This document shows positions 1 through 64,000 of a stretch of DNA of 64,000 bases, one piece after another (positions within the stretch are counted from its first letter, which is position 1; the number at the start of each line of letters is the position of its first letter). The DNA is taken from the NCBI GenBank assembly GCA_045106645.1, contig JBGCEY010000039.1, positions 1,701-65,700 of the forward strand, given 5' to 3'. The position numbers were made by a program, and so were the translations under genes. The stretch comes from Ilumatobacter sp. (lineage in GTDB: Bacteria > Actinomycetota > Acidimicrobiia > Acidimicrobiales > Ilumatobacteraceae). The notes beneath the pieces were generated by a model, which ran no database searches, was not told the DNA's origin, and was given only the letters and a program-made list of their open reading frames with translations.

Positions 1-2
1 GC

Positions 3-761
3 ACGCTTGGCGGGCTGTCCACCGTCACTGTCTCCAGCGACTTCTTCTCGAACACGTCGGACGACAGCGAGCCCTCCGAGGTTGACCTGGCCCTCACCGA
101 TCCGATCGGTGACTGCGGTCGCGCCTTTGCTCGGCTCGACTTGACGCTGAACAACTCGATCGAGCAGGTGCCCGGGTTCGAATCGCAGATCATCGGGGTG
201 TTCAGCGGCGCAGACCCGGCGGGAAGCGACCTGTACTTCACGGAGGTCGAACTGCTCAACGATCGCATCGCCGCGCTGTGGAATCGAGTCGCTGACCCCA
301 TTGCATTGCCCGTGGAGCTCATCGATGAAGCGTTCGCATTGATTCGCGATGTGGAAGCAGCCGAGGACGCCTGGGTTGCCGACGCATGTACGACGAAGCC
401 TGACTTCGCGAACGCTTTGACGCTGTTGACCGCGTCGGTGATCGAGCGTGTGCTCTCCGATGTCGAGAACGGTGGGCTCGAAGCAGTGGATCGTGGCGTC
501 CTCGTCGAGCAGAGCCTCGAACTCGGTCTGCGTTCGGGCGCCCTTGGTTCCGGCACGAAGATCCGAGCTCGTGCCATGGCGATTGCCGAGCGAGCCGAAG
601 CTGCATTGGCTGATGTGTTCGACGAGGTAACCACCGGACCCAGCCCGTCGCAGTTCCTCGCCAACGAGACCGCACTCGCTGCCGAACAGTACGGATGGAC
701 GCTGACGAACTCAGCAGGAGTGACCTCCACCGACTTCCTCACCACGATCGGGAGCGAGTGA
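3..761 (+). CDS. C-terminal part of a hypothetical protein truncated by the window edge
   Basis: Frame 3 is open from base 3 (TLGGLSTVTVSSDFF...) to TGA at 759-761, so the listed start at 141 is internal. Acidic and helical; no family recognised. Confidence 0.7.
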   Translation, partial: TLGGLSTVTVSSDFFSNTSDDSEPSEVDLALTDPIGDCGRAFARLDLTLNNSIEQVPGFESQIIGVFSGADPAGSDLYFTEVELLNDRIAALWNRVADPIALPVELIDEAFALIRDVEAAEDAWVADACTTKPDFANALTLLTASVIERVLSDVENGGLEAVDRGVLVEQSLELGLRSGALGSGTKIRARAMAIAERAEAALADVFDEVTTGPSPSQFLANETALAAEQYGWTLTNSAGVTSTDFLTTIGSE

Positions 762-763
762 CC

Positions 764-1315
764 ATGCGCACTGCACGAACACGCACACTTGCTGCCTTGG
801 CCGCCGGGATGATGTTGGCTGCCACTGCCTGCTCCTCGGACGTCAGCGATACCGCAACGCCCGACGACGACCAGGTGGCGGTGACCGAGGCTGAGGTCGA
901 GGCCGAGGCTGAGATCGGTGCCGAGATTGACACCGAATCCGAGGCCGAAATCGATGGTGAGGCTCCCGACCCCACCGAACCCCCGACTACCGAACAGCCG
1001 GTCAGCGTCGCACCTCCGCTGGTACCCAACCTTGCGGTGATCGAACAGTTGACCGAGCTCGCACAGGCCGGCGAACAGCCGCTGCTCGCATGGTCAGCCG
1101 TCGAAGGTGCCGACAGCTACCGCCTCGTGGTGCGCGACGGCGCGGGCGATGCCTACTGGGCGTGGTCGGGCACCGAGACCGAAGTGTTCCTCGGCGGCGG
1201 CGCATCGCGCGACGGTGCCGGCGCTCGCGTTCCAGACGGAGGCGAGTGGTCGATCATCGCCCGCGACACGGACGGCGCGACCATTGCCACATCGGGATGG
1301 ACCCCACTCACCTGA
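764..1315 (+). CDS. Putative lipoprotein with acidic low-complexity linker
   Basis: ATG 764 lies 2 nt after the upstream stop. Signal peptide MRTARTRTLAALAAGMMLAATA-C with lipobox-like Cys, an EAEVEAEAEI repeat linker and a beta-rich C-terminal domain. Confidence 0.75.
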   Translation: MRTARTRTLAALAAGMMLAATACSSDVSDTATPDDDQVAVTEAEVEAEAEIGAEIDTESEAEIDGEAPDPTEPPTTEQPVSVAPPLVPNLAVIEQLTELAQAGEQPLLAWSAVEGADSYRLVVRDGAGDAYWAWSGTETEVFLGGGASRDGAGARVPDGGEWSIIARDTDGATIATSGWTPLT

Positions 1316-1444
1316 CGCAGCGAGAGGTCGTGTCGGGTTTGACTTGATGCGGACCGTTGGCCACGATGCTGCAGTGAGTGAGACTCGAACCGACCGTTGG
1401 ATCGCCCCGGAGCACGACATCGTCGTGTCCAACGGAGTCGGGTC

Positions 1445-2317
1445 ATGAAGGGTGACGGCGCGTCATTCCTGGCAGCAGCGATCGCGGTCGGGCTCGCCAT
1501 CGGAGCTGCGTTCGTCGTCAGCGGCGACAGCATCCAGTGGGCGGGGTTGCCTGCGATCGTGTGGTGCGCGCTGTTGGCGGTCGGAATCAACCTCGTGGCG
1601 TTCGTCCCGTCGTGGCGAGCACAGACCGAGAAGTACTTCGACCTGACGGGGAGCCTGACCTACATCACCGTCACCGGATTCGCGCTTGCGTTGAGCAACC
1701 GAGGCGAGGCGACGTCATGGTTGCTGGCGGCGCTCGTCGTGGTCTGGGCCGGGCGACTCGGCACATTTCTCTTCAAGAGAATCAGCGCTGATCACGTCGA
1801 TCGCCGCTTCGACAAGATCAAGGTGAACCCGGCGCTGCTGCTGCGAACGTGGGCGCTCCAAGGGCTGTGGGTGACACTCACGGCGCTTGCGGCATGGACG
1901 GCGATCACCTCGGCGGACGAGGCGCCATTCGGTGTGCTCACGGTCATCGGGCTGATCGTGTGGGTACTCGGCTTCGGTATCGAAGTGAAAGCCGACACCG
2001 AGAAGAGTGCGTTCAAGAAGGATCCCGCCAACGACACCAGATTCATCTCGACAGGAATCTGGGCGTGGTCACGCCACCCGAACTACTTCGGAGAGATCAC
2101 GCTGTGGATCGGCGTTGCACTCATTGCAGTCCCCGCATTCGACGGAGCTGAGTACGTGGCGCTGATCTCACCGCTCTTCGTTGCGCTGCTGTTGATCAAG
2201 GTGTCCGGCATTCCGTTGCTCGAGCGCCGAGGCAAGAAGCGATGGGGAGACGACCCCGAGTACCAGGCGTACTGCGAGAACGTCCCCGTGCTCGTGTTGC
2301 GCCCGCCTCGACGCTGA
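1445..2317 (+). CDS. DUF1295 / steroid 5-alpha-reductase-like membrane protein
   Basis: Multi-TM protein with WAGRLG, DRRFD and the C-terminal FISTGIWAWSRHPNYFGE motif. Confidence 0.85.
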   Translation: MKGDGASFLAAAIAVGLAIGAAFVVSGDSIQWAGLPAIVWCALLAVGINLVAFVPSWRAQTEKYFDLTGSLTYITVTGFALALSNRGEATSWLLAALVVVWAGRLGTFLFKRISADHVDRRFDKIKVNPALLLRTWALQGLWVTLTALAAWTAITSADEAPFGVLTVIGLIVWVLGFGIEVKADTEKSAFKKDPANDTRFISTGIWAWSRHPNYFGEITLWIGVALIAVPAFDGAEYVALISPLFVALLLIKVSGIPLLERRGKKRWGDDPEYQAYCENVPVLVLRPPRR

Positions 2318-2334
2318 ACCCGGTTGCGGACCGG

Positions 2335-2592
2335 TCAGCGCTGCGGACGTTTGGGGATCATTGCCGGCACTGCGGCTGCCGACGAACCGCTGAGCAGGTC
2401 ACTGGCATCAGGCGCCCGTGCCGCCACGTTTTCCTTCGAGATCTCGGAGTAGATCTCCTCTCGATGAACCGTGATGTGACGCGGCGCGTCGACGCCGAGT
2501 CGCACCTGCTCGCCTGACGACTCGATCACGGTGACGATGGTGTCGTCGGCAATGACGATGCTCTGTCCGACCTTGCGCGTGAGGATCAGCAT
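2335..2592 (-). CDS. csrA: Carbon storage regulator (RNA-binding translational regulator)
   Basis: [14 protein letters not shown]...[19 protein letters not shown] is the canonical CsrA sequence; adjacent to fliW. Confidence 0.97.
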
Positions 2593-3065
2593 CAGAGTGC
2601 CTCCGCCGACCGTGATTCCGCCAGCGGCGCCTGGACCGGCCAGTCGCCGTCTTCGAGGATCACCTGTTTGCCGACTCGATTGCGCTGATCGATCACGATC
2701 GGAGCGAGCAGGTTCGAGGTGAGCATTGCTGACTCGCCGTCACGACGAACGGTGACGATGGTGAGCACACACACGTCCTCGGGCTCGGTGGAGCCGAAGA
2801 TCTCCGGATCCAGATCCGGCTCGATGTCGTAGTCGGGATATGCGGACCACGGCACAGTGGTGAGGAACGCCAGGTCGGGATCGCTGGTGTCTTGCAGCCA
2901 GAACAACGTCGGGTGGTTGTCGCCACCTTCGGCGCCCAACAGGTCACCACCGGCGATGACGACCATCTCTCGCCGGCCCGCGAACCCAGGGATTCCATCA
3001 GGGAAGACAACGAGGTCGTCGGGTTGAGCTTCGATCGCACCGAAGCGCGTGGTGTCGACATGCAT
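2592..3065 (-). CDS. fliW: Flagellar assembly factor FliW (CsrA antagonist)
   Basis: TTRFGAIE...FPDGIPGF...FWLQ...AFL...NLLAPIVI motifs. GAGGAGG SD precedes ATG 3065; its stop overlaps the csrA start. Confidence 0.93.
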
Positions 3066-3214
3066 GTGGAGATCCTCCTCAGGACGTTCGAAGTATCGCG
3101 TGCGGACAGCCTGCACGACAACGATCGATTACTCCGGACTGTACGAACCGTCCGGCGTTGTGTGTCGGATGCACACAGCCCGCCACAGAGAAACAGCTTC
3201 GCACCACACACCTT

Positions 3215-5341
3215 ATGAAGACTTCACGCCTTGCCCAGATCGGCTTCCCCGGCATCATCGTCCTCGTCGTGACGGTGATGATCCTGCCGTTGCCGTCGAG
3301 CATCCTCGACCTCTTGATCGTGGCGAACATCTCGACCGCGGTCCTGATCCTGCTCGTTGCGACGAGCGTCAACAAGGCAGTGGAGTTCTCGTCGTTCCCG
3401 TCGCTGCTCCTGGTGGTGACGCTGGTTCGAATCGGCCTGAACGTCTCGACGTCTCGCGCCATTCTGTCCAGCGGCGATGCCGGTGACGTGATCAAGACCT
3501 TCGGCTCGTTCGTGGTCGGCGGCAGCATCATCGTGGGCTTCGTGATCTTCTTGATCATCACGCTCGTGCAGTTCGTGGTGATCTCGAACGGTTCCGGTCG
3601 AGTTGCCGAAGTGTCGGCCCGCTTCACCCTCGATGCCATGCCCGGCAAGCAGATGGCAATCGACGCCGACTTGAACGCCGGCGTGCTCACCGATGAAGAA
3701 GCCAAGGTTCGCCGCAAGGAAGTGGCTGAAGAAGCCGACTTCTACGGCGCCATGGACGGCGCCTCCAAGTTCGTCAAGGGCGATGCCATTGCCGGTCTCG
3801 TGATCACGCTCGTGAACCTCGTCGGCGGGTTGCTCGTCGGCGTGGTTCAGCAGGGCATGGACATGGGGGACGCCGTTGTCACCTACAGCCTGTTGACCGT
3901 TGGCGACGGCCTGGTCGCTCAGATTCCAGCGCTGCTCGTATCGATCTCCTCCGGTCTCATCGTGACCCGATCCGCTGGCGGCACCGGCGACCTCGGCTCC
4001 GATGTGCTCGGCCAATTCGCTCGACAGGGTTCCGCTGTGCGCTCCGGTGGCGCCGTGATCCTGCTGATGATGCTGGTTCCTGGACTGCCCAAGATCCCGT
4101 TCTTGATCATCGGGTTGGCGCTCATCGCGACCGGGCAACGCCTCATCAACCGCCCCGAGACCATCGAGGTCCCCGAGCTCGAACCAGCCGACGAGCCGGT
4201 GGAGCCGCCGACCGCTCAAGACATCGCCACCGAGTCGCGAGTGGAACCCCTCGAGCTGGATCTGGCCTACGACATGATCGAACTCGTCGACCCGTCGATC
4301 GGAGGCGACCTGCTCGACCGGGTGGGGGCGCTGCGCCGCAAGATTGCCGGCGAGCTCGGTTTCGTCATGCCCGCCATCCGAACCCGAGACGATTCGGGCC
4401 TGGCCCCGAACACGTACCTGATCCGTGTCCACGGCGTGGAAGTCGGTCGGGGTCAGGCGCCTCCCGGACAGATCTTGGTGATCGGTGATGATCTGGCTTT
4501 CCTGCCGGGCGAAGCCTGTGTGGAGCCGGTGTTCGGACTCGACGCCAAGTGGGTGCCGAGCGAGTTCCAGAGCGCTGCGGAACAGTCGGGTAACACCGTG
4601 GTCGATCGCTCCGCCCTGGTGGTGACCCACCTTGCCGAGGTCGTTCGCCGCCGAGCGGGCCGACTCCTGTCGCGCTCCGACGTTGCTGCACTGCTCGAAA
4701 GTGTCGGTGAATCCGATCCCGCCGTGATCGAGGACCTGACCACCGCTGGAGTCACCAACGGCGAAGTGCAATCCGTGCTCGCTGCGTTGCTCGATGACGG
4801 CGTGGCCATCCGCGACCTCATCCGCATCGTGGAGACGATCTCGGATCGAGCCAGGATCAATCGGTCGACCGACTCACTGGTCGCAGCGTGCCGAGAGACG
4901 CTCGGTCCGGCGCTGTCGACGAGCTTGGCGCTCGACGGCTCGCTCGACGTGGTGACCATGGCTCCGATGTTGGAGAGCACGCTCGCATCAGCGGTCGACC
5001 AGACCGAGGCCGGCGTGGTGCTGCGTATCGGCCCCGACCTGCACGATCACCTCGCCAACGAGATGCGCCGCGTCGTCGGCGCTCACGCAGGCCGACCCGG
5101 AGCGCTCGCACTCGTGTGTTCCCCGGGGCTTCGCGGCCCGCTGGCCAAGGTCGTCCAACAGTTCCAATCCGGTGTCTCGGTGCTCTCGTACCAAGAGATC
5201 GGCGACCATTTGGTCGTCGAGCTTGTGGACACCTTGACAGATCCACCTCGGGCCGGACTGTCGGGTCCAACGCAATCCGCCCAACCCACCGCAATGACTC
5301 CAGGAGGAGTGAACGATGACCGACTTGCTTTCACAGGCTGA
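3215..5341 (+). CDS. flhA: Flagellar export apparatus protein FlhA
   Basis: FHIPEP signature EVSARFTLDAMPGKQMAIDADLNAG, DFYGAMDGASKFVKGDAIAG, about 8 TM segments and a cytoplasmic domain; flagellar context. Confidence 0.97.
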   Translation: MKTSRLAQIGFPGIIVLVVTVMILPLPSSILDLLIVANISTAVLILLVATSVNKAVEFSSFPSLLLVVTLVRIGLNVSTSRAILSSGDAGDVIKTFGSFVVGGSIIVGFVIFLIITLVQFVVISNGSGRVAEVSARFTLDAMPGKQMAIDADLNAGVLTDEEAKVRRKEVAEEADFYGAMDGASKFVKGDAIAGLVITLVNLVGGLLVGVVQQGMDMGDAVVTYSLLTVGDGLVAQIPALLVSISSGLIVTRSAGGTGDLGSDVLGQFARQGSAVRSGGAVILLMMLVPGLPKIPFLIIGLALIATGQRLINRPETIEVPELEPADEPVEPPTAQDIATESRVEPLELDLAYDMIELVDPSIGGDLLDRVGALRRKIAGELGFVMPAIRTRDDSGLAPNTYLIRVHGVEVGRGQAPPGQILVIGDDLAFLPGEACVEPVFGLDAKWVPSEFQSAAEQSGNTVVDRSALVVTHLAEVVRRRAGRLLSRSDVAALLESVGESDPAVIEDLTTAGVTNGEVQSVLAALLDDGVAIRDLIRIVETISDRARINRSTDSLVAACRETLGPALSTSLALDGSLDVVTMAPMLESTLASAVDQTEAGVVLRIGPDLHDHLANEMRRVVGAHAGRPGALALVCSPGLRGPLAKVVQQFQSGVSVLSYQEIGDHLVVELVDTLTDPPRAGLSGPTQSAQPTAMTPGGVNDDRLAFTG

Positions 5342-6398
5342 CCAACAGCACGACGCTGCGACGTCGAGCGACGAACCAGGGGTCGAGCGCCGCAAGTACC
5401 GGGCGTCGACACTCGACGAGGCGGTCGCCGAAGCACGAGCCGAAATGGGCCCCGAGGTCGAACTCGTCGAGGCGCACCGCGTCCGGCGCGGTGGACTCGG
5501 TGGGTTCTTCGCCACCGATCTCGGTGTAGAGATCACTGCAGTGCGGCGCGTGCCGACCCCGCCGAGCGGGCTCGCCACACCCGGGGCCAGCACGAAACGG
5601 ATCGTCACCGGTATCGACAAGCTGATGGAGACCGCCGGGGCAATCGACGCTGCCGATGCCCTCACGTGGTCGGATGCGCCCGCAGTACCTGCCGCACCTG
5701 TGGCACCGTCGTTCGAATCGCAACTGCTCGTTGCCGAGTACGACATCGTCGCCGAACCGGCACCCAGCGCCCCGGTCGCAAGCGCAGCAACACCGCTGAT
5801 CACGGCTGATCTCCAGCCTGCTGCCATGGATATCACCACGGGTTGGCCTCAGCCGTCCTCGTCGGCTTCCACGCCGCTGGTTGCGCCGACTGAGCTCGTT
5901 GGTCGTGCTGCCCCAGTTGCGCCACCCGCGCCCGCTCCGGCTGTGCCTCGCGCCGCTGAGCAGGTCGTGTACGACAACTTCGAGTTCGGCGAGGACGCAG
6001 CGTTGCGAGATCCGTCGCAACCCGTCAAGCGTCACGATCTCGATGTGCTCGACCTCGACGACTTCGGTGCTGCTCGCGGTGTGCAGCTCGCACCTCCGTC
6101 AGCCCAGCTGAACCCGATGGTCAGCCAGGGCATGGGCTCGATGGACGAACTCGACGCCCTGCTGCAGGGAGTCGGAATCGACCTTGCTTCGATTCGTGTC
6201 GGTTCGGCTGTTGCGCAGCCGAGTGCAACGATGCCGCTCGAAGATGTCGCCATGCTCACCACCGCCCAGCTGGTGAAGAGCGTGGTTGCACTCGATCACG
6301 TGCCGCAGAACGTTGCACAGGTCACCGTGTCGATGACCACGCACGATGGCACCAGCGTCTGCGTTGCCGCCGAGCTGACCAACGCCCGTCATGGCTGA
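5316..6398 (+). CDS. FlhF-like protein: N-terminal motif only, no SRP-GTPase domain
   Basis: KYRASTLDEAVAEARAEMGPEVELVEAHRVRRGGLGGFF resembles the FlhF N-terminus and the gene follows flhA. The rest is Pro/Ala-rich with no GxxGxGKT P-loop. Confidence 0.6.
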   Translation: MTDLLSQADQQHDAATSSDEPGVERRKYRASTLDEAVAEARAEMGPEVELVEAHRVRRGGLGGFFATDLGVEITAVRRVPTPPSGLATPGASTKRIVTGIDKLMETAGAIDAADALTWSDAPAVPAAPVAPSFESQLLVAEYDIVAEPAPSAPVASAATPLITADLQPAAMDITTGWPQPSSSASTPLVAPTELVGRAAPVAPPAPAPAVPRAAEQVVYDNFEFGEDAALRDPSQPVKRHDLDVLDLDDFGAARGVQLAPPSAQLNPMVSQGMGSMDELDALLQGVGIDLASIRVGSAVAQPSATMPLEDVAMLTTAQLVKSVVALDHVPQNVAQVTVSMTTHDGTSVCVAAELTNARHG

Positions 6399-6693
6399 AG
6401 ACTCCACGGCGGTGTCAAGCGGCGAAGGGCCGCAGCCTGAATTCCACATCGTGGTGCGCCACCCCGGCAAGCGAGGGCCGCTCGGCCCGTACCGACTGAT
6501 CATGGTCGTCGCCGTCGTGCTCCTGGTGTTCGGCTCGACCCTGTGGTCGATGATCAGTACCGGCAACCCCGACGACGGTGTCCTGCTCCGTGCCGGCATC
6601 GTCGGCCTGATCGTGTGGATCACCAGCGGTGTCGTCGACTCGGCGCTCGCAGCTGCCGACTCAGCAACCCCGCTGAACGACGACCGTCACTGA
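6391..6693 (+). CDS. Small two-TM hypothetical membrane protein
   Basis: Two hydrophobic helices; start overlaps the end of the flhF-like gene. Confidence 0.7.
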   Translation: MAEDSTAVSSGEGPQPEFHIVVRHPGKRGPLGPYRLIMVVAVVLLVFGSTLWSMISTGNPDDGVLLRAGIVGLIVWITSGVVDSALAAADSATPLNDDRH

Positions 6694-6934
6694 CCTCACT
6701 TCATCGCCGTCGGGCATGCCCGCCGTTGCATAGCAAGGGCCCGACCTGTGGGGCTGGTGAATTCGAAGCCGACTTGGGTGTCAGAGACGGTGTAGTCGAT
6801 CGAGCCGGCAGCAGCCGCAAATCAATCCGTCGAGTGCGTAGGCGATCGGGAAACCGGCAGGACCAGGTGCAGGTCCGATCAGGCCGATCTTGTCGTCGCC
6901 ATCTTTCGGGGCGGGAGCATGAACCTGCGGCGAC

Positions 6935-7426
6935 CTACGTCTTGTCGAGGCCGAACCACGGCTCCGCTGCGAGGTCGCCTTCGAAGACCTCGCGGTCCTG
7001 GGCGTCAGCAACGGGCACGGCACTCGCCCGCTCGCGCAGGAGTGCAGCCTCGTCGAGTTGACCAAGGCAGGCGAGCGCTCGAGCTCGAGCTTCGAATGCG
7101 TACGCGTGGTCGAAGTCTGCGGCATCCGAACCGGATTCAGACAGGAAGTGCGCGACTCGGTCAGCGTGGTGAAGTGCAAGCTCGCCGTGGCCGAGTGTGG
7201 CGTGGCAGCGCGAGATGAGCCATGAGGCGCGCATTCGGTTCACCGGGGTGGAGTCGACGGCGCGCCTCCAGTGGTACGCAGAGGCGTACGCCCGCTCCAG
7301 CAAGTCGTCGGCGTCGTCAACGGTGAAGTCGCGGCCATCGAGCAGCTCCCACACGGAGTTGTTCGCGGTCACGGCTCGTGCGCGATGCTGGCCCGCCTCG
7401 TTGTCCTGCATGCTGTTGTCCTGCAT
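6935..7426 (-). CDS. Conserved-looking hypothetical helical protein (AYASAYHW motif)
   Basis: 163 aa ORF directly downstream of flgL with ERAYASAYHW...RASWLISR...DFDHAYAFEARARA. Alternative start at 7411. Confidence 0.7.
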   Translation of the reverse strand: MQDNSMQDNEAGQHRARAVTANNSVWELLDGRDFTVDDADDLLERAYASAYHWRRAVDSTPVNRMRASWLISRCHATLGHGELALHHADRVAHFLSESGSDAADFDHAYAFEARARALACLGQLDEAALLRERASAVPVADAQDREVFEGDLAAEPWFGLDKT

Positions 7427-7429
7427 GCT
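7401..7429. repeat. 15-bp-period tandem duplication
   Basis: TTGTCCTGCATGCT occurs at 7401-7414 and 7416-7429, encoding MQDNS-MQDNE on the minus strand. Confidence 0.85.
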
Positions 7430-7449
7430 CGGAGTCTGGCAGGAGTCGC

Positions 7450-8340
7450 TCAGCGCAGATATTCGCTGAGTGACGGTGGCATTGCTCGAGCAGCGGCGGC
7501 AAGTGCCGCCTGGTGCGCTGTTTCGAACGACGTCACGTCGATGACCGTCTCGGCCAAGTCGACATTCTCGATCGCACTCAGGCGTTCCAGGATGCCCTCC
7601 CGTCGAATGGCGCTGCGCGCATCGAGTTCCTCGAGCTGTGCAGCGCGCTGGCCGACTTCTGCGAGCGCAGCGCCCACGCGGAGGTGGGCCTGATCCAGGT
7701 TGGTGTGCTCGGCGTTGATCGCCGTGGTGTCGTTTGCATCGATTGCTGTGGCGAGTCGGTCGAGCACCGCGAACACGTCGCCGGTCACCGACGACTGATC
7801 ACCGAACGCCTGGAGGCCCGTGACGTTGGGTGCAATGCGCACGCCTTCTGCGACGGTGCGGCCTTGCACTGCGGTGTTGCCGTCGAACGCACCGGTCGTG
7901 ACGTCGTACGCCGGGCCCGCAGCGGTCCCGCCGAAGATCGAGCGACCGAGGTACTGGGTGTTGGCCTCAGACAAGAGCTGCTCTCGCATCGCTCGAACCT
8001 CGGCGGACAGTGCGGTGCGACTCGCTGTGTCCGACACGCCGGTGTTCGCGGCGCGAACGGCGAGTTCCTTCACGCGGATCATCGAGTTGGACACGCCGAG
8101 CAGCGTCGTGTCGGCGATTGCCAGACGAGTCTGGGTGTCGTCCGCAGTCTTGACCATCTGGTCGTGGCGGGCGATCTGGCCGCGCAGCACAAGAATGTCG
8201 GTGGCGGCACGAGGGTCGTCGGAGACACGTTCGAGCGCCTTGCCGGAGGCCATCTGGCGCTGGCTCGACTGCAGCCGTTCCAGCGAGGTCGAGAGGTCGC
8301 GCATGGTGTTGCGCAACGACATGGATGAGGTCACACGCAT
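7450..8340 (-). CDS. flgL: Flagellar hook-associated protein 3
   Basis: MRVTSSMS...QMASGKALERVSDDPRAA flagellin-like N-terminus; C-terminal IENVDLAETV...PPSLSEYLR; follows flgK. Confidence 0.93.
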   Translation of the reverse strand: MRVTSSMSLRNTMRDLSTSLERLQSSQRQMASGKALERVSDDPRAATDILVLRGQIARHDQMVKTADDTQTRLAIADTTLLGVSNSMIRVKELAVRAANTGVSDTASRTALSAEVRAMREQLLSEANTQYLGRSIFGGTAAGPAYDVTTGAFDGNTAVQGRTVAEGVRIAPNVTGLQAFGDQSSVTGDVFAVLDRLATAIDANDTTAINAEHTNLDQAHLRVGAALAEVGQRAAQLEELDARSAIRREGILERLSAIENVDLAETVIDVTSFETAHQAALAAAARAMPPSLSEYLR

Positions 8341-8368
8341 GGCATGCCTTTCGTTGAGTTGAACGTGA

Positions 8369-9727
8369 TCATCGGATCATTCCAATGACGGTCTGGAGCA
8401 TGTCGTCGACGATGTTGAGGACCCGAGCCGAGGCTTCGAAGCCTCGCTGCGCAGCCATCATCGTCGCCAATTCTTCGTCGAGACTGACGCCGCTGACGGA
8501 CTCGGCCTGGTCGAGTGCTCGATCTGCGATCTGCTGCGACGAGGTGGCTCGGCGCCCAGCGGCGTTGGTGTCCACGCCGAGCCCTGCCACGAGCGATCGA
8601 TATCCGGAGTCTGCCGTGCCGGTCGCCGACAAGTCGCCCAACAGCTGTGCCTGGCCTCCGTCGTAGAGGCCGGGAGCGGTCGGGCCGGGGAGCGCCGGAG
8701 CGCCAGCGGCGAGTCGATCGGGTTGGTCGATCACGTCAGCGGAGAGTGCAAGTGTCGCAGCGGTCGTACCGGCTGCGTCGAAGAAGTCGAGACCGGTCGT
8801 GCCGTTGAGGTCATACCCCTGACGGTGTGCGCTGTTCACCTCGGTCACGAGGTCCGAGACCACGGTGTCGAGTTGAGTTCGCACACTCGGGATGGTCTCG
8901 TTACGAAGTTGATTGAGCGATGCGAGTTCGCTCGGGCCCGGGCGCAGAGCGCCGCCGCCGACATCCCACACGAGGCCGCTGCCGTCTTGGCGCACGTCGT
9001 ACGACGCGCCGTTCCCCACGAGGAGTCGGCCGCCGATAGACACTGCCACTTGACCTCGGTCTGACTCTCGAACCTCGGCGCCGGCCATCCCGACGAGTTC
9101 TGAGGCGAGCCGATCGCGTTCGTCCATCAGGGAGTTGGCGGCGGTGGGGTTCGTCGCGATCGAACGATTCAGATCTGCGACCTGGGAGGCCAGCAGGTTG
9201 ATCTCTGACGCCATGGTTCCCAGACGGGTGTTGGCATCGGCATCGATGTTGGTCAAGTCTCGGTCGACCTGGCGGAATCGATCAGCGAGACTGGACGCCT
9301 GCGACAGCACCTCGGTGCGGGCAACGGTGTCGTCTGCCCGGTCTGCGAGGCCGCTCCAGGACACGAAGAACGTGTCGAGTTGTGCAGCGATCCCGTTCTC
9401 GGTCGGCTCACCGAAGACGTCTTCGATGCGAGTCATCGAGCTGTGCGTCGTCGATGCGTCGACAGCGGCCGCGACGCTTCGCTGTGCTCGGCTTTCCGCG
9501 GCTTGATCCAGCACTCGGCGAGTGTCGATGACTTCGACGCCGGTCACTCGAGAGCCTGGGCCGGTGAAGACCTGTGGGCCGCTGCCGATGTTGGCAGGAG
9601 CGACGTCGACCACCTGACGCCGATACCCGGGCGTCAGCTGATTGGTGACGTTGTGGGCAGCGGTGTCGAGCATTGCACGGTGTGCGTTCATGCCGGACAG
9701 CGCCGAGAAGATTCCGTTGATTGCCAT
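8369..9727 (-). CDS. flgK: Flagellar hook-associated protein 1
   Basis: AAHNVTNQLTPGYRRQ N-terminus and SGVSLDEELATMMAAQRGFEASARV C-terminus. ATG at 9727; the ORF-track extension to 10024 is spurious. Confidence 0.95.
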   Translation of the reverse strand: MAINGIFSALSGMNAHRAMLDTAAHNVTNQLTPGYRRQVVDVAPANIGSGPQVFTGPGSRVTGVEVIDTRRVLDQAAESRAQRSVAAAVDASTTHSSMTRIEDVFGEPTENGIAAQLDTFFVSWSGLADRADDTVARTEVLSQASSLADRFRQVDRDLTNIDADANTRLGTMASEINLLASQVADLNRSIATNPTAANSLMDERDRLASELVGMAGAEVRESDRGQVAVSIGGRLLVGNGASYDVRQDGSGLVWDVGGGALRPGPSELASLNQLRNETIPSVRTQLDTVVSDLVTEVNSAHRQGYDLNGTTGLDFFDAAGTTAATLALSADVIDQPDRLAAGAPALPGPTAPGLYDGGQAQLLGDLSATGTADSGYRSLVAGLGVDTNAAGRRATSSQQIADRALDQAESVSGVSLDEELATMMAAQRGFEASARVLNIVDDMLQTVIGMIR

Positions 9728-9728
9728 G

Positions 9729-10220
9729 TCAGACCGTCCGATCGAATCGATGTGTTGCAGGGTTGACCGGTTCGGTTCGCCCGGTTGCTGAGTAGGCGGG
9801 CATGGTGTCTGCGCCGCCCAACGTGGTGATGACTTCGTTTGCGGCCATGGCGCCGTGTCGTCCCAGTTGGGCGCTCGACGCTGTGATCTGCTCGATCTCG
9901 TGGTGCAATGAAACGAGCTGGAGTCGAATCCGACGCCACGGTGCGCGGAAGGGTTCGCCCGCAGCGTCGGCCAACTGAGCGAGGGTTTGATCACCGTCGA
10001 CACCGAGCGACGCAGCGGCCTCACGGGTCACGGCGAGGCGGTCGAGCTCGGAGATCTTGATCTCGTCGACGAGCACCTCGACGTTCTCTGTCACGGCAGG
10101 CAGCCATCGCAAGCGATTGTTGGCGAGCACGAGTTGCTGGATGTCGAGGGCGCAAACGAGTTGCTCCATCTGATCGTGCAGCAACATCAGTCGCCTGGTG
10201 AGTTCGTCGAAGATGTCCAC
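9729..10220 (-). CDS. flgN: Flagellar export chaperone FlgN
   Basis: QQLVLANNRLRWLPAVTENVEVLVDEI pattern of actinobacterial FlgN; directly upstream of flgK; GTG start at 10220. Confidence 0.8.
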   Translation of the reverse strand: MDIFDELTRRLMLLHDQMEQLVCALDIQQLVLANNRLRWLPAVTENVEVLVDEIKISELDRLAVTREAAASLGVDGDQTLAQLADAAGEPFRAPWRRIRLQLVSLHHEIEQITASSAQLGRHGAMAANEVITTLGGADTMPAYSATGRTEPVNPATHRFDRTV

Positions 10221-10377
10221 GCTCGGGATCGTCCGGGCCGTTGTGAAATCTGCAACAAGGTGGCGCGGCCGGGTGATGAATCGGGGCAACCAGCGTGCGT
10301 GATGGGTTGCGAGCCGGACGGTATGGAGTGACCGACCACGTCGAACCCCATCGACCTGTCACTCGAATGTCACCCAC

Positions 10378-10686
10378 ATGATCGAACTCACACGCCTCGG
10401 AAAAAACGACCAGTTCTTCCTCAACCCCGACCTCATCGAGCGCATCGACTGCCATGTCGACTCGATCGTGAGGCTCACCAACGGCATCGAATACGTCGTT
10501 GCGGAGTCGGGGGAGCAGATCGTCGATCTGATCGTCGAGTACCGATCCCGAATTGCGACGCAGGGGCCCATCGTGGCTCGCGATGCGTCGTTCGCCCCCG
10601 CTTCTGACGACGTCGACGTGGCCAATGGCGCCAACGTCGTCGAGCTCACCTCCAACCGCACACCGACTCAAGAGGTCACACCATGA
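10378..10686 (+). CDS. flbD: Flagellar FlbD/SwrD family protein
   Basis: MIELTRL...FFLNPDLIERI...DSIVRLTNG...YVVAES; upstream of motA. Confidence 0.9.
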   Translation: MIELTRLGKNDQFFLNPDLIERIDCHVDSIVRLTNGIEYVVAESGEQIVDLIVEYRSRIATQGPIVARDASFAPASDDVDVANGANVVELTSNRTPTQEVTP

Positions 10687-11468
10687 AAGCAACACTGATC
10701 GGCCTCATGATCGCCGGCTTCGGCACGATCGTCGGCGGCTTCCTGAAGGGCGTCAACCCGGTCGTCCTCATCACGAACGTGCCAGCCATCCTCATCGTGA
10801 TCGTGGGCGGACTCGGCGCCACGATGGCATCGTTCGACATGCGCGCCACCAGCGGCGTGGCCAAGGCCATCAAGAAGGCGATCCTGCCTCCCGCCGAGCC
10901 GCCGCAGTCGGAGAACCTCACGACACTGGTCGACTTCGCGAACCGTGCTCGCCGTGAAGGTCTGCTTTCGCTCGAGTCCGATGTGACCGAACTGGAAGAT
11001 CCATTCATGAAGCGGTCGCTGCAGCTCGCCATCGACGGCAACGATCCGGAAGCGGTTGCGGATGTGATGCGCACCGACATCAAGGCAATGAAGGCTCGTC
11101 ACAAGGTCGCTGCCGATTGGACGCAGGCCTACGGCATCTTCGCTCCGACCTTCGGCATCATCGGCGCGGTGATCGGGCTCATTGCGACCCTCAGCCACCT
11201 CGACGACCCGTCGCTGCTCGGTAAGGGCATCTCGGCGGCATTCGTGGCGACCTTCTGGGGCGTGTTCATCGCCAACGGTCTGATGCTTCCGCTCTCCAAC
11301 AAGCTGAAGCTCATGTCGGCCCAAGAGGTCCAGAGCCGTGAGATGACCATGGAAGGCGTGCTGTCGATTCAGAGTGGCCAGTCCCCACGAGTGATCGAAG
11401 AGACGCTGCTCACCTATCTGTCCCCGGCTGACGCTGAGGCCGTTCGGTCCGAACAGGACGCCGCATGA
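10683..11468 (+). CDS. motA: Flagellar stator protein A
   Basis: ARREGLLSLE, APTFGIIGAVIGLI and AFVATFWGVFIAN motifs. Confidence 0.95.
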   Translation: MKATLIGLMIAGFGTIVGGFLKGVNPVVLITNVPAILIVIVGGLGATMASFDMRATSGVAKAIKKAILPPAEPPQSENLTTLVDFANRARREGLLSLESDVTELEDPFMKRSLQLAIDGNDPEAVADVMRTDIKAMKARHKVAADWTQAYGIFAPTFGIIGAVIGLIATLSHLDDPSLLGKGISAAFVATFWGVFIANGLMLPLSNKLKLMSAQEVQSREMTMEGVLSIQSGQSPRVIEETLLTYLSPADAEAVRSEQDAA

Positions 11469-12451
11469 GTGGCGGCGAGTCACGCGGACGTCGCCGACAC
11501 GAAGAACACGAAGAACACGAAGAGCACGTCAACCACGAAGCCTGGGTGATCCCCTACGCCGACGTGCTCACACTCCTTATGGCGCTGTTCCTGGTGCTTT
11601 GGGCGCTTGGTGACACCAACGACGAAAAGACCGAGATCGCCGCCGAGTCGTTCCGCCGTGAACTCGGTGGCGGTGCCGGCCCTGGGATCGACGTTGGAAT
11701 CGGCAACGGCGGTGGACCGCTCGCTGCTGGTGGGATCAGCATCCTCGAAGGCGCTGGACCCGCGCTGCAACCTTCGGGAGATGGCGGTGACGCCGCAGCA
11801 GACGCCGCCGGTGTCGATGCTGATGAATCCGGAATGGGCGACGACGATGCGGGGGTCTTGTCGGGCGTGAGCCCGAACGACATCTCGCCGGATGACCCTC
11901 GGTTCGAGCCGCTCGAAGACCCAATGTTCGACTCCAACGGCTCGCCGGTGGTCGCTGTCGACAACCGCACCGGCAACGTCGATGACGCCGAAGACCTCGC
12001 TGACCCGCTCGACGACATCGAACGTGCGGTGCGCGAGGAAGCCGAAGGCAGTGGCCTGTCCACCTCGGTCGGCTTCCGACGCGAGGCGCGCGGTCTCGTG
12101 GTGTCGATCGTGTCGGACAGTGTGCTGTTCGGCGAAGGTGCCGCCGACGTGCAGCTCGGTGGCATCACCATCTTGGACGTGGTCGCCGATGCGCTCGCGG
12201 ACCGTGCGAATCCGATCATCGTGGAGGGTCATACCGACAGCAGACCGATCTCCACTGCGGAGTTTCCATCCAACTGGGAACTGTCGACAGCTCGGGCTAC
12301 CTCGGTGCTGCGATTCCTGTCCGAAGACCGGGGCCTCGACGCCGGGCGTCTTTCAGCTGCCGGCTACGCGGATACTCGCCCGCTGACCGATGGCGAAGAC
12401 CCCGCCTCGCTCGCCCGTAACCGACGTGTCGAAATCGTCGTGATCGGCTGA
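11465..12451 (+). CDS. motB: Flagellar stator protein B
   Basis: WVIPYADVLTLLMALFLVLWA TM with conserved Asp; OmpA-like domain VEGHTD...NWELSTARA...NRRVEIVV; long acidic linker. Confidence 0.95.
   Translation: MSGGESRGRRRHEEHEEHEEHVNHEAWVIPYADVLTLLMALFLVLWALGDTNDEKTEIAAESFRRELGGGAGPGIDVGIGNGGGPLAAGGISILEGAGPALQPSGDGGDAAADAAGVDADESGMGDDDAGVLSGVSPNDISPDDPRFEPLEDPMFDSNGSPVVAVDNRTGNVDDAEDLADPLDDIERAVREEAEGSGLSTSVGFRREARGLVVSIVSDSVLFGEGAADVQLGGITILDVVADALADRANPIIVEGHTDSRPISTAEFPSNWELSTARATSVLRFLSEDRGLDAGRLSAAGYADTRPLTDGEDPASLARNRRVEIVVIG
11498..11527 (+). repeat. 9-bp tandem repeat (CACGAAGAA x3) in the motB 5' end
   Basis: Encodes HEEHEEHEEH. Confidence 0.85.
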
Positions 12452-12580
12452 TTGCGCACACGCGGCGTTCGACGTCAGCGGAGTCTCAAGACTCCCTCTC
12501 GATGCGAGCACCACAGACGGTCCCACGGACGGTCTCACTCACCAGTATCCACCCCTCGGCGCGAACAGGAAGTTTGCATC

Positions 12581-13111
12581 ATGCCTGACAAGAAGTCATC
12601 CAAAGAAGATTCAGAAGAGAAGGGCGGCGGCGCCAAGAAATTGTTGCCCGTCGTCGTGATCGGCATCGTCATGCTCGGCGGCGGCTATTTCGTCGGCGGC
12701 ATGATGTCGGGAGGCGGCGAGGCCGAACCCGTTGCCGACGCAGCTGAAGATGAAGCAGCTGCAGAGGAAGAGGAGACGGTCGAACTCGGCGATCTCGAAG
12801 CCCTCGACGCGGTGAACGTCAACTTGCTCGACGGACACTTCCTGCGAATCGCCGTGACCCTCGAAGTCGCCCACGAGGAGCACGAAGAGAGCGGCGACGA
12901 CGGCCACGGCGCGACGGAAGTGGAAGAAGTCGAGTTCCCGACCGCTCCGGCGGCGGACTTGGTGCTCTCCACCTTCTCGGGGCGCTCGATGGAAGAGCTC
13001 GCCAGTGCTGAAGGCCGAGAGGCCGCCCGCACCGAGCTGCTCCACGCGGTCGAAGAGAAGTACGGCGAAAAGGTCGTGTCCCTCTACTTCACGGAGTTCG
13101 TCATGCAGTAG
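12581..13111 (+). CDS. fliL: Flagellar basal body-associated protein FliL
   Basis: N-terminal TM, VNVNLLDGHFLRIAVTL and C-terminal VVSLYFTEFVMQ. Confidence 0.92.
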   Translation: MPDKKSSKEDSEEKGGGAKKLLPVVVIGIVMLGGGYFVGGMMSGGGEAEPVADAAEDEAAAEEEETVELGDLEALDAVNVNLLDGHFLRIAVTLEVAHEEHEESGDDGHGATEVEEVEFPTAPAADLVLSTFSGRSMEELASAEGREAARTELLHAVEEKYGEKVVSLYFTEFVMQ

Positions 13112-13190
13112 CGAGCGCTTGCTCATCTCGGTGACGCCAGGACGGCAACACCTCGCACGACTTGTAGATCACGACTCACGGAGGAGTCCG

Positions 13191-13901
13191 ATGCATTCCA
13201 CGACCATTATCAAAGAACCATTCGATAGAACCGGGCCAGCGGCTGCCGGCTCACGAGCCCCCATCACCTTTGCGGCGTCCCCGTTCGGGTCGCCGCAATG
13301 CACCCCGACCAGCGAGTACGAGCGGCGATTCCGTCGCCGGCTTCGTGACCTGGGTGGCGACGCAGAACCGGCCACCGGCACGCCGCGACGCCCTGTCGTG
13401 TCCACGCTCGTTGCGTCACTGCGTGGCGGCAACACGCCTGACCATGTGTTGTCGATCGCCCTCGGGTTGAACGCCAGCGACCTCGCTCAGGCGTACGACC
13501 ACCTCGACCGGTTGCGGCGCACCGCATGTGATGCACTCGACGATCTCGTCTTCGATCCGACCATTGCTCGGTTTCAGAGTGTCGTGGGGATCATCGAACC
13601 GCTGATTCCGCAGATCGTTGGCTCGCTCACGGTCACCGCACGGGACCAGCCCGACCTCTTCGAGGCCGAGGTGCGTCGATTCGAACAGCGGATGGAAGAG
13701 TTGGCACAGGAGTGCGATACCACCGAGGCGCTCATCGAGCGGGGCATGCGCCCTGCCGGATCCTTGGTTGCTCGTCTCGACGACGGACGCGGCGGTGGCA
13801 TCCACCACGAACCGGCCTACCGGCCGAGCCGTGTTGGCGATCTCACGCCTGTTCGCCTGGCAGCGTTGCTCGGCGAATCCCTGAAAGAACCGGTCCGATG
13901 A
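13191..13901 (+). CDS. Hypothetical helical protein
   Basis: GGAGG SD before ATG 13191; helical/coiled-coil C-terminal half; ATGA overlap with the next gene. Confidence 0.7.
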   Translation: MHSTTIIKEPFDRTGPAAAGSRAPITFAASPFGSPQCTPTSEYERRFRRRLRDLGGDAEPATGTPRRPVVSTLVASLRGGNTPDHVLSIALGLNASDLAQAYDHLDRLRRTACDALDDLVFDPTIARFQSVVGIIEPLIPQIVGSLTVTARDQPDLFEAEVRRFEQRMEELAQECDTTEALIERGMRPAGSLVARLDDGRGGGIHHEPAYRPSRVGDLTPVRLAALLGESLKEPVR

Positions 13902-14638
13902 GCTCGGTGACCCGGTCGCTGCAGTTCAGCCTCGGTGGCGTGTGGCTTGCTGAGCACACGCTGCAGACGCTTGGCGCCGGAGTTGCCGTCTTTGACCACG
14001 ATGCTCGCCTCACGCAAGCGGACGACAGAACGATCGAACTGCTCTGCCTCGAGTCGACCGGCTCGAGCGACTACCGCCTGGACCACGACCGGTGGTCCGC
14101 GATTCACCTCGACGGCGCACCACTCCAAGAGCACTCCGATCCTGTTCGGCTGGCACTGTCGATCGAGTCGGCATCTGTTGCTGATGTCATTGGTGTGTAC
14201 ACCGATGAGGATCAGATGCGGTGGCTTGCCGTGACGGCGCTCCCACTTGCGGGCTTCGATGGGCGCACGCAAGCAGTGCTTGCGTCGTTCGTGGAAGTCA
14301 CGGGGATCATCCGTGACCGCGCTGCTGTGGACTTGGCTGAACAACTCGGCCGAGCCGCCTTCGACGATGTCGGGGTGGCGCTGTGCGTGGTCGATGAACG
14401 ATTCGATCTCGTCGAATGGAACCGGGCGTTCGCCGTCGCGGTGGACCGTCCGGACTACGAGTTGCTCGCCACTCCGCTCGAGCGCTGGATCGAGGATGCC
14501 CGAGCTGCGGTGCTGGAAGCCCGTGACGAAAAGGGGACTACCACGATGAGTCTGTGGCTCGACGGTTCGCCAGTGTGTATCCGTGCGTGGCGAACCGATC
14601 AGGTGCGCAGCGGTGCCACGATGGTGCAGTTGACCTGA
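13898..14638 (+). CDS. PAS-domain protein without an output domain
   Basis: PAS-like GVAVFDHDARL...RWLAVTALPL...VLASFVEVT, then a second shorter PAS-like segment (VALCVVDERFDLVEWNRAF). No kinase, GGDEF or MCP domain. Confidence 0.7.
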   Translation: MSSVTRSLQFSLGGVWLAEHTLQTLGAGVAVFDHDARLTQADDRTIELLCLESTGSSDYRLDHDRWSAIHLDGAPLQEHSDPVRLALSIESASVADVIGVYTDEDQMRWLAVTALPLAGFDGRTQAVLASFVEVTGIIRDRAAVDLAEQLGRAAFDDVGVALCVVDERFDLVEWNRAFAVAVDRPDYELLATPLERWIEDARAAVLEARDEKGTTTMSLWLDGSPVCIRAWRTDQVRSGATMVQLT

Positions 14639-14650
14639 TCGAACCCGAGG

Positions 14651-15157
14651 TCAGTCGACGGTCTTGTTGCTGGCGGCCTCGGGGGAGCGTGCCCACATGA
14701 GCGCGCTGTCGAAGCCCAGCTTGTAGTCCGGGCGAAACTCGATGATCACGCGGTCGGGGGAGTCGAGGAACGTCTGAAACGTCGTGGCTGCAGTCTCGTC
14801 GTCTGGGCGAATCCAACGGGCGAATCGTGGATAGAACCAGTCTTTGATGTCGCGCGACGAGTGCACGGTGCACTCACCCTTGTAGGTGATGGTCTTGCCC
14901 GTCCCCATGTCGGTTCCAGTGCTCGTGACGCACATGGATGCCCGAGGAAATCGTCGGACCGCAGAGATCCGAGCGCGCCGCTCGGCTGCAGTCAACCAGA
15001 ACGTTCCGTCGTGGTGGAGGTACGACATGATCACGCCGAACGCTTCGCCAGCCTTGTTGGTCCACATGAACGTGCACTCGCGTTGCGTGCTGATCAGTTG
15101 TTGTTCGAGCGCGGGAGCGAGCCCGCATTCGGTCAGATCTTCGTAGTCGCTGTCCAT
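14651..15157 (-). CDS. Pyridoxamine 5'-phosphate oxidase-like (split-barrel flavin/F420-binding) protein
   Basis: ECTFMWT...GTFWLT...RARISAVRRFPRASMCV; size and pattern of actinobacterial FDOR proteins. Confidence 0.7.
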   Translation of the reverse strand: MDSDYEDLTECGLAPALEQQLISTQRECTFMWTNKAGEAFGVIMSYLHHDGTFWLTAAERRARISAVRRFPRASMCVTSTGTDMGTGKTITYKGECTVHSSRDIKDWFYPRFARWIRPDDETAATTFQTFLDSPDRVIIEFRPDYKLGFDSALMWARSPEAASNKTVD

Positions 15158-15269
15158 GTTTTCATCGTGTCAGGCAGACTCGTCGTCGAGCCACTCGGAG
15201 CTCCGACCGTTGGTCTCACGGTGTGACTGTGTGACCTGACACGGCATTGACTCGGCGGCGAGTGCTCGC

Positions 15270-15298
15270 TTGACAAGATACTGTCCAGCGGTCAGTAT
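15270..15298 (+). promoter_or_regulatory. Sigma70-type promoter of the oxygenase operon
   Basis: TTGACA (15270-15275), N17, CAGTAT (15293-15298). An in-frame GTG at 15306 lies 7 nt downstream (possible leaderless start). GACA-N6-TGTC inverted repeat overlaps the -35. Confidence 0.6.
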
Positions 15299-16793
15299 GT
15301 CGGGCGTGCCAGCAAGCATCATCAACCGCGTCACGCCCACGATCGAACCGAACGATCACCCGTACATGAATGGCCCCTGGACGCCGCAATACGAAGAAGT
15401 GGATGCCACCGAGATGGAGGTGATCGGTGAGATCCCGACCGACCTCGACGGCATCTATGTCCGCAACACCGAGAACCCGGTCCACGATGCCATTGGCGTG
15501 TATCACCCGTTCGACGGTGACGGCATGTTGCACACGATGTCGTTCAAGAATGGCGCCGCCACCTATCGCAACCGGTTCGTACGCACCGAGGGATTCCTCG
15601 CTGAAGCCGAGGCGGGCCACGCGCTGTGGACGGGCCTCACGGGGAACCCGAAGAAGTCGCTGCGCCCGGGCTGGGGTGCTCGCGGCGGGATGAAGGATGC
15701 GTCGTCGACCGACGTCGTCGTCCACGCGGGTGAAATCGTCTCCACCCACTACATGTGTGGCGAGGGGTACCGCTTCGACCCGAACACCATGAACCAGATC
15801 GGCACAGCGAACTGGGTGCCGCCCGAGGGTGTGTCCGCGCACCCGAAGGTCGACCTGGAAACCGGCGAGATGCTCTTCTTCAACTACGGCCAGCAGGCGC
15901 CGTTCATGCACTACGGCGTGGTCGGGGCGGACCGCAAACTCAAGCACCTGATCCCCATCGAGTTGCCGGGCCCGCGCCTGCCTCATGACATGGCGTTCAC
16001 CAAGAACTACTCGATCCTGATCGACCTGCCGTTTTTCTGGAACGCAGAGCTGATGGAAGCCGGCTTCTTCGTGCCGACGTTCCATGATCACCTGCCCACT
16101 CGGTTCGCGATCGTCCCACGGTTCGGTCAGCCGAGCGAGATCCGTTGGTTCGAGGCCGACCCGACGTTCGTGTTGCACTGGATGAACGCATACGAAGAGG
16201 GCAACGAGATCGTGCTCGACGGCTACTTCCAAGAAGACCCGGACCCGGCTCCGCTCGACGCACCCGGGCGCGATCCACGCATTGCCAAGGTCATGGCGGG
16301 TATCGACGAGGCGTCGTTCAAGCCTCGGCTGCACCGATGGCGCTTCAACCTCGACACGGGAGCGACCCGCGAAGAGCACCTGGACGAACGCAATCTCGAA
16401 TTCGGCATGTGGAACCAGCACTACGCCGGCAAGAAGAACCGCTACCTGTACTCCACCACCGCGGAGCCGGGCTGGTTCCTCTTCAACGGCATGGTGAAGC
16501 ACGACCTGGAGACCGGCGATTCGGTTTCGCTCGACTTCGGCGCGGGACGCTTCGGGAGCGAGGCCCCGTTCTGTCCACGCGTCGGCGCCACCGCCGAAGA
16601 CGATGGGTACCTGATGTCGTTCATCACGGACATGAACGAGCAGCGCTCCGAATGCGTGATCATCGATGCGCGCGATGTGGCCGCCGGGCCGATCTGTCGG
16701 ATCATCCTTCCTCATCAGATCTCGAGTGGGACCCACGCCACCTGGGCCTCGCACGACGAGATCGCCGCTGGCCTGGCCAACGCGCGAGCCTGA
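15297..16793 (+). CDS. Carotenoid cleavage oxygenase / lignostilbene dioxygenase family (RPE65 superfamily)
   Basis: HPFDGDGMLH, SAHPKVD, PHDMAFT, FVLHW and GTHATW supply the four Fe-ligating His. Start is ATG 15297 or GTG 15306. Confidence 0.92.
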   Translation: MSGVPASIINRVTPTIEPNDHPYMNGPWTPQYEEVDATEMEVIGEIPTDLDGIYVRNTENPVHDAIGVYHPFDGDGMLHTMSFKNGAATYRNRFVRTEGFLAEAEAGHALWTGLTGNPKKSLRPGWGARGGMKDASSTDVVVHAGEIVSTHYMCGEGYRFDPNTMNQIGTANWVPPEGVSAHPKVDLETGEMLFFNYGQQAPFMHYGVVGADRKLKHLIPIELPGPRLPHDMAFTKNYSILIDLPFFWNAELMEAGFFVPTFHDHLPTRFAIVPRFGQPSEIRWFEADPTFVLHWMNAYEEGNEIVLDGYFQEDPDPAPLDAPGRDPRIAKVMAGIDEASFKPRLHRWRFNLDTGATREEHLDERNLEFGMWNQHYAGKKNRYLYSTTAEPGWFLFNGMVKHDLETGDSVSLDFGAGRFGSEAPFCPRVGATAEDDGYLMSFITDMNEQRSECVIIDARDVAAGPICRIILPHQISSGTHATWASHDEIAAGLANARA

Positions 16794-16815
16794 CACGAAA
16801 CAGCCAGGAGCAACC

Positions 16816-18054
16816 ATGAACGAACCCGTGTACATCTTGGGCGGAAGTCAGACCGACTTCGCCCGCAACTGGAGCCGACAGGATCTGAGCCTGTTCGACT
16901 TGTTCACCGAAGCAGTGACCGGTGCGCTCGATGACGCATCGCTCGATGCTCGAGACATCGAGGTCGGACATGTCGGCAATTTCGTTGCGGAGTTGTTCAC
17001 CGGTCAGGGGATGCTCGGTGGCTACTTCGGCCACGTGCATCCCGACTTTGCCGGCATGCCGGCGTCGCGCCACGAAGGCGCTTGTGCGTCGGGTTCGCTT
17101 GCTGCGATGGCCGCCATGGCGGACATCCAGAGCGGTCGGTACGACGTTGCCTGCGTGGCCGGCGTTGAATACATGCGCAATGTGAAGGGCATCGAAGCCG
17201 GCCAGCACCTCGGTGCCGCGGTGTGGGTCGGCGAGGAAGCCACCGACGCCGACTACATCTGGCCGCGGATGTTCTCCGAACTCGCGGTCGAGTACGACCG
17301 CCGGTACGGCCTCGACCATCAGCACCTGATGGGTATCGCGGAAACCAACTTCGCGAACGCCAAGCGCAACCCGAATGCGCAGACCCGCGCGTGGGAGTTC
17401 ACCGCCGACAGCTTCGCCGCTGATGACCAGACCAACCCGGTGGTCGACGGCTGGATGCGCCGCCAGGACTGCAGTCAGATCACCGATGGTGCCGCCGTCG
17501 TGATCCTGGCATCGGCCACGCGCGCCGCCGAGTACGCTGCCGGCCGGGGCATCGACCTCGATTCGCTTCCCAAGATCGATGGCTGGGGCCACACCACTGC
17601 ACCGATGTTGCTGGAGACAAAACTGCAGCACAGTGCGGACGACCCGTATGTGTTCCCGTGGGTGCGCAAAGCCATCACCGACGCATACGTGCGGGCCGGA
17701 ATCACCGGCCCCGAGCAACTCGATGCCATCGAGACGCATGACTGCTTCACCATCAACGAGTACATGGCAATCGACCACTTCGGCATCACTGCGCCGGGCG
17801 AAGCATGGAAGGCCATCGAGGATGGTCGCATTGCCGCCGATGGCGCCATTCCCATCAACGCATCCGGCGGTCTCATGGGCGTGGGCCATCCGGTCGGTGC
17901 GACCGGCGTGCGGATGCTGCTCGACGCTTCGAAGCAGGTCACCGATCAGGCCGGGGAGTATCAGGTCGACGGGGCCAAGCGGGTCGCCACCTACAACGTC
18001 GGCGGATCAGCCACCACCAACTGCTCGTTCGTGGTCAGCTCGGTACCGGCGTGA
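16816..18054 (+). CDS. Thiolase, SCP2/SCP-x type
   Basis: HEGACASGS, HDCF, INASGGLMGVGHPVGATG and FANAKRNPNAQ motifs. Confidence 0.9.
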   Translation: MNEPVYILGGSQTDFARNWSRQDLSLFDLFTEAVTGALDDASLDARDIEVGHVGNFVAELFTGQGMLGGYFGHVHPDFAGMPASRHEGACASGSLAAMAAMADIQSGRYDVACVAGVEYMRNVKGIEAGQHLGAAVWVGEEATDADYIWPRMFSELAVEYDRRYGLDHQHLMGIAETNFANAKRNPNAQTRAWEFTADSFAADDQTNPVVDGWMRRQDCSQITDGAAVVILASATRAAEYAAGRGIDLDSLPKIDGWGHTTAPMLLETKLQHSADDPYVFPWVRKAITDAYVRAGITGPEQLDAIETHDCFTINEYMAIDHFGITAPGEAWKAIEDGRIAADGAIPINASGGLMGVGHPVGATGVRMLLDASKQVTDQAGEYQVDGAKRVATYNVGGSATTNCSFVVSSVPA

Positions 18055-18500
18055 CCTCCTCACCACTCGAGTCGCCACAGTTCGAGGCCGTCGAGGCAAT
18101 CATGTCGGCCTGGCAAGATCGAGAGATCGAGCCGGTGCTTGCGCAGTTGAGTAACGACGTGGAGTTCACATTCGCCATCGGGAAGCGCCCCCTCGTGGGC
18201 AAGGACCGTGTGCGCAGCATGCTCGAGTTCCTGCAGTCGCATCAGCGTGACGTGAAGTGGCGAACCGTGTTTCGTGCGCAAACCGGCAACGTGGTCTTCG
18301 TCGAAGGAATCGACGACTACATCAACCCGGACGGACATCACGTGCTCACGCCGCACGTCAGCATCTTCGAGTTCGACGGCGACAAGATCAACCGCTGGCG
18401 CGACTACTACGACCAACGTCAGCTGGAGTCCGCCGAAGCCGGGGAACCAATCTCGCAGTGGGCGGCTCCGTTCGTTGCAGCCGATCGAGGAACGCTGTGA
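18051..18500 (+). CDS. NTF2/SnoaL-like protein (limonene-1,2-epoxide hydrolase-like)
   Basis: GNVVFVEGIDD...FEFDGDKINRWRDYYD; GTG start overlaps the thiolase stop. Confidence 0.75.
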   Translation: MTSSPLESPQFEAVEAIMSAWQDREIEPVLAQLSNDVEFTFAIGKRPLVGKDRVRSMLEFLQSHQRDVKWRTVFRAQTGNVVFVEGIDDYINPDGHHVLTPHVSIFEFDGDKINRWRDYYDQRQLESAEAGEPISQWAAPFVAADRGTL

Positions 18501-18658
18501 GCGACACCTTGGCATTGGCACGCGAGTTCATGCGTGCTGCCGAGGCAGGTGACATCGAAGCCGTCCGAGCGTGCTTTCACTCCGATGCCGGCAAGATTCG
18601 GCTCATCGAGGAGTACCTCGATCCGGCGCCGCTCGCTGCGCTGGCTGCGCAAGTCTGA
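18497..18658 (+). pseudogene. Internally deleted SnoaL/NTF2-like gene remnant (53 aa)
   Basis: The N-terminal motif LAREFMRAAEAGDIEAVRACFHSDA is joined directly to the C-terminal motif GKIRLIEEYLDPA; the central ~70 aa of the fold are missing. Confidence 0.65.
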
Positions 18659-18695
18659 TGCAGTCGAGTTACTGAAGCTGCGTTAAGTTACGCCG

Positions 18696-19469
18696 ATGAC
18701 CGTTTCACCGTCGGCCCCACCCATCGGCGATCTCGTCGACTTGAGCGGCCGGAGAGCGCTCGTCACCGGAGGTGCCAAAGGCATCGGCGCATCCATCGCT
18801 ACTCGGCTGGTCGAAGCCGGTGCGACCGTCACCGTCGCGGATCGAGATGCGGTGTCATCTGAACAAGCGGCTGACATGGGCGTCGCCGCTGTTCGCTGCG
18901 ACATCACCGATGCAACGCAACTCAGCGCTGCGGTCTCGACTGCTGCGGGTGACGCTGGCCTCGACATCGTCGTCAACAACGCCGGGATCTTCCCGACCAC
19001 CGGGCCATTGAGCAAGGTCACCGACGAGTTCGTGCACACCATGCTGGATGTGAACGTACGCGCCCAGTTCAGCGTGGTGCGCGAGGCCGCTGCGGCCATG
19101 GGAGCCGGCGGCTCGATCGTGAACCTCGCGTCGATCGCCGGGCTCGGCGGTGGTGCAAACATCTCCGCCTACGCCGCATCAAAGGCTGCCGTGATCGCGA
19201 TGACGAAAGCTGCGGCGATCGAGTTGGGGCCTCAGGGGATCCGGGTCAATGCCATCGCCCCTGGCATCATCGACACCCCCGGCGTGCAGGACCAGATGGA
19301 GCCGCTTCGGGCGGGCGGTCTCGACATCGATGCTCGGATCAGCGCCAACCCGGTCGGCCTTCGCGGTCTGCCGGATCACATCGCGCGCGGCACGCTGTTC
19401 TTGGTGTCCGAACTTGCAGCATTCGTGTCCGGCCACGTGCTCGTGATCGACGGCGGATCCACGGCGTGA
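18696..19469 (+). CDS. SDR family oxidoreductase
   Basis: TGGAKGIG, NNAG, S...YAASK catalytic motif. Confidence 0.93.
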   Translation: MTVSPSAPPIGDLVDLSGRRALVTGGAKGIGASIATRLVEAGATVTVADRDAVSSEQAADMGVAAVRCDITDATQLSAAVSTAAGDAGLDIVVNNAGIFPTTGPLSKVTDEFVHTMLDVNVRAQFSVVREAAAAMGAGGSIVNLASIAGLGGGANISAYAASKAAVIAMTKAAAIELGPQGIRVNAIAPGIIDTPGVQDQMEPLRAGGLDIDARISANPVGLRGLPDHIARGTLFLVSELAAFVSGHVLVIDGGSTA

Positions 19470-20743
19470 CCGACACCTCTCAGACTCCACCGCATCTCTC
19501 AGAAGCACTCGTCGAACGACTGTCGCGCGACATGCACTACGAGATGAACCGCACCGGACCGCCCGAAGGCTTCCCCGCGTTTCCCGACATCCCGTCAGAC
19601 CGCTACACCAGCCGCGAGTTCTACGAACTCGAGCAAAGACATCTCTGGCAGAACACCTGGATCTGTGCGGGTCGCGAGAGTGACCTGGCGGACAACGGCA
19701 GCTACTTCCTGTTCGACGAGCTCGGCCCGCCGCTGATCGTCATCCGTGGCAAGGACGGCCAAGTCCGCTGCTTCTCCAACACCTGCATGCATCGCGGTGC
19801 TCCCGTGGTGCGTGAACCCACCGGAACCGTCCGAAACCTGCGCTGTCAGTATCACGCGTGGACCTACGACACCACGGACGGTCGACTCATCGCAGTGACC
19901 GACGAGCGCGACTTCCCAGGTCTGTGCAAAGAGGACAAAGGGCTGCCGCAGATCAGCTGTGGTACCTGGGGCGGTTGGGTGTGGATCAACATGAACCCCG
20001 ATGCGATGCCGCTGATGGAATTCCTCGGCGAGTTCGCCGTCGAGATGGCCCAGTTCCAGCCCGAGCGACTGCAGCTCGTGGGCACCGACCATCGGGTGAT
20101 CGACTGCAACTGGAAGGTCGCACTCGAAGCGTTCCAGGAGGTGTACCACTTTCGGTTCATCCACGACCGGGACGGCAAGAGCACGCTCGATTCGCGTGGC
20201 GGGACCATGGGGCTGCTCCCGAACGGCAATTCGCGCATGGTGGTTCCGTTCTCGAAACACATCCGCGAGGCGGCGGGAATGCAGTCGATCACCGACTTCA
20301 AGAAGATCCCGAACTCGTTCGGCTTCGAGGCGATCGACACCGTGCATCCCATCGTGTACTCGACGAGCTATGCGTTCACGGTCTTCCCGAACGTGATCAC
20401 CCCGGTGAGCGCGACGGGTATCCCTTGGTTGGTGTTCTTTCCGGATGGGCCGGGGCGGACGCATATCAAGATCTACCACTTCGCCACGCCCGAGAACATC
20501 GGCGACACCGACGCATGGGAACGACGCATCGCCGGGTTCGCTGCGCTGATCGACGAAGACGTCGAGAATCTGAACCCGATGGACCGTGCGATGAATTCAC
20601 CGCTGTTCCACAGCGTCCCGATCTCGTATCAAGAGCGCCGCCTCTGGCACATGAACGAGACGATTGACCGCACGATCGGCGTGGAGCGGATTCCTGAAGA
20701 GTTGCGCGTCGCGCAACTCCTCGGCGACCACATCGAACGTTGA
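19466..20743 (+). CDS. Rieske aromatic-ring-hydroxylating oxygenase alpha subunit
   Basis: CMHRG...CQYH Rieske site; NWKVALEAFQEVYHFRFIH and DEDVE mononuclear Fe site. Confidence 0.92.
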   Translation: MTDTSQTPPHLSEALVERLSRDMHYEMNRTGPPEGFPAFPDIPSDRYTSREFYELEQRHLWQNTWICAGRESDLADNGSYFLFDELGPPLIVIRGKDGQVRCFSNTCMHRGAPVVREPTGTVRNLRCQYHAWTYDTTDGRLIAVTDERDFPGLCKEDKGLPQISCGTWGGWVWINMNPDAMPLMEFLGEFAVEMAQFQPERLQLVGTDHRVIDCNWKVALEAFQEVYHFRFIHDRDGKSTLDSRGGTMGLLPNGNSRMVVPFSKHIREAAGMQSITDFKKIPNSFGFEAIDTVHPIVYSTSYAFTVFPNVITPVSATGIPWLVFFPDGPGRTHIKIYHFATPENIGDTDAWERRIAGFAALIDEDVENLNPMDRAMNSPLFHSVPISYQERRLWHMNETIDRTIGVERIPEELRVAQLLGDHIER

Positions 20744-20759
20744 CCCGGCCTGGAGCAAC

Positions 20760-23320
20760 TCAGTCGGGTTGGATCACCCCGGCCAGTTCCAGAATCTTCG
20801 TGGGTGGCAGATACTGCGTGGTGACGCGAGCGTTGTAGGGCTTCAGTGCATCCTCCACGGCATTCGTGATGGCCGCCGGAGCACCGATCATGCCGCCTTC
20901 GCCGACGCCGCGAAAGTCGTTCTCGAATCCCTCGGAGTGAGTTTCCAGGTGATGCACTTCCACCTCGGGGATCTCCATTGCCGTTGGTAACAGGTAGTCC
21001 ATGTAGGTGGCGGACTGGAGGTTCGCATCTTCGTCGTAGGTGGCCTGTTCGTACAGCACCGCGCCGATGCCCTGCGCCACCCCGCCACGAACCTGCCCAT
21101 CGACGATTGCGGGGTTGATGATCGGGCCGCAGTCCTCCACTACGAGGTAGCGGGGGAAGGTCACCTTGCCGGTACCGAGGTCGATGTCGACGATGCAGAC
21201 GTGCGTTGCGACCGACCAGCCGCCGTCGCCGGCACCGTCATAGCTGTCGCGCACTTCGAATGGTGCGCCGTGACGCTCGCCTTTCGCGCCGTCGGCAGCA
21301 GCCTGCTCGGCAACAGCTGCGAACGTGAGACCGCGAGCTGGAACTCCGGCCACGTGGATGTTGCCGTCGATGATGTCCACATCCTCGACGGAGCACTCCA
21401 GCATGTCTGCTGCCTTTTCCACGATCTGGCGACGCACCTCTCGCGAGGTCTTGCGCACCACCCCACCGCCGACGGGGCCACCTCGGCTGCCACCGGTGCC
21501 GAGCAGGCTGAAGCTGGTCTTCTCGGTGTTGCCATAGACCAGCTTCACGTTCTCGATCGCCACGCCCAACTCGTCCGCGGCAACCTGGCCGTACGTGGTC
21601 TCATGGCTCTGGCCGTGCGGCATCTGCGAGGTGTAGATCACCACCGAGCCGTCGGCTTCGACCGTGGCATGGCCTTCTTCTGGGGTGAGCATGCCGGTGC
21701 CGGGGTGTACCGAGTCCCAGTAGTTGGGCGGACCCGGCGCCGCTTCGTGATACGAGGCGATGCCGAGCCCGAGGCAATGGCCACGAGTCGCCGCTTCGGC
21801 CTTGTCGATGTCGAACTGCTCCATATCGATCAAGCTGAGCGCGTGCTCCAAGGTCTTGCGGGTCGACATCGTGTTGTCGATGGTGGGGCCGGTGATCATG
21901 GCGGTGGGCATGTCGTCCTCACCGATCATGTTCTTCAGCCGGATCTCCGCAGGTGACATGTTGAGCGCAGATGCGGTGACGTCGATCATCCGTTCGCGAG
22001 CCCAGGTCTCGTTGGCCCAAGGTCCGCGGTATGCCACGTACTTGCCCTTGTTGGTGGCAACGATCCTGGAGCGGATCTCATAGGCATCCCACTTGTAGGA
22101 GCCGGGGAACATTGCCTTGATCATCTTCGATGTCATCGGTGCACCGACCGGGAAACCGGGGTACGCACCCTGGTCGATGACCATGTCGACGCGCAGTCCA
22201 CGGAACGTGCCGTCGTTGTCAACGGCAATCGACACGGTGATGTCTTCCTCGCGGGCTTGGCCGCCATCCATCAGGTTTTCGGTTCGATCCTCGATCCATT
22301 TCACCGGTCGGCGAACGGCGATCGCCGCAGCTGCGACGGCGATGTCCTCGCGTGCGATCGAGCCCTTCGCGCCGAACCCACCGCCGATGTCTTGGGCCTT
22401 CACAGTCGGGTAGTCCGACTTGCCGAGCAGGCCGAGGCCGATGGTGTTGGCGTGCTTGAGGAACGATTTGTCGCGCTTGAGCTGTGATTTTGTCCCAGCA
22501 TTGTCTTGGTTGGCCAGTTCGTCTTTGTTGGCCCCCATGAACTCCTTCATTCCCGAAATGAAGCCGCTTCGGCGTTCCTTGTTCGTGGCAATCGCCTTGA
22601 GCGATGCCCGGATCGACTGCTTGTCGGTCAGCGCCGCCACGATCCAGCGGAGCATGTGGCTGGACTGTGTGGCGTTGTGGATGGTCATGTGGCCGTCGGC
22701 GTCGAAGTCCACGAGGCTGCCGCGGGTTTCCATCGGCTGGTTCGATTGACGCTGACACTCGAAGCGTTCCGTGATCACGCGGTCGGCTCCGGCAAACACC
22801 GAGTCGATGTCGCCGAACGTGTCGGTGTGGTCCATCATCACGTTGCCGTCTGCCTTACTCCAGAGCGGCTCGGAGGTCGGCGAGAGTGCGGCGGCGATGT
22901 CGGCGACGGCATCGAGTGGCTCGTAGTCGACCTCGACGAGCTCCACTGCGTCCTCGGCGAGCGCCCGTGACTCGGCCAGCACGATGGCGACGGGGTCGCC
23001 GACGAGGCGAACCTTGTCCACGCTGAGCGCGTGGTACAGCGGTGTGTACAGACCCGGCAGCATCAGGAACGGCGGGAACGGATGCGTGGTCGCCTGCATC
23101 TCGGCGCCGGTGATCACCGCTGCCACACCGGGCGCCTTGCGCGCTTCGCTCGCATCGATCGAGGTGATCGTGGCGTGGGCCATCGGGCTGCGAACGAACA
23201 CCGCGTGGAGAACGCCCTCGGGATCGAGATCGGCAACGTACTGTCCGTTGCCGCGCAGAAGCCGGTCGTCTTCGACGCGTCGAACGCTCTGGCCGACGAG
23301 TCCGCTTCGGTTGCCGCTGC

Positions 23321-23324
<4 letters not shown>
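20760..23324 (-). CDS. Molybdopterin-binding subunit of a xanthine dehydrogenase/CoxL-like enzyme
   Basis: RRVEDDRLLRGNGQYVAD, DIGGGFGAKG, PHGQSHET, GTGGSRG and GVGEGG motifs; active-site loop AYRGPW; ATG at 23324. Confidence 0.92.
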
Positions 23325-23850
<526 letters not shown>

Positions 23851-23854
<4 letters not shown>

Positions 23855-24729
23855 ACGGAGACTCCAATGCGGTTGTTCGCTGCGGTGAGTCCACGCACGG
23901 TCAGCGTGGCAGCGAGGTGTTTGCGGTATGCGGTGCTGCCGTGGATGTCAGCGGGAGGGGTGAGCTCGGCGGACACGATCGCCGCGGCGGCGGTGAAGGC
24001 CTCGTCGTTGGCACGAGTTCCGATGAGTGCTTGCTCGGCCGAAGTCACTCGAACAGCGGTTGAGGCGGCGCCGAGAAAAGCCAATGCCACGTCGGTGATG
24101 ATGCCGTCGTCATCGGCTTGCAACTTCGCCACGAGGCCGACCAGCGCATAGTCGCCGTGGCGTCGGGCCACCTCGGTGACCGAGCCAACAGCGTTGCTCG
24201 GCCACGCAGGGAACGTGACCGAGGTGAGGATCTCATCGGCTTGGAGCGCGGTGTCGAGGTAGCCCTCGAAGAATGCGTCGGCCGCGATTCTTCGAGTTCC
24301 GCGGACCGACGTCGCGTTCATGCTGGCCTGCGTGGCCAACACGACGGCAGGCATCTCTGCTGCTGGGTCGGCGTGGGCAATGCTGCCAACGACGGTGCCG
24401 CGTGTACGAATGGCCCGGTGCGCCACCCACGGCATTGTTTGGGCGATCAGTGGAGCGTGCTGGACGATCGTTGGCGAGTTCTTTGCCTGCTCGTGGCGAA
24501 CGAGCGCGCCGACCTTCACCGCACCGGAATCGTCCACGTCGATCGAATCGAGCCCCGGGATGCGGCCGATGTCCACCACGTGCTCGGGGCGACCCATCCG
24601 CAACCCCATCAGCGGAATGAGGCTCTGGCCACCCGCCAGGACTTTGGCGTCATCGCCGTGCTCGCTGAGCAACGCAAGCGCCTCATCGAGCGTGTCGGGC
24701 CGGTGATACGTGAACGGCGGTGCCTTCAT
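23851..24729 (-). CDS. FAD-binding subunit (CoxM/CutM-like)
   Basis: AKVLAGGQSLIP, IRTRGTVVGSIAHADPAAE, DIHGSTAYRKHL. Confidence 0.95.
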
Positions 24730-24812
24730 CGCCAGATCCTCACGTCGCCCACCATGAAAGTCAATTCGCCGCAGCAGGTGAAGCGAGCGCCGACAGCTAG
24801 TTTCGGCCCTTC

Positions 24813-26000
24813 ATGACCTACACCTTGTACGGCGCTCCGGTTTCTCTCTACACGGGCAAGGTCCGCTCGTACCTGCGGTCGCAACGTGTCGACTTCGTCG
24901 AGATGTCGCCGGGCAGCGATCGGTACCTGAACCACATCGTGCCAACCGTGGGCCGCTGGATCATCCCGTGCTTGGAGACACCGAGCGGTGAGGTCATTCA
25001 AGATGGCGCGGACATCATCGACCATTTCGACCTGGGGGAGGGCCAGGCACACCGCCGGCATTCTGTTCGACCTGACTCGCCGACGTTGCTGGCGATTTCC
25101 CACCTGTTCGAGATTTTTGGTGGAGAGGGTTTGCTTCGGCCGGCAATGCACTATCGCTGGAATTTCGATGATCAGAACCTCGAGTTCATCGTCTCGGAGT
25201 TCGCCCTCAACATGCCCCAGGCACTCAGCGAGGCCGAGGCGCGCGAGATGTTTCTGCACAGCAGCGGCCGCATGCGCAAGGCTGCGGTTGCCTTCGGTGT
25301 GTCACACGAGTCGCAGCCGCTGATCGAGTCGGCATTCGAGGAGTGGCTCGACCTGTTTTCGGCCCACTTGGCGGACCATCCATTCCTGCTCGGCGGGCAC
25401 CCAACGCTTGGTGACTACGGGCTGATGGCCGCCATGTGGGCGCATCTCTTTCGCGATCCGACGCCGTCTGCGCTCATCAAGCAACGGGCTCCTCGCGTCG
25501 GTCGCTGGGTCGAGCGGATGAGCACGGGCGAGCCGTACCTTCACGAGTACGACGGGGTCGACACCGAGGCCCTCATCGATGACGCCGAGATTCCCCAGAC
25601 TCTGGTGGCGATGATGCGCTTTGTTGCCGATGAGTACCTGCCCGAGATCGCCGCCCATGTCGAGGTCGCAAACCGTTGGCTTGCTGACAACCCGGACATC
25701 GAAGCCGGCACCAACGGGCTCGAGGACCCAGCGCGGCGCTCGCTCACCGATCGCGCCCGAGGTGGAGCGGGGACCGCCACGTTCGACTGGCGGGGCATTC
25801 AGATCACCACCGGGGTGATGCCGTACCGGTTCTGGCTGCTGCAACGGCTCCATGACGATCTCGCAGTCGCGAGTGCAGCTGACCAGTCGCTGGCACGTCA
25901 GGCGTTTGGCGCAGGTGGTCTGGAGACGCTGCTCGACCTGCGGACCATTCGTCGGGTGGAGCGCAGTGGCCACCTCGAGGTGTGGGGTCCGGTGATCTGA
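24813..26000 (+). CDS. Glutathione S-transferase-like protein with extended C-terminus
   Basis: LYGAPVSLYTGKVRSYL...IPCLETPSGEVIQDG N-terminal domain; PFLLGGHPTLGDYGL C-terminal motif. Confidence 0.8.
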   Translation: MTYTLYGAPVSLYTGKVRSYLRSQRVDFVEMSPGSDRYLNHIVPTVGRWIIPCLETPSGEVIQDGADIIDHFDLGEGQAHRRHSVRPDSPTLLAISHLFEIFGGEGLLRPAMHYRWNFDDQNLEFIVSEFALNMPQALSEAEAREMFLHSSGRMRKAAVAFGVSHESQPLIESAFEEWLDLFSAHLADHPFLLGGHPTLGDYGLMAAMWAHLFRDPTPSALIKQRAPRVGRWVERMSTGEPYLHEYDGVDTEALIDDAEIPQTLVAMMRFVADEYLPEIAAHVEVANRWLADNPDIEAGTNGLEDPARRSLTDRARGGAGTATFDWRGIQITTGVMPYRFWLLQRLHDDLAVASAADQSLARQAFGAGGLETLLDLRTIRRVERSGHLEVWGPVI

Positions 26001-26106
26001 CGCGGAGCGCAACGTCGGGGTGAACGGGGGTGTCGTCGATGGAACACCGACGCCTCGGCAGGTCGTCCTCGGCCGTGTCTCGACCGAGAGGGGGGTGGAA
26101 ACTCGG

Positions 26107-26586
26107 TCAGTGGATGAGCGGGCACTCGTTGGCGATGTCGAGCACGGCGTAGATCCGTCCGATGCCGATGCAGAACCCGATGGTGGCGCTCAGCTCGACG
26201 ACTTCGGCGTCGCTGTAGTGCTCGCGCAGCCGATCGATGAACTCGTTGTCGATGTCGGTATGGGTCAGCGCGAACCGCTCGGCGTATTCGATCGCCAAAC
26301 GCTCACGATCGCTGAACGACTCGACGTCGTCATACCGCTCGACGGCGGCGTATTCCTCTTCGGTGACGGTTGGCTGCGCTCCCGGCGCGGCTCGTGTGTC
26401 CAGTCAAATGTCGCACGCGTTGATTCGCGCGATTCGCATCCGCGCCAACTCGCGCTCCCGGGTGGACAGCTGGCTGGCGTACATGGTGCGGCTGAAGCTG
26501 CCTGCCGCCTTGTACAGATCCGGCGCCAGCTGCCACATGCGGGTCTGCTCGGTGTCGGTGCCCTCAGGCAATTCGATTCGCGCCAT
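26107..26586 (-). CDS. AhpD/carboxymuconolactone-decarboxylase-like protein with in-frame TGA (candidate selenocysteine, CxxU)
   Basis: One frame from ATG 26586 to the stop at 26107, with a single TGA at 26406-26404 in RERELARMRIARINACDI*LDTR. The downstream FSDRERLAIEYAERFA...YSDAEVVEL is the CMD C-terminal half. Confidence 0.75.
26373..26391 (-). promoter_or_regulatory. Candidate bacterial SECIS hairpin
   Basis: mRNA +13..+31 after the UGA reads GC-C-GCGC[CGGGA]GCGC-A-GC. The apical loop starts 20 nt after the UGA and has GG at loop positions 2-3. Confidence 0.45.
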
Positions 26587-27029
26587 CAACTGACCTCCGT
26601 GTCGGGTTGAGTCAAAGCTACAACGGCCGTTCCCGTCACCACGGCTTGGTCGTCGCGCATGAGCCGCACCTCGCAGATGGCTCGCTGCTCTCCATCGACG
26701 AGGTCGATCGACGTGACGGTGCCGATGGCGGTCACGCGATCATGGTCGAGCACGGGGCGTCCGAACGACACCTGGAGACGTCGCACGCAGGTCGGGCCCT
26801 GCCAGGCCAGCAACATGTTGGTGATGTACGACAAGTTGAGCGGGCCCTGATTGATCACTCGCTCGCCGAGTCCGATCGGCATCTCGGCAACGGCCGTGCG
26901 GTCCCAGTGGACCGGGTAGGGATCGCGCAGGATCGCTGCCATGGTCTTCATCCGTTGGGGGTCCACGTCAGCCATCACCCACTCGGGAATCTCGTCGCCG
27001 ACCTGGACTGCACTCGCTCGAGCACTCAT
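26586..27029 (-). CDS. MaoC/hotdog-fold dehydratase
   Basis: ILRDPYPVHWD...VINQGPLN...LQVSFGRPV. Confidence 0.85.
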   Translation of the reverse strand: MSARASAVQVGDEIPEWVMADVDPQRMKTMAAILRDPYPVHWDRTAVAEMPIGLGERVINQGPLNLSYITNMLLAWQGPTCVRRLQVSFGRPVLDHDRVTAIGTVTSIDLVDGEQRAICEVRLMRDDQAVVTGTAVVALTQPDTEVS

Positions 27030-27454
27030 CGCCGCAACCTCCAGTGGTTGGTGATTCGAGCTGCTGGTTCACCGTCGGGCGTAGACAATTCGATCGAGAA
27101 AACGAACCGGTCGTATGTCGCGCCGGTCTCGGTCTGACAGCGTTCGGTCTCGATCACACCTCCGTCGAAGCGATACTCGACGCCCTCGCGTAGCGGCTGG
27201 AAGTACTCCCAGTCGTAGCCGTCGAGGCCGACCGATCCGGCGCCGACAACGTCGCCGAGTGCGAACAGCTCGGCAATCGAGGTGTTCGCCCCTTGGATCG
27301 GAACGTGGAACAGGGCAACCGGATGAACCAGTTGGTGCGCGAATTGCTCGCGCCCGGTGCAATCCGTGAGGAGCCAGTTCTCCCAGTGTTCGATGGTGCG
27401 CATGCCTCCGGGGAACCGGTGTCCCACCAGTGCTGCGAGCTCGTCGTCGGTCAT
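27026..27454 (-). CDS. Hotdog-fold (FAS1-like/MaoC partner) hypothetical protein
   Basis: MTDDELAALVGHRFPGG...HPVALFH...WEYFQPLREG; overlaps the MaoC start; ATG at 27454. Confidence 0.6.
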   Translation of the reverse strand: MTDDELAALVGHRFPGGMRTIEHWENWLLTDCTGREQFAHQLVHPVALFHVPIQGANTSIAELFALGDVVGAGSVGLDGYDWEYFQPLREGVEYRFDGGVIETERCQTETGATYDRFVFSIELSTPDGEPAARITNHWRLRR

Positions 27455-27499
27455 TCGTCGAACGTAGCGGAGCGCAGGTCGCTCGTCGTCGTCGCAGTA

Positions 27500-27518
27500 T
27501 TGCGATTTCAACTCGCAA
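27500..27518. promoter_or_regulatory. Inverted repeat, probable TetR operator
   Basis: TTGCGA-TTTCAAC-TCGCAA in the divergent intergenic region before the TetR gene. Confidence 0.55.
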
Positions 27519-27548
27519 AAGACGTGGGCACCGATGTAGGTTCGCGAC

Positions 27549-28202
27549 ATGGATGCCGAGACCCTTCCAGCTGTCGACGGTCGCCGAGCGCGTCGCGACC
27601 GCAGTCGGGCGGCAGTGATCGATGCGGTGTTCGAACTGGTCCACGAGGCCAGGGTGCCGCCCGCCGCCGACGAAGTTGCGGAGCGCTCTGGCGTCTCGGT
27701 CTCGTCGATCTTTCGGATGTTCGACGGACTCGACGACATGCGCAACCAGGCGTTCGATCAGTTCGACCGGCGCTACGCACATCTTGTCGTGACCGAGTTC
27801 GATGCATCGCTCCCGCGGCAGGAACGGATCGACGGCCTGGTGCGATCTCGCGTCGAGCTGTATGCCGCGTCCGGTGCACTGTTGCGCCTCGGGCGGCAAC
27901 GGTCGCTCGATCATCCCAACGTCGCTGACCGGATGAGTGCGCTGAGCTCGGTGTTGGCGCAGCAGGTCCAGCACTGTCTCCGCGTCGAGACCACCACGCT
28001 GTCTTCGGCCGCCGTCGGCAACCTCGTTGCAATGGTGGACGCCACCACATCACCTGACGCGTTCGACCTGCTGCAGGCTGTGCACGGCCGAAGTCGTCGC
28101 CAGGTCGAACGAACGTGGCGACGTGGCGTTGGCGCCCTGGTCGCCGCGTGGTGCAACGAACCAGCCGAACCAACGCCGATATCGCAGGGAGTGAACTCAT
28201 GA
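27549..28202 (+). CDS. TetR family regulator
   Basis: DGRRARRDRSRAAVIDA...EVAERSGVSVSSIFRMF HTH. Confidence 0.9.
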   Translation: MDAETLPAVDGRRARRDRSRAAVIDAVFELVHEARVPPAADEVAERSGVSVSSIFRMFDGLDDMRNQAFDQFDRRYAHLVVTEFDASLPRQERIDGLVRSRVELYAASGALLRLGRQRSLDHPNVADRMSALSSVLAQQVQHCLRVETTTLSSAAVGNLVAMVDATTSPDAFDLLQAVHGRSRRQVERTWRRGVGALVAAWCNEPAEPTPISQGVNS

Positions 28203-30487
28203 GCCGTCCATCACGATTCGAAGGAACGATCGGGCGAACGGTCGCCGACTCGCAGGCGTGGTTCGACGAGCCGCCGCACCCTGGACCTGGAGCACCCAAC
28301 GTGGTGATGGTGCTCCTCGACGACACGGGATTCGCCCAGTTCGGGTGCTACGGATCCGACATCGACACTCCGAACGTCGATGCGCTCGCCGCAGGCGGCC
28401 TGCAGTTCACCAATTTCCACGTCACCCCGTTGTGCTCGCCCACTCGTGCGTCGCTGCTCACCGGTCGCTCGCAGCATGCGGTCGGGATGCGGGCGGTGTC
28501 GAACTTTCGAACGGGCTTCCCGAACCAGCTCGGCCACATCAGCAACCATGCAGCCACGGTGGCCGAGGTATTGCAAGGGGAGGGCTACGCCACGTTCTGC
28601 ACCGGCAAATGGCACCTCGCCCCGATGGAACAGTGCTCGTCGGCTGGACCGTTCGACCAGTGGCCGCTCGCTCGTGGTTTCGACCGCTTCTACGGATTCC
28701 TCGAAGGCGAGACCGACCAGTTCCATCCGGACCTCGTGAGCGACAACCACTCGATCGACGCGCCTCGCAAGCCCGAAGACGGCTATCACGTGAGCGAAGA
28801 CCTCATCGACCAGCTCACGAAGATGATCAGCGACAGCAAAGGCGTGCGGCCGGACCGACCGTTCTTCGCATACGTACCCTTCGGGGCCACGCACGCACCG
28901 CACCAGGCGCCGCAGCGCTACCTCGACAAGTATCGCGGTAGGTACGACGAAGGTTGGGATGTGGTGCGACAGCGTTGGTACGAACGCCAGCTCGAACTGG
29001 GCGTGATCCCGGCCGGAACCGAACTGGCGCCCCGCAACCCCGGCGTCGATGCGTGGGAAGACCTCCCGCAGAACCAGCAGCTCGTTGGGGCGCGCCTGCA
29101 AGAAGCGTTCGCGGCGTTCCTCGATCACACCGACGACCAGATCGGCCGTCTCGTGGAGAATCTGCGTCAGCTCGGCGAGCTCGACAACACCATCTTCGTG
29201 GTGCTCGCCGACAACGGTGCCTCCCAAGAGGGCGGCCCGTTCGGTGTGATGCACGAGATGAAGTTCTTCAACGGGATCTTCGACGACGGCGATCAGATGA
29301 TCGACCAGATCGACGACATCGGCGGCCCACACAGCCACACCAACTATCCGTGGGGATGGGCGCAGTGCGGCAACTCACCCTTCAAGTGGTACAAGCAGAA
29401 CACCCACGAGGGCGGAGTTCACGTCCCGATGATCGTGCACGCACCGGGTCGCACCGACGCCGCCCACGCAGGTGAGCTGCGCGACCAGTTCGTCAATGTC
29501 TCCGACATCGTCCCCACCATCTATGACCTCGTGGGCATCACGGCGCCCGACACGTACCGCGGGGTCGAGCAATTGCCGGTCACTGGTCACTCGTTCCGGT
29601 CGGTGTTTGCCGACGTCGACGCCCCCGCCACGAACCGACTGCAGTACTTCGAGATGAGTGGCAGTCGAGCGCTGGTGCACATCGATGGCGATGGCCCTGA
29701 TGCCGTCACCTGGAAAGCGGTGTGCAAGCACGCGCCCGGCGCGGACTACAACACCGAGACCTGGGAGCTGTACTGCTTGACCGATGATTGGTCAGAGTGC
29801 AACGATCTCGCCGCTGCCGAGCCCGAGCGGTTGCAGGCGTTGATCGATCTGTGGTGGAGCGAGGCCGATCGTCACGGCGTGCTCCCTCTCGACGACCGCC
29901 TCGTCGAGTTGTTCGGTGCTCGCTTCCGTGACAATTCGCCGCACCCGGCGGACATGAAGTACGTGTATCGCCCGCCGATGTCACCGATGCCGGGCCAGGC
30001 ATCGGCGGCCATCGGCGGCAAGTCGTTCGATCTCACCGCTCGGGTCTCGCGCAGCGAAGGTGACGCCGGAGTGATCTACGCAACCGGCACCGAGAACTCG
30101 GGTCTGTCGATCTTCGTGCAGAACAATCGGCTGGTCGTGGACTACAACGCGTTCGACGAGCACACGATCCTCGAATCCGACATCGAGATTCCCGTCGGTG
30201 ATGCCGAGTTGGTGGTGAAGCTGCGACGGCGGGCCGGAATGGCCGGCGAGATGTCGTTGGTCGTGAATGGGCAAGCCGCTGGAGGCACCGACTTGGATCG
30301 GTTCATGCGGATGATGTCGTCGGTCGGTCCGAGTGTGGCCTACGACCACGGCTCCGCCGTGTCCCAGCGTTACGACGGTCCGTTTCCGTTCGGCGGCACG
30401 CTCCACGAGGTCGTGATCCAACTCCTGAGCCGACAGGACGCCGAGGCTCGAGATGCCGAAGCCGCAGCGGAAATGAGCCGCCAATGA
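28199..30487 (+). CDS. Arylsulfatase (Cys-type, formylglycine-dependent)
   Basis: VLLDDTG, CSPTRASLLTG (CxPxR), GKWHL, DNG motifs; LamG-like C-terminal extension; ATG at 28199. Confidence 0.92.
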   Translation: MSRPSRFEGTIGRTVADSQAWFDEPPHPGPGAPNVVMVLLDDTGFAQFGCYGSDIDTPNVDALAAGGLQFTNFHVTPLCSPTRASLLTGRSQHAVGMRAVSNFRTGFPNQLGHISNHAATVAEVLQGEGYATFCTGKWHLAPMEQCSSAGPFDQWPLARGFDRFYGFLEGETDQFHPDLVSDNHSIDAPRKPEDGYHVSEDLIDQLTKMISDSKGVRPDRPFFAYVPFGATHAPHQAPQRYLDKYRGRYDEGWDVVRQRWYERQLELGVIPAGTELAPRNPGVDAWEDLPQNQQLVGARLQEAFAAFLDHTDDQIGRLVENLRQLGELDNTIFVVLADNGASQEGGPFGVMHEMKFFNGIFDDGDQMIDQIDDIGGPHSHTNYPWGWAQCGNSPFKWYKQNTHEGGVHVPMIVHAPGRTDAAHAGELRDQFVNVSDIVPTIYDLVGITAPDTYRGVEQLPVTGHSFRSVFADVDAPATNRLQYFEMSGSRALVHIDGDGPDAVTWKAVCKHAPGADYNTETWELYCLTDDWSECNDLAAAEPERLQALIDLWWSEADRHGVLPLDDRLVELFGARFRDNSPHPADMKYVYRPPMSPMPGQASAAIGGKSFDLTARVSRSEGDAGVIYATGTENSGLSIFVQNNRLVVDYNAFDEHTILESDIEIPVGDAELVVKLRRRAGMAGEMSLVVNGQAAGGTDLDRFMRMMSSVGPSVAYDHGSAVSQRYDGPFPFGGTLHEVVIQLLSRQDAEARDAEAAAEMSRQ

Positions 30488-31353
30488 CCGCCACAGGACT
30501 GTCGGTGACGTTGCTGGGTACTGGTTCGCCGATGCCTGCTCCCGATCGAGCCGGGCCTGCCACGCTCATCTCCGCCGGTGAGGGCCCCACCGCCGAGCAT
30601 TACCTGGTCGATGCTGGCCGAGGCGTGTTGATGCGACTCGCGGCTGTCGGCCTCGGAGCGCCAGACCTCACCGCGGTGTTCATCACCCACTTGCACAGCG
30701 ACCACATCACCGATCTGAACGATGTGATCACCACGCGCTGGGTCATGACGTTCGAGGAGACACCGCTCACCATCGTGGGGCCGATCGGAACGCGCTCGGT
30801 CGTCGAGCACATCATTGCGTCGCTCGACCCGGATATCGACTATCGCATTGCCCACCACGAGGACCTCGACCACCGCCCGCCAGTCACGGTCATCGAAGTG
30901 ACCGAGGGGCCACTTCAGCTTCCCGGAGGACAGGGCGGCGCCGTTGCCATCACGTGTGGGCTGACCGACCACAAGCCGGTCGAACCCAGCGTGGGTTACC
31001 GCTTCGATCACGGCGAGGTCAGCGCGGTGGTGGCTGGTGACACGGTGCCATGTGCCGGCCTCGACGCACTGTGTGCCGGAGCGAATGCACTCGTCCACAC
31101 CGTGATCCGCAAGGACATCATCGCCAACGTGCCCATGCAGCGCATACAGGACACGCTCGACTACCACTCGTCGCCCGAAGAAGCCGGCCAGACCGCTGCC
31201 CGCGCCGACCTCGACACGCTGATCCTCACCCACTACGTGCCGCCCATGCCGCTCAGCGGCACTCCTGACGATTGGCGCGCACTCGCTGCGACAGATTTCA
31301 ACGGAAACGTGGAGGTCGGCGACGACCTTCACCGCGTCGACATCAACCCGTGA
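30484..31353 (+). CDS. MBL-fold metallo-hydrolase (RNase Z/AtsA-like)
   Basis: LLGTGSP, THLHSDH, AGDT, YHSSPEEAG and LILTHY motifs. Confidence 0.88.
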   Translation: MTATGLSVTLLGTGSPMPAPDRAGPATLISAGEGPTAEHYLVDAGRGVLMRLAAVGLGAPDLTAVFITHLHSDHITDLNDVITTRWVMTFEETPLTIVGPIGTRSVVEHIIASLDPDIDYRIAHHEDLDHRPPVTVIEVTEGPLQLPGGQGGAVAITCGLTDHKPVEPSVGYRFDHGEVSAVVAGDTVPCAGLDALCAGANALVHTVIRKDIIANVPMQRIQDTLDYHSSPEEAGQTAARADLDTLILTHYVPPMPLSGTPDDWRALAATDFNGNVEVGDDLHRVDINP

Positions 31354-31370
31354 CCATCCCCGACCGACGT

Positions 31371-31399
31371 GTTCGTTACGAGCCAGGCCCGTAACGAAC
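31371..31399. terminator. Intergenic stem-loop (terminator or mRNA stabiliser)
   Basis: Perfect 10-bp stem GTTCGTTACG-N9-CGTAACGAAC; no U-tract. Confidence 0.55.
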
Positions 31400-31423
31400 G
31401 CTCATCACGAAACGAGCCATGAC

Positions 31424-32347
31424 ATGCATTCACTCCGCACACCTGACGAGCGCTTTGTCGACCTCCCCGACTATCCGTTCGAACCGCACTACGTCGCCAT
31501 CAGCGATCAATCCGGCGGCACACTGCGCGTCCACTATCTCGACGAGGGTCCCGCCGATGGGCCGGTGGTGCTCGCGATGCACGGTGAGCCGTCATGGAGT
31601 TACCTCTACCGCAAGATGATCCCGCTGCTCGTGGCGGGAGGCGCCCGTGTGATCTGCCCCGACCTGGTCGGTTTCGGCAAGAGCGACAAGCCGAGCGAGC
31701 AGAGCGACTACACCTACGCCCGCCACGTGGCGTGGATGCAGGAGGCGATCATCGACCACCTCGACCTGCGGGACGCAACGTTCTTCGGACAGGACTGGGG
31801 TGGTCTGGTCGGGCTTCGCCTCGTTGCCGAGAATCCGGAACGCTTTGCCCGCGTCGTCATCGGCAACACCGGACTCCCGAACGGCGAAGCGGCGCCCAGT
31901 CAAGCGTTCCTCGACTGGCAGAAGTTCAGCCAGGAGTCACCCGTGTTCCCGATCGGACAGATCCTGCAGGGTGCCACCAACACCGAATTGATCGACGCCG
32001 AAGTGGCGGCCTACGACGCACCGTTCCCCGACGAGACGTTCAAAGAAGGTGCGCGGATCTTCCCGTCGCTCGTGCCGACCTCGGCCGACGACCCGGCAGT
32101 GCCCGACAACCTCGCTGCATGGGAAGTGCTCAAAGCCTGGGACAAGCCGTTCATCTGCTGCTTCAGCGACGACGACCCCGTCACCGCCGGCGGCGACAAG
32201 CCGTTCCTGAAGCTGGTGCCGGGTGCTCAAGGGCAGCCCCATGTGCTCGTCGAGAACGCACACCACTTCTTCCAAGAAGACGGCGCACCCCAGCTCGCCC
32301 AGATCGTGCTCGACGCGATCGCCGCTGGAGAAGTGGGCACTTCATGA
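31424..32347 (+). CDS. Haloalkane dehalogenase
   Basis: LRTPDERF, HGEPSWSYLYRKMI, GQDWGG nucleophile, FSDDDP, HHFFQED. Confidence 0.92.
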   Translation: MHSLRTPDERFVDLPDYPFEPHYVAISDQSGGTLRVHYLDEGPADGPVVLAMHGEPSWSYLYRKMIPLLVAGGARVICPDLVGFGKSDKPSEQSDYTYARHVAWMQEAIIDHLDLRDATFFGQDWGGLVGLRLVAENPERFARVVIGNTGLPNGEAAPSQAFLDWQKFSQESPVFPIGQILQGATNTELIDAEVAAYDAPFPDETFKEGARIFPSLVPTSADDPAVPDNLAAWEVLKAWDKPFICCFSDDDPVTAGGDKPFLKLVPGAQGQPHVLVENAHHFFQEDGAPQLAQIVLDAIAAGEVGTS

Positions 32348-33171
32348 GCAACACCGTTCGATACGGCACGCCGAACAGCGACTACGCCATGAAGATGGCA
32401 TCCATCGACCCTGCCGATGACGGCCCCGTGTGGATGGTCAACCTGATGAAATACCGCGACGTGGCCGACTACGCCGATGGGCGCGAATCCACCATCAGTG
32501 GCCAGGAAGCCGACGACCTCTACTCACCACTCGACTCGCTCGCAGCGGTCGGTGCGCAGCCGGTGTTCTTCGGCAATGTCGATCAGCAACTGCTCGGCGA
32601 CGAAACGGTGTGGGACCGCGTGGCCGTGGTGAAGTATCCCACCCGCAGATCCTTCATCGACATGCAGTCGCTGCCCTCATTCCAGGCGGCGCACCACCAC
32701 AAGGACGCCGGTATGGAGTCGACCTTCGTGATCGGCACGCAGCCGATGGACACGCCGAATTTCCCTGATGATGTGGAACGCATCGACTGGGCCGACGTAC
32801 CGCATCCGCCGACGGATGACGATGGTCCGGTCGTCGTGGTGCATGTGCTGCGCTTCGAAGATGCCGCCGCCGCACACGAGACGCCCGATCACATGGCGCA
32901 GTATCAAACAGCGGCCGGCCGGGTCGCCCTTGCCCACGGCGTTCGCATCAACGGTTGGTTCGCCGTGGAAGACACGATCGTGGGTGATGGGCGAGCGTGG
33001 CATCAGGTGCGCTTCAACGAATTCCCGAGCAAGGCGGCGTTCATGGCAGTGGTGACCGACCCGAGTCGCCTCGAAGCGCAAAAGGATCACCGCGAGGCCG
33101 CCATTGCCGACACCTACACGATGATCGTTCGCTCCGGCCTCAACCGCCTCACCGCATCGACCGACTCCTGA
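32344..33171 (+). CDS. Tandem DUF1330-like (dimeric alpha-beta barrel) protein
   Basis: Two repeats: WMVNLMKYRD...WDRVAVVKYPTRRSF and VVHVLRF...WHQVRFNEFPSKAAF. Confidence 0.7.
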   Translation: MSNTVRYGTPNSDYAMKMASIDPADDGPVWMVNLMKYRDVADYADGRESTISGQEADDLYSPLDSLAAVGAQPVFFGNVDQQLLGDETVWDRVAVVKYPTRRSFIDMQSLPSFQAAHHHKDAGMESTFVIGTQPMDTPNFPDDVERIDWADVPHPPTDDDGPVVVVHVLRFEDAAAAHETPDHMAQYQTAAGRVALAHGVRINGWFAVEDTIVGDGRAWHQVRFNEFPSKAAFMAVVTDPSRLEAQKDHREAAIADTYTMIVRSGLNRLTASTDS

Positions 33172-33528
33172 TCAAGAACGGCGGCGTTGCCGGTCTTCGA
33201 CGATCTCCTTGCGCGCGTCGACCATGCGCGAGGTGATCTTCGTCGCAAACGCGACGAGGAGTCCGATCCCGATCAGCAGGTACAGCGAGGTGAACACCTT
33301 GCCTGCAGCGGTGGTGGGCGAGATGTCGCCATAGCCGACCGTGGTGAGCGTGACGATCGTGAAGTAGAAGCTGTCGAGCCACGACAGGTTCTCGACGCGG
33401 TGGTAGAAGATGCCACCGACGGCGATCAGGCCGACCACCAGCGTGATCAGCCCGCGTCCTTCGGGCTCGCTGGTCAGCCCGCGAATGGCGAGAAAGAGGG
33501 CTCGGAACAGCGCCAGGATGCCGAACAT
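33172..33528 (-). CDS. Minimal 2-TM potassium channel
   Basis: WLDSFYFTIVTLTTVGYGDISP pore signature; 118 aa; no regulatory domain. Confidence 0.92.
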   Translation of the reverse strand: MFGILALFRALFLAIRGLTSEPEGRGLITLVVGLIAVGGIFYHRVENLSWLDSFYFTIVTLTTVGYGDISPTTAAGKVFTSLYLLIGIGLLVAFATKITSRMVDARKEIVEDRQRRRS

Positions 33529-35180
33529 CAGCCACCGCCTGCGTCGCTGCGAGCGATGTCTCGTTCTTCGACGATGAGTCGCACGTCCGCCGTCATCCTG
33601 CGATCCAACTCGTTGTCGAGCAGCGCTGCCAAGTCGGCGGCATTCGGCGCACCGCCGGCGGGGCCGATGATGGCGACGGTCACGACGTCGCCGTCGGTGT
33701 TGATCCGGACCACACCGTGTTCAGGGTGCGGCGCGATCCACTCGTCGACCGTGTCCTCGATCGTCGATGCGTCGAACAGGTTCGTGGCCACGTGGAGGTT
33801 GTTCAGCAGCAGCAGGCCGAGAACGATCGCAGTCGCCGTGCCGATCGCGGCGACCGAGGTGCGAACCCGATGACGACTGTCGGCAATGTGCTTGATCGGG
33901 GCCACGCCGGTGAACACGAACGTGATCCCGCCGATCACCAAGATGGCGAGCATGTTGGTCGTGAACAACAGCAGCGCGCCGGCGCCCGCATCCCAATCGC
34001 CTTGCGACCAGGAGATTCCCACCGCCGCGAGCGGCGGCACGAGCGCGATGGCAATCGCCACACCGGGCAGCGAGTCCGACACATCAGGACGAGACAGCCC
34101 GTACGCGCCGGCCGCTCCCGCAGCGACTGCGATGATCAGGTCGAGCACCGTCGGTGTTGCTCGGCTGACGATCTGCGTGTTCGTGGCCACGTCGATCACC
34201 GCGGGCACGGTCAGCCCGAGCAGTGCGCCGATGCTGATGGTGGTGGCAATGCCCCCGAACGCCAGCAGCGAACTCCGCGCCAGACGCCGCGGCCATCCCA
34301 TCACCAGCGAGATGGCCATACCCATCAGCGGGGTCATCAGCGGCGCGATCAGCATGGCGCCGATGACGACCGCAGTGGAGTCGCTGATGATGCCCATCGA
34401 GGCAATCACCGATGCGAAGACCATCAGCGTGAAGAATCGGATGATCCGATTTCCACTCAGCGGTCCATCGAACAGGATCTTGTCGTAGAGCGCAGTGCGA
34501 TCTTCGAGCGACTTCGGACGTTCGGCCAGCCAGGCTTTGACGAGGCGTCCTGAATCGGCGGTGCCGACAAGGCCGGAGCGGTTGCGGTCGAGCGACACCA
34601 CGAGCACGACCACGGCGAACGCGATCCAGCCCAGTGCGGCAAAGGTCGACACTGCGGCAACGAGTTCGGCGGGGAATGCGATCAGCAGCGAAGCGAGACC
34701 GAGCCTCCACAGTGCGCGAAACCCGAGCCACGCTCGATCTCCGTCGGGCACATCCGCATTCCAGTCCGACACGAGGTCGCGAACCGCCACAACCGCGATG
34801 CCGACTCCGATCAGGCGCCCCAGGAATGTGGTCGATCGTTCGGGTGACGCGAGCAACCATGCGCCGGTGGCGATTCCTGCGGTCGACGTGGCGAGGAGCA
34901 ACCACCGGCGGGGGCGGGCGCGCAGTGCCACCCACGCCGAGGTGGCGCACACGGCGAGCAAGCCGATGGCGATGAGTGCAGCGAGGATGCGGTCGGTGCG
35001 CTGCGGCCACAGCACCACCAACACGGCGACCGGAATGATGGCCAACGAGCGGATGACCGCTGGGTTTTTCAACAGCGAGACATCGACTCGCGACCACGAG
35101 AACGTGGACTCGGAAGCGTCGTCGGCGAGTGCTACGTCATCGACCAGCGATTCACGTGCGTCCGAACCGTCCACCACCAC
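33528..35180 (-). CDS. DUF389 membrane protein with N-terminal multi-TM extension
   Basis: DSTAVVIGAMLIAPLMTP, ATPTVLDL...AAGA and LPGVAIAIALVPPL motifs. Start uncertain; GTG 35180 chosen. Confidence 0.8.
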   Translation of the reverse strand: MVVDGSDARESLVDDVALADDASESTFSWSRVDVSLLKNPAVIRSLAIIPVAVLVVLWPQRTDRILAALIAIGLLAVCATSAWVALRARPRRWLLLATSTAGIATGAWLLASPERSTTFLGRLIGVGIAVVAVRDLVSDWNADVPDGDRAWLGFRALWRLGLASLLIAFPAELVAAVSTFAALGWIAFAVVVLVVSLDRNRSGLVGTADSGRLVKAWLAERPKSLEDRTALYDKILFDGPLSGNRIIRFFTLMVFASVIASMGIISDSTAVVIGAMLIAPLMTPLMGMAISLVMGWPRRLARSSLLAFGGIATTISIGALLGLTVPAVIDVATNTQIVSRATPTVLDLIIAVAAGAAGAYGLSRPDVSDSLPGVAIAIALVPPLAAVGISWSQGDWDAGAGALLLFTTNMLAILVIGGITFVFTGVAPIKHIADSRHRVRTSVAAIGTATAIVLGLLLLNNLHVATNLFDASTIEDTVDEWIAPHPEHGVVRINTDGDVVTVAIIGPAGGAPNAADLAALLDNELDRRMTADVRLIVEERDIARSDAGGG

Positions 35181-35350
35181 AGTCTTGCAGGCCCAGTAGC
35201 GGCCGCCGCTGTCTGCACGGGCATGGCACCGGTGGAACGTCGACGCACGCGTGACTTGATCGTGAGCAATCACTTGCATTGTGAATTGGGCACGCCACAT
35301 CGAAACGCAGTGCCTCCCGGTTCGTGTTGTCGTGTTCGAGCCGTCGACGG

Positions 35351-35932
35351 TCAAATGTCGGTAAGAAGTGGGTCGAGGTAGCCGAGCCCGTCGGCAACCA
35401 GGTGATCGATCGGCCCGGCTGCGCCCTCGAGCGCCCACTCCTGAAGCGCAGCGTCGATGACTCCCATGATCGCGGCGCCGATGGCGCGGGCGCGTAAGCG
35501 GCCGGCAGTGTCGGTGTCGGTGTCGCGCTGGACTTCGGCGGCGATTCGTTCGATCCACTCGTTGTTGACCGCTGCGTATCCGCGCAGGAGTTGAGGGTGT
35601 TCGAGCACCAATTGCATGGACCGCCGCACGGGTTCAGGGTCCGCGTCGATCGACTCGCACACGGCCTGGCATGCGACACGAACTCGGCGGGCAAACGGCT
35701 CGTCGGCCGCCGCGGTGGCTGCGGTATCGAACACGTCCAGCCACAGCCGGGGGTGAACGAACAGCAGGTCGTCTCGTCCGGGCGCCCATCGGTAGATGGT
35801 CCGTCGGGCAACGCCCGCTCGCTCGGCGATGTCTTCGAGTGGCACGTCCGGACCGTGGGCCTCGATGGCTGCCACCGCGGCCGCGTTGAGTGCAAGCAGC
35901 GTCTGAGTTCGGTGCTGTCGACGACTCACCAT
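35351..35932 (-). CDS. TetR family regulator
   Basis: VPLEDIAERAGVARRTIYRW HTH. Confidence 0.9.
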   Translation of the reverse strand: MVSRRQHRTQTLLALNAAAVAAIEAHGPDVPLEDIAERAGVARRTIYRWAPGRDDLLFVHPRLWLDVFDTAATAAADEPFARRVRVACQAVCESIDADPEPVRRSMQLVLEHPQLLRGYAAVNNEWIERIAAEVQRDTDTDTAGRLRARAIGAAIMGVIDAALQEWALEGAAGPIDHLVADGLGYLDPLLTDI

Positions 35933-35946
35933 GCGAGCATCGTAGC

Positions 35947-35996
35947 TGTCACGGTGTGACACATGTGGCTTGCATCATTTGTGTCTCACTGCGACA
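35947..35996. promoter_or_regulatory. Twin palindromic operators between tetR and the DUF2867-like gene
   Basis: TGTCAC-GGT-GTGACA (35947-35961) and TGTCTC-ACT-GCGACA (35982-35996). Confidence 0.6.
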
Positions 35997-36004
35997 CTTA
36001 GCGC

Positions 36005-36484
36005 ATGAACGCTGACGCACTGCACGACCTGACCTTCGACGACCCGGACTACCGGGACCACTTCGTACTGACCGCCCGTGACGACGTCTACGGTGTCGAA
36101 GAATTCGTGGAGCGACTGGCGATGCGCCAGCCAGGGTGGCTCACCCGGGTCAGCATGGGGTTGTCCGGTGCAGCCGAATTGCGTCGAGGCGTGGTCGATG
36201 CGCTGGACGGCGGAGCGCTCGGCAATTGGCACGTCATCGATCGAACGGACACGTCCATCACGTTCGCTGAGGACATGCGCATCATGCGCTACCGGCTCGC
36301 CTTCAAGATCGACAGCCCGAACCAAGTCAGTGCCCGCACCGACGTCGTTCAGCAGACCGGGTGGTTCGGGCCGATCTACTGGTTGCTCGCCACGCCGCTG
36401 CACAAGCGCTTTCTCCAGCTCTTGCTTCGCCGAGCTGGCGGTGAAGGTTCGGTGGTGTCGCAAAAGAGTCTGGAGACCCTGTGA
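36005..36484 (+). CDS. DUF2867-like protein
   Basis: PDYRDHF...PGWL...GPIYWLLATPLHKRF pattern. Confidence 0.65.
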   Translation: MNADALHDLTFDDPDYRDHFVLTARDDVYGVEEFVERLAMRQPGWLTRVSMGLSGAAELRRGVVDALDGGALGNWHVIDRTDTSITFAEDMRIMRYRLAFKIDSPNQVSARTDVVQQTGWFGPIYWLLATPLHKRFLQLLLRRAGGEGSVVSQKSLETL

Positions 36485-36547
36485 CGTCCTGATGAACTGG
36501 CGGCGATGTGGCGCGCGTCGGACGGCGCCTCACATAGTGTCGGGCTC

Positions 36548-37837
36548 GTGACCACCACGATCGATCTTGCCGAACGCTACCGGGCGGTGTTTCCCTCCTG
36601 GTTGTCGCCCATGTTCGACGAGCCGATCTCGATCGACCACGGAGACGGCGGCTACGTGTGGGACCTGGAAGGTAATCGCTACCTCGACTTCTTCGGCGGT
36701 GTGCTCACGACCATGATCGGTCACAATCAACCCGAGGTCACCGAAGCGGTGCAAGCCCAGGCTGCCAAGGTGATGCACTCGTCCACGCTGTATCTCAACG
36801 ACGAGATGATCAGTTTTGCCGAGGAGATCGCAGCCGTGTCGGGAATCGCCGATGCGCGTGTGTTCTTCACGGCGTCGGGCTCCGAAGCCAACGAAACCGC
36901 ACTGCTGTTGGCGGCGAGCTTCCGTCAATCGAATCAGGTGCTGGCCGTGCGCAACAGCTACCACGGTCGCTCGTTCGCAACGCAAGCCATCACGTCGCAT
37001 TCGTCGTGGCGTTCCAGCAGTGTGTCCGGCCTCGACGTGAGCTTCGTGCAGGGCGGCTACCGCTTGCGCAGCCCCTTCAAGGACCTCGACGATGATGCCT
37101 ATACGCAGGCCTGCTGTGACGACCTCGAACAGATCCTGGACATGACCGCAGCGGGAGATGTGGCGTGTCTGATCGCCGAGCCGATCCAAGGCGTCGGTGG
37201 ATTCGCGACCCCGCCCGACGGCTTCTTCGGTCAGATGCACAAGCTGCTCGCAGAGCGCGGCATTCTCTTCGTGAGCGACGAAGTGCAGACCGGATGGGGT
37301 CGCACCGGCGATCACTTCTGGGGATATCAGGCGCACGACATCGTCCCCGACATCATCACCTTCGCCAAGGGTGTCGGCAACGGCGCTGGCTTGGCTGGGG
37401 TGGTTGCTCGGGCGGAGGTGATGGACACCATCAAGGTCGCATCGTTCTCCACGTTCGGGGGCAACCCGCTCGCTGCCGCTGCGGGTCGTGCCACGCTGCG
37501 TCACGTGCTCGACAACGACTTGCAGTCGAACGCGAAGCTCATGGGCGAGCGTTTCTTCGCTGGGTTGCGGCCCGCTACCGACGCAGCACCGTGGATCGGC
37601 GAGCTGCGCGGCCGCGGGCTGATGGTCGCCATCGAGACCGTGCACGACGACAGCGTCCACCCCGACAAGGCCAAGGCTGCGGCGCTCGCCGACGGCTGCA
37701 AACAGCGTGGCCTGCTCGTCGGCAAGGGTGGGCTCTATGGCAACGTCGTACGAATCGCACCGATGCTGAATGTGTCCGCATCGGAGATCGACACCGCCGT
37801 CGAGATCATCACCGACACGATCCGCAACATCAACTGA
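36548..37837 (+). CDS. Class III PLP aminotransferase (beta-alanine/beta-aminoisobutyrate transaminase-like)
   Basis: WDLEGNRYLDFFGG, AEPIQGVGG, SDEVQTGWGRTG and TFAKG motifs; first gene of the pyrimidine operon. Confidence 0.9.
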   Translation: MTTTIDLAERYRAVFPSWLSPMFDEPISIDHGDGGYVWDLEGNRYLDFFGGVLTTMIGHNQPEVTEAVQAQAAKVMHSSTLYLNDEMISFAEEIAAVSGIADARVFFTASGSEANETALLLAASFRQSNQVLAVRNSYHGRSFATQAITSHSSWRSSSVSGLDVSFVQGGYRLRSPFKDLDDDAYTQACCDDLEQILDMTAAGDVACLIAEPIQGVGGFATPPDGFFGQMHKLLAERGILFVSDEVQTGWGRTGDHFWGYQAHDIVPDIITFAKGVGNGAGLAGVVARAEVMDTIKVASFSTFGGNPLAAAAGRATLRHVLDNDLQSNAKLMGERFFAGLRPATDAAPWIGELRGRGLMVAIETVHDDSVHPDKAKAAALADGCKQRGLLVGKGGLYGNVVRIAPMLNVSASEIDTAVEIITDTIRNIN

Positions 37838-37858
37838 ATGCCCACCCGAGGGAGACAC

Positions 37859-38701
37859 ATGTCAAACGTCATCAAGGCAGCGCTGTTCCAGACCGACTGG
37901 ACCGGCGACAAGGAATCGATGATCGTCAAACACGAGCAAGCAGCTCGTGATGCGGCGGCCGACGGAGCGCAGATCATGTGCTTCCAGGAGCTGTTCTACG
38001 GCCCGTACTTCTGCCAGGTTCAGGACGCGCAGTACTACGAGTACACCGAGTACATCCCGGATGGTCCGACCACGAAACGGTTCCAGGCGTTGGCCAAGGA
38101 ACTGAACATGGTGCTCGTGCTGCCGATGTACGAAATCGAACAACCCGGCGTGTACTACAACACCGCAGCGGTCGTCGACGCCGACGGCAGCTACCTCGGC
38201 AAGTACCGCAAGCAGCACATTCCTCAGGTGCAGGGGTTCTGGGAGAAGTTCTACTTCAAGCCAGGTGACGGGGGCTACCCCGTGTTCGACACGGCGGTCG
38301 GCAAAGTCGGCATCTACATCTGCTACGACCGCCACTTCCCGGAGGGATGGCGAGCGCTCGGCCTGAACGGTGCCGAGATCGTGTTCAATCCATCAGCCAC
38401 CCACCGTGGACTCTCCGAGTACCTGTGGAGTATCGAACAGCCAGCAGCGGCATGCGCGAACATGTACTTCGTGGGTGCGATCAACCGGGTCGGAATCGAG
38501 GACCTCGGCGAGAACGACTTCTACGGCCAGAGCTACTTCGCCGACCCGCGAGGGCAGTACGTCGGCGACAAAGGTGATGCCCACGCGCCCGAACTGATCG
38601 TGCGTGATCTCGATCTCGATCTGATCCGCGAAGTGCGCGACGGCTGGCAGTTCTATCGAGACCGCCGCCCCGAGGCCTACACCGAACTCACCGAGTACTG
38701 A
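37859..38701 (+). CDS. Beta-ureidopropionase (nitrilase family)
   Basis: E-K-C triad: FQELF, YRKQHIP...FWEKFYF, ICYDRHFPEGWR. Confidence 0.9.
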   Translation: MSNVIKAALFQTDWTGDKESMIVKHEQAARDAAADGAQIMCFQELFYGPYFCQVQDAQYYEYTEYIPDGPTTKRFQALAKELNMVLVLPMYEIEQPGVYYNTAAVVDADGSYLGKYRKQHIPQVQGFWEKFYFKPGDGGYPVFDTAVGKVGIYICYDRHFPEGWRALGLNGAEIVFNPSATHRGLSEYLWSIEQPAAACANMYFVGAINRVGIEDLGENDFYGQSYFADPRGQYVGDKGDAHAPELIVRDLDLDLIREVRDGWQFYRDRRPEAYTELTEY

Positions 38702-38712
38702 GGAGACACGAC

Positions 38713-40128
38713 ATGGCGACCACACTCATCAGCGGCGGAACCGTGGTGTCCGCAATCGGTCGGCGTGAAGCCGACGTACTCATCGACGGCGAATCGATCG
38801 CTGCGATCATGGCGCCCGGGCACGCCGCGTCCTACGGCATCACACCTGACGTCGTCGTCGACGCCACCGGCAAGTACGTCGTGCCCGGTGGTGTGGATGC
38901 TCACGTCCACATGTCCCTGCCGTTCGGTGGCACCGTGTCCGCCGACGACTTCGACACGGGGTCGCGCGCAGCAGCATGGGGTGGCGTGACCACACTCGTC
39001 GACTTCGCCTCGCAGCAGGTCGGCCAGGATGTTCGCGAGACGCTCGCCATCCGCCACGAAGAAGCAGCCGGCGAGTGCCACGTCGACTACGCGTTTCACC
39101 AGATCATCGGCGACGTCAACGAGCAGTCGCTCGAAGCCATGTCGCACCTGGTCGCGAACGAGGGCATCACCAGCTTCAAGATGTTCATGGCCTACCCGGG
39201 CGTGTACTACTCCGATGACGGCCAGATCCTGCGAGCGATGCAGAACGCATCGGAATCGGGCGGCCTGATGATGATGCACGCCGAGAACGGCATCGCGATC
39301 GATGTGCTGGTGGCCCAGTCCCTCGCTCGCGGCGACACCGACCCGAAGTATCACGCGTACACCCGACCCGAAGAGCTCGAATCCGAAGCCACGCACCGAG
39401 CGATCAAGCTGGCGCGCGTGGCGGGCAACGTGCCGCTCTACATCGTGCACATGTCTGCGTCCGAAGCACTTGAAGAGGTGTCGCGAGCTCAGCAGATGGG
39501 CCTCAACGTGTTCGCGGAAACCTGCCCGCAGTACCTGTACCTGTCGATCGAGGATCACCTCGCCCAGCCAGGCTTCGAAGGTTCGAAATGGGTCTGCTCG
39601 ACTCCGCTGCGGTCCAAGCACGAGCACCATCAGAAGGATCTGTGGAAGGGCCTGCGGATGAACGAGTTGGCGGTCGTGTCGACCGACCACTGCCCGTTCT
39701 GCATGAAGGACCAGAAGGAGTTGGGTATCGGCGATTTCTCCAAGATCCCGAACGGCATGGGTGGTGTGGAGCACCGCATGGAACTGATCTATCAGGGCGT
39801 GGTGATGGGGGAGATGACCCTCGAGCGCTGGGTGGAAACCTGCTGCACCACACCGGCGCGGATGTTCGGACTCGACAAGAAGGGTGTGCTCGAGCCCGGT
39901 GCTGATGCCGACGTGCTCGTGTGGGACCCGAACGGGGTCACCCACATCGGCGTGGACGGTAAGCACCACATGAACATGGACCACTCCTCATACGAGGGGT
40001 TCACCGTTGACGGCAAGGTCGACACGGTGCTGTCGCGCGGTGCCGTGATCGTCCAGAACGACACCTACCTCGGCCGCAAGGGCCACGGCCAATTCGTCAA
40101 ACGCGGCCTCTCCACGTACCTCCACTGA
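38713..40128 (+). CDS. hydA: Dihydropyrimidinase
   Basis: PGGVDAHVH, SFKMFMAY, MHAEN, YIVHMS, STDHCPF and KIPNG motifs. Confidence 0.93.
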   Translation: MATTLISGGTVVSAIGRREADVLIDGESIAAIMAPGHAASYGITPDVVVDATGKYVVPGGVDAHVHMSLPFGGTVSADDFDTGSRAAAWGGVTTLVDFASQQVGQDVRETLAIRHEEAAGECHVDYAFHQIIGDVNEQSLEAMSHLVANEGITSFKMFMAYPGVYYSDDGQILRAMQNASESGGLMMMHAENGIAIDVLVAQSLARGDTDPKYHAYTRPEELESEATHRAIKLARVAGNVPLYIVHMSASEALEEVSRAQQMGLNVFAETCPQYLYLSIEDHLAQPGFEGSKWVCSTPLRSKHEHHQKDLWKGLRMNELAVVSTDHCPFCMKDQKELGIGDFSKIPNGMGGVEHRMELIYQGVVMGEMTLERWVETCCTTPARMFGLDKKGVLEPGADADVLVWDPNGVTHIGVDGKHHMNMDHSSYEGFTVDGKVDTVLSRGAVIVQNDTYLGRKGHGQFVKRGLSTYLH

Positions 40129-40140
40129 CAGGCTTCAGTC

Positions 40141-41625
40141 ATGAATCGCATCTCGCACTGGATCGACGGCAAGGTCGTCGAGTCCACCTCTGGTCACTCG
40201 GCACCGGTCTATGACCCTGCCACTGGCGAGCAGACCGGAGCACTCGACTTGGCATCGGTCGCCGAAGTCGATGCCGCGGTCGCAGCAGCCAAGTCAGCAT
40301 TTCCCGCATGGCGTGCCACGTCGCTGTCCAGGCGCTCCGAGGTGATGTTCCGCATGCGCGAACTCGTCGACGCGAACCGCAAGGAGATCGCGTCGCTCCT
40401 CACTGCCGAGCACGGCAAGGTGCTGTCGGACTCGCTGGGTGAGGTGGCACGCGGTCTGGAGAACATCGAGTTCGCATGTGGGGTTCCGCAACTGATGAAG
40501 GGTGACTACTCCGAGCAGGCTGCGTCAGGCATCGACGTGCACTCCATCCGCCAGCCGCTCGGTGTTGTCGCCGGGATCACTCCGTTCAACTTTCCGGCGA
40601 TGGTCCCGATGTGGATGTTCGCCAACGCGCTTGCGTGCGGCAACACCTTCGTACTCAAGCCGAGCGAGAAGGACCCGTCGGTCACGATGCTGCTTGCCGA
40701 GCTGCTGGCGCAGGCAGGTCTTCCCGACGGCTGTTTCAACATCGTCCACGGCGACAAGCTCTCGGTGGACCGGATCCTCGATCACGTCGACGTGGCCGCG
40801 GTGAGCTTCGTGGGCTCCACGCCCATTGCCGAATACATCTACGAGACCGGCACCGCCAATGGCAAGCGTGTCCAGGCGCTCGGCGGAGCAAAAAACCACA
40901 TGCTCGTCCTCAACGATGCTGACGTCGCCATGGCTGCAGACGCCGCCGTGGGCGCAGCGTTCGGGTCGGCTGGCGAGCGGTGCATGGCCATCAGCGTCGT
41001 GCTTGCTGCGGATGGCATCGCTGACGAACTGGTCAACGAGATCGCCAAGCGAATCCCCGACATCAAGGTCGGCAACGGCAACGAACCCGGAAACGAGATG
41101 GGGCCGCTCATCACCGCGGAATCCCGCGACCGCGTGAAGGGCTACATCGATGCCGCTCCCGAAGAGGGCGCAACGGTCGTGGTCGATGGGCGTGAGAACC
41201 TTCCTGCGGATGGATACTTCGTGAACCCGACGCTGCTGGACAACATCACCACCGACATGGCCTGCTACACCGACGAGATCTTTGGCCCGGTGCTCGGTGT
41301 GATGCGGGTGTCCGGGTATCAGGAGGGCCTCGAGATCATCAACGCGAACCCGTATGCGAACGGCACGGCGATCTTCACCCGCGACGGCGGGGCCGCTCGC
41401 CAGTTCCAGTTCGAGGTGCAGGTCGGCATGGTCGGCGTGAACGTGGCGGTGCCCGTCCCCGTGAGCTACTACAGCTTTGGTGGGTGGAAGGCGAGTCTGT
41501 TCGGCGACACCCACATGTACGGCCCCGAGGGCATCAACTTCTACACGCAGGGCAAAGTCATCACGAGTCGGTGGCCGGACCCCGCAACCAGCACCGTGGA
41601 GCTCGGCTTCCCCGAAACCCGTTGA
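40141..41625 (+). CDS. mmsA: (Methyl)malonate-semialdehyde dehydrogenase, CoA-acylating
   Basis: TPFNFPAMVPMW, SFVGST, GAKNH, GERCMA, EIFGPV and FGGWKASLFGD motifs. Confidence 0.93.
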   Translation: MNRISHWIDGKVVESTSGHSAPVYDPATGEQTGALDLASVAEVDAAVAAAKSAFPAWRATSLSRRSEVMFRMRELVDANRKEIASLLTAEHGKVLSDSLGEVARGLENIEFACGVPQLMKGDYSEQAASGIDVHSIRQPLGVVAGITPFNFPAMVPMWMFANALACGNTFVLKPSEKDPSVTMLLAELLAQAGLPDGCFNIVHGDKLSVDRILDHVDVAAVSFVGSTPIAEYIYETGTANGKRVQALGGAKNHMLVLNDADVAMAADAAVGAAFGSAGERCMAISVVLAADGIADELVNEIAKRIPDIKVGNGNEPGNEMGPLITAESRDRVKGYIDAAPEEGATVVVDGRENLPADGYFVNPTLLDNITTDMACYTDEIFGPVLGVMRVSGYQEGLEIINANPYANGTAIFTRDGGAARQFQFEVQVGMVGVNVAVPVPVSYYSFGGWKASLFGDTHMYGPEGINFYTQGKVITSRWPDPATSTVELGFPETR

Positions 41626-41676
41626 CAACCAGTGAAGAAGTGCCTGGCACTTCTTCACCGCACAAGGAGACGCACG

Positions 41677-42705
41677 ATGGACATTGGATTGGTACTTCAG
41701 ACAACGCCCCCGGCAGCGCGCACGATCGACTTGGCCAAGCGTGCAGAGACCTACGGCTTCAGCAACGTGTGGACGTTCGACTCCCACATCCTGTGGCAAG
41801 AGCCGTACGTCATCTACTCCCAGATCCTCGCCGAGACGCGCAACATCACGGTTGGCCCCATGGTCACCAACCCGGCAACGCGCGACTGGACCGTCACGGC
41901 CTCCACGTATGCGACGCTCAACGAGATGTACGGCAACCGCACCGTGTGCGGTATCGGCCGCGGCGACTCTGCCGTGCGGGTGACCAACGGCAAGCCGACC
42001 ACGCTCAAGACGATGCGCGAATCCGTGCACGTGATCCGCGAGCTGGCCAACGGCCGCAGCGTCGACTACAACGACTCGACCATCACGCTCCCGTGGGCGG
42101 CCAAGAGCACACTCGAAGTGTGGGGTGCCGGATACGGACCCAAGGCACTCAAGATGATCGGTGAGACCTGTGACGGCTTCATTCTGCAACTTGCCGACCC
42201 GCAGATCACCGAGTGGATGATCGCTGCCGTGCGCTCGGCAGCAGTTGATGCGGGCCGTAACGCCGACGACATCACCATGTGTGTGGCCGCTCCGGCATAC
42301 GTCACCAATGGAAGTGCCGAGGCACTGGAACACGCACGCGATCAGACCCGCTGGTTCGGTGGCATGGTCGGGAACCACGTTGCCGACATCGTCGATCGGT
42401 ACGGAGCCGATGCTGGCGTTCCCCAGGCGCTCACCGACTACATCGCAGGTCGGAAGGAATACGACTACAACCAGCACGGCAGCGCGGCGAGTGAGCACGT
42501 GGACTTCGTGCCCGACGACGTGATCGATCGGTTCTGCATCCTCGGCTCAGTCGACGAACAGCTGGCACGTTTGAACGAACTGAGAGCGCTCGGGGTCGAT
42601 CAGTTTGCTGTGTACCTCCAGCACGACGCGAAGGATCACACGCTCGCCGAGTACGGCGAGAAGGTCATTCCGGCGTTGGCGGAACAAGCCCTCGCGAAGC
42701 AGTAA
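41677..42705 (+). CDS. LLM-class, probably F420-dependent, oxidoreductase (TIGR03842-like)
   Basis: WTFDSHILWQEPY, GPMVTNPATRDW, GIGRGDSA and ILQLADP; context next to hydA matches my recollection of this family. Confidence 0.85.
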   Translation: MDIGLVLQTTPPAARTIDLAKRAETYGFSNVWTFDSHILWQEPYVIYSQILAETRNITVGPMVTNPATRDWTVTASTYATLNEMYGNRTVCGIGRGDSAVRVTNGKPTTLKTMRESVHVIRELANGRSVDYNDSTITLPWAAKSTLEVWGAGYGPKALKMIGETCDGFILQLADPQITEWMIAAVRSAAVDAGRNADDITMCVAAPAYVTNGSAEALEHARDQTRWFGGMVGNHVADIVDRYGADAGVPQALTDYIAGRKEYDYNQHGSAASEHVDFVPDDVIDRFCILGSVDEQLARLNELRALGVDQFAVYLQHDAKDHTLAEYGEKVIPALAEQALAKQ

Positions 42706-42724
42706 GAACTACTGACCAGCAGAG

Positions 42725-42743
42725 TTAGGGCAGCTTCACAAAG
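42725..42743 (+). promoter_or_regulatory. IdeR/DtxR-like iron box
   Basis: TTAGGGCAGCTTCACAAAG shares 14/19 positions with the actinobacterial variant TTAGGGCAGCCTAACCTAA. It sits upstream of -10 TAGTGT (42749-42754) of the ferritin-like gene. Confidence 0.5.
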
Positions 42744-42761
42744 TCCGCTAGTGTTGACTTC

Positions 42762-43208
42762 ATGGTTGATTCGATCATTCAGACGGAGCACATCAATCCG
42801 GTGTTGAACGACATCATGTTGGCCGAACTGGCCGGCGTGGTTCGATACACCCACTACTCCTTGGTGATCACCGGGCCGAATCGTCTGCCGCTGGTTGCGT
42901 TCATGCAGGAGCAGGCAGACGAATCGCTGGTCCATGCTCGCCAGGCAGGCGAGATCCTCACCGGTCTCGGAGGTCACCCGACGCAGGGCATTGGTTCGAT
43001 CGAGGAGTCCCACGATCACAGCATCGAGGCGATCTTGCGCGAGTCGATCGAGCATGAGCGTCGAGCGCTCGACCTGTATCGCAAGCTGCTCGAGTTGTCG
43101 GAGAACAACTCGGTGTACCTCGAAGAGTACGCACGGACCCAGATCGGCCAAGAAGAACTGCACGTCATCGAGATGAACAAGCTTCTTCGCGACTACACGA
43201 TTGGCTGA
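42762..43208 (+). CDS. Bacterioferritin/ferritin-like protein
   Basis: ELAGVVRYTHYS, QADESLVHA, EHERRAL and QEELH diiron-type residues. Confidence 0.88.
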   Translation: MVDSIIQTEHINPVLNDIMLAELAGVVRYTHYSLVITGPNRLPLVAFMQEQADESLVHARQAGEILTGLGGHPTQGIGSIEESHDHSIEAILRESIEHERRALDLYRKLLELSENNSVYLEEYARTQIGQEELHVIEMNKLLRDYTIG

Positions 43209-43209
43209 C

Positions 43210-43581
43210 ATGGCTGGTCGCAAGCTCGCGCTCGTTGCGCAGCCGCCGCTCGTGGCGGTCTGCGTCGGCAAGGACTGCCGCAAGCAGGATGGGTACGACA
43301 AGCTGCGCACGGAGCTCGACGCACGTTGTGATGTCGTTGACCTGAAGTGCATCGGCGTGTGCAGTGGACCGGTGGTTGCGGTCGCGCACCGCGGGAGTGC
43401 CCCGAGCGTCTATTCGAAGCTGCGCAGCAAGCCGCAGCGGCGCCTGCTGATGTCGCTCCTTGCCGGTGACGCTGCGGCACGGCGAGATCTCTCGAAACGT
43501 CGCGTGCTCAAGAAGAAGGCGATCAACCAAGCGCTGCGTCAACTGAAGCGACGCACTGTCGTGGACAAGCGCGCTGCCTGA
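43210..43581 (+). CDS. Thioredoxin-like [2Fe-2S] ferredoxin-domain protein
   Basis: VCVGKDC...KCIGVCSGPVV Cys pattern. Confidence 0.7.
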   Translation: MAGRKLALVAQPPLVAVCVGKDCRKQDGYDKLRTELDARCDVVDLKCIGVCSGPVVAVAHRGSAPSVYSKLRSKPQRRLLMSLLAGDAAARRDLSKRRVLKKKAINQALRQLKRRTVVDKRAA

Positions 43582-43614
43582 CGGGTCGGTCCATGCTGCA
43601 GTGACCGCTGGAAT

Positions 43615-44556
43615 TCAACGCCAACGTGCGAGCTGACGAACGAGTCGTTGCGCCGACACGAGCCCGAGCGCGTTGAACGTCAGCGACACCAACCCGACCG
43701 TTCGAGAGAGCACGACAGCTCGTTCGATGTCGCCAACCTGGGGAGGACGTCCAGCCCCGAGTTCACCGCGATCATCGACCACATCGCCATAGACGTTTGA
43801 ACCGCCGAGCTTGACCCCGAGCGCTGCCGCGAACGCAGCCTCGACCAGCCCCCCGTTCGGCGATGGATGCTGCGGAGCGTCGCGTCGCGCCGTTCGCAGG
43901 ATCTCGCGGGAACGGTGGGGGCGGGCCGCAGCGATCGCAAGGGTGGTGAGCCGCGCCGGAACCCAGTTGGCGAGATCGTCGAGTCGAGCACTCGCCCAGC
44001 CGAAGCGTTCGAATCGCTCGCTGTGATGGCCGACCATTGCATCCATCGTGTTCACGCACCGGTGAGCAGCAGCTCCAGGGGCGCCGCCAACAGATGCCCA
44101 GAACGTGGTGGCGGTGACGGCGTCGACCGTGTTCTCCGCCAGCGATTCGATCGCAGCTCGGCACACGTTGGCTTCGGTGAGTTGGCCGGTCTCACGCCCG
44201 ACCAAGCCGCCCACGCGATCTCGGGCCGCAGCGAGGTCGCCAGCAGCCAGCACGCGAGCAACGGCTCGTCCCTCGTCCTCGAGCATGCGTGGAGCCATCG
44301 CCAACGCTGCAACCACAACCGTCGCTGTCGGTGCCCCGACGGCGCGCCGCGCGAGCGCACCGGTGCCGACGCCGAGGAACAGGCCGAACGTGGTGTATGC
44401 CGCGCCCCGGCTGCGAGTCGGCAGGTACATCCGCTGTTCCATCCATTCCATGGTGCTGCCGAAGAGCACCACGGGATGCACCGCCACCGGCGGCTCCCCA
44501 ACCAATCGATCGACGACCCACGCCGCGGCGACGGCGAGCGCGGTGACGCGGTTCAT
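43615..44556 (-). CDS. cbiB: Adenosylcobinamide-phosphate synthase
   Basis: GEP...HPV, LVGRET, ESLAEN, NTMDAMVGH, ARLDDLANWVPARL and PSPNGG motifs. Confidence 0.93.
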   Translation of the reverse strand: MNRVTALAVAAAWVVDRLVGEPPVAVHPVVLFGSTMEWMEQRMYLPTRSRGAAYTTFGLFLGVGTGALARRAVGAPTATVVVAALAMAPRMLEDEGRAVARVLAAGDLAAARDRVGGLVGRETGQLTEANVCRAAIESLAENTVDAVTATTFWASVGGAPGAAAHRCVNTMDAMVGHHSERFERFGWASARLDDLANWVPARLTTLAIAAARPHRSREILRTARRDAPQHPSPNGGLVEAAFAAALGVKLGGSNVYGDVVDDRGELGAGRPPQVGDIERAVVLSRTVGLVSLTFNALGLVSAQRLVRQLARWR

Positions 44557-45494
44557 CGGGCCTCGGCGACCGACTCGAACGCACCGACGACTTGGTCGAG
44601 TTCCGAATCGCGCGGGATCGCCACTCGAAAGACCGAGTCGAGCCCGAAACTCGTGCAGTCTCGGACTACGACGTGATGCCGCGCCAGTTCGGTGCGCAGG
44701 GTCGCGCGATCATCGACGAGCACCCAGTTCGCCTCGGTCTCGTTCACCGAGAAGCCGAGCGATCGGAGCGAGCGTGTGAAATCCCCACGACTCGATGCGA
44801 GGGCGGCTGACCACACACCGAGATCGGTCGCGTCGAGGAGCGCGGGGAGCGCAGACAACGCAAGCGCATTGACGGACCATCGGGGCTGTCGCTGTCGCAC
44901 GGACGCCGCAGCCTGATCATCGGGAGCAATCACGTATCCGATCCGAAGGCCCGGACAACTCCACAACTTGGTGAGCGATCCGAGCCGCCACACCTCGTGG
45001 TCATCGAGGCGGCGGTCGGTCCAGTCGCCGGTCGCCAGCGGATAGAAGGCCTCGTCCCACACCTCGCCCGGTTGCACTGCGTCGGGAGTGCGCAGTTGCC
45101 CGAGTGGGTTCGATGGATTCGATCGCCAGCGTGGCGCTGCGACATCGACCTCACCCAGGTGGCGCCGGTAGAGCGAGAATTCAGGTTCTCGAAGGCTGCC
45201 AACCGGCTGGAGTCCCGCCACCAACGCAATCGCCTCGGCACCACCGTTGGTGAGCACGATGCGGCTGACGTCGACGCCGATGCTGTGTGCGAGGCACGCC
45301 GTAGCGCCCGATGGATCCGGGTAGTCGCTGATCGACCCAAGTCGTGTCGACAGCACGGCCTCGACGTCGGGAGCGAACGGATTCATGCTCATCGACAGGT
45401 CGACGAGCTCGTGTCGTTCGATGCCGAGCGCTTGAGCAATTGCCGCAGCGTCTCCACCGTGGTGGCCAGGAGCTCGGATCGGCCGTGGCGTCAT
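44553..45494 (-). CDS. Threonine-phosphate decarboxylase-like class I/II aminotransferase (cobalamin)
   Basis: HHGGD...[37 protein letters not shown]; coupled to cbiB. Confidence 0.85.
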
Positions 45495-45525
45495 GATGCC
45501 AGTCTGGTGGCCGTATCCTGAGACC

Positions 45526-47721
45526 ATGACGTCGGAGACGCTCCAGGAGTCTCGAACCCTCGACTTCGAGGTGACCGGAATGACCTGTGGAGCGTGTGCG
45601 GCGCGGATCCAAAAGGTCCTCGGGCGCCAGAGCGGAGTGGAGCTCGCCGAGGTCAACTACGCAACCGGGCGCGCACAGGTGCTGCTGGGTGACGACACCG
45701 AGCCGGACCCGGTTGGGTTGAGCGCAGCGGTCGACAAGATCGGCTTCGAATTGGCGGTGGTGACGGCTGGGGGCGCACCCCGCCATGACGACGGCGCCGA
45801 AGCGGCACAGCGCACCATGTGGCTTCGCCGGGCGCTCATCGCTGCGCCGGTTGCGGTGTTCATGGTGTCCACGATGGTGTACCACGACACGGCGATGTCG
45901 ACGCCGTGGCTGCGATGGTTGCAGTTCGCGTTGGCGATCCCTGTGCAGTTCTATGTCGGCTGGCCAATTCTGGTGGCAGCGTTCGAGCGGACCCGCCACC
46001 GCAGCGCAAACATGGACACCCTCATTGCGTTGGGCACGCTCGCAGCGTTTGGGTACAGCTCGTACCAGCTGTTCACCGACGGGATGGAGCTGTACTTCGA
46101 GGCAGCGGTGGTGATCATGTTCTTCATCACGCTCGGTCGATACCTCGAAGCCCGAGCGAAGGGGCGCGCCGGCAAGGCGCTGCGTTCGCTGGTCGAATTA
46201 GGAGCGAAGGAAGCACGCCGGATCCGTGGTGACATCGAAGAGATGGTGCCCGTCGAGGCGGTGACGATCGGCGACATCGTCAAGGTGCGCCCCGGTGAGA
46301 AGGTGCCGGTCGACGGCCGAGTGATCGATGGGTCGAGCGCTGTCGACGAGTCGATGCTCACTGGCGAATCCCTTCCGGTCGACAAGCAGGTCGGCGACCT
46401 GGTGGTCGGCGCAACCGTGAACAGTTCCGGTGTGTTGACCGTCGCAGCCACGGCGACCGGCTCGGCAACGGCGCTCGCGCAGATCGTGAAACTGGTCGAG
46501 GACGCCCAGACCGGCAAGTCGGCTGCGCAGCGACTCGCTGACCAGATCTCCGCGGTGTTCGTCCCCATCGTGGTCAGCATTGCCACGCTCACCTTCATCG
46601 GGTGGCTGGTGCTCGGTGATGACAGCGCCGACGCCGTGAGCGCCGCGGTCGCGGTGCTGATCATTGCGTGTCCGTGTGCGCTCGGACTCGCCACGCCGAT
46701 GGCGATCATGGTCGGCACGGGCCGAGGGGCTCAGCTCGGCATCCTCATCAAGTCGGTGGAGGTGTTGGAGCGAACCCGCAACGTCAGCACGGTGGTGTTC
46801 GACAAGACCGGCACGCTCACGAATGGTGCGATGTCGGTGACCGACGTCGTCTCCAACGACGCGACGTCCGGTGATGAACTGCTTCGACGTGCCGGATCGG
46901 TCGAAGCCGACAGCGAGCATCCGATCGGCCACGCGATTGCCGAAGCAGCACGAGCCGCAGTCGGCGCATTGTCGCCGGTGACCGGATTCGAGGCGATCGT
47001 CGGTCACGGCATCCGCGCCGAGGTCGACGGCATCACCGTGTGGGTCGGCCGCCGCGAGTTGCTCGCCACGGCACACCTCGAGCTCTCCAGCCGGCTCGAA
47101 GCGAACGCGAGAGCGCTTGAAGATGAGGGCCGCACGGTGGTGTTCGTCGGCTGGCAGGACCGCGTGCACGGACTGATCGCCGTGGCGGACACACTGAAGA
47201 CGTCAGCCCCCGAAACCGTTGCCAAGCTGCACGAGCTCGGCCTCACCGTGGCCATGATCACCGGTGACAATCGACGAACGGCCCAGTCCATCGCCGGCGC
47301 GGTGGGCATCGATCGTGTGATCGCCGAAGTGTTGCCCGAGGGCAAACAGCGCGAAGTCGAGCGGCTGCAAGCATCGGGCGACGTGGTGGCCATGGTCGGC
47401 GATGGCGTGAACGATGCCCCCGCACTGGTGCAAGCCGACCTGGGCATCGCGATTGGAACCGGCACGGACGTCGCGATCGAGTCGAGCGATCTCACGCTGC
47501 TTCGCTCCGACGTTGCTGGGGTCGTCACCGCCATCGCGTTGTCCCGCGCCACGTACCGAACGATTGTTCAGAATCTGTTCTGGGCGTTTGGATACAACAC
47601 GATTGCGATTCCGCTGGCGGTTGCTGGATTGCTCAATCCGCTGGTGGCGGGCGCAGCGATGGCGTTCTCGTCGATCAGCGTGGTGCTGAACAGCGTCCGT
47701 CTCCGTAGGTTCGGGGCATGA
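45526..47721 (+). CDS. copA: Cu(I)-translocating P1B-type ATPase
   Basis: GMTCGAC metal-binding domain, [24 protein letters not shown] and MAFSS motifs. Confidence 0.93.
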
Positions 47722-47912
47722 CTACCACGCTCTCCGTGCCCGAGATCTCCTGTGGCCACTGCAAGGCGACGATCGAGGCCGCCGTTGGACCACTCGACGG
47801 TGTGGAGCGAGTCGAGGTCGACGTGGAGACCCGCATGGTTGTCGTCGACGGTGGCGACCTCGCAGCGGTCGTCGACGCGATCGAAGCAGTCGGGTTCGAC
47901 GTCGAGCGCTGA
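47718..47912 (+). CDS. copZ: Copper chaperone (HMA domain)
   Basis: [14 protein letters not shown]; 64 aa; overlaps the copA stop. Confidence 0.9.
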
Positions 47913-47946
47913 CGCGGTGAGAGCGCCGTGTCGTAGCATTCTCAGC

Positions 47947-49479
47947 ATGTGGTCAGCGACCTCGTGGCGCCCCGTTGCGTTCGTACTGGCACTCGTTGCC
48001 ATGTCGACGCTGATCGCTGGTGGGGTCGCTCATGCGCATGCGGACTTCGAGTCCTCGTCGCCGGCTGCCGGAGAGGTGCTCGACGATCCGGTCGGCGTCA
48101 TCACGTTCGTGTTCACCGCTGAGGTCACCCCCGTCGGTGACGGGTTCGTTGCGCTGACCCCGGACGGTGTCGTGCAATCTCCGGCGAGCGTCGAGACCGT
48201 CGACGACACGACCTTCCGGGTCCGTTTCGACCCGCCGCTGGTCGGCGGCGAAGTGGGCGTCCGCTGGAACGTTCGATCCAGCGACACCCACGTGATCGAA
48301 GGAGCCTTCGCATTCAGCGTTGCCGCACCAGCCCCGACCACCGTCTCCCCGACCACCGTCTCTGTGGCCACCGTCGCACCCGAGACCACCGTCCCAGCCG
48401 CGTCCACCGTCCCACTGACCACCGTCCCCGTCGCCGCGGCACCAGCGGTGGTGGAGCCTGCACCAGCTGCGGTGACGCAGTCGCTCGACGAGTTCCTGGC
48501 AGTCGATGAGTCGACCGCGGGCTCGACGGTGGCCACCACCGGGCGGGTCATCACGTTGCTGGGCGTAGCGCTGGGTCTTGGCGGCATGGCCTTCGTGGCC
48601 GCCGTCCTCCGAGGAACGCGCGGTGAGATCCGGCGTGCGCTGGGAGTCGTTCGCATCCTCGGAGCGGTGATCGCAGTCGGGGCTGTCTTCGAATACCTCG
48701 GCGTGGCGCAACTCCTGGACCGGTCCATCGACTCCACGTGGAGGGCCGCGCCCGGGTTTGCCACGCTGCTGCGATTCGTTGGCGGCATCGGCATCGCGGT
48801 GGGGTTGGCCAGCACCATGTCGGACGCCGGGGGCCGGCGGGCTCCACACACGCTGTCTGCAGCGGTGATCGATGACGTTGGTCAGGCCGCACCAGCAACC
48901 GGTACCCATCCGCCGACGGAGTCGCGATGGACCCCAGACATCCGTTCCGCTGCGGCGATCGCCGGTGTTGTGCTCATCCTCGCGTCGTTCTGGTTCGACG
49001 GCCACACGGTGAGTCAGGGATGGCGGCCCCTGCATGCACTGGTGAACACGGTGCATATCGCGGCGGGCGCGGTGTGGGTCGGCGGCGTGGTTGCCGTGAC
49101 CGGCGTTGCTTGGACTCGTCGTCGGGCGAGAGCCGATATGCAGCTCGTCGAACTGTTGTTGCGCTTTTCGAAGATCGCCACGATTGCGCTCGTCGCGGTT
49201 GCGCTGGCGGGCGGCGTGATGGCGGTCCTCGTGCTCGATTCGTTCGGTGACCTCACCGCAACACCGTGGGGTCAGACCTTGCTGCTGAAGACCGCTGCGG
49301 TGCTGGTGGCTTCCGGGCTCGGAGCGATCAACCACTTCGCGCTGCTCCCGGCGTTGGAACGCGATCCATCGTCGAGCGATCGACACGCTTCGTTGCGATC
49401 GAAACTCATTGCCGAGTCGATCGTGCTGGTGTTCGTGGTGGTCGTCACGGCGTGGCTGGTTGCTGCGGCGACGTCGTAG
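47947..49479 (+). CDS. CopC-CopD fusion copper resistance/uptake protein
   Basis: Signal peptide then AHAHADFESSSP (CopC His1), DTHVIEG; CopD half FDGHT...HIAAGAVWVGG...WGQTLLLK. Confidence 0.88.
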   Translation: MWSATSWRPVAFVLALVAMSTLIAGGVAHAHADFESSSPAAGEVLDDPVGVITFVFTAEVTPVGDGFVALTPDGVVQSPASVETVDDTTFRVRFDPPLVGGEVGVRWNVRSSDTHVIEGAFAFSVAAPAPTTVSPTTVSVATVAPETTVPAASTVPLTTVPVAAAPAVVEPAPAAVTQSLDEFLAVDESTAGSTVATTGRVITLLGVALGLGGMAFVAAVLRGTRGEIRRALGVVRILGAVIAVGAVFEYLGVAQLLDRSIDSTWRAAPGFATLLRFVGGIGIAVGLASTMSDAGGRRAPHTLSAAVIDDVGQAAPATGTHPPTESRWTPDIRSAAAIAGVVLILASFWFDGHTVSQGWRPLHALVNTVHIAAGAVWVGGVVAVTGVAWTRRRARADMQLVELLLRFSKIATIALVAVALAGGVMAVLVLDSFGDLTATPWGQTLLLKTAAVLVASGLGAINHFALLPALERDPSSSDRHASLRSKLIAESIVLVFVVVVTAWLVAAATS

Positions 49480-50623
49480 TCGCAAGCGCAGCAGCCGCAA
49501 GCGCAGTGCTGATCGGCACCGATGCCACGAGCCCGATCGACCCGACCATCGCGCGCACGATCTCCACCGCGACCACTTCGCGAGTCGCAACGGAACCAAT
49601 CGACTGGCCGGCCTCGCTGAACAGCAAGAGCAGTGGCAGCGACGCCCCGGCGTACGCCAGGAACAAGGTGTTGACCGTCGACGAGATGTGGTCTCGGCCA
49701 ATTCGCACCGCTCTGCTGTACAGGTCCTTGAAGTCGGCTTCGGGTCGGGCGTGCTTGAGTTCCCAGACCGCCGACACCTGCGTCACGGTCACGTCGTCGA
49801 GTACGCCGAGCGAGCCGATCACCACGCCGGCCAGGAGGAGCCCCTGGGGGTTGATGTCGGCGCCCAGCGCATCGAGGAAACCAATGGTCTCGTTTGCCAG
49901 CCCGGTCAGTTTGGTTGCCAACACGAAGATCCAAGCGAGCAGTGCGGTGATGGCAAGGCTGGCAATCGACGAGAGCAGCGCGGCAGCGGTGGCAAGGTTG
50001 AACCCGTGGGCCAGGAAGAGGGCAATGAAGGCAATCGCTCCCGCGGCGACCAGTGCCACTGCCACAGCGTTGGTGCCGTCGAGCAATGCCGGGAGCACGA
50101 ACCCGAGGATGACGAACAGGCTGGCGGCGAGGCCGGCGAGTGCACCTACACCCCGCCATCGGCCGAGCACGATGATCGACGTGGCGAACACCAACAGCAA
50201 CAGGAGCATGGGGGTGGTGCGCTGAAAGTCGTAGAAGAAGATCTGGGTCGACCCGTCAGGCTGACCTGCGATATCGACCAGAATCGTGTCGCCGTCACGG
50301 ATTGGACTGTCCAGCGGCTGCTCGAACGCAAGGCGCTCTCCGTCGAATTCGCCGGTGGACGGAACCAGGCTGATCTGACGGCATCCGAGCAGCGGGTCGT
50401 AACTGCACGGTTCCACCTCTGCGGAGACGACGTTGGCGGCCACGGGGTCGCCTTGGAGCCCGAGTGGGTCGACGTCGCTGTCGGATCCGCCTGGCCACAG
50501 TGTCACCAGTCCAATCACCACGGCCACGGCGCAGGCAGCAACGGCGATCCACATCAACCGACTCACTCCATCGGTCACGCCGACGTCGAACTCTTCCGCT
50601 GCATGACCGTGACCGTGACCCAT
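49445..50623 (-). CDS. YibE/F family membrane protein
   Basis: His-rich N-terminus MGHGHGH; GSLGVLDDVTVTQ, GRDHISSTVNTL, EIVR motifs. Confidence 0.9.
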   Translation of the reverse strand: MGHGHGHAAEEFDVGVTDGVSRLMWIAVAACAVAVVIGLVTLWPGGSDSDVDPLGLQGDPVAANVVSAEVEPCSYDPLLGCRQISLVPSTGEFDGERLAFEQPLDSPIRDGDTILVDIAGQPDGSTQIFFYDFQRTTPMLLLLLVFATSIIVLGRWRGVGALAGLAASLFVILGFVLPALLDGTNAVAVALVAAGAIAFIALFLAHGFNLATAAALLSSIASLAITALLAWIFVLATKLTGLANETIGFLDALGADINPQGLLLAGVVIGSLGVLDDVTVTQVSAVWELKHARPEADFKDLYSRAVRIGRDHISSTVNTLFLAYAGASLPLLLLFSEAGQSIGSVATREVVAVEIVRAMVGSIGLVASVPISTALAAAALATTTSPQQPATP

Positions 50624-50716
50624 CCGCGATGATTAGCACGCGAATGCTCGTCACGGCGGGCAATCGACCTGCCCAGCCGCGGAAACGCGTGCCGCCTTCG
50701 GTTCTACGCTCCGACC

Positions 50717-51622
50717 ATGACCTTGGTCGTCCTGGTGCTCGTTGTCGGCGCCATCGCTGGATGGCAGGTCGTACATCGCTCGTCACCACTTGTTCGTCGG
50801 TGGCACCGGTCGTCGTTTCAGCGTCGCGCAGCGGGGCGACTCAGCATCCTCGACAGCGGGCCGACCGGTCGAGATGGCGAAGAGGTGGTGGTGATGCTGC
50901 ATGGAATCGGAGCAACGGGTGACTATTTCGGTGCGTTCTATGACGGGCTGAGTCGCCGTCGCAGAGTGCTGATCGTCGACCTGCTCGGTTTCGGACACTC
51001 GATCGACGACGACCAGGCGAGCTACGAGCTCGATGATCACGTCGATGCCCTCGACAGCGCACTCGAAGATCTCGACCTCGCACGCGGCTCCATGGTGATC
51101 GCAGCACACTCGACCGCCGCCGCCATCGCGCTGTCGTGGGCGAACGCGCATCGAGAACACGTGCGGCGCCTCTACTTGTGGGGGCCGACGATCTACCCGG
51201 ATGCAGCAGCGGGCGCTGGCGCTGCGAAACAGCTCGGTGTCATGTCCAGGCTGCTCCTCAGCGATGCCCGCTGGGCACAGTGGCTGTATCGACGCGGATG
51301 TGAGCGGCGCGAACTCAGCGGGCAGCTGCTCGGCCTCGCCTCACCGCGCCGGCCGATGCAGATGAGTGGGGACGCAGTCCGCCACACACAGGTATCGCTC
51401 GACGGCTCGATCCAGTCGCTGCTGCTGCACGTGGCGTGGGGTGCACTGCTGCCGGCGGCCGTGCCCGTGACGGTGTTTCACGGCGAGCATGACCTGGTGG
51501 GCGATCGAGCGATGATCGCTCGGCTCTTCGCCCACAACACGATCATCAGCGTCCCTGACGCTGACCATCACGTGGCCCTGCAGCACCCGAAACTGCTGTT
51601 CGATGCCATCGACCAGCAGTAG
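50717..51622 (+). CDS. Alpha/beta hydrolase with N-terminal membrane anchor
   Basis: LHGIG, DLLGFGHS, AHSTA nucleophile elbow, ADHH. Confidence 0.8.
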   Translation: MTLVVLVLVVGAIAGWQVVHRSSPLVRRWHRSSFQRRAAGRLSILDSGPTGRDGEEVVVMLHGIGATGDYFGAFYDGLSRRRRVLIVDLLGFGHSIDDDQASYELDDHVDALDSALEDLDLARGSMVIAAHSTAAAIALSWANAHREHVRRLYLWGPTIYPDAAAGAGAAKQLGVMSRLLLSDARWAQWLYRRGCERRELSGQLLGLASPRRPMQMSGDAVRHTQVSLDGSIQSLLLHVAWGALLPAAVPVTVFHGEHDLVGDRAMIARLFAHNTIISVPDADHHVALQHPKLLFDAIDQQ

Positions 51623-51633
51623 CCAGGTCCGAC

Positions 51634-52776
51634 TCAGCGCCGGATCTTGCGGTCCATGTTCTCGTGGTAGTGAGCGATCTTGCATTCCCGTTCGTTGAGC
51701 ACGTTCTGGGTGTACGCACTCGATCGCTTCGTGCGTTCGAGTTGGTCGTAGATCTCGATGTCTTCGCCGACCACCTGCTTGAGCCGATCCCAGTGCTTCA
51801 TGGTGCGGGCGTGGTACTCGGCGTACTCCGGGTCGTCGAGGTCGCCGTCGTAGATCAGCTCCCAGCACAAGAACTTGGTGCGATCCACGTCGATCGGAAC
51901 CGGTGTGAACACCTGCACGTGCTCGGGATTGCAGTTGAAGACCGTGTTCGGAAACACGACGTAGTGACAGATCGCGTGGCGATGATGGTCGCCGTCAGCC
52001 GCGAGTTCGTCCAGTTGATCGACGCGAGGCACAAAGCACATGTAGTTGTCACCGACGATGTGGAACGACGACTGTCGAGCTGCCTTGACCCACTCCGGTG
52101 GAACGCCGTGCAATTGCTTGGTGTGGTAGATCTCGTTGAACCCGTCGACGATGGCCTTGTAGCTCACCGGAACATCCCACTCGACCACGTCGTGCAGGAT
52201 CATGTCCTCCATGTTGAAGCGCCCGAGGTCAGCAGCGATCTCCGGACCGATGCTGTCGATGAGCGCTGGAGCGCGGTCGGGTCCCGCCATGTTGATCCAG
52301 ACCCATCCGCCCCATTCCTGGGCTGCAACGGCGGGCGAGCGAAGCCCATCGAGGTGGGCGGGATCGAAGTCCTCGCGCTCGGGAACGCCGACCACGACCC
52401 CGGTCGTGTCGTACACCCAACCGTGGTACGGGCACGTGAAACGCTTGGCGCCGCAACCGGCGAGTTCACCGACGATTGCCGGCCCGCGATGCTGGCAGAC
52501 GTTGTGGAATGCAGCGAGAGAACCGTCGGGTTGGCGGGTGATCACGACGGTTTCGCCGTGCCCCTCGAACGTGATCCAGTCGCCGGTGTCTCGAACCTGT
52601 GTGGATCGCCCTGCAATCAGCCAGTGGGTGGCGAGCACGTGCTCCCGCTCGAGTTCGAAGCGAACGGTGTCGCTGTACACATCAGCAGCCAACAAGCTCG
52701 GGCCGTGATCGGGAACGTTCTGCACGCTCGGGCCGAGTCGGACCGGAACGTCGCCGCGCGTGGGAATATGCACCAT
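51634..52776 (-). CDS. Rieske oxygenase alpha subunit
   Basis: CQHRG...CPYH; GFNEIYHTKQLH; GEDIE; ATG at 52776. Confidence 0.92.
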   Translation of the reverse strand: MVHIPTRGDVPVRLGPSVQNVPDHGPSLLAADVYSDTVRFELEREHVLATHWLIAGRSTQVRDTGDWITFEGHGETVVITRQPDGSLAAFHNVCQHRGPAIVGELAGCGAKRFTCPYHGWVYDTTGVVVGVPEREDFDPAHLDGLRSPAVAAQEWGGWVWINMAGPDRAPALIDSIGPEIAADLGRFNMEDMILHDVVEWDVPVSYKAIVDGFNEIYHTKQLHGVPPEWVKAARQSSFHIVGDNYMCFVPRVDQLDELAADGDHHRHAICHYVVFPNTVFNCNPEHVQVFTPVPIDVDRTKFLCWELIYDGDLDDPEYAEYHARTMKHWDRLKQVVGEDIEIYDQLERTKRSSAYTQNVLNERECKIAHYHENMDRKIRR

Positions 52777-52811
52777 GGACTTATTTATAACAGTTGTGAT
52801 ATTCTGGGTCA
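52777..52811. promoter_or_regulatory. Overlapping divergent leaderless promoters and operator
   Basis: Minus strand: TTGACC-N17-TATAAA, 7 nt before ATG 52776. Plus strand: extended -10 TG-A-TATTCT (52797-52805), 6 nt before ATG 52812. Imperfect palindrome ATAACA-GT-TGTGAT; AT-rich. Confidence 0.7.
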
Positions 52812-53378
52812 ATGCCCAAGATCGTCGACGTAGTGCAGCGCCGTGAACAGCTCGGTGAGGCTGCGGCGAGAGTGATCGCTCGTTCCGGCATCGACGGTGC
52901 GTCGCTGCGAGAAGTCGCCAGTGAGGCCGGGTGGACCACGGGTGCGCTGTCGCACTACTTCGCCAACAAGCGCGAACTCCTTGCGTTCACGCTGCAGGGC
53001 TCCCTCGATCGTCGTCGGGTGCAGCTGGCGGAGCGCGATGCGATGGAGCCTGGTGAAGCGCTGCGCGCAACGTTGTTCGGATCATTGCCAACCAGCCCCG
53101 ACGCCCGCTTGCACTGGACCGTGACGCTTGCATTTGCTGGACAATCGAGCGCCGACGCCGAGCTGGCCTCGATCCAGCGCGAGGCGTACCTGCATGTGCG
53201 CAGCACCATCATCCGGCTCCTCGAAGCGGACGGGTGGTCGATGGGTGACGCACCATTCGAGGCAGAACGGCTCCTGGCAGCGGTGAACGGAATTGCGCTC
53301 CAAGCCTTCTTTGCTCCTGATCTGTGGGACGAGACGCGTCAAAGCCAGGCGCTCATCGCTGCAATCGAGGCTCGATGA
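52812..53378 (+). CDS. TetR family regulator (BetI-like)
   Basis: MPKIVD...SLREVASEAGWTTGALSHYFANK. Confidence 0.92.
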   Translation: MPKIVDVVQRREQLGEAAARVIARSGIDGASLREVASEAGWTTGALSHYFANKRELLAFTLQGSLDRRRVQLAERDAMEPGEALRATLFGSLPTSPDARLHWTVTLAFAGQSSADAELASIQREAYLHVRSTIIRLLEADGWSMGDAPFEAERLLAAVNGIALQAFFAPDLWDETRQSQALIAAIEAR

Positions 53379-54229
53379 TTCGCACCGCTGAAACCGAGCG
53401 CCTGGTGCTCTCGCACTTCTCCCTGGACCGGAACCACCCCATCGAGGACCGATTCCGAGCTGCGAGCGCTGCGGGAATTCAGGGAGTCGGCCTGTTTGCG
53501 GGGCAGTACGCCCAGCTTCTCGAACACGGATGGTCGCCCGCTCGATTCCATGAGCTGATCGAGGACACGGGCGTCAGGATCGTGCAGGTCGAAGCGCTTT
53601 CCGGATGGGGGGCGGACGTCCCCGCGGCCAGATATCTGGAGTTCGAGCAGCTCGTGTGGGACATCGTCGACGAATTCGAGGTGCCCTACGTTCAGTCGAT
53701 TGGTCCCTACGACGGCTCGCTCTCGGACTGCGCTCAGCGCTTCGGCGAGCTCTGTGATCGAGCCAGCGAACACGGCACGATCGTTGGTCTCGAATTCTTG
53801 CCGTTCACCAACATCGTCGATGCCGGTGACGCGCTGGGCATCGTGGAGCGGGCCGCCCGGGGCAACAGCGGCGTGTGTGTCGACATCTGGCACCATGTTC
53901 GTGGCGCTGATGACCTCGACCTGATCCGCTCCATCCCCTTGGAGTTGATCGTTGGTGTGCAGATGAGCGACGGTCCAGCAGCGGCGACACTCGACGACTA
54001 CAAAGATGACTGCCTGCGCAACCGAGTACCGCCAGGCGCCGGCGACTTCGCCGTCGACGAGTTCGTCACGACGCTGCTCGACCTCGGTGTCGATCTCCCA
54101 TGGGATCTGGAAGTGTGCAACGCGGCAGCATGGGGGGTTCCCGCAGCCCAGCATGTGGCGGCATGCGCAGACGGGATGCGCAGCGTGCTCGAACGAACCC
54201 TCAACCATCGACCAAAGGACACGACATGA
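53375..54229 (+). CDS. Sugar phosphate isomerase/epimerase (TIM-barrel, IolE/xylose isomerase-like)
   Basis: GLEFLPF, VDIWH, VQMSDG, RVPPGAGDF, DLEV metal-site motifs. Confidence 0.85.
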   Translation: MIRTAETERLVLSHFSLDRNHPIEDRFRAASAAGIQGVGLFAGQYAQLLEHGWSPARFHELIEDTGVRIVQVEALSGWGADVPAARYLEFEQLVWDIVDEFEVPYVQSIGPYDGSLSDCAQRFGELCDRASEHGTIVGLEFLPFTNIVDAGDALGIVERAARGNSGVCVDIWHHVRGADDLDLIRSIPLELIVGVQMSDGPAAATLDDYKDDCLRNRVPPGAGDFAVDEFVTTLLDLGVDLPWDLEVCNAAAWGVPAAQHVAACADGMRSVLERTLNHRPKDTT

Positions 54230-54999
54230 CCACCACCGGCGCCACGTACGACTTCACCGGCAAGACCGCGCTGGTCACTGGTGCCACCGGAGGAATGGGC
54301 CGAGCGATCACCGCTGCGCTCGCTGCCGCAGGCGCCAACGTCATGGCCACCGATCTGTCCGCCGAGGCCGGCCAGGAGCTTGTTGCGGCGATCTCGGGAA
54401 CGGTCGAGTTCGCCGCTGCCGACGTGTCCGCGGGTGCGCAGGTGACCCAGGTGGTGGCGAACACCGTCGAGCGGTTCGGTGCGCTCGACATGGCCGTCAA
54501 CGCCGCCGCAATCGAGTTCGAAACCGTACCGATTGCCGACTGTGACGACGACGACTTCGATCGGATGATCGCAGTCAATACCCGCGGTTTGTTCTCGTGC
54601 ATGAAGCACGAGATTCGAGCAATGCTCGCAAACGGTTCGGGTGGGTCCGTGGTGAACATTGCTTCCACCAACTCGTTCCGCCCGCAGCATGACCAGCCGG
54701 CCTACACGGCGAGCAAGCACGCAGTGCTCGGGCTCACCCGCAGTGCGGCGTACGACTACGCAAGCCACGGGATCCGCGTCAACGCGATCTGCCCAGGTGC
54801 CATCGATACGCCGATGCTGCGATCAGCGCTGGAACGGCGCAACGGAAATGCAGCGGAGGCAGCTCGGCGTCTGAGCCCACTGGGCAGGTTCGGTCGGCCC
54901 GACGAAATCGCGGCGGCGGCGATGTGGCTGTGCTCGGATTCTTCGTCGTTCAGTACCGGTCATGCGCTCGCCGTCGACGGAGGCATGCTCGCTTGCTGA
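54226..54999 (+). CDS. SDR family oxidoreductase
   Basis: TGATGGMG, NAAA, S...YTASKHA. Confidence 0.92.
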   Translation: MTTTGATYDFTGKTALVTGATGGMGRAITAALAAAGANVMATDLSAEAGQELVAAISGTVEFAAADVSAGAQVTQVVANTVERFGALDMAVNAAAIEFETVPIADCDDDDFDRMIAVNTRGLFSCMKHEIRAMLANGSGGSVVNIASTNSFRPQHDQPAYTASKHAVLGLTRSAAYDYASHGIRVNAICPGAIDTPMLRSALERRNGNAAEAARRLSPLGRFGRPDEIAAAAMWLCSDSSSFSTGHALAVDGGMLAC

Positions 55000-55014
55000 C
55001 GGGCAGCGCCGCGG

Positions 55015-56604
55015 TCACACGAGTTCGTTGCGCCGCAGTTTGCCCGTGGCAGTTCTCGGCAGGTGATCGACGAAGTGCACGTCGCGCGGTGTCTTGTGCC
55101 GGGCGAGGTGCTTCGACACCAACTGCTTGAGTGTGGCGGCCGAGACGCGTGCGCCGTCATGTACGACGGCGTAGACGGCAAGGCGTTGTCCGAATCGATC
55201 ATCGTCGACGCCGACGACGGCAACGTCGGCCACCGCAGGGTGTGTGAGGAGGAGATCCTCGACCTCTTGCGGGAAGACGTTCTCGCCGCCGCTGATGATC
55301 ATGTCGTCGGCTCGACCGGTGACGAAGAGCAGGCCGCTGGCGTCGAGGTGCCCCACGTCGCCCGAAGACATCAGCCCGTCGACGATTTCCTTGCCGCCGC
55401 CGCCGGTGTAGCCGTCGAACTGTGCCCGGTTGCCCACGAAGATGCGCCCAACGGTTCCTGGTTCGACTTCGACACCGTCGTCGTCGAGTACCGCCACGAT
55501 CGATCCCGGCATGGCGCGTCCGGCGGTTGACGGCGCAGCGGTGAGATCTTCGGGGTCGGCCAGCGTTGCCTGACCGACTTCGGTCGAGCCGTACAGGTTG
55601 TACAGGTTCGGACCGACTCGGTCCAGCCACTCCACGACGGCGGGGACCGGCAGCGCCGAGCCACTCGACGCCGTGATGCGCAACCGTGACAGATCCGTGT
55701 CGTCGAGGGTGGGTGATGCCAACAGCCGTTGGAGGATCGCTGGCACCACGGCAACCACAGTGACGTTTTCGCGTGCTATCAGTTCCAGGGTGCGCTCGGG
55801 GTCGAAGGTTCTCGACACCACCGCAGTCGCCCCGAGGCTCGAGGCAAGCAGGAGTTGGGCCAGGCCCCACGCATGAAACAGCGGCGAAGTGATCGCAATC
55901 ACATCGTCATGGCGGTACGGGATCCGCTCGATGATCCCCGTCGCAGCTGCAGGGTCCACCCGGTTGCTGCGTTGGGCGCCCTTCGGGGTACCCGTGGTGC
56001 CCGACGTCAACAGCACCGGCGCGATCATCATCGACGCTCTCAACGGCAGCCGGAACGGACTGTTCTGGCGCACGGAGTCCATCGTGAGTGTCCCGGCACC
56101 GACGGCGGTGCGGCCCGTGACGATGACCGGCAGGTCCACATGCTCCAGGTCGACGAGGTGCGACAGATCGGCATCAACGGCGAGTGCGGACACACCTTCG
56201 CGCTGGATCACCTCGTGGAGCTGCGGAGCTCCAAAGCTCGTGTTCAGGTAGACGACTCCCACCCCTGCTTTGGCCGCTGCGACGGTGAGTTCGAGGAAGT
56301 CACGATGGTTTCGACACATCACACCGAGCCGGGATCCCCGTGAGGCGCCGATGCGGTGCAGCCCTTTGGCCAGGCCAGTCGACTGGCGATCGAGCTGCTG
56401 GAAGGAGAGTGACCCTTCATCGTCGATGATCGCCGGTCGACGTGGGGTGACGATTGCCGAGGCAACGTAGGGAGCGGCCACGGTGGGCCCCCATCGAGCA
56501 ACTGCTGCAGCGATCGCCGGAGCGCGACGGGGGTCGAGGAGGCCGGTACGGTTGGCCAGGTCGGCCGCCGTGCTCACCGCTGCTGCGAAGGGAGGTCGAG
56601 TCAC
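55015..56604 (-). CDS. Acyl-CoA synthetase (AMP-binding, FadD-like)
   Basis: TSGTTGTPKG, YGSTE, GDVGH, GRADDMIISGGENVFP, PRTATGK; GTG start overlaps the upstream stop. Confidence 0.92.
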   Translation of the reverse strand: MTRPPFAAAVSTAADLANRTGLLDPRRAPAIAAAVARWGPTVAAPYVASAIVTPRRPAIIDDEGSLSFQQLDRQSTGLAKGLHRIGASRGSRLGVMCRNHRDFLELTVAAAKAGVGVVYLNTSFGAPQLHEVIQREGVSALAVDADLSHLVDLEHVDLPVIVTGRTAVGAGTLTMDSVRQNSPFRLPLRASMMIAPVLLTSGTTGTPKGAQRSNRVDPAAATGIIERIPYRHDDVIAITSPLFHAWGLAQLLLASSLGATAVVSRTFDPERTLELIARENVTVVAVVPAILQRLLASPTLDDTDLSRLRITASSGSALPVPAVVEWLDRVGPNLYNLYGSTEVGQATLADPEDLTAAPSTAGRAMPGSIVAVLDDDGVEVEPGTVGRIFVGNRAQFDGYTGGGGKEIVDGLMSSGDVGHLDASGLLFVTGRADDMIISGGENVFPQEVEDLLLTHPAVADVAVVGVDDDRFGQRLAVYAVVHDGARVSAATLKQLVSKHLARHKTPRDVHFVDHLPRTATGKLRRNELV

Positions 56605-57752
56605 GTGACGTGTGCGTCGAGGCGCGACGCGAGCGCACCGGCGACGAACTCGCGGACATCGCGCTCGATCGGAAACGACAGGTGACTGCCCTGATACCAG
56701 CAGATTTCGGGCTCGTCCCAGTGTTCCCACAGGGCATGGACGTTGCCGGGCCGTACCCATCGATCGACGATGCCGCCGAAGATGAATCGGGCTTCATGAG
56801 GAATCAACGGATCCATCGCCAGTGGTGACACCACGCGGTTGACGCGCTCGAGTGAACGCCAGCTGAGTCCCCATTGCTCGTAGAACGGCGGCAACAGCGC
56901 CTCGACGTTGCGGCGCATGCCACGCACAAGGTCAGCTTCGGGAACACCGGCGATCGCCACGGCCAAGTCACTCTCGAAACACGCGAGGAGCGACGTGAAG
57001 TAGCCGCCGAGCGAGATTCCGGACGCTCCGACCTTGGGTGCATCTTGGGTGTCGACGATCCACGACTTGAGCCGTCGAATGTCCCAGATGGCCTGGGCAG
57101 CAGTGTGCACCGTGTTCATCGCGCCGCCGAACAACACGCGGTCTCCCGACGCGCCTTCGGAGCGCGGTCCGTGAAGTGGCGACACGGGGAACGCAAGGTT
57201 CAATCCGTAATCATGGTGGAGTCGCTTGGCACCGAATGCGGTGAAGTCGACCAACGGCGTGCCGGTTCGGTAGCCGTTGATGCAGATCAGCCACGGCCGC
57301 GGCTCGCCCTCGTGGCGCAGTACCCACGCATGAGCGTCGCGATTCTTCCGATAGTCAAGCCAGCGTTCGCGGCCGGGCTCGTCGGCGTGAGGTTCGTAGC
57401 CGCTGCGGACCACAAGGTGCTCGTAGTCCAGCCCTCCCGCTGATTTCTGAGTGAGCCGTGGGCGCTTCAGCGGCGGTGGATCCAAGTGATAGGAGCGGGG
57501 GTCGTCCACCCATCCACGTGCATTGAACATCTCGACACCGTCGCCAAGCTCGTCGCGCAGGCGTCGCCGAAACGCAACCGATGGTGCCCGGAGGCGACTG
57601 TTGGCGGTCTCGAGCTGTAGCGCCCATTCGTCGACGAACCACTTGGCTGCAAGCACCGGGCTGAGGCGAGCCTTCGGAAGGTCGTGTTCGCGGTGACCAA
57701 CGAACCAGTCTCTGGTTTGTCCCACGAGTTCATCCACGACCGACATCGGCAT
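56601..57752 (-). CDS. Alpha/beta hydrolase family protein
   Basis: PLHGPR, GISLGG nucleophile, DRWV, QGSH. Confidence 0.82.
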   Translation of the reverse strand: MPMSVVDELVGQTRDWFVGHREHDLPKARLSPVLAAKWFVDEWALQLETANSRLRAPSVAFRRRLRDELGDGVEMFNARGWVDDPRSYHLDPPPLKRPRLTQKSAGGLDYEHLVVRSGYEPHADEPGRERWLDYRKNRDAHAWVLRHEGEPRPWLICINGYRTGTPLVDFTAFGAKRLHHDYGLNLAFPVSPLHGPRSEGASGDRVLFGGAMNTVHTAAQAIWDIRRLKSWIVDTQDAPKVGASGISLGGYFTSLLACFESDLAVAIAGVPEADLVRGMRRNVEALLPPFYEQWGLSWRSLERVNRVVSPLAMDPLIPHEARFIFGGIVDRWVRPGNVHALWEHWDEPEICWYQGSHLSFPIERDVREFVAGALASRLDAHVT

Positions 57753-57806
57753 CGAAGCTACTCCGCGCGCTCGTTCGAGGCAGATCCCTCCTGTGAACCG
57801 AGTTGC

Positions 57807-57834
57807 TCAACTTTGGCGTACACCCTGCCGATAG
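57807..57834 (+). promoter_or_regulatory. Sigma28 (FliA/WhiG)-like promoter
   Basis: TCAA (57807-57810), N16, GCCGATAG (57827-57834); in-frame GTG at 57842 lies 7 nt downstream. Confidence 0.55.
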
Positions 57835-57841
57835 TTCTCAG

Positions 57842-59977
57842 GTGAGATCCCCGAGTGCAATCGACGTGGCAGATTGCGTAACACCACTCGACCTCGATCA
57901 ACTCGTCGATTCGGGCGACCTGGGCGTAGGCCTCGGGGCGATCGTGGACGAACTCGCGATGGCGCGCTCGATGCTGAACGAAATGCCGTGCGCCATCTTC
58001 GTCAAAGACGTCAACGCGAAGTTCGTTTCGGCGAACACTGCGATGCTCGAGATGTGGAACATGGAGTCGCGTGGCGACATCCAGGGTCTTGACGACTTCG
58101 ATCTGCACGCTCCCCACACTGCGAAGAAGTACGCAGCGATCGACCGGCAAGTGATTCAGACCGGTGAGGCTGTTCGTGGGCACGAAGAGGCCCAGACCCG
58201 ATTCGACGGAACCTCGATCGTGTTGCGCACCACCAAACTCCCGATCCTGGATGTGGACGGCGCAGTGGTGGGGCTGATGGGCTTTTCGTTGGATGTGACC
58301 GACTCGCTTCGAGTCATCGAGGCGCTGGCGGTGACCGAGCGGCGCTATGCGCTGGCCGCCGAAGCGACTCGCGATGGCATCTGGGAATACGAACTGGAGA
58401 CCGACACGATCGTGCTGACGCCGCGATGCGCAGAGATCTTCGAGGTCGAGGCTTCGCCAGATCCGTTGTGCTGGAGCGCGGTGATCGACCGGCTCGGGGC
58501 TGAACAGGCCGAGACGCTGTCGGCGCTGGTGGATCGGGCGACGAGGGACACCTCAGAAGAGCTTGCGCTCACGCTGCACTTCGAACTGGACGATGGCACT
58601 CAGCGCTGGGTTCAACTCGTGGGAACTGTTGACGTCGTCGACGGCGTGCCCATTCGGGTCGTGGGGTCGGTTGCCGATATCACGGCAGATCATCAGCGCG
58701 AGGAGGTGCTCCGACATCAGGCGCTCCACGATGATCTGACCGGGTTGGAGAATCGACGTGCCCTCATTGCAGCACTCGATCGGACACGCGGTGCTCTGCT
58801 CTATCTCGACCTCGATGCGTTCAAGGTGATCAACGACTCGCTCGGGCATCAGGCGGGCGACGAGGTGCTGGTCGCCGTTGCGCGGCGAATTGCCGGGCTC
58901 CTCACGGGAGGGGCGCGCCTGTACCGATTGGGTGGCGACGAGTTTGCCGTGGTGCTGCCTCGAGCCGGCGCAGCCTGGGCTGAGCACGTTGCCCAGCAGA
59001 TCAACAACGTGCTGCGAGATCCGATCCATGTGTTCGGTCTCGACATCTACAGCACCGCCAGCGTTGGGGTGGTCTGCAACCTCGATGATGGTCGCGATGC
59101 GCTCGGCCTGCTGCGTGACGCCGACATTGCCCTGTACCACGCCAAGGGAGACGGCAAAGCGCGTGCGTCGCTGTTCCACCCGGCCATGCGAGCGCGTGCT
59201 GAGAGTGCGCTGGACGTGCAGATGCACATCCGCCGAGCGGTGAAACTGGAGGAATTCGAGCTGCACTACCAGCCGATCGTCGACGCTCGCACGGGTGTGC
59301 TTGCGGGTGTGGAAGCGTTGATTCGATGGCAGCGCACGCCGGATCGGTGTGAGCCGCCCGCTGCGTTCCTGCCGTACTTGGAGGAATCCAAGTTGATCGT
59401 CGGCGTCGGTGCGTGGGTGATCGATCAGGCATGTGCCCAGATGGCGCAGTGGCGCCGAGATCATCCCCTCATGCGAGAGGCTCACGTGGCACTCAACATT
59501 TCGCGTGTGCAGTTCGACGCTCCGGGGCTCGTGGACACGATCTGTGCCGCGGTGGAACGAAACCGTCTTCGTCCGAGCGACGTGGTGGTCGAGATCACAG
59601 AAACTGCGGTGAGCAGCCTGGCTGCAAGCGTCCGACAGGACCTCGAAGCGTTACGTGCGTTCGGGGTGCGTGTGGCAATCGACGACTTCGGGGTCGGTCA
59701 ATCCTCGCTCAGTGCGCTCTACGAGCTTCCGGCTGACATCTTGAAGATCGATCGCAGTTTCACCGCCAGAATCGAGCGGGGACAGCCGGAGCCGGTGACG
59801 AGCGCAGTGCTCGAACTGGCCCATTCGCTCGGAATGACGACCGTGGGCGAAGGAGTGGAAACCGCGGAGCAGGCCGCATGGCTGACCGAGCGATCGTGTG
59901 ACCGGCTCCAGGGCTACCTGCTGGCTCGGCCCATGACGGCCTCAGAGATTCCCGCCGCCTTCGGCGAGAATCGCTGA
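57842..59977 (+). CDS. PAS-PAS-GGDEF-EAL diguanylate cyclase/phosphodiesterase
   Basis: Two PAS domains, HDDLTGLENR, GGDEF, EAL, DDFGVG, KIDRSF, EGVET; no RxxD I-site. Start uncertain (57803, 57842 or 57866). Confidence 0.93.
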   Translation: MRSPSAIDVADCVTPLDLDQLVDSGDLGVGLGAIVDELAMARSMLNEMPCAIFVKDVNAKFVSANTAMLEMWNMESRGDIQGLDDFDLHAPHTAKKYAAIDRQVIQTGEAVRGHEEAQTRFDGTSIVLRTTKLPILDVDGAVVGLMGFSLDVTDSLRVIEALAVTERRYALAAEATRDGIWEYELETDTIVLTPRCAEIFEVEASPDPLCWSAVIDRLGAEQAETLSALVDRATRDTSEELALTLHFELDDGTQRWVQLVGTVDVVDGVPIRVVGSVADITADHQREEVLRHQALHDDLTGLENRRALIAALDRTRGALLYLDLDAFKVINDSLGHQAGDEVLVAVARRIAGLLTGGARLYRLGGDEFAVVLPRAGAAWAEHVAQQINNVLRDPIHVFGLDIYSTASVGVVCNLDDGRDALGLLRDADIALYHAKGDGKARASLFHPAMRARAESALDVQMHIRRAVKLEEFELHYQPIVDARTGVLAGVEALIRWQRTPDRCEPPAAFLPYLEESKLIVGVGAWVIDQACAQMAQWRRDHPLMREAHVALNISRVQFDAPGLVDTICAAVERNRLRPSDVVVEITETAVSSLAASVRQDLEALRAFGVRVAIDDFGVGQSSLSALYELPADILKIDRSFTARIERGQPEPVTSAVLELAHSLGMTTVGEGVETAEQAAWLTERSCDRLQGYLLARPMTASEIPAAFGENR

Positions 59978-59990
59978 GCCGGATCAGGAA

Positions 59991-60167
59991 TCAGGATTCG
60001 TCGGAGTCGCCGGCGAACTTCTCCGCAGCGTCATCGACCTTGTCGAGGTGCTCGGAGTGCTTGCCACCGGTCTTTTCGTCGATGACGTCGGTTGCCTTGT
60101 CGACGCCGTCGGCGACCTTGTCCTTGTTCTTCTTTGCCAGGTCCTTGGCTTTGTCGAAGAGTCCCAT
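59991..60167 (-). CDS. MT0933/Rv0909-like small protein (antitoxin family), 58 aa
   Basis: Not in the ORF track. Hand translation: MGLFDKAKDLAKKNKDKVADGVDKATDVIDEKTGGKHSEHLDKVDDAAEKFAGDSDES; GGAGG SD. Confidence 0.85.
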   Translation of the reverse strand: MGLFDKAKDLAKKNKDKVADGVDKATDVIDEKTGGKHSEHLDKVDDAAEKFAGDSDES

Positions 60168-60205
60168 TGGTTGACCTCCAGGTCATTGATCGAGGGGTGA
60201 AGCCC

Positions 60206-61315
60206 TCAGTATGGCGTGGTGCGGACCAGGTCGGTCAGGAGATCGATGTCGTCGTGCGAGGTGTGCAGGTGCGGTGAGACGCGCAGGCCGCCCTGGCGAT
60301 GGTCGACATGGATGTTCGAAGCAGCGAGCAGCTCGACTGCGTCGGCCTGTGCCCGGACGATGGCCGTGCCGCTGCGGTGTTGTTCACGGTGCGGACTCGT
60401 GACCCGGTCGCCGAGGCGTTCGACGAGTTGGCTCGTGAGGGCGAGGTTGTGCTCACGTATCGCACCGAGGCCGAGCGAACGGATTGCATTGATGGACTCG
60501 CGAGCGATGGCGAACGGCAACACGGTGGGTGTGCCTCCCCAGAATCTGAGCGCGTCGTCGGCGTAGCGGAAGTGGTGGATGTCGAACTCGAATGGATCGT
60601 CGTGTGAGAACCATCCGACGTCGGCTGGCTGACAGCGATCGATCAGGTTTGGCCGGGCCCACAGCCACCCGGCCCCCGGTCCACCGCTGAGCCACTTCAC
60701 GCATGACCCCACCAAGAAGTCGGCATTCCAGTCGTCGGTGTCGATGTCGATGACGCCGGCAGACTGCGCCACGTCGACCACCGTGATCGCGCTGTGTCGA
60801 TGTGCGACGTCGATGATGTCGGCTGCTGGCGTCAACACGCCGGTATTGGAATGAACGTGGGTGATGACGGCGACATCGACGTCTTTCAGGTGCCGGTCCC
60901 ACACCATGGGGTCGAGGGTGTTCTCGGAGTGCTCGATGTAGCGAACGTCGTAGCCCGAGCGTTGGCAGACGAAGCCGAGTGACGGAAAGGCCTCCTCGGT
61001 CAGCAAGATCGTGGGACGTGGTGATCGAAAGGTGGAGCGCAGACCGTCGAGGAGTTTCACCAGTCCGCTCGACACCGTGCTCTGTGGACACACCGAAGCA
61101 GCATCGCCTCCGACGAGCGAAGCCACTGACGACCGAAAGCCGGCGATGGTGTCGAGCCATTGCGGCCATGCGTTCGCTGTGTCGTGGTGCCAGACATCGA
61201 GGTGGTGGCCGACCGAACCCTCGGCACCTCGGGTCGGCAGGCCGATCGAGTGTGAGAGGAGGTAGACCCCTGCTCGGGGGGCAAAGACGTCACCTGCGGC
61301 CGCGGTTGGCGTCAT
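60206..61315 (-). CDS. Kynureninase-like class V PLP enzyme
   Basis: YLLSHSIG, VDVAQSAG, GSCVKWLSGGPG, GWFSH...RFWGGTP; ATG 61315 overlaps the upstream stop. Confidence 0.8.
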   Translation of the reverse strand: MTPTAAAGDVFAPRAGVYLLSHSIGLPTRGAEGSVGHHLDVWHHDTANAWPQWLDTIAGFRSSVASLVGGDAASVCPQSTVSSGLVKLLDGLRSTFRSPRPTILLTEEAFPSLGFVCQRSGYDVRYIEHSENTLDPMVWDRHLKDVDVAVITHVHSNTGVLTPAADIIDVAHRHSAITVVDVAQSAGVIDIDTDDWNADFLVGSCVKWLSGGPGAGWLWARPNLIDRCQPADVGWFSHDDPFEFDIHHFRYADDALRFWGGTPTVLPFAIARESINAIRSLGLGAIREHNLALTSQLVERLGDRVTSPHREQHRSGTAIVRAQADAVELLAASNIHVDHRQGGLRVSPHLHTSHDDIDLLTDLVRTTPY

Positions 61316-62514
61316 TGCTGTCCGATCAGGCTGCGGAGTTGAGCAATGTCGGCATGCCTGGTGGCGATGTCGGATCGGTCCGCAGCGAGGCGACGATCGC
61401 GGAGGCCCTCCAGCGCACGGAGGAGCACGTCGAGTGGAGGGCCGCTCGCCGTGATGCCCTCGAGATGCTCGGGTGGCACTCGTTCTGCGGGTCGCTGGAT
61501 GAAGTTGGTGACGAGCTCGTCGTGATGTTGTGCCGCCGCTCGACCGAGTGCGTTGCAAACGGCGAGGAACGCGGCGGTGTGGCGCTGGAACCAGGCCTCG
61601 TCGGCGTGGTCGCGTTGCTCGAGGAGTGCATCCAGCAGGTTGGGTTGGCGGTACGACTCGTGCAGTCGGCGCTGCTCCTCGGGGGTGAGGTACGGGAACT
61701 TCTCGACGACGACCTGCGTGTAGGAGATGTCGGTCGGTGAGCACAGCCCCAGCAGCATGTCGATCTGGTTGAACGCTGCGAAGTCGCCAGCATTTGCACC
61801 ACGGTATTCCTGCGATCCCACTCGATGCGGTTTGTAGTAGGGGCGGACGCAGAAGAAGAACTCGTCGACGTCGAGGCGGCGCCCGAGCTCGGTGTTGATG
61901 GCCAGCGCCTCGTCGAGGGCGTGCTCGGCAACCCGTAGCAGGTCGAGTGTGGCCGGGTGCGAAACGCCCATGGGATGGATCCGACCGAGTGCGTCCGCGG
62001 CGCGCATGTATGCGAATGCGGAACGTGTGTTGTCGTCGAGGAAGACCCGCTCGGCGTTGCGCCACGTGAAGGTCCGGTACGCCCCGTTCACCGCCCGGTT
62101 GTAGGTCTCCATGTGTGCCGTCATGAAGCGTGGAGCGGTGCCGAGCGTCGCTCCGAGGTGGAGCGCGAGCGCAGATGCCTCGACGAGCGGCGACGTGTGT
62201 TCGCGCGACGGCTCGGTGATCTCGTGGCGCCTGCACGCGGCCATGTAGTACCCGACGTTGCCGAGGAGTTCGAACGCGAGGTCGAACCCTTCGTCGGTGT
62301 TGCCTTCAGCCAGCAGCGCAGCGATCAGCTCGCGGCCCTCGTCGGTGAGCGACTGCTTCAGGTCGTTGCCGACACCGGCCACGTTCGAGCGGTTGTCCTG
62401 TGTTGCGTAGAGATCTTCCAACTCGGTGTTCAGATCGACGAAGCGTCCGCGAATCCAACGATCGAATGCCGCAACACGCGGGGTCGTGGTCGAGTGTGGT
62501 TGGGCTTCGATCAT
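61312..62514 (-). CDS. PrnB/IDO-like heme-dependent oxygenase (DUF1864-like)
   Basis: AFDRWIRGRFVDLNTELE, LGTAPRF, FFFCVRPYYKP, YRGANAGDFA and GITASGPPL motifs; GAGGAG SD before ATG 62514. Confidence 0.72.
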   Translation of the reverse strand: MIEAQPHSTTTPRVAAFDRWIRGRFVDLNTELEDLYATQDNRSNVAGVGNDLKQSLTDEGRELIAALLAEGNTDEGFDLAFELLGNVGYYMAACRRHEITEPSREHTSPLVEASALALHLGATLGTAPRFMTAHMETYNRAVNGAYRTFTWRNAERVFLDDNTRSAFAYMRAADALGRIHPMGVSHPATLDLLRVAEHALDEALAINTELGRRLDVDEFFFCVRPYYKPHRVGSQEYRGANAGDFAAFNQIDMLLGLCSPTDISYTQVVVEKFPYLTPEEQRRLHESYRQPNLLDALLEQRDHADEAWFQRHTAAFLAVCNALGRAAAQHHDELVTNFIQRPAERVPPEHLEGITASGPPLDVLLRALEGLRDRRLAADRSDIATRHADIAQLRSLIGQQ

Positions 62515-62536
62515 GGCTGCTCCTCGTCGGCTCGAC

Positions 62537-62554
62537 ATGAGAACAGATTCTCAT
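62537..62554. promoter_or_regulatory. Palindromic operator between the PrnB-like operon and its TetR
   Basis: Perfect 7-bp inverted repeat ATGAGAA-CAGA-TTCTCAT. Confidence 0.65.
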
Positions 62555-62580
62555 CTCACCGGGAACTGTACCCTCGCGCC

Positions 62581-63198
62581 GTGGCTGAGCAACCCGAAGC
62601 ACTGACGAATCTGGCGGGGCGGGCGAACTCGGAGCGTGCCGACACGCGACGCACCCGAGAACGCCTCGTGGATGCGGTGCAGGCATGGCTTGCGGTGCAC
62701 GGTGCTGCTCCGGAGCGCCTCGCAGACGTGGCGGTCGAGGCCGGTGTCTCCACCGCCACCGCATACCGACACTTTGCTTCGGTCGATGACGTCATCCAAG
62801 CCTTCGTGTTGCGCCTGCCGGTGCGCGCCGCGCAGCTGTTCGACGTATCCGGGGGCCGCAACGCATCCGAGGGAGAGAGACCCGTAGAGGTGCTGCGGCG
62901 GTGGAATCAGGCGTGGGTCGACGCCTGTCTCGAGCACGGCGACCTGGCGGTCAGCTTGCGTTCGCCGATCGGATTCCTGCAGCGTCGCGACGAGGGCGAC
63001 CCGGTGATCACCTTCGCATGTGCACAGATCGAGCCGCTGCTCGAGAAGCTCGACGGCGACCTGATGATGCTGTTGTTCACGTGGAATGTCGTGAGCGATC
63101 CGAGAGAGGTGCTCGACCTGCAACGTCTCGGGTGGAGCGCCGGGCGCATTGCCGACTTCGTCACGAAGTCGGTGTTGGCAACGCCAAGAGTGGACTGA
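62581..63198 (+). CDS. TetR family regulator
   Basis: RADTRRTRERLVDA...RLADVAVEAGVSTATAYRHF; GTG at 62581 inside the long 61957 ORF of the track. Confidence 0.88.
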   Translation: MAEQPEALTNLAGRANSERADTRRTRERLVDAVQAWLAVHGAAPERLADVAVEAGVSTATAYRHFASVDDVIQAFVLRLPVRAAQLFDVSGGRNASEGERPVEVLRRWNQAWVDACLEHGDLAVSLRSPIGFLQRRDEGDPVITFACAQIEPLLEKLDGDLMMLLFTWNVVSDPREVLDLQRLGWSAGRIADFVTKSVLATPRVD

Positions 63199-63244
63199 GT
63201 ACGTCCAGTTGTCGACCGACTCGTCATCGCTGGAGCGAGCGGTC

Positions 63245-63260
63245 TCTACGGGTACGTAGA
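63245..63260. promoter_or_regulatory. Palindrome overlapping the -10 of the last tetR gene
   Basis: TCTACG-GGTA-CGTAGA; -10-like TAGACT at 63257-63262, 6 nt before GTG 63269. Confidence 0.55.
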
Positions 63261-63265
63261 CTGAA

Positions 63266-63850
63266 GTGGTGGCGAAACCGTCGGGCCGCCCGATCCGTGA
63301 CGAGGTCATCGACGCCGCGTGTACGAAGGTGCAACAGATCGGTGTCAACTCGCTCAGCTTCGGCGTGTTGGCCAAGGAACTGGGCATCTCCGCTCCGTCG
63401 ATTCACCATCACTTTCGTACCAAAGACGATTTGATCGGCGCGGTCGCTGCGAGATATCGAGCGCAGTTCGGCGACTTCGTCGACACCATCATTCAGGACA
63501 GCGCTGCTGACCGCCTGATGGCATACGCCGCGCTCTTCGATGACACGACTCGCGCTGACCTGATGTGCTTCTGCGGTTCGGTCGCATCGGACTGGCTGAC
63601 CACGGGGGAACCTGCGCGCCAGGAGGTGGGTGCGTTCTTCGAGGATCAACAGCGCTGGCTGAGGGCACAACTCGAACGCGGTGTCGAGCGCGACGAGTTC
63701 GCGCCGATACCCGATGCTGCGATCACCGCTCGCCTGTTCCTCGCGGCGCTGGAAGGCGCCATGCTCATCACCCGCGCTGGCGACGAACGGTCGCGTCCGG
63801 GACTGCTGGCTGGCGAACTGGTGTCGTCATTGCGTCGGCGCATCGACTGA
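63266..63850 (+). CDS. TetR family regulator (NemR/LmrA-like)
   Basis: SFGVLAKELGISAPSIHHHFRTKDDL...MCFCG...LEGAMLI. Confidence 0.9.
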   Translation: MVAKPSGRPIRDEVIDAACTKVQQIGVNSLSFGVLAKELGISAPSIHHHFRTKDDLIGAVAARYRAQFGDFVDTIIQDSAADRLMAYAALFDDTTRADLMCFCGSVASDWLTTGEPARQEVGAFFEDQQRWLRAQLERGVERDEFAPIPDAAITARLFLAALEGAMLITRAGDERSRPGLLAGELVSSLRRRID

Positions 63851-64000
63851 TTCCGGAGCACGCTCGACCGGCCAGCGCTTGCGGGCCGGGTGCAGAATGA
63901 GTGCGCGCTCGATCCGGTCTCGGTTCACGGTGCGCCGAGGCTCCACCAGCTGGCAAGCGGGGCACCAGGTGCTCACCCGTCCCCACGGCACACCGGATTC

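Follow-up and report, generated by a model that had tools for sequence, protein, structure and literature searches.

The window analysed here, a stretch of 64,000 nucleotides from an Ilumatobacter-like genome, carries on its minus strand an AhpD-type gene whose reading frame is interrupted by a TGA at codon 61. Judging from comparative sequence evidence, we consider this TGA to be a genuine selenocysteine (Sec) codon in an intact gene, with a probability of about 0.93. The features on which the following account depends are:

26107..26586, minus strand: predicted AhpD/CMD-like selenoprotein gene (ATG at 26586, 159 codons, Sec at codon 61, stop TGA at 26109..26107)
26404..26406, minus strand: predicted UGA Sec codon, residue U61 of C58-D-I-U61, in a column conserved among the TGA-form orthologues
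26593..26597, minus strand: Shine-Dalgarno-like GGAGG, 6-7 nt 5' of the ATG, read off the sequence
26586..27029, minus strand: MaoC/HadB-like hot-dog protein gene (Pfam MaoC_dehydratas, 25.9 bits, just below the cut-off of 27)

The two minus-strand open reading frames listed at 26404-26589 and 26107-26298 are a single frame split by one TGA, as the initial annotation had proposed, and the read-through translation agrees with the ORF list on this point: with TGA read as U, the frame 26589..26107 contains only the internal TGA (26406..26404) and the terminal one. The surrounding motif is RIARINA-C58-D-I-U61-L-D-T-R, numbered from the ATG at 26586, which we take as the start because every orthologue begins with M-A-R-I. 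The overlap of this start with the end of the preceding MaoC-like gene, also remarked on from the sequence alone, can be read directly at 26588..26586, where the stop TGA of that ORF shares one base with the ATG of the selenoprotein gene (TGATG). Gene callers break the Sec-type gene into two pieces.

The interrupted frame is widespread in the order to which this organism belongs. When 301 genomes of the same order were searched with stops translated through, 100 had a match at E <= 1e-10; exactly one in-frame TGA was present in 34 of the 36 best places and, by the table count, in 43 places (35 genomes) at E <= 1e-30, the weaker matches being mostly without an in-frame TGA. Two CxxU copies are present in at least eight of these genomes. 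Among the translated whole-genome loci, 28 of 30 have TGA at the aligned column, and Cys (TGC) occupies the U61 column in L038 and L042, the two motifs being C-S-V-C and C-V-V-C. The named-contig loci all have TGA at this column (15 of 15, two of them contigs already among the whole-genome loci). Those from Ilumatobacter or Ilumatobacteraceae are 76-83% identical to the window protein and the rest come from other Acidimicrobiales or Acidimicrobiia MAGs; the suggestion that the host is an Acidimicrobiia-like bacterium thus agrees with the affiliation of the nearest named loci, which are Ilumatobacter and Ilumatobacteraceae MAGs within the Acidimicrobiales.

The protein databases give a complementary picture. 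Full-length homologues there are at most 50% identical to the window protein, and the four inspected (P0002, P0006, P0016 and P0072) all have Cys at the U61 position; the nearer relatives are present as fragments only, of about 90-110 residues, and the three inspected (P0098, P0106 and P0113) begin right after the TGA. At least one such NCBI entry is labelled "carboxymuconolactone decarboxylase family protein". Hence the comparison of relatives that had been proposed as a check yields TGA at the one column in all the TGA-form orthologues read and Cys in the more distant homologues. The other proposed check concerned decay beyond the TGA, and of this there is no trace: the orthologue alignments have no frameshift past the TGA, and dN/dS against five close relatives is 0.08-0.29 on its 5' side and 0.10-0.36 on its 3' side. 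Given such low values 3' of the TGA, the downstream part is evidently translated.

Directly behind the TGA there is a small hairpin that we consider to be the SECIS element of this gene:

26373..26391, minus strand: predicted SECIS hairpin, stem starting 12 nt after the UGA, apical loop CGGGA

A G-rich-loop hairpin 13-31 nt 3' of the TGA had already been noticed in the initial annotation; it is indeed present, and its stem is conserved with covariation in 27 orthologues. For this comparison 27 TGA-form sequences were aligned without gaps, and the stem occupies columns 22-29/33-40. Of all the stem cells, 92.6% are paired, and six of the eight stem pairs have changed on both sides (CG/UA, GC/CG/UG, AU/GC and UA/CG). 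Neither the observed pairing percentage nor the covariation score was matched in any of 500 shuffles, and control stems slid along the alignment have only 25-59% of their cells paired. RNAalifold recovers the identical stem. When the 60 nt past the TGA are folded one sequence at a time, most sequences likewise give this hairpin in an unchanged register, as in GCUGCAUC-GGC-GAUGCAGC, and the form typical of the Ilumatobacter clade is (G)CUGCG(U/C)-CGGG(A/U)-. All 27 orthologues have a G in the column that directly follows the 5' arm of the stem, matching the conserved G in the apical loop of bacterial SECIS elements that is described in a figure legend of the Sargasso Sea study (PMC1088965). At the same stem position the Cys-form loci L038 and L042 can form only three or four of the eight pairs.

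The copy in the window is not the best example of its kind. It folds as GC-C-GCGC / CGGGA / GCGC-A-GC and forms six of the eight pairs of the consensus; the third pair, in the lower stem, is replaced by a C.A mismatch, which results from a synonymous change of GCU to GCC. Its folding energy is -8.4 kcal/mol as against -9.0 to -11.5 kcal/mol in the nearest relatives; elsewhere the values are -9 to -13 kcal/mol in most relatives and -2 to -6 kcal/mol in six marine loci. Folding of the 71 nt past the TGA in the window's own sequence gives no extra stability over chance (z = +1.38), and an Rfam scan of the region returned no relevant match and no model that detects the hairpin. The significance of the hairpin therefore comes from the comparison of orthologues, as energy by itself provides none.

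The window gene is also not the only candidate of its type. The genome to which it belongs (G000) is a MAG of 97 contigs and 4.34 Mb, estimated to be 94.7% complete, with the window on contig C33, and at least five of its genes have TGA at a canonical Sec position: the window gene, a second CxxU paralogue, selD, a glutathione peroxidase (GPx) gene and a formate dehydrogenase (FdhA)-like gene. The four additional ones are:

L001 1501-2421 = G000:C36:231525-232445, plus strand: selD, itself apparently a selenoprotein gene (TIGR00476 match and an in-frame TGA)
L055 1519-1986 = G000:C48:25018-25485, plus strand: second CxxU paralogue, 48% identical, motif NECHV-U-LNTRAASAMQQG
G000:C36, TGA at 308900, frame 308402-309265, plus strand: glutathione peroxidase, VNVASA-U-GLTPQY, TGA at the peroxidatic position
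G000:C46, TGA at 14165, frame 13853-15835, plus strand: molybdopterin oxidoreductase of the formate dehydrogenase alpha type, SCNRT-U-HAPSV

The SECIS of the C48 paralogue is the family consensus itself, GCUGCAUC-GGC-GAUGCAGC. The GPx frame matches Pfam GSHPx (PF00255, E 2.3e-35) and has, after its TGA, a hairpin of 7 bp whose loop is GGUC; the FdhA-like protein matches PF00384 and PF01568, and its TGA falls at the FdhA-type Sec position. Both of these came from a crude scan of the genome for an open frame, a TGA and then a perfect hairpin, which is not to be taken for a full selenoproteome: in a genome of such high GC content, almost all of its 466 candidates are noise, and among the candidates listed only these two could be recognised from their motifs, after which Pfam confirmed both.

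With respect to the machinery for Sec insertion, the initial annotation had named selA, selB, selD and tRNA-Sec as the genes to look for, and the outcome is divided: tRNA-Sec and a Sec-type SelD were found, and neither selA nor selB is in the assembly. The selD gene (TIGR00476, 367.6 bits) has a TGA of its own where the catalytic residue is encoded (FSHGAG-U-GCKLAPGEL), and the tRNA-Sec, whose 66.5 bits exceed the gathering score of 47, is called SeC, with anticodon UCA, by aragorn:

L016 4376-4471, on G000:C21, minus strand: tRNA-Sec (selC), anticodon UCA

About 70 nt from this tRNA lies a gene for a 444-aa tyrosine recombinase/integrase (L016 2968-4302), with a gene for a TadA/VirB11-type ATPase close by, and a mobile element may use selC as its integration site in this genome; a similar suggestion has been made for a hypervariable region of Actinomarina (bioRxiv 10.64898/2026.04.03.716425).

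Within the 94.7%-complete assembly, neither selA nor selB was found with the HMMs TIGR00474, PF03841, TIGR00475 and PF09107, nor by tblastn with SelA and SelB from the same genus; the best "selB" HMM matches proved to be EF-Tu. The same-genus genome G141 has selB (277 bits) adjoining selA (404 bits) at L054 5476-8953, both over the curated cut-offs. More generally, of the genomes with the TGA form 29 of 30 have selA (the exception being a genome that is 77% complete), as do 12 of 20 with the Cys form only and 45 of 55 genomes of the order overall, a sample that is not random. The region in question can be followed by synteny (G141:C1 3.626-3.722 Mb, L054 and L071-L074 were compared). G141 3.627-3.635 Mb is syntenic with our contig C21, the one that holds the tRNA-Sec; contig C19 matches up to its very last base (79927), which corresponds to G141 position 3,655,506; and G141 3,656,448-3,656,957 has a short match to contig C89. 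From about 3.657 Mb to the end of the compared stretch at 3.722 Mb, at least 65 kb that include selB and selA, G141 has no counterpart in our assembly, and C19 ends about 1.5 kb short of this G141-only stretch. Because G141 possesses both genes and our assembly breaks at the edge of the region that contains them, we read their absence as an assembly or binning gap, the missing stretch of at least 65 kb probably being an unassembled or unbinned region; it could be a genomic island.

The alternative that this absence raises is a recent loss of selA and selB from the strain: UGA would now terminate translation, and the TGA-containing genes would be relics that have not yet visibly decayed. It draws on the failure of every search to find the two genes, on the lack of any counterpart to the G141 stretch and on the mismatch in the window's own SECIS, which is missing in most relatives. 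We nevertheless regard it as improbable, since five genes, selD among them, retain a TGA at the catalytic position together with intact downstream frames, the tRNA-Sec is intact, and dN/dS past the TGA is low against four close relatives; the assembly itself, in 97 contigs and 94.7% complete, with C19 ending at the edge of the missing region, argues for a gap rather than a deletion.

Less probable again is a reading of UGA as a standard amino acid with no Sec involved, be it Trp or Gly under an alternative code or Cys or Trp by near-cognate read-through. The frame would be open under any code in which TGA is sense, but TGA terminates the window gene, the MaoC-like gene and selD, and the terminal TGA of the window gene aligns with TAA or TAG in several orthologues; TGA is an ordinary stop in this genome. 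Moreover, the residue aligned with it in homologues is the Cys of a redox motif, and a dedicated tRNA-Sec, SelD and SECIS are all present. Finally, the notion that a TGC or TGT has become TGA by mutation or base-call error, splitting an ordinary CxxC AhpD-like gene, is compatible with the single-base difference between these codons and with the split made by gene callers, but a TGA at one column in dozens of independent assemblies, in TGA-form orthologues 41-83% identical to the window protein across the Acidimicrobiales, a covarying hairpin that no nonsense mutation would bring with it and purifying selection that continues downstream leave it a negligible chance.

If codon 61 does specify Sec, its decoding would follow the established bacterial pathway. 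SelB-GTP carrying Sec-tRNA(Sec) would bind the hairpin, which starts 12 nt past the UGA and has its G-rich loop 16-20 nt past it, and the bound SelB would deliver Sec once the UGA is in the ribosomal A site. The predicted product would be a 159-residue thiol/selenol oxidoreductase of the AhpD fold, whose C58-x-x-U61 redox centre lies at the N-terminal end of a helix. From this fold and motif, the protein may be expected to alternate between selenol/thiol and selenenylsulfide states and to reduce an electrophile such as a peroxide or a disulfide.

The assignment to the AhpD/CMD family comes from both sequence profiles and a structural model. The protein matches Pfam CMD (PF02627) at 34.1 bits against a cut-off of 23 (E 2.7e-8). 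Its top NCBIfam match is NF053654, "YciW-related (seleno)protein" (E 6.5e-21), with a score of 74.9 bits where the cut-off is 310; TIGR01926 (peroxidase-related enzyme) gives 36.6 bits, under its cut-off of 81.8, and NF041047, "GSU3128 family (seleno)protein", 16.9 bits, under its cut-off of 110. NF053654 and NF041047 are curated AhpD-fold families with Sec members, and the score of the window protein is far below both cut-offs; by these profile scores it is a relative of the curated AhpD-fold (seleno)protein families and a member of none that matched.

An AlphaFold model, for which 16 orthologues served as input, is all-helical (pLDDT 85.1, pTM 0.76) and places the CxxU motif at the start of helix 59-66. 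A fold search with this model gave 7xw1, 2ijc and 2o4d (PA0269/AhpD) as the best hits; further entries of the AhpD/CMD fold came behind them, among these the debrominase Bmp8, and the hits also include the AhpD His-mutant structures 1lw1 and 1me5. In classical AhpD the motif is CxxCxxxH, the catalytic His standing four residues past the second Cys. The window protein has Arg65 in place of this His (CxxUxxxR); all 16 aligned sequences share this Arg, and so do the Cys forms. The motif of the TGA-form orthologues can be written as N-x-C-x-[IV]-U-[LM]-[DN]-T-R. A third Cys, at codon 155 (26122-26124, minus strand) within D-I-A-N-E-C-P, is invariant among the 16 closest orthologues, and in another clade of the family this segment is swapped for DFD; Cys155 could be a resolving Cys.

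The closest solved structure is that of P. aeruginosa PA0269 (2o4d, 2ijc and 7xw1; sequence E 5.5e-12, fold TM 0.65/0.77). The two proteins are about equal in length and INACDIC(U)LDTR aligns residue by residue with INGCAYCVNMH, but their identity is only about 26%, and PA0269 has both Cys and the complete CxxCxxxH where the window protein has U61 and R65. With M. tuberculosis AhpD (1gu9), the reductant of AhpC, the window protein has in common the all-helical AhpD fold and a CxxC-type centre; the structural match is marginal, however (E > 1), and the catalytic His of the mycobacterial enzyme is absent. A role as AhpC partner was considered and is not supported, there being neither a catalytic His nor an adjacent peroxiredoxin. 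From fold and motif only, the best-supported function would be that of an AhpD-type selenol/thiol oxidoreductase, and this is what we infer the window gene to encode.

Selenoproteins of this general kind have been known for some time. It was claimed from the outset that CxxU proteins of the AhpD/CMD type had been described in marine metagenomes, and the literature confirms this. The Sargasso Sea data yielded two such new selenoprotein families, an "AhpD-like protein" with CxxU (COG2128, 27 sequences) and a "CMD domain-containing protein" (Pfam02627, four sequences) (Zhang, Fomenko & Gladyshev 2005, PMC1088965), and the GOS data contain "AhpD-like 1", with 299 sequences the fourth largest family, and "AhpD-like 2" with 70 (Zhang & Gladyshev 2008, PMC2398784). 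Both families are listed in a 2026 review (PMC13188914), and an "AhpD-like protein" family is the browsing example of BSepDB (PMC13326102). With the marine AhpD-like (COG2128/TIGR01926) and CMD (PF02627) families the window protein has in common the fold family, a CxxU with Sec for the second Cys, the existence of Cys homologues and a SECIS with an apical-loop G directly after the UGA; unlike them, it passes the Pfam CMD cut-off only and has Arg at the position of the CxxCxxxH His. This likeness is one of fold, motif and SECIS, and the protein could belong to either AhpD-like 1 or AhpD-like 2.

Accordingly, the window gene belongs to a selenoprotein family known since 2005, and its recognition is an annotation rescue rather than the discovery of a new kind of system; nothing known about the mechanism of selenoproteins is altered by it. 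What it does point to is a systematic mis-annotation, in that the Sec-form subfamily stands in the public protein collections as C-terminal fragments, and an HMM combined with a SECIS model for the subfamily would mend dozens of Acidimicrobiales annotations. It is also a modest addition to the evidence for common Sec use in the Acidimicrobiales. In the Actinomarinales, another order of the Acidimicrobiia, Sec machinery and a Sec-type SelD have been reported (bioRxiv 10.64898/2026.04.03.716425); we found no paper that makes a substantive connection between Ilumatobacter and selenoproteins.

Outside the genus the gene neighbourhood is not kept, and it is of little use for assigning a function. 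Besides the MaoC-like gene, it includes:

27026..27457, minus strand: conserved 143-aa gene that overlaps the MaoC-like gene, 71-84% identical in the close relatives that have the MaoC-like adjacency
24813-26000, plus strand: GST-like gene (395 aa, GST N- and C-terminal domains and a long C-terminal extension), convergent and just downstream

None of the adjacent genes (the MaoC-like gene, an unassigned gene, the GST-like gene, an unassigned ORF and a sulfatase gene) is an ahpC or peroxiredoxin gene. The MaoC-like protein has weak PDB matches to MaoC and HadB, and its gene is probably co-transcribed and, through the TGATG overlap, translationally coupled with the selenoprotein gene. Their adjacency is kept in five Ilumatobacter-level relatives, is within about 2 kb in L060 and is lost in the farther orthologue loci.

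These features can be joined in a speculative proposal, to which we give rather less than even odds: the Arg-for-His proteins would be a distinct subfamily of AhpD-fold selenoproteins, translationally coupled in Ilumatobacter to a MaoC/HadB-like hydratase pair, and might act on an electrophile that is derived from lipids or linked to an acyl thioester rather than as a general-purpose reductant of AhpC. A fatty-acid hydroperoxide might be an example of such a substrate, and the Sec form could predominate over much of the Acidimicrobiales, often in duplicate.

The arrangement of all three genes (143-aa, MaoC-like and selenoprotein) is intact in the five closest relatives and is found nearby in a sixth, and does not extend to the more distant orthologues. 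The 143-aa product has neither a Pfam nor a PDB match; the identity of 71-84% covers residues 95-239 of the long ORF to which this gene corresponds, and the protein might serve as partner subunit in a HadAB-like pair.

Follow-up and report, generated by a model that had tools for sequence, protein, structure and literature searches.

The reductive breakdown of pyrimidines is a textbook pathway, and the operon described here, from an Ilumatobacter sp. genome, holds genes for its second to fifth steps in a single run without a PydA gene, and with an LLM-class oxidoreductase gene instead. Which enzyme, then, would reduce uracil or thymine in the first step? We propose that the LLM protein, a member of the TIGR03842 family, is probably an F420H2-dependent uracil/thymine reductase that replaces the unrelated PydA. 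No biochemical, knockout or expression evidence supports this assignment, and because no activity has been measured, the enzymatic claim remains an inference; our literature search found no paper claiming F420-dependent uracil/thymine reduction for a TIGR03842 LLM protein. The operon as a whole is likely to encode a complete reductive pyrimidine route, with a first enzyme drawn from a family different to the known ones.

Gene calls and profile searches place five tightly packed genes, all on the + strand, at 36506-42705 of the window (the whole 64,000-nt stretch of DNA that was analysed), in agreement with the preliminary description, which had recognised a five-gene pyrimidine operon containing an LLM oxidoreductase. 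The first gene (36506..37837) encodes a class-III, GabT-like aminotransferase (PF00202, 314 bits) whose best NCBIfam matches are all below the cut-offs; among solved structures it most resembles GABA transaminases and related racemases. It is probably a PydD-like beta-alanine/beta-aminoisobutyrate aminotransferase, a substrate inferred from context only. Among the Ilumatobacteraceae relatives, only some have the aminotransferase upstream of the CN-hydrolase. The operon start was previously put at 36548, which lies 42 nt inside the aminotransferase reading frame; the difference is immaterial.

The CN-hydrolase gene (37838-38701; PF00795, 219 bits) begins directly after the aminotransferase stop. 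The closest solved structures of its product are Drosophila beta-alanine synthase (2vhh, 4e-57), N-carbamoylputrescine amidohydrolase and human beta-ureidopropionase (6ftq, 2e-52), with D-carbamoylases matching more weakly (~1e-28). It reaches no curated NCBIfam cut-off (aguB, 254 versus 410) and is probably the beta-ureidopropionase, fulfilling the PydC function. A gap of 11 nt separates it from the dihydropyrimidinase (PydB) gene (38713-40128; TIGR02033, 521 bits versus a cut-off of 393), which is followed after 12 nt by a gene for a CoA-acylating malonate/methylmalonate-semialdehyde dehydrogenase (40141-41625; TIGR01722, 707 bits versus a cut-off of 448). The last gene (41677..42705) encodes the 342-aa TIGR03842 LLM-class F420-dependent oxidoreductase (564.1 bits versus a cut-off of 295.45).

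The absence of preTA, noted earlier for the operon, holds for the entire assembly, which is 94.7% complete: profile searches with PF01180 and PF14691 found no PreT/PreA-type gene within the operon or elsewhere. PF01180 matches a single protein, a 298-aa PyrD encoded next to carB, and PF14691 likewise matches only GltD, adjoining GltB. A search for F420 biosynthesis genes, which the preliminary description had named as a check, also came out in favour of its reading, with CofD (296 bits versus 257), a fused FbiC (434 versus 374) and CofE (250 versus 181) all above their cut-offs. Approximately 33 ORFs in the genome match an LLM profile built for this analysis, and 16 of the 19 paralogues that were scanned exceed the cut-offs of F420-class families, so that the genome encodes at least 16 other F420-class LLM proteins. 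Weighing against the proposal, no source of F420H2 was identified: there is no Fno in the genome and no Fgd among the 19 paralogues scanned.

The LLM gene is single-copy in the genome. Its longest ORF begins with a GTG at 41632, and an ATG at 41677 is preceded by an AAGGAG site; the latter is almost certainly the true start, and the database copy of the protein (P0001) is likewise 342 aa long. The 27 positions in front of the ribosome-binding site, 41632..41658, form a perfect 13+13 nt palindrome, GTGAAGAAGTGCC T GGCACTTCTTCAC, which lies downstream of the semialdehyde dehydrogenase stop and has a folding energy of -23.1 kcal/mol (z = -3.4). No T-run follows it, and a terminator scan was negative at this site. 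We considered it as an LLM-specific regulator and rejected this because its 19-nt core occurs in 46 copies across the genome; it is one of the copies of a dispersed, REP-like element rather than a signal specific to this operon.

The protein covers the TIGR03842 profile in full (positions 1-329 of 329), and its only Pfam match is PF00296. Its AlphaFold model (pLDDT 88.8, pTM 0.90) has an F420-type fold: a Foldseek search with the model returned Mer at ranks 1-8 and Fgd, Adf and Fgd2 at ranks 9-29, with FMN enzymes appearing later. Sequence and fold searches concur, the nearest structures being Mer, followed by Fgd, Adf and hydroxymycolate dehydrogenase, F420 users without exception, and FMN-dependent LLM enzymes rank below the F420 enzymes in both. 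Mer models themselves match the protein below their cut-offs (PRK02271, 136 versus 276; TIGR03555, 122 versus 349).

In the proposed route, for which substrate, reaction direction, binding and use of F420H2, and chemistry are all inferred, the LLM protein would bind F420H2 and a hydride would pass from C5 of F420H2 to C6 of uracil or thymine, an active-site acid then protonating C5 to give 5,6-dihydrouracil or dihydrothymine. Dihydropyrimidinase would open the ring, and the CN-hydrolase would release beta-alanine or beta-aminoisobutyrate together with NH3 and CO2. The aminotransferase would convert these amino acids to malonate or methylmalonate semialdehyde, from which the CoA-acylating dehydrogenase may form acetyl-CoA or propionyl-CoA.

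We surveyed 401 Actinomycetota genomes for both genes. TIGR03842 is present in 82 of them (45 genera) and TIGR02033 in 116, and 81 of the 82 TIGR03842 genomes also carry a dihydropyrimidinase-family gene (Fisher p = 2e-55, uncorrected for phylogeny). The sole exception is a 600-contig assembly with its LLM gene at a contig edge. The two genes lie at most 5 kb apart in 64 genomes, a number that rises to 70 at 10 kb. Gene maps of 20 loci from 18 family-level groups were drawn by GC3-guided ORF picking and tblastn, as picking the longest ORF misannotates high-GC loci. Across these loci the gene order is shuffled and the linkage is kept, with the orders CNh-DHP-LLM, CNh-AT-DHP-MMSDH-LLM, LLM-CNh-AT-DHP-MMSDH and CNh-LLM-DHP (CNh, CN-hydrolase; DHP, dihydropyrimidinase; AT, aminotransferase; MMSDH, semialdehyde dehydrogenase). 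Some clusters contain LLM, dihydropyrimidinase and CN-hydrolase alone, exactly a PydA-B-C set. At E <= 1e-50, a PreA-like gene is missing from all 82 LLM-positive genomes; however, PreA was found in only one of the 401 genomes, and being nearly absent from the phylum it cannot discriminate within Actinomycetota or show the anti-correlation with PreTA that the preliminary description proposed. CofD was detected in 43 of 45 LLM-positive genera (the exceptions being the genomes G127 and G193) versus 25 of 35 LLM-negative genomes (p = 0.004).

It is possible, though unlikely, that the LLM protein acts at another redox step of the pathway and that the ring is reduced by an unlinked, unrecognised enzyme. 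Candidate reactions are the F420-dependent reduction of either semialdehyde, malonate or methylmalonate, to its 3-hydroxy acid, which is the reaction of PydE or RutE, and oxidation of a 3-hydroxy acid. Such a role would suit the company that the protein keeps, since Adf, Fgd and hydroxymycolate dehydrogenase, among its structural neighbours, are characterised F420-dependent LLM alcohol/carbonyl oxidoreductases, and the LLM gene directly follows the semialdehyde dehydrogenase gene in the window and in most Ilumatobacteraceae. It would, however, be superfluous beside the CoA-acylating dehydrogenase encoded in the same operon. It also fits poorly with four minimal clusters (L122, L131, L132 and L140), in which LLM, dihydropyrimidinase and CN-hydrolase occur with neither aminotransferase nor semialdehyde dehydrogenase, and under it the first step would have no enzyme in any of the 81 genomes with both LLM and dihydropyrimidinase, none of which contains a recognisable first enzyme.

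The 35 genomes with a dihydropyrimidinase and no LLM gene bear on the nature of the substrate. At the 20 such loci that were examined, neither a CN-hydrolase nor a semialdehyde dehydrogenase gene was found nearby (0/20), and an aminotransferase gene was found at one (L161, cut at a contig end). In a tree of the dihydropyrimidinases, at least 12 of these 20 fall into separate, well-supported clades, whereas 17 of 20 LLM-linked enzymes are found in one clade apart from the purine-type enzymes; the enzyme of the window is also placed there, outside the clades of purine-cluster (HyuA-type) enzymes. In seven LLM-negative loci that were scanned, the neighbours include genes for a Mo-hydroxylase FAD subunit, a YgeW-like carbamoyltransferase and an SsnA-like amidohydrolase, and these neighbourhoods represent the reductive route of uric acid breakdown reported in PMC12507026. 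Counting against the proposal, three dihydropyrimidinases of the Pyd clade stand without an LLM gene (G313, G186 and G324, the last at a contig end).

These data also weigh on the idea that the LLM protein reduces some other unsaturated N-heterocycle, such as a modified pyrimidine or a hydantoin-type compound, in place of uracil or thymine, and that the product of that reaction is the true dihydropyrimidinase substrate. TIGR02033 enzymes do serve hydantoin and uric-acid routes as well (PMC12507026), and the NCS1 transporters encoded beside proteobacterial clusters carry varied nucleobases and hydantoins. Moreover, a distant LLM gene, its product 27% identical to that of the window, adjoins a TIGR02033-family dihydropyrimidinase homologue in two genomes, G109 and G371; the homologue of G109 falls in a separate LLM-negative clade. 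We nevertheless consider a substrate of this kind improbable, as the beta-ureidopropionase-like CN-hydrolase, the GabT-like aminotransferase and the TIGR01722 dehydrogenase fit beta-alanine and beta-aminoisobutyrate specifically, and most LLM-linked dihydropyrimidinases share a clade that stands apart from the purine-type enzymes.

The association between LLM and pyrimidine genes is not confined to Actinomycetota but extends into Alpha- and Gammaproteobacteria, which lends support to the preliminary reading of the LLM protein as the pyrimidine reductase. Nine proteobacterial loci were analysed. In eight, the LLM gene lies directly after cofG-cofH-cofD-cofC-cofE-fno, and in the ninth it adjoins cof genes. 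The cof-fno-LLM cassette is itself adjacent to genes for a dihydropyrimidinase and an M20 hydrolase in four of the nine (Leisingera, Cohaesibacter, Marinobacterium and Pseudovibrio); in the other five there are no pyrimidine genes within 10 kb. The M20 hydrolase is a non-homologous type of PydC, and the clusters sometimes add an aminotransferase, an NCS1 transporter or an ABC transporter. No PF01180 gene occurs within 10 kb of any of the nine LLM loci, a statement limited to the loci and not extending to the whole genomes.

Such proximity to cof genes in all nine loci would also be expected if the LLM protein helped to make or maintain F420, say as a reductase of dehydro-F420-0, and its linkage to pyrimidine genes were incidental. 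The Ilumatobacter CofE, a stand-alone ligase domain without the C-terminal nitroreductase domain of FbiB, is compatible with this notion. We hold it to be very improbable, given that the 25 LLM-negative Actinomycetota genomes with CofD include five from the order of the window, that in Actinomycetota the LLM gene sits in pyrimidine clusters and accompanies a dihydropyrimidinase gene in all LLM-positive genomes but one, and that in the Ilumatobacter genome itself it lies on another contig (C33) than cofD and cofE (C89) or fbiC (C1). Least credible of all is an FMN-dependent oxygenase that cleaves the pyrimidine ring oxidatively in the manner of RutA, the LLM-fold enzyme that acts on uracil in the Rut pathway: for all the likeness in fold and substrate, no RutA family is among the 23 NCBIfam matches of the protein (E <= 0.001), FMN-dependent LLM enzymes match it well below the F420 enzymes, the remaining operon requires dihydropyrimidines and not ureidoacrylate, and the proteobacterial copies are operonic with cof-fno.

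Returning to the F420H2-dependent uracil/thymine reductase, we lean towards a broader interpretation, in which TIGR03842 represents a type of dihydropyrimidine dehydrogenase that has so far gone unrecognised, one that works as a single subunit, lacks Fe-S clusters and depends on F420H2. It would be the standard entry into pyrimidine catabolism in much of Actinomycetota, and the mobile cofGHDCE-fno-LLM cassette of marine Alpha- and Gammaproteobacteria would mainly supply this one reaction. A 2021 review of F420 listed its role in Proteobacteria and Chloroflexi as unanswered (PMC8498797); if true, our interpretation would answer why marine Alpha- and Gammaproteobacteria make the cofactor. Validation would fill the missing first step and extend the LLM/F420 enzyme family to a new type of reaction. 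It would also assign F420 a defined housekeeping function in aerobic bacteria, allow genome-scale metabolic models of the carrier groups to be corrected, and provide a metal-free ene-reductase for N-heterocycles.

Among known proteins, Mer (PDB 1z69, 8qpl) is the closest relative of the LLM protein both in sequence (E = 1e-50, full length) and in fold (TM ~0.8). It has 29 of the 60 residues that are invariant in TIGR03842, and these probably constitute the F420-binding scaffold. The other 31 invariant positions are specific to TIGR03842 and include a Y262-D263-Y264 insertion that is absent from Mer. Glu6 of Mer, the residue mutated in PDB entry 8qq8, is not kept, aligning with Val6 of the LLM protein in the profile alignment. 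The contexts differ too, Mer belonging to C1 metabolism and the LLM protein to pyrimidine catabolism.

A parallel is found in the uric-acid clusters of Chloroflexota, for which a putative F420-dependent 'yanthine reductase' has been suggested on bioinformatic grounds only (PMC12507026). There, too, a luciferase-family F420 enzyme would take the place of a DPD-like reductase (UacX/YgfK), and the pathway, again a reductive one acting on an N-heterocycle, likewise employs a TIGR02033-type hydrolase. That pathway, in contrast, is one of purine degradation with a different proposed substrate; its reductase is likewise uncharacterised.

The extended Pyd pathway comprises, after PydA, PydB, PydC, the beta-alanine aminotransferase PydD and either the malonic semialdehyde reductase PydE or a dehydrogenase. 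The window shares its second to fifth steps, all co-operonic, and has the LLM gene instead of PydA; its PydC is of the CN-hydrolase type, whereas that of the proteobacterial clusters is of the M20 type. The known first enzymes, namely PydA, PreT/PreA and the ferredoxin-dependent PydAc (EC 1.3.1.1 / 1.3.1.2; PMC7332683), catalyse the reaction that is proposed for the LLM protein, yielding 5,6-dihydro products from uracil or thymine, and occupy the same position, both along the Pyd pathway and within Pyd gene clusters. They combine a DHO_dh-like FMN domain with Fe-S clusters and draw electrons from NAD(P)H or ferredoxin. The LLM protein has no homology to them: it is a single-domain luciferase-like TIM barrel without a match to any Fe-S or FMN-domain family, and its proposed hydride donor is F420H2.

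Scans of the window for open reading frames and protein families place five plus-strand genes, spaced 0 to 51 nt apart, in one operon: a class-III aminotransferase (36506-37837; PF00202), a CN-hydrolase (37838-38701; PF00795), a dihydropyrimidinase (38713-40128; TIGR02033, 521 bits, cut-off 393), a CoA-acylating (methyl)malonate-semialdehyde dehydrogenase (40141-41625; TIGR01722, 707 bits, cut-off 448) and a luciferase-like (LLM) oxidoreductase (41677-42705; TIGR03842, 564 bits, cut-off 295). The pyrimidine operon of the preliminary description is confirmed. We consider it probable that the LLM protein reduces uracil and thymine, as had been proposed, which would be a non-homologous replacement within a known pathway; the activity is inferred from convergent comparative evidence, with no enzymology. 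Another heterocycle cannot be excluded as its substrate, although the downstream enzymes fit beta-alanine and beta-aminoisobutyrate. The aminotransferase is GabT-like, and the solved structures nearest to the CN-hydrolase are beta-alanine synthase and beta-ureidopropionase, with D-carbamoylases less close.

Translation of the LLM gene most likely starts at the ATG at 41677, downstream of an AAGGAG site, giving 342 amino acids, as in the identical database entry (P0001). A scan of the operon for promoter or terminator consensus gave nothing above chance, and unrelated genes flank it on the two sides (DUF389, a DUF2867 protein, a ferritin-like protein, cbiB/cobD and a P-type ATPase). In Ilumatobacteraceae relatives (loci L021, L023-L027 and L034) the dehydrogenase stop and LLM start overlap (TGATG), which suggests translational coupling, interrupted in the window by a REP-like insertion. 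The palindrome concerned, AGAAGTGCC[A/T]GGCACTTCT, is perfect and has longer arms at 41632-41658; it has 46 copies in the 4.3-Mb assembly (e.g. C1:130090 and C48:2029) and is apparently a REP-like hairpin element dispersed through this Ilumatobacter-like genome. Other palindromes occupy the same intergenic gap in relatives. Elsewhere in the genome, 43 residues encoded at G000:C65:23215-23343 match the C-terminus of the semialdehyde dehydrogenase in the window at 72% identity; the stretch, ~2.4 kb away from a further aldehyde dehydrogenase gene, may be the relic of a gene.

The LLM protein had been proposed to stand in for PreT/PreA, missing from the operon, and in the assembly (4.34 Mb, 97 contigs, 94.7% complete) the absence extends to the genome. 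The sole PF01180 protein is a 298-residue dihydroorotate dehydrogenase encoded directly downstream of carB, so that no PreA-type gene was found, and the sole PF14691 protein is GltD beside GltB, leaving no PreT-type gene. A DHO_dh-like domain is common to PreT/PreA, fused PydA and PydAc (PMC7332683), and the genome therefore encodes none of them. F420 biosynthesis is encoded, by genes scoring above their cut-offs: CofD (296 bits, cut-off 257), FbiC as a fused 818-residue frame (434 bits, cut-off 374) and CofE (250 bits, cut-off 181). About 33 frames match an LLM profile built in this analysis, and 16 of 19 scanned paralogues exceed cut-offs of F420-class families. Since Fno (TIGR01915) was not found in the genome and no Fgd occurs among the 19 scanned paralogues, the source of F420H2 remains unidentified. 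CofE consists of the F420-0:gamma-glutamyl ligase alone and lacks the C-terminal nitroreductase domain of FbiB (fetched locus L087, 1498-2487, minus strand; G000:C89:56421-57158), and a Fic-domain gene comes after it; if F420 is made here via dehydro-F420-0, the dehydro-F420-0 reductase is unidentified.

The closest relatives of the LLM protein, 71-88% identical, belong to Ilumatobacter and other Ilumatobacteraceae (Acidimicrobiia). Across ~80 Ilumatobacteraceae loci the usual order is CN-hydrolase, dihydropyrimidinase, semialdehyde dehydrogenase, LLM; the upstream aminotransferase is present in only some, and in some the LLM gene directly follows the dihydropyrimidinase gene. Among 401 evenly drawn Actinomycetota genomes, TIGR02033 exceeded its cut-off in 116 and TIGR03842 was found in 82 (45 genera), 81 of which also carried TIGR02033; the exception, whose LLM gene lies at a contig edge, is an assembly of 600 contigs. 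Both genes lie on one contig in 75 genomes, at most 5 kb apart in 64 and at most 10 kb apart in 70. In 20 loci from 18 family-level groups the LLM gene sits among pathway genes in shuffled order; by computation alone, no sign of a shared pathway is stronger than linkage that outlasts rearrangement. Some of these loci are minimal clusters of LLM, dihydropyrimidinase (PydB) and CN-hydrolase (PydC), which a role on a semialdehyde or 3-hydroxy acid would leave unexplained; being redundant with the co-operonic dehydrogenase as well, that role is unlikely. PreA (NF006183) was above cut-off in none of the 82 LLM carriers, to be read against its near-absence from the whole sample (just 1 of 401).

Dihydropyrimidinase occurred without the LLM family in 35 genomes, and 20 of their loci were fetched. 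None of the 20 contained a homologue of the window's CN-hydrolase or semialdehyde dehydrogenase, an aminotransferase was seen only in L161, cut by the contig end, and in most the dihydropyrimidinase is just 35-46% identical to the window's. Among the neighbours scanned in seven loci are a Mo-hydroxylase FAD subunit, a YgeW-like carbamoyltransferase, a MobA-like protein and SsnA-like amidohydrolases; this combination corresponds to the reductive uric acid pathway, whose HyuA is a TIGR02033 member (PMC12507026). In a maximum-likelihood tree of 40 dihydropyrimidinases, 17 of the 20 LLM-linked sequences form one clade (support 81/72, branch not starred), the remaining three make up two small separate clades, and at least 12 LLM-negative sequences fall in separate, well-supported clades. 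The LLM label changes 6 times on this tree versus 13.8 in shuffles, with none of 500 shuffles as low. Exceptions are Pyd-clade dihydropyrimidinases standing alone (genomes G313 and G186), loci that stop at contig edges (G324 and G340) and a different LLM, with 27% identity to that of the window, beside a dihydropyrimidinase homologue (G371 and G109). All recognisable Pyd-type clusters examined carry TIGR03842, and none a known PydA. The different LLMs (L160, G371:C43, 3152-4108; L156, G109:C142, 11521-12546) are PF00296 proteins beside TIGR02033-family homologues, without a TIGR03842 scan; an SsnA-like amidohydrolase follows in L160, and the other neighbours in L156 were outside the scan. Both are Actinomycetota candidates for the F420-dependent 'yanthine reductase' put forward for Chloroflexota in PMC12507026.

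When plasmids were searched by protein, TIGR03842 members of 40-42% identity turned up on replicons of Leisingera and Paracoccus. The annotated order in Leisingera caerulea is cofG, cofH, cofD, cofC, cofE, npdG (Fno) and then LLM, divergent from pntAB, an aminotransferase, a Zn-dependent (M20) hydrolase, hydA (dihydropyrimidinase) and an NCS1 nucleobase symporter. Seven further contexts came from relatives of the Leisingera protein, making nine loci in all: the cof-fno-LLM cassette recurs in Cohaesibacter, Marinobacterium (a gammaproteobacterium), Pukyongiella, Pseudovibrio, Hoeflea and Shimia, and an LLM copy adjoins cof genes in Roseisalinus. In four of the nine (Leisingera, Cohaesibacter, Marinobacterium and Pseudovibrio) an amidohydrolase of dihydropyrimidinase size and an M20 hydrolase lie next to the cassette, sometimes with an aminotransferase and a transporter, and no PF01180 gene occurs within 10 kb in any of the nine. 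F420 dependence is strongly implied, since LLM shares one operon with the cofactor pathway and the NADPH-linked reductase of that cofactor; because PydC here is a non-homologous M20 enzyme, LLM tracks the pathway and not one gene family. A function in F420 biosynthesis itself would account for these operons, but we give it very little credence: actinobacterial copies sit in pyrimidine clusters, and CofD occurs without LLM in 25 of the 35 LLM-negative Actinomycetota genomes, five of them from the same order.

The pntAB transhydrogenase genes (L164, plasmid NZ_CP081074.1, 5245-8271) sit between the Leisingera cof-fno-LLM operon and the pyrimidine genes, and their product could supply NADPH to Fno for the pathway. 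In the Rhodobacterales loci of Shimia (L171) and Roseisalinus (L172) the cassette adjoins Mo-hydroxylase (xanthine-dehydrogenase-like) genes, not pyrimidine genes; Roseisalinus also has a CN-hydrolase and a second LLM in the cof operon. Contigs of two MAGs labelled Candidatus Azotimanducaceae and Gammaproteobacteria (L013, JBLIKS010000129.1; L015, JBLIMF010000025.1) carry a CN-hydrolase, dihydropyrimidinase and LLM 80-91% identical to the Ilumatobacter-like ones. A search for phylum relatives of the L013 genome gave the sampled Actinomycetota genomes, so it seems that either the NCBI labels are mistaken or the bins are mixed.

No paper that connects F420 or TIGR03842 with pyrimidine reduction came up in full-text literature searches. 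The nearest published idea is the F420 luciferase-family 'yanthine reductase' suggested for Chloroflexota uric-acid clusters (PMC12507026), and a 2021 review, in which uracil is nowhere mentioned, leaves open what F420 does in Proteobacteria and Chloroflexi (PMC8498797).

A profile of 73 family members matched Mer over its full length (E = 1e-50), followed by F420-dependent hydroxymycolate dehydrogenase, Adf and Fgd1, with FMN enzymes far weaker, and the fold ranking of an AlphaFold model (pLDDT 88.8, pTM 0.90) agrees. A RutA-like oxygenase is contradicted by family, fold and context alike. Thirty members from both phyla, 40-72% identical, share 60 invariant columns. Judged from the alignment, the 29 common to Mer, including a V-T-N segment and a G-x-G-D motif, are probably cofactor scaffold; the other 31 are family-specific, including S36, W40, R95, S98, R101, Y153, Q171, W226, N233, H234, Y242, R259, H267 and an insertion, Y262-D263-Y264, that is lacking in Mer. 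In the profile alignment Val6 stands opposite Glu6 of Mer, the residue mutated in PDB entry 8qq8. These features therefore describe a Mer-like F420 enzyme whose substrate pocket is different and polar, its residues not placed in three dimensions. F420H2-dependent LLM-type reductases that saturate the dehydroalanine C=C in lanthipeptides are a precedent for reducing an amide-conjugated double bond, and the F420 potential, about -340 mV, is near that of NAD(P)H, the driving reductant of the known enzymes.

Follow-up and report, generated by a model that had tools for sequence, protein, structure and literature searches.

The window, meaning the whole 64,000-nucleotide stretch of DNA that was analysed, carries the Ilumatobacter copy of a two-gene module that is widespread in marine bacteria. 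The module combines an IDO-like haem protein, whose structure has been known since 2005, with a kynureninase-like PLP enzyme. Its probable role is the opening and cleavage of tryptophan or of a closely related compound, and the reading preferred here (rough probability 0.5) is a TetR-switched two-step route, in which haem-dependent ring opening of a tryptophan-type substrate would precede cleavage by the PLP enzyme.

Organisation of the locus

The initial annotation described an ATGA overlap between the two genes, a divergent TetR gene and a perfect palindrome in between, and all three are borne out by the sequence coordinates (Table 1). TCAT on the plus strand at 61312-61315 reads ATGA on the coding strand; the stop and start codons of the two genes overlap here, and the PLP gene is predicted to be translationally coupled to the haem gene via this overlap. 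The longest open reading frame of the haem protein (61312-62538, minus strand) has its start inside the operator. The conserved start is Met9 at 62514, which is preceded by a GAGGAG ribosome-binding site and agrees with the N-termini of orthologues. The TetR gene, with its GTG at 62581, is probably leaderless.

Table 1. Features of the module locus and their positions in the window.
Feature	Position	Strand	Remarks
PLP-enzyme gene, kynureninase-like, class V	60206..61315	-	369 aa; predicted ATGA coupling to the haem-protein gene
Haem-protein gene, SO4414-type (DUF1864, Pfam 'PrnB'), IDO-like	61312..62514	-	400 aa
Predicted operator, perfect palindrome ATGAGAA-CAGA-TTCTCAT	62537..62554	.	ATGAGAACAGATTCTCAT
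Candidate -10 box for transcription of the operon, TACAGT	62565..62570	-	10 nt upstream of the operator
Divergent gene of the TetR-family repressor	62581..63198	+	205 aa; GTG start

The haem protein

By sequence comparison, the haem protein is an orthologue of Shewanella oneidensis SO4414, with which it shares about 54-57% identity. A profile search matches it to PF08933 (formerly DUF1864) with E 1.2e-159 and 531.7 bits, covering model positions 3-386 of 387. Among PDB sequences, the apo and ferric-haem structures of SO4414 (1ZEE and 2NWB) are matched with E 4e-145, PrnB with E 9e-9 and IDO1 with E 0.48. The AF2 model has TM-scores of 0.88-0.92 to 2NWB, 0.62-0.73 to PrnB and 0.56-0.65 to IDO1, which, together with the full-length PF08933 match, upholds the earlier proposal of an IDO/PrnB fold. 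The crystal structure 2NWB, titled 'putative 2,3-dioxygenase', contains bound ferric haem, and by analogy with this orthologue the window protein is predicted to bind haem as well.

A PrnB-like protein in the specific sense, as the initial annotation had it, is not supported: the kinship of the haem protein with true PrnB and with IDO1 is remote, and its label 'PrnB' is nothing more than the name of the Pfam family. PrnB (monodechloroaminopyrrolnitrin synthase; 2V7I, 9DFG) belongs to the same family, has the same fold and shares the motif RP(F/Y)Y-P-RVG-x-Y-G, but its identity to the haem protein is 17-20% in a partial alignment. The prnACD context is absent, the neighbours in the window being the TetR gene and the PLP enzyme. 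Membership of the PrnB group was rejected on the E value of 9e-9 and on a search of the whole assembly for a prnA-type halogenase (PF04820), which found none. Moreover, the product of PrnB has lost its amino-acid moiety; with no alpha-amino acid group left as a point of attack, it does not fit a PLP partner that is coupled or fused.

IDO1 (PF01231) has the same fold (TM about 0.6), but its identity to the haem protein is 14-17%, and the small N-terminal domain and the distal residues differ. The PF01231 model does not detect the haem gene and has no match in its genome at E <= 0.001; the family profile reaches IDO1 only with E 0.005-0.05. In IDO1, Arg231 acts as the clamp for the carboxylate of tryptophan, the Phe226/Phe227 pair lies over the indole, and His346 is the proximal haem ligand. 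Residues F219/F220/R224, G239-G243 (the GxxAG loop) and H331 of the window protein align with F226/F227/R231, G262-G265 and H346 of an IDO1 sequence that was matched to the PDB entry over its C-terminal 118 residues. These residues are invariant across 25 diverse clade members, as are the HH pair holding the proximal histidine and the motifs FFxCVRPYY, GANAGDFA and TASGPPL. By analogy, the chemistry proposed for the window protein would be that of IDO.

The PLP enzyme

The partner protein represents a distinct sister family of kynureninase. It scores 98 bits against Aminotran_5 in Pfam and 73.7 bits against the TIGR01814 kynureninase model, below the equivalog cut-off of 246.4 bits. In a phmmer search of the PDB, the P. 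fluorescens kynureninase 1QZ9 is matched with E 1.2e-25 and the best desulfurase with E 7.6e-14. Foldseek comparison of the AF2 model gives TM-scores of 0.88-0.89 to kynureninase (0.88 to 1QZ9) and 0.80-0.87 to SufS and C-S lyases. KynU (1QZ9; human 2HZP) is the nearest match in both sequence and fold, and the enzyme is about 40 residues shorter than kynureninase at the N-terminus.

Of the residues in the P. fluorescens enzyme, Ser36, Trp64, the Phe129-Pro130 stack, Asp201, the Schiff-base Lys227, GGPG, Trp256, Gly281/Thr282 and the C-terminal Arg are retained, and the PLP-binding core (Lys227, Asp201, Phe129, GGPG and the C-terminal Arg) is kept in 49-54 of 54 operon-type members. Tyr226, Asp132, His204, Asn35 and Tyr176, which are important in kynureninase catalysis, are replaced in the window protein by Val, Leu, Gln, His and Ser, respectively. 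Replacements of the same kind occur in at least 50 of the 54 members, and the Asp132 position is occupied by a hydrophobic residue (Leu/Met) across the family. The earlier designation as kynureninase-like is upheld; the enzyme falls short of the equivalog assignment and lacks Tyr226 and Asp132.

A cysteine desulfurase or selenocysteine lyase (SufS, NifS, CsdA) was considered and rejected, in agreement with the initial annotation. The score against the SufS subfamily model of NCBIfam is 80.7 bits with a cut-off of 475, and the family has no conserved cysteine after residue 228, in the C-terminal part whose loop carries the nucleophile of desulfurases. Its invariant Cys76 and near-invariant Cys228 both fall outside this region. 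PLP is stacked by Phe rather than His, and the motifs KxLxGGPG, GWF and GT are of the kynureninase type.

Pairing and fusion of the two genes

Conservation of the pair, raised earlier as a test of the proposal, extends across phyla. Of 78 informative loci, 64, from Actinomycetota, Pseudomonadota and Bacteroidota, have the PLP gene immediately after the haem gene and in the same orientation. A single 767-aa open reading frame encodes both proteins in Ca. Pseudothioglobus and SUP05. That the PLP enzyme is fused to an IDO-fold protein whose amino-acid-binding Arg is intact speaks for catalysis in consecutive steps. The gene for SO4414 is also directly followed by a PLP gene, and the downstream genes in the Shewanella loci (L049-L090), annotated as kynureninase, encode proteins with 40-43% identity to the window enzyme. 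The window system differs from that of SO4414 in its actinobacterial host and in the ATGA overlap of its genes.

The haem-protein clade comprises more than 4,200 sequence clusters and is present in at least 530 species genomes, including the streamlined 1.7-Mb genome of Ca. Pseudothioglobus, which retains the module. In the window and in most loci, the conserved content is the two genes plus a small-molecule-responsive regulator alone. The remaining 14 of the 78 loci have no adjacent PLP partner and show unrelated contexts, with an LLM monooxygenase and a PALP enzyme, or with an arginase, an M24 peptidase-like protein and a GMC oxidoreductase. In Lysobacterales/Woeseiaceae, the haem gene is found beside genes for an MFS exporter-like protein, an LLM monooxygenase, a PALP enzyme, a cupin-CDGSH protein and MarR.

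Proposed regulation by TetR

The regulator scores 22.9 bits (E 7.6e-5) against Pfam TetR_N, just under the cut-off of 24, and has weak N-terminal matches to NCBIfam TetR models. Its residues 17-130 match more than 100 solved TetR-family chains, the best being 2REK (E 6.7e-8). In 18 of the related loci, orthologues with 59-83% identity occupy the position upstream of the haem gene, in divergent orientation. Within the 64 kb, the palindrome is the sole match with up to two mismatches, and 0.08 matches are expected by chance. A GAGA(A/C)-N4-TTCTC palindrome is found at the same position in all 19 TetR-bearing Ilumatobacter loci, where the core G-x-GA...TTCxC is invariant, and in none of the six TetR-less loci. 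The repressor and its predicted operator appear to be dedicated to the two-gene operon, as had been suggested.

In most related loci a TANNNT hexamer (TACAGT, TACCGT or TAGCTT) is located 9-12 nt upstream of the palindrome, and TACAGT in the window is read as a putative -10 box. A generic scan for sigma-70 promoters and terminators yielded no usable prediction for this high-GC stretch of actinobacterial DNA.

Six Ilumatobacter loci lack TetR, and the gammaproteobacterial, SO4414-type copies contain a divergent AsnC/Lrp regulator in 27 loci in place of TetR and its palindromic operator. Amino-acid catabolic operons are typically governed by AsnC/Lrp proteins, among them KynR, which controls the kynA-kynB-kynU anthranilate pathway of Pseudomonas. 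That system likewise combines a ring-opening haem enzyme, a kynureninase-type enzyme and a dedicated small-molecule-responsive regulator; its first enzyme, however, is a TDO (PF03301), and it includes a formamidase, whereas the window operon has none and is linked to TetR.

Distribution relative to TDO

The absence of a canonical tdo, noted earlier for the locus, extends to the whole assembly: a profile search of the 4.3-Mb, 94.7% complete assembly detected no TDO (PF03301), IDO (PF01231) or tryptophan halogenase (PF04820). Another contig of the same genome (C19) encodes a canonical-type kynureninase with 215 bits against TIGR01814 (cut-off 246.4), which retains Tyr226, Asp132, His204, Asn35 and Tyr176, and a cyclase-family candidate formamidase is also encoded on another contig. 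The description of the module as stand-alone is accordingly true of the locus only.

The distribution of the module is complementary to that of canonical TDO, with zero co-occurrence in the Ilumatobacter and Shewanella-order samples. Within Ilumatobacter, 28 of 37 genomes contain the module; a canonical kynU-KMO-TDO cluster occurs in only three genomes, none of which has the module (hypergeometric p = 0.011, without phylogenetic correction). In Shewanella's order, the module is present in 15 and TDO in 41 of 201 genomes, and no genome has both (p = 0.028, likewise uncorrected for phylogeny); these genome samples include many incomplete MAGs. TDO is present in one of 50 module carriers. One Woeseiaceae carrier has a 3-HAO-ACMSD-kynureninase-KMO cluster and yet no TDO or IDO, and three further carriers have canonical kynureninase without either enzyme, as does the window genome with its canonical-type kynureninase and cyclase-family gene. 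The mutual exclusion with TDO-type pathways, together with this gap at the first enzyme of the kynurenine pathway, favours a tryptophan-type ring-opening and cleavage route.

Proposed pathway and alternatives

In the proposed route, TetR would bind the palindrome just downstream of the operon -10 box, in a position overlapping its own promoter region, and would repress the operon, and probably its own gene, until released by a ligand, for which the substrate or an intermediate of the pathway is the likeliest candidate. With O2, the His-ligated haem protein would then break open the pyrrole ring of its substrate, L-tryptophan or an indole amino acid very similar to it, yielding an N-formylkynurenine-type gamma-keto amino acid. 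Cleavage of its C-beta to C-gamma bond by the PLP enzyme would release L-alanine and (N-formyl)anthranilate, possibly without a separate formamidase. Of the tryptophan and modified or halogenated-tryptophan catabolism envisaged earlier, the tryptophan-type route is the best reading; no observation suggests a halogenated substrate, and the genome lacks a tryptophan halogenase. Several observations count against the route: no clade member has a reported activity; a canonical-type kynureninase is already present, so that a second copy needs a reason; the PLP enzyme is altered at catalytic positions and far from the 246-bit cut-off; and formamidase is absent from the operon, as is the adjacent partner from 14 of the 78 loci.

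A stronger version, which is tentative and rather doubtful, takes the SO4414/DUF1864 family to be the overlooked dioxygenase with which many marine bacteria open tryptophan, replacing TDO/IDO and active only with its dedicated partner. The partner would hydrolyse N-formylkynurenine directly to N-formylanthranilate and alanine, independently of formamidase, and in Ilumatobacter the pair would have been captured under a TetR switch. A haem protein active only with its PLP partner would explain negative assays of the isolated protein. In their structure paper (PNAS 2007), Forouhar et al. reportedly did not detect L-tryptophan dioxygenase activity for SO4414.

It is possible, although on balance unlikely, that the same two-step logic serves a substrate other than L-tryptophan: a different aromatic or indole amino acid (for instance 5-hydroxy-, methyl-, halo- or D-tryptophan), a marine osmolyte or an algal metabolite. 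The haem step may then be a mono-oxygenation, as in MarE and TyrH, with the PLP enzyme cleaving or eliminating from the product. Consistent with this are the distal-pocket residues, which are unlike those of IDO1 at 14-17% overall identity, the consistently altered active-site signature of the PLP enzyme, the canonical kynureninase elsewhere in the genome and the varied contexts of the 14 partner-less loci. SO4414 is also without known tryptophan activity (PMC2652831), Forouhar et al. (2007) reportedly detected none, and other superfamily members perform non-dioxygenase chemistry (PMC11791213). However, the invariant carboxylate-clamp Arg and the Phe pair over the indole speak against this, a non-tryptophan substrate makes the TDO exclusion and the kynurenine-pathway genes without a first enzyme hard to explain, and the genome contains no halogenase.

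A biosynthetic or signalling role, with anthranilate, kynurenine or a derivative feeding into a secondary metabolite, pigment, siderophore or signal, is improbable. The Lysobacterales/Woeseiaceae neighbourhood resembles a small biosynthetic cluster, and kynurenine-pathway genes of Pseudomonas supply anthranilate to quinolone signals, but no NRPS, PKS or tailoring genes accompany the module in the window or in most loci, a streamlined genome keeps it, and regulators of the Lrp/AsnC and TetR types typically control catabolism that is induced by its substrate. Least probable is a reading of the PLP enzyme as C-S lyase, cysteine desulfurase or selenocysteine lyase beside a haem protein that handles a sulfur or selenium substrate or merely senses gas or redox state, leaving the indole ring untouched: the SufS model slightly outscores the kynureninase model (both far under their cut-offs), the TM-scores are close and Gln replaces His204 as in desulfurases, but phmmer favours kynureninase by 12 orders of magnitude, the Phe-Pro stack and motifs are of the kynureninase type, the C-terminal domain has no conserved Cys, and in some bacteria the enzyme is fused to a protein of IDO fold that keeps its amino-acid-binding Arg.

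Significance

With respect to the tryptophan-type route, the description of an uncharacterised pathway stands insofar as the literature gives the clade no function; the module itself was already known, and the structure of its haem protein was solved in 2005/2006. According to a 2008 review, the Shewanella IDO-like proteins 'have no known function' (PMC2652831), and a PrnB paper is silent on the SO4414 clade (PMC11791213). A literature search found no functional study of the SO4414/DUF1864 clade or of a PrnB and kynureninase pair, and apart from the 2008 statement it gave a structure-annotation note. A preprint on the tryptophan chemistry of 'cytochrome P422' concerns DUF6875, an unrelated family, and was set aside as not relevant.

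The IDO/TDO superfamily has been heavily studied, and yet the SO4414 clade is without an assigned reaction 20 years after its structure. If the proposed route is true, a new kynureninase-like specificity would be added. The Ilumatobacter copy offers a practical handle, since the ligand of its compact TetR-operator pair should report the true substrate or product of the module.

Gene Layout at the Window

The gene for the SO4414-type haem protein and the gene for its kynureninase-like PLP enzyme lie on the minus strand and are faced by a divergent TetR gene. The initial annotation of two coupled genes, with a divergent TetR and a palindrome between, is borne out by the ORF coordinates, the shared ATGA and the position of the palindrome (Table). 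The ATG of the longest haem-gene ORF falls within the palindrome; the ATG at 62514, yielding 400 aa, is preferred as the start because a GAGGAG ribosome-binding site and the orthologue N-termini (MIEAQPHS...) agree on it.

Table. Coordinates of the module, its neighbours and related genes discussed in the text.
Feature	Position	Strand	Remark
PAS-GGDEF-EAL c-di-GMP enzyme gene	57803-59977	+	convergent with the operon 3' side
MT0933-like 'antitoxin' family gene	59991-60167	-	58 aa; PF14013, E 5e-17; own GGAGG site
PLP gene	60206-61315	-	ORF reading
ATGA shared by both ORFs	61312-61315	-	TCAT on the plus strand
Haem gene, longest ORF	61312-62538	-	ORF reading
Palindrome	62537-62554		ATGAGAA-CAGA-TTCTCAT, perfect
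Hexamer TACAGT	62570-62565	-	upstream of the palindrome
TetR gene	62581-63198	+	GTG start
Second TetR-family gene	63266-63850	+	TetR_N + TetR_C_13; directly after the first
Stand-alone kynureninase, own genome	G000:C19:76187-77332 (L100 7188-8333)		adjoins a DNA ligase gene
Fusion ORF, locus L079	7998-10301	+	
Fusion ORF, locus L091	4635-6938	+	
Kynurenine gene cluster, Woeseiaceae locus L106 (G105:C5)	5623-9807		eukaryote-like 3-HAO, ACMSD, kynureninase, KMO

The MT0933-like gene, separated from the 3' end of the PLP gene by 38 nt, is possibly co-transcribed with it; its position is not conserved, a NUDIX gene being found there in I. coccineus. In the same species glnD occupies the place of the second TetR-family gene, which is therefore probably unrelated to the operon. 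For the PAS-GGDEF-EAL gene, no link to the module was seen in other loci.

The Haem Protein

The haem protein belongs over its full length to the Pfam family PF08933, 'PrnB' (E 1.2e-159), a name that is misleading in this case. It matches Shewanella oneidensis SO4414 (1ZEE, 2NWB) with an E-value of 4e-145 and, as an AF2 model (pLDDT 86), with a TM score of 0.88-0.92, whereas true PrnB reaches only E 9e-9 and 0.62-0.73, and IDO1 E 0.48 and 0.56-0.65. Of the initial PrnB/IDO-like assignment, the IDO-like part is retained, while identity with PrnB itself is rejected on the E-values for SO4414 and PrnB. The PDB title of 2NWB reads 'putative 2,3-dioxygenase (SO4414) ... in complex with ferric heme'.

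A profile of 25 diverse family members, with a mean column identity of 68%, aligns the invariant GANAGDF with GGSAGQS of IDO1 (Gly262-Gly265) and pairs His346, the proximal ligand, with the second histidine of an HH that all members share. The invariant FFxCVR aligns with F226-F227-x-x-x-R231 in an IDO1 query whose C-terminal part was matched to the PDB sequence. In IDO1, the Phe226/Phe227 pair lies over the indole and Arg231 clamps the tryptophan carboxylate. The haem protein is accordingly best described as an IDO-like member of the SO4414 clade, predicted to bind an amino acid. Trp dioxygenase activity was reportedly not found in the SO4414 structure paper of Forouhar et al. from 2007.

Two Kynureninase-Like Enzymes

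The PLP enzyme has a class-V fold (Pfam), and its best solved relative is the P. fluorescens kynureninase PfKyn (E 1.2e-25, versus 7.6e-14 for the best desulfurase). Its AF2 model (pLDDT 91) superimposes on PfKyn with a TM score of 0.88, barely above SufS-type enzymes, and it scores 73.7 bits with the kynureninase equivalog model, below the cut-off of 246. Residues were compared among 54 operon-type sequences, PfKyn, a canonical kynureninase from a relative in the genus and the second copy in the window's own genome. By PfKyn numbering, the operon-type enzymes retain Ser36, Trp64, Phe129-Pro130, Asp201, Lys227, GGPG, Trp256-Phe257, Gly281-Thr282 and the C-terminal Arg; replaced family-wide are Tyr226 (Val), Asp132 (hydrophobic), His204 (Gln), Asn35 (His) and Tyr176 (Ser). 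None has a conserved Cys at the desulfurase nucleophile position. This pattern of kept and changed residues, together with the lack of a desulfurase-type Cys, places the PLP enzyme in a family that is sister to kynureninase and has an altered catalytic pocket.

The stand-alone kynureninase of the window's own genome scores 215 bits, slightly below the TIGR01814 cut-off of 246, and has all canonical PfKyn catalytic residues intact, including the kynurenine-specific Trp64, Gly281 and Thr282. Enzymes of this type occur in most genomes of the genus, with or without the module, and are missing from the three that encode canonical TDO and kynureninase. Speculatively, the two kynureninase-like enzymes could be reconciled if the operon enzyme took the immediate product of the haem protein, N-formylkynurenine.

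Distribution and Gene Pairing

Relatives of the haem protein number more than 4,200 at E <= 1e-10, and at least 530 species genomes encode it. Eighty loci were fetched from Ilumatobacteraceae, Shewanella, Pseudoalteromonas, Halieaceae, Lysobacterales, Woeseiaceae, SUP05, Marinacidobacterales and Cryomorphaceae. The proposed pairing holds across genomes: in 64 of 78 informative loci a PLP gene (39-66% identity) follows immediately 3' on the same strand, while eight show nothing but a remote class-V homologue at a distance of 2-5 kb and six have none within the flank. Natural fusion also joins the two, as a single 767-aa ORF (PrnB, 4-386; Aminotran_5, 423-758; KYNU_C) in Ca. Pseudothioglobus, with a complete genome of 1.74 Mb, and in a SUP05 single-cell genome. 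Conservation across the loci examined is limited to these two genes.

The haem gene is present in 28 of the 37 genomes of the window's genus, and 24 further families of the same order yielded no copy. All Ilumatobacter sequences group in a single clade on a long stem (support 100/100), which points to one old acquisition. Near-identical haem genes, with the same TetR and operator, nest within this clade on contigs of MAGs labelled Gammaproteobacteria and Ca. Azotimanducaceae (L033, L035); these are probably mis-binned actinobacterial contigs.

Five Lysobacterales and Woeseiaceae loci (L041, L043, L045, L046, L004) are arranged differently, with an MFS transporter, the haem protein, an LLM monooxygenase or 485-aa amidohydrolase, a PALP enzyme or cupin-CDGSH protein, MarR, a distant class-V/KYNU_C enzyme on the opposite strand and, in some, an SNF-family transporter. 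Here the same haem enzyme may serve as the centre of another pathway. Three Marinacidobacterales loci (Acidobacteriota; L003, L047, L069) lack the PLP partner. Genes for an aldehyde dehydrogenase, an arginase-family protein, an unknown protein, an M24 peptidase-like protein, the haem protein, a GMC oxidoreductase and an amidohydrolase follow one another in L003, which has TRAP transporter genes close by, and in L069; the neighbourhood of L047 is unlike these.

Regulator and Operator

The first regulator is a divergent yet genuine TetR. Its candidate operator is the sole match in the 64-kb window with two mismatches allowed (0.08 expected by chance). The same palindrome occupies the intergenic region in 19/19 related loci carrying this TetR, with G3, G5, A6, T12, T13, C14 and C16 invariant, and was not found in 6/6 Ilumatobacter loci without it, so that operator and regulator travel together. 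In most of the TetR-bearing loci, a TANNNT hexamer precedes the palindrome by 9-12 nt, and this position of the operator implies repression at or just past the transcription start. The TetR GTG begins 6-7 nt after a TACCCT hexamer, a spacing that would suggest a leaderless, auto-regulated transcript. Elsewhere, the module regulator is AsnC/Lrp (27 gammaproteobacterial loci) or, in the Lysobacterales/Woeseiaceae form, MarR.

Proposed Function of the Module

Three lines of genomic evidence favour a tryptophan-type ring opening by the module. Firstly, the haem protein conserves the Arg, the two Phe residues and the proximal His of IDO, and its partner needs an alpha-amino acid. Secondly, the distribution of the module is complementary to that of canonical TDO, in samples that include several incomplete MAGs. 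In the genus, canonical TDO and kynureninase occur only in G020, G024 and G033, the last being the sole annotated cluster (kynU-KMO-TDO-aldehyde dehydrogenase), and the module is missing from each of these genomes (p = 0.011, kinship ignored). In Shewanella's order, represented by 201 genomes, the module occurs in 15 and TDO in 41, never together (p = 0.028, kinship ignored); only one of 50 module carriers has TDO. Thirdly, downstream genes without TDO or IDO leave pathway holes. The Woeseiaceae carrier G105 has a kynurenine gene cluster (Table) and no detectable TDO or IDO, three further carriers have a canonical kynureninase and neither dioxygenase, and the window's own genome, in which no TDO or IDO was found, carries a cyclase-family gene besides its kynureninase of canonical type.

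Against this reading count the changes in the kynureninase pocket, an operon that has no formamidase, the unrelated gene contexts in a minority of loci and the lack of any reported activity for the module proteins; a 2008 review states that Shewanella IDO-like proteins 'have no known function' (PMC2652831). The initial interpretation is partly supported: a tryptophan-type ring opening is favoured, but nothing supports halogenated tryptophan as the substrate, and a halogenase is absent from the genome.

The window copy is one more example of a known, functionally orphan module, in itself a problem of moderate interest. Its lineage-specific feature is the TetR switch, and it contributes a conserved regulator-operator pair that could be used to find the ligand.
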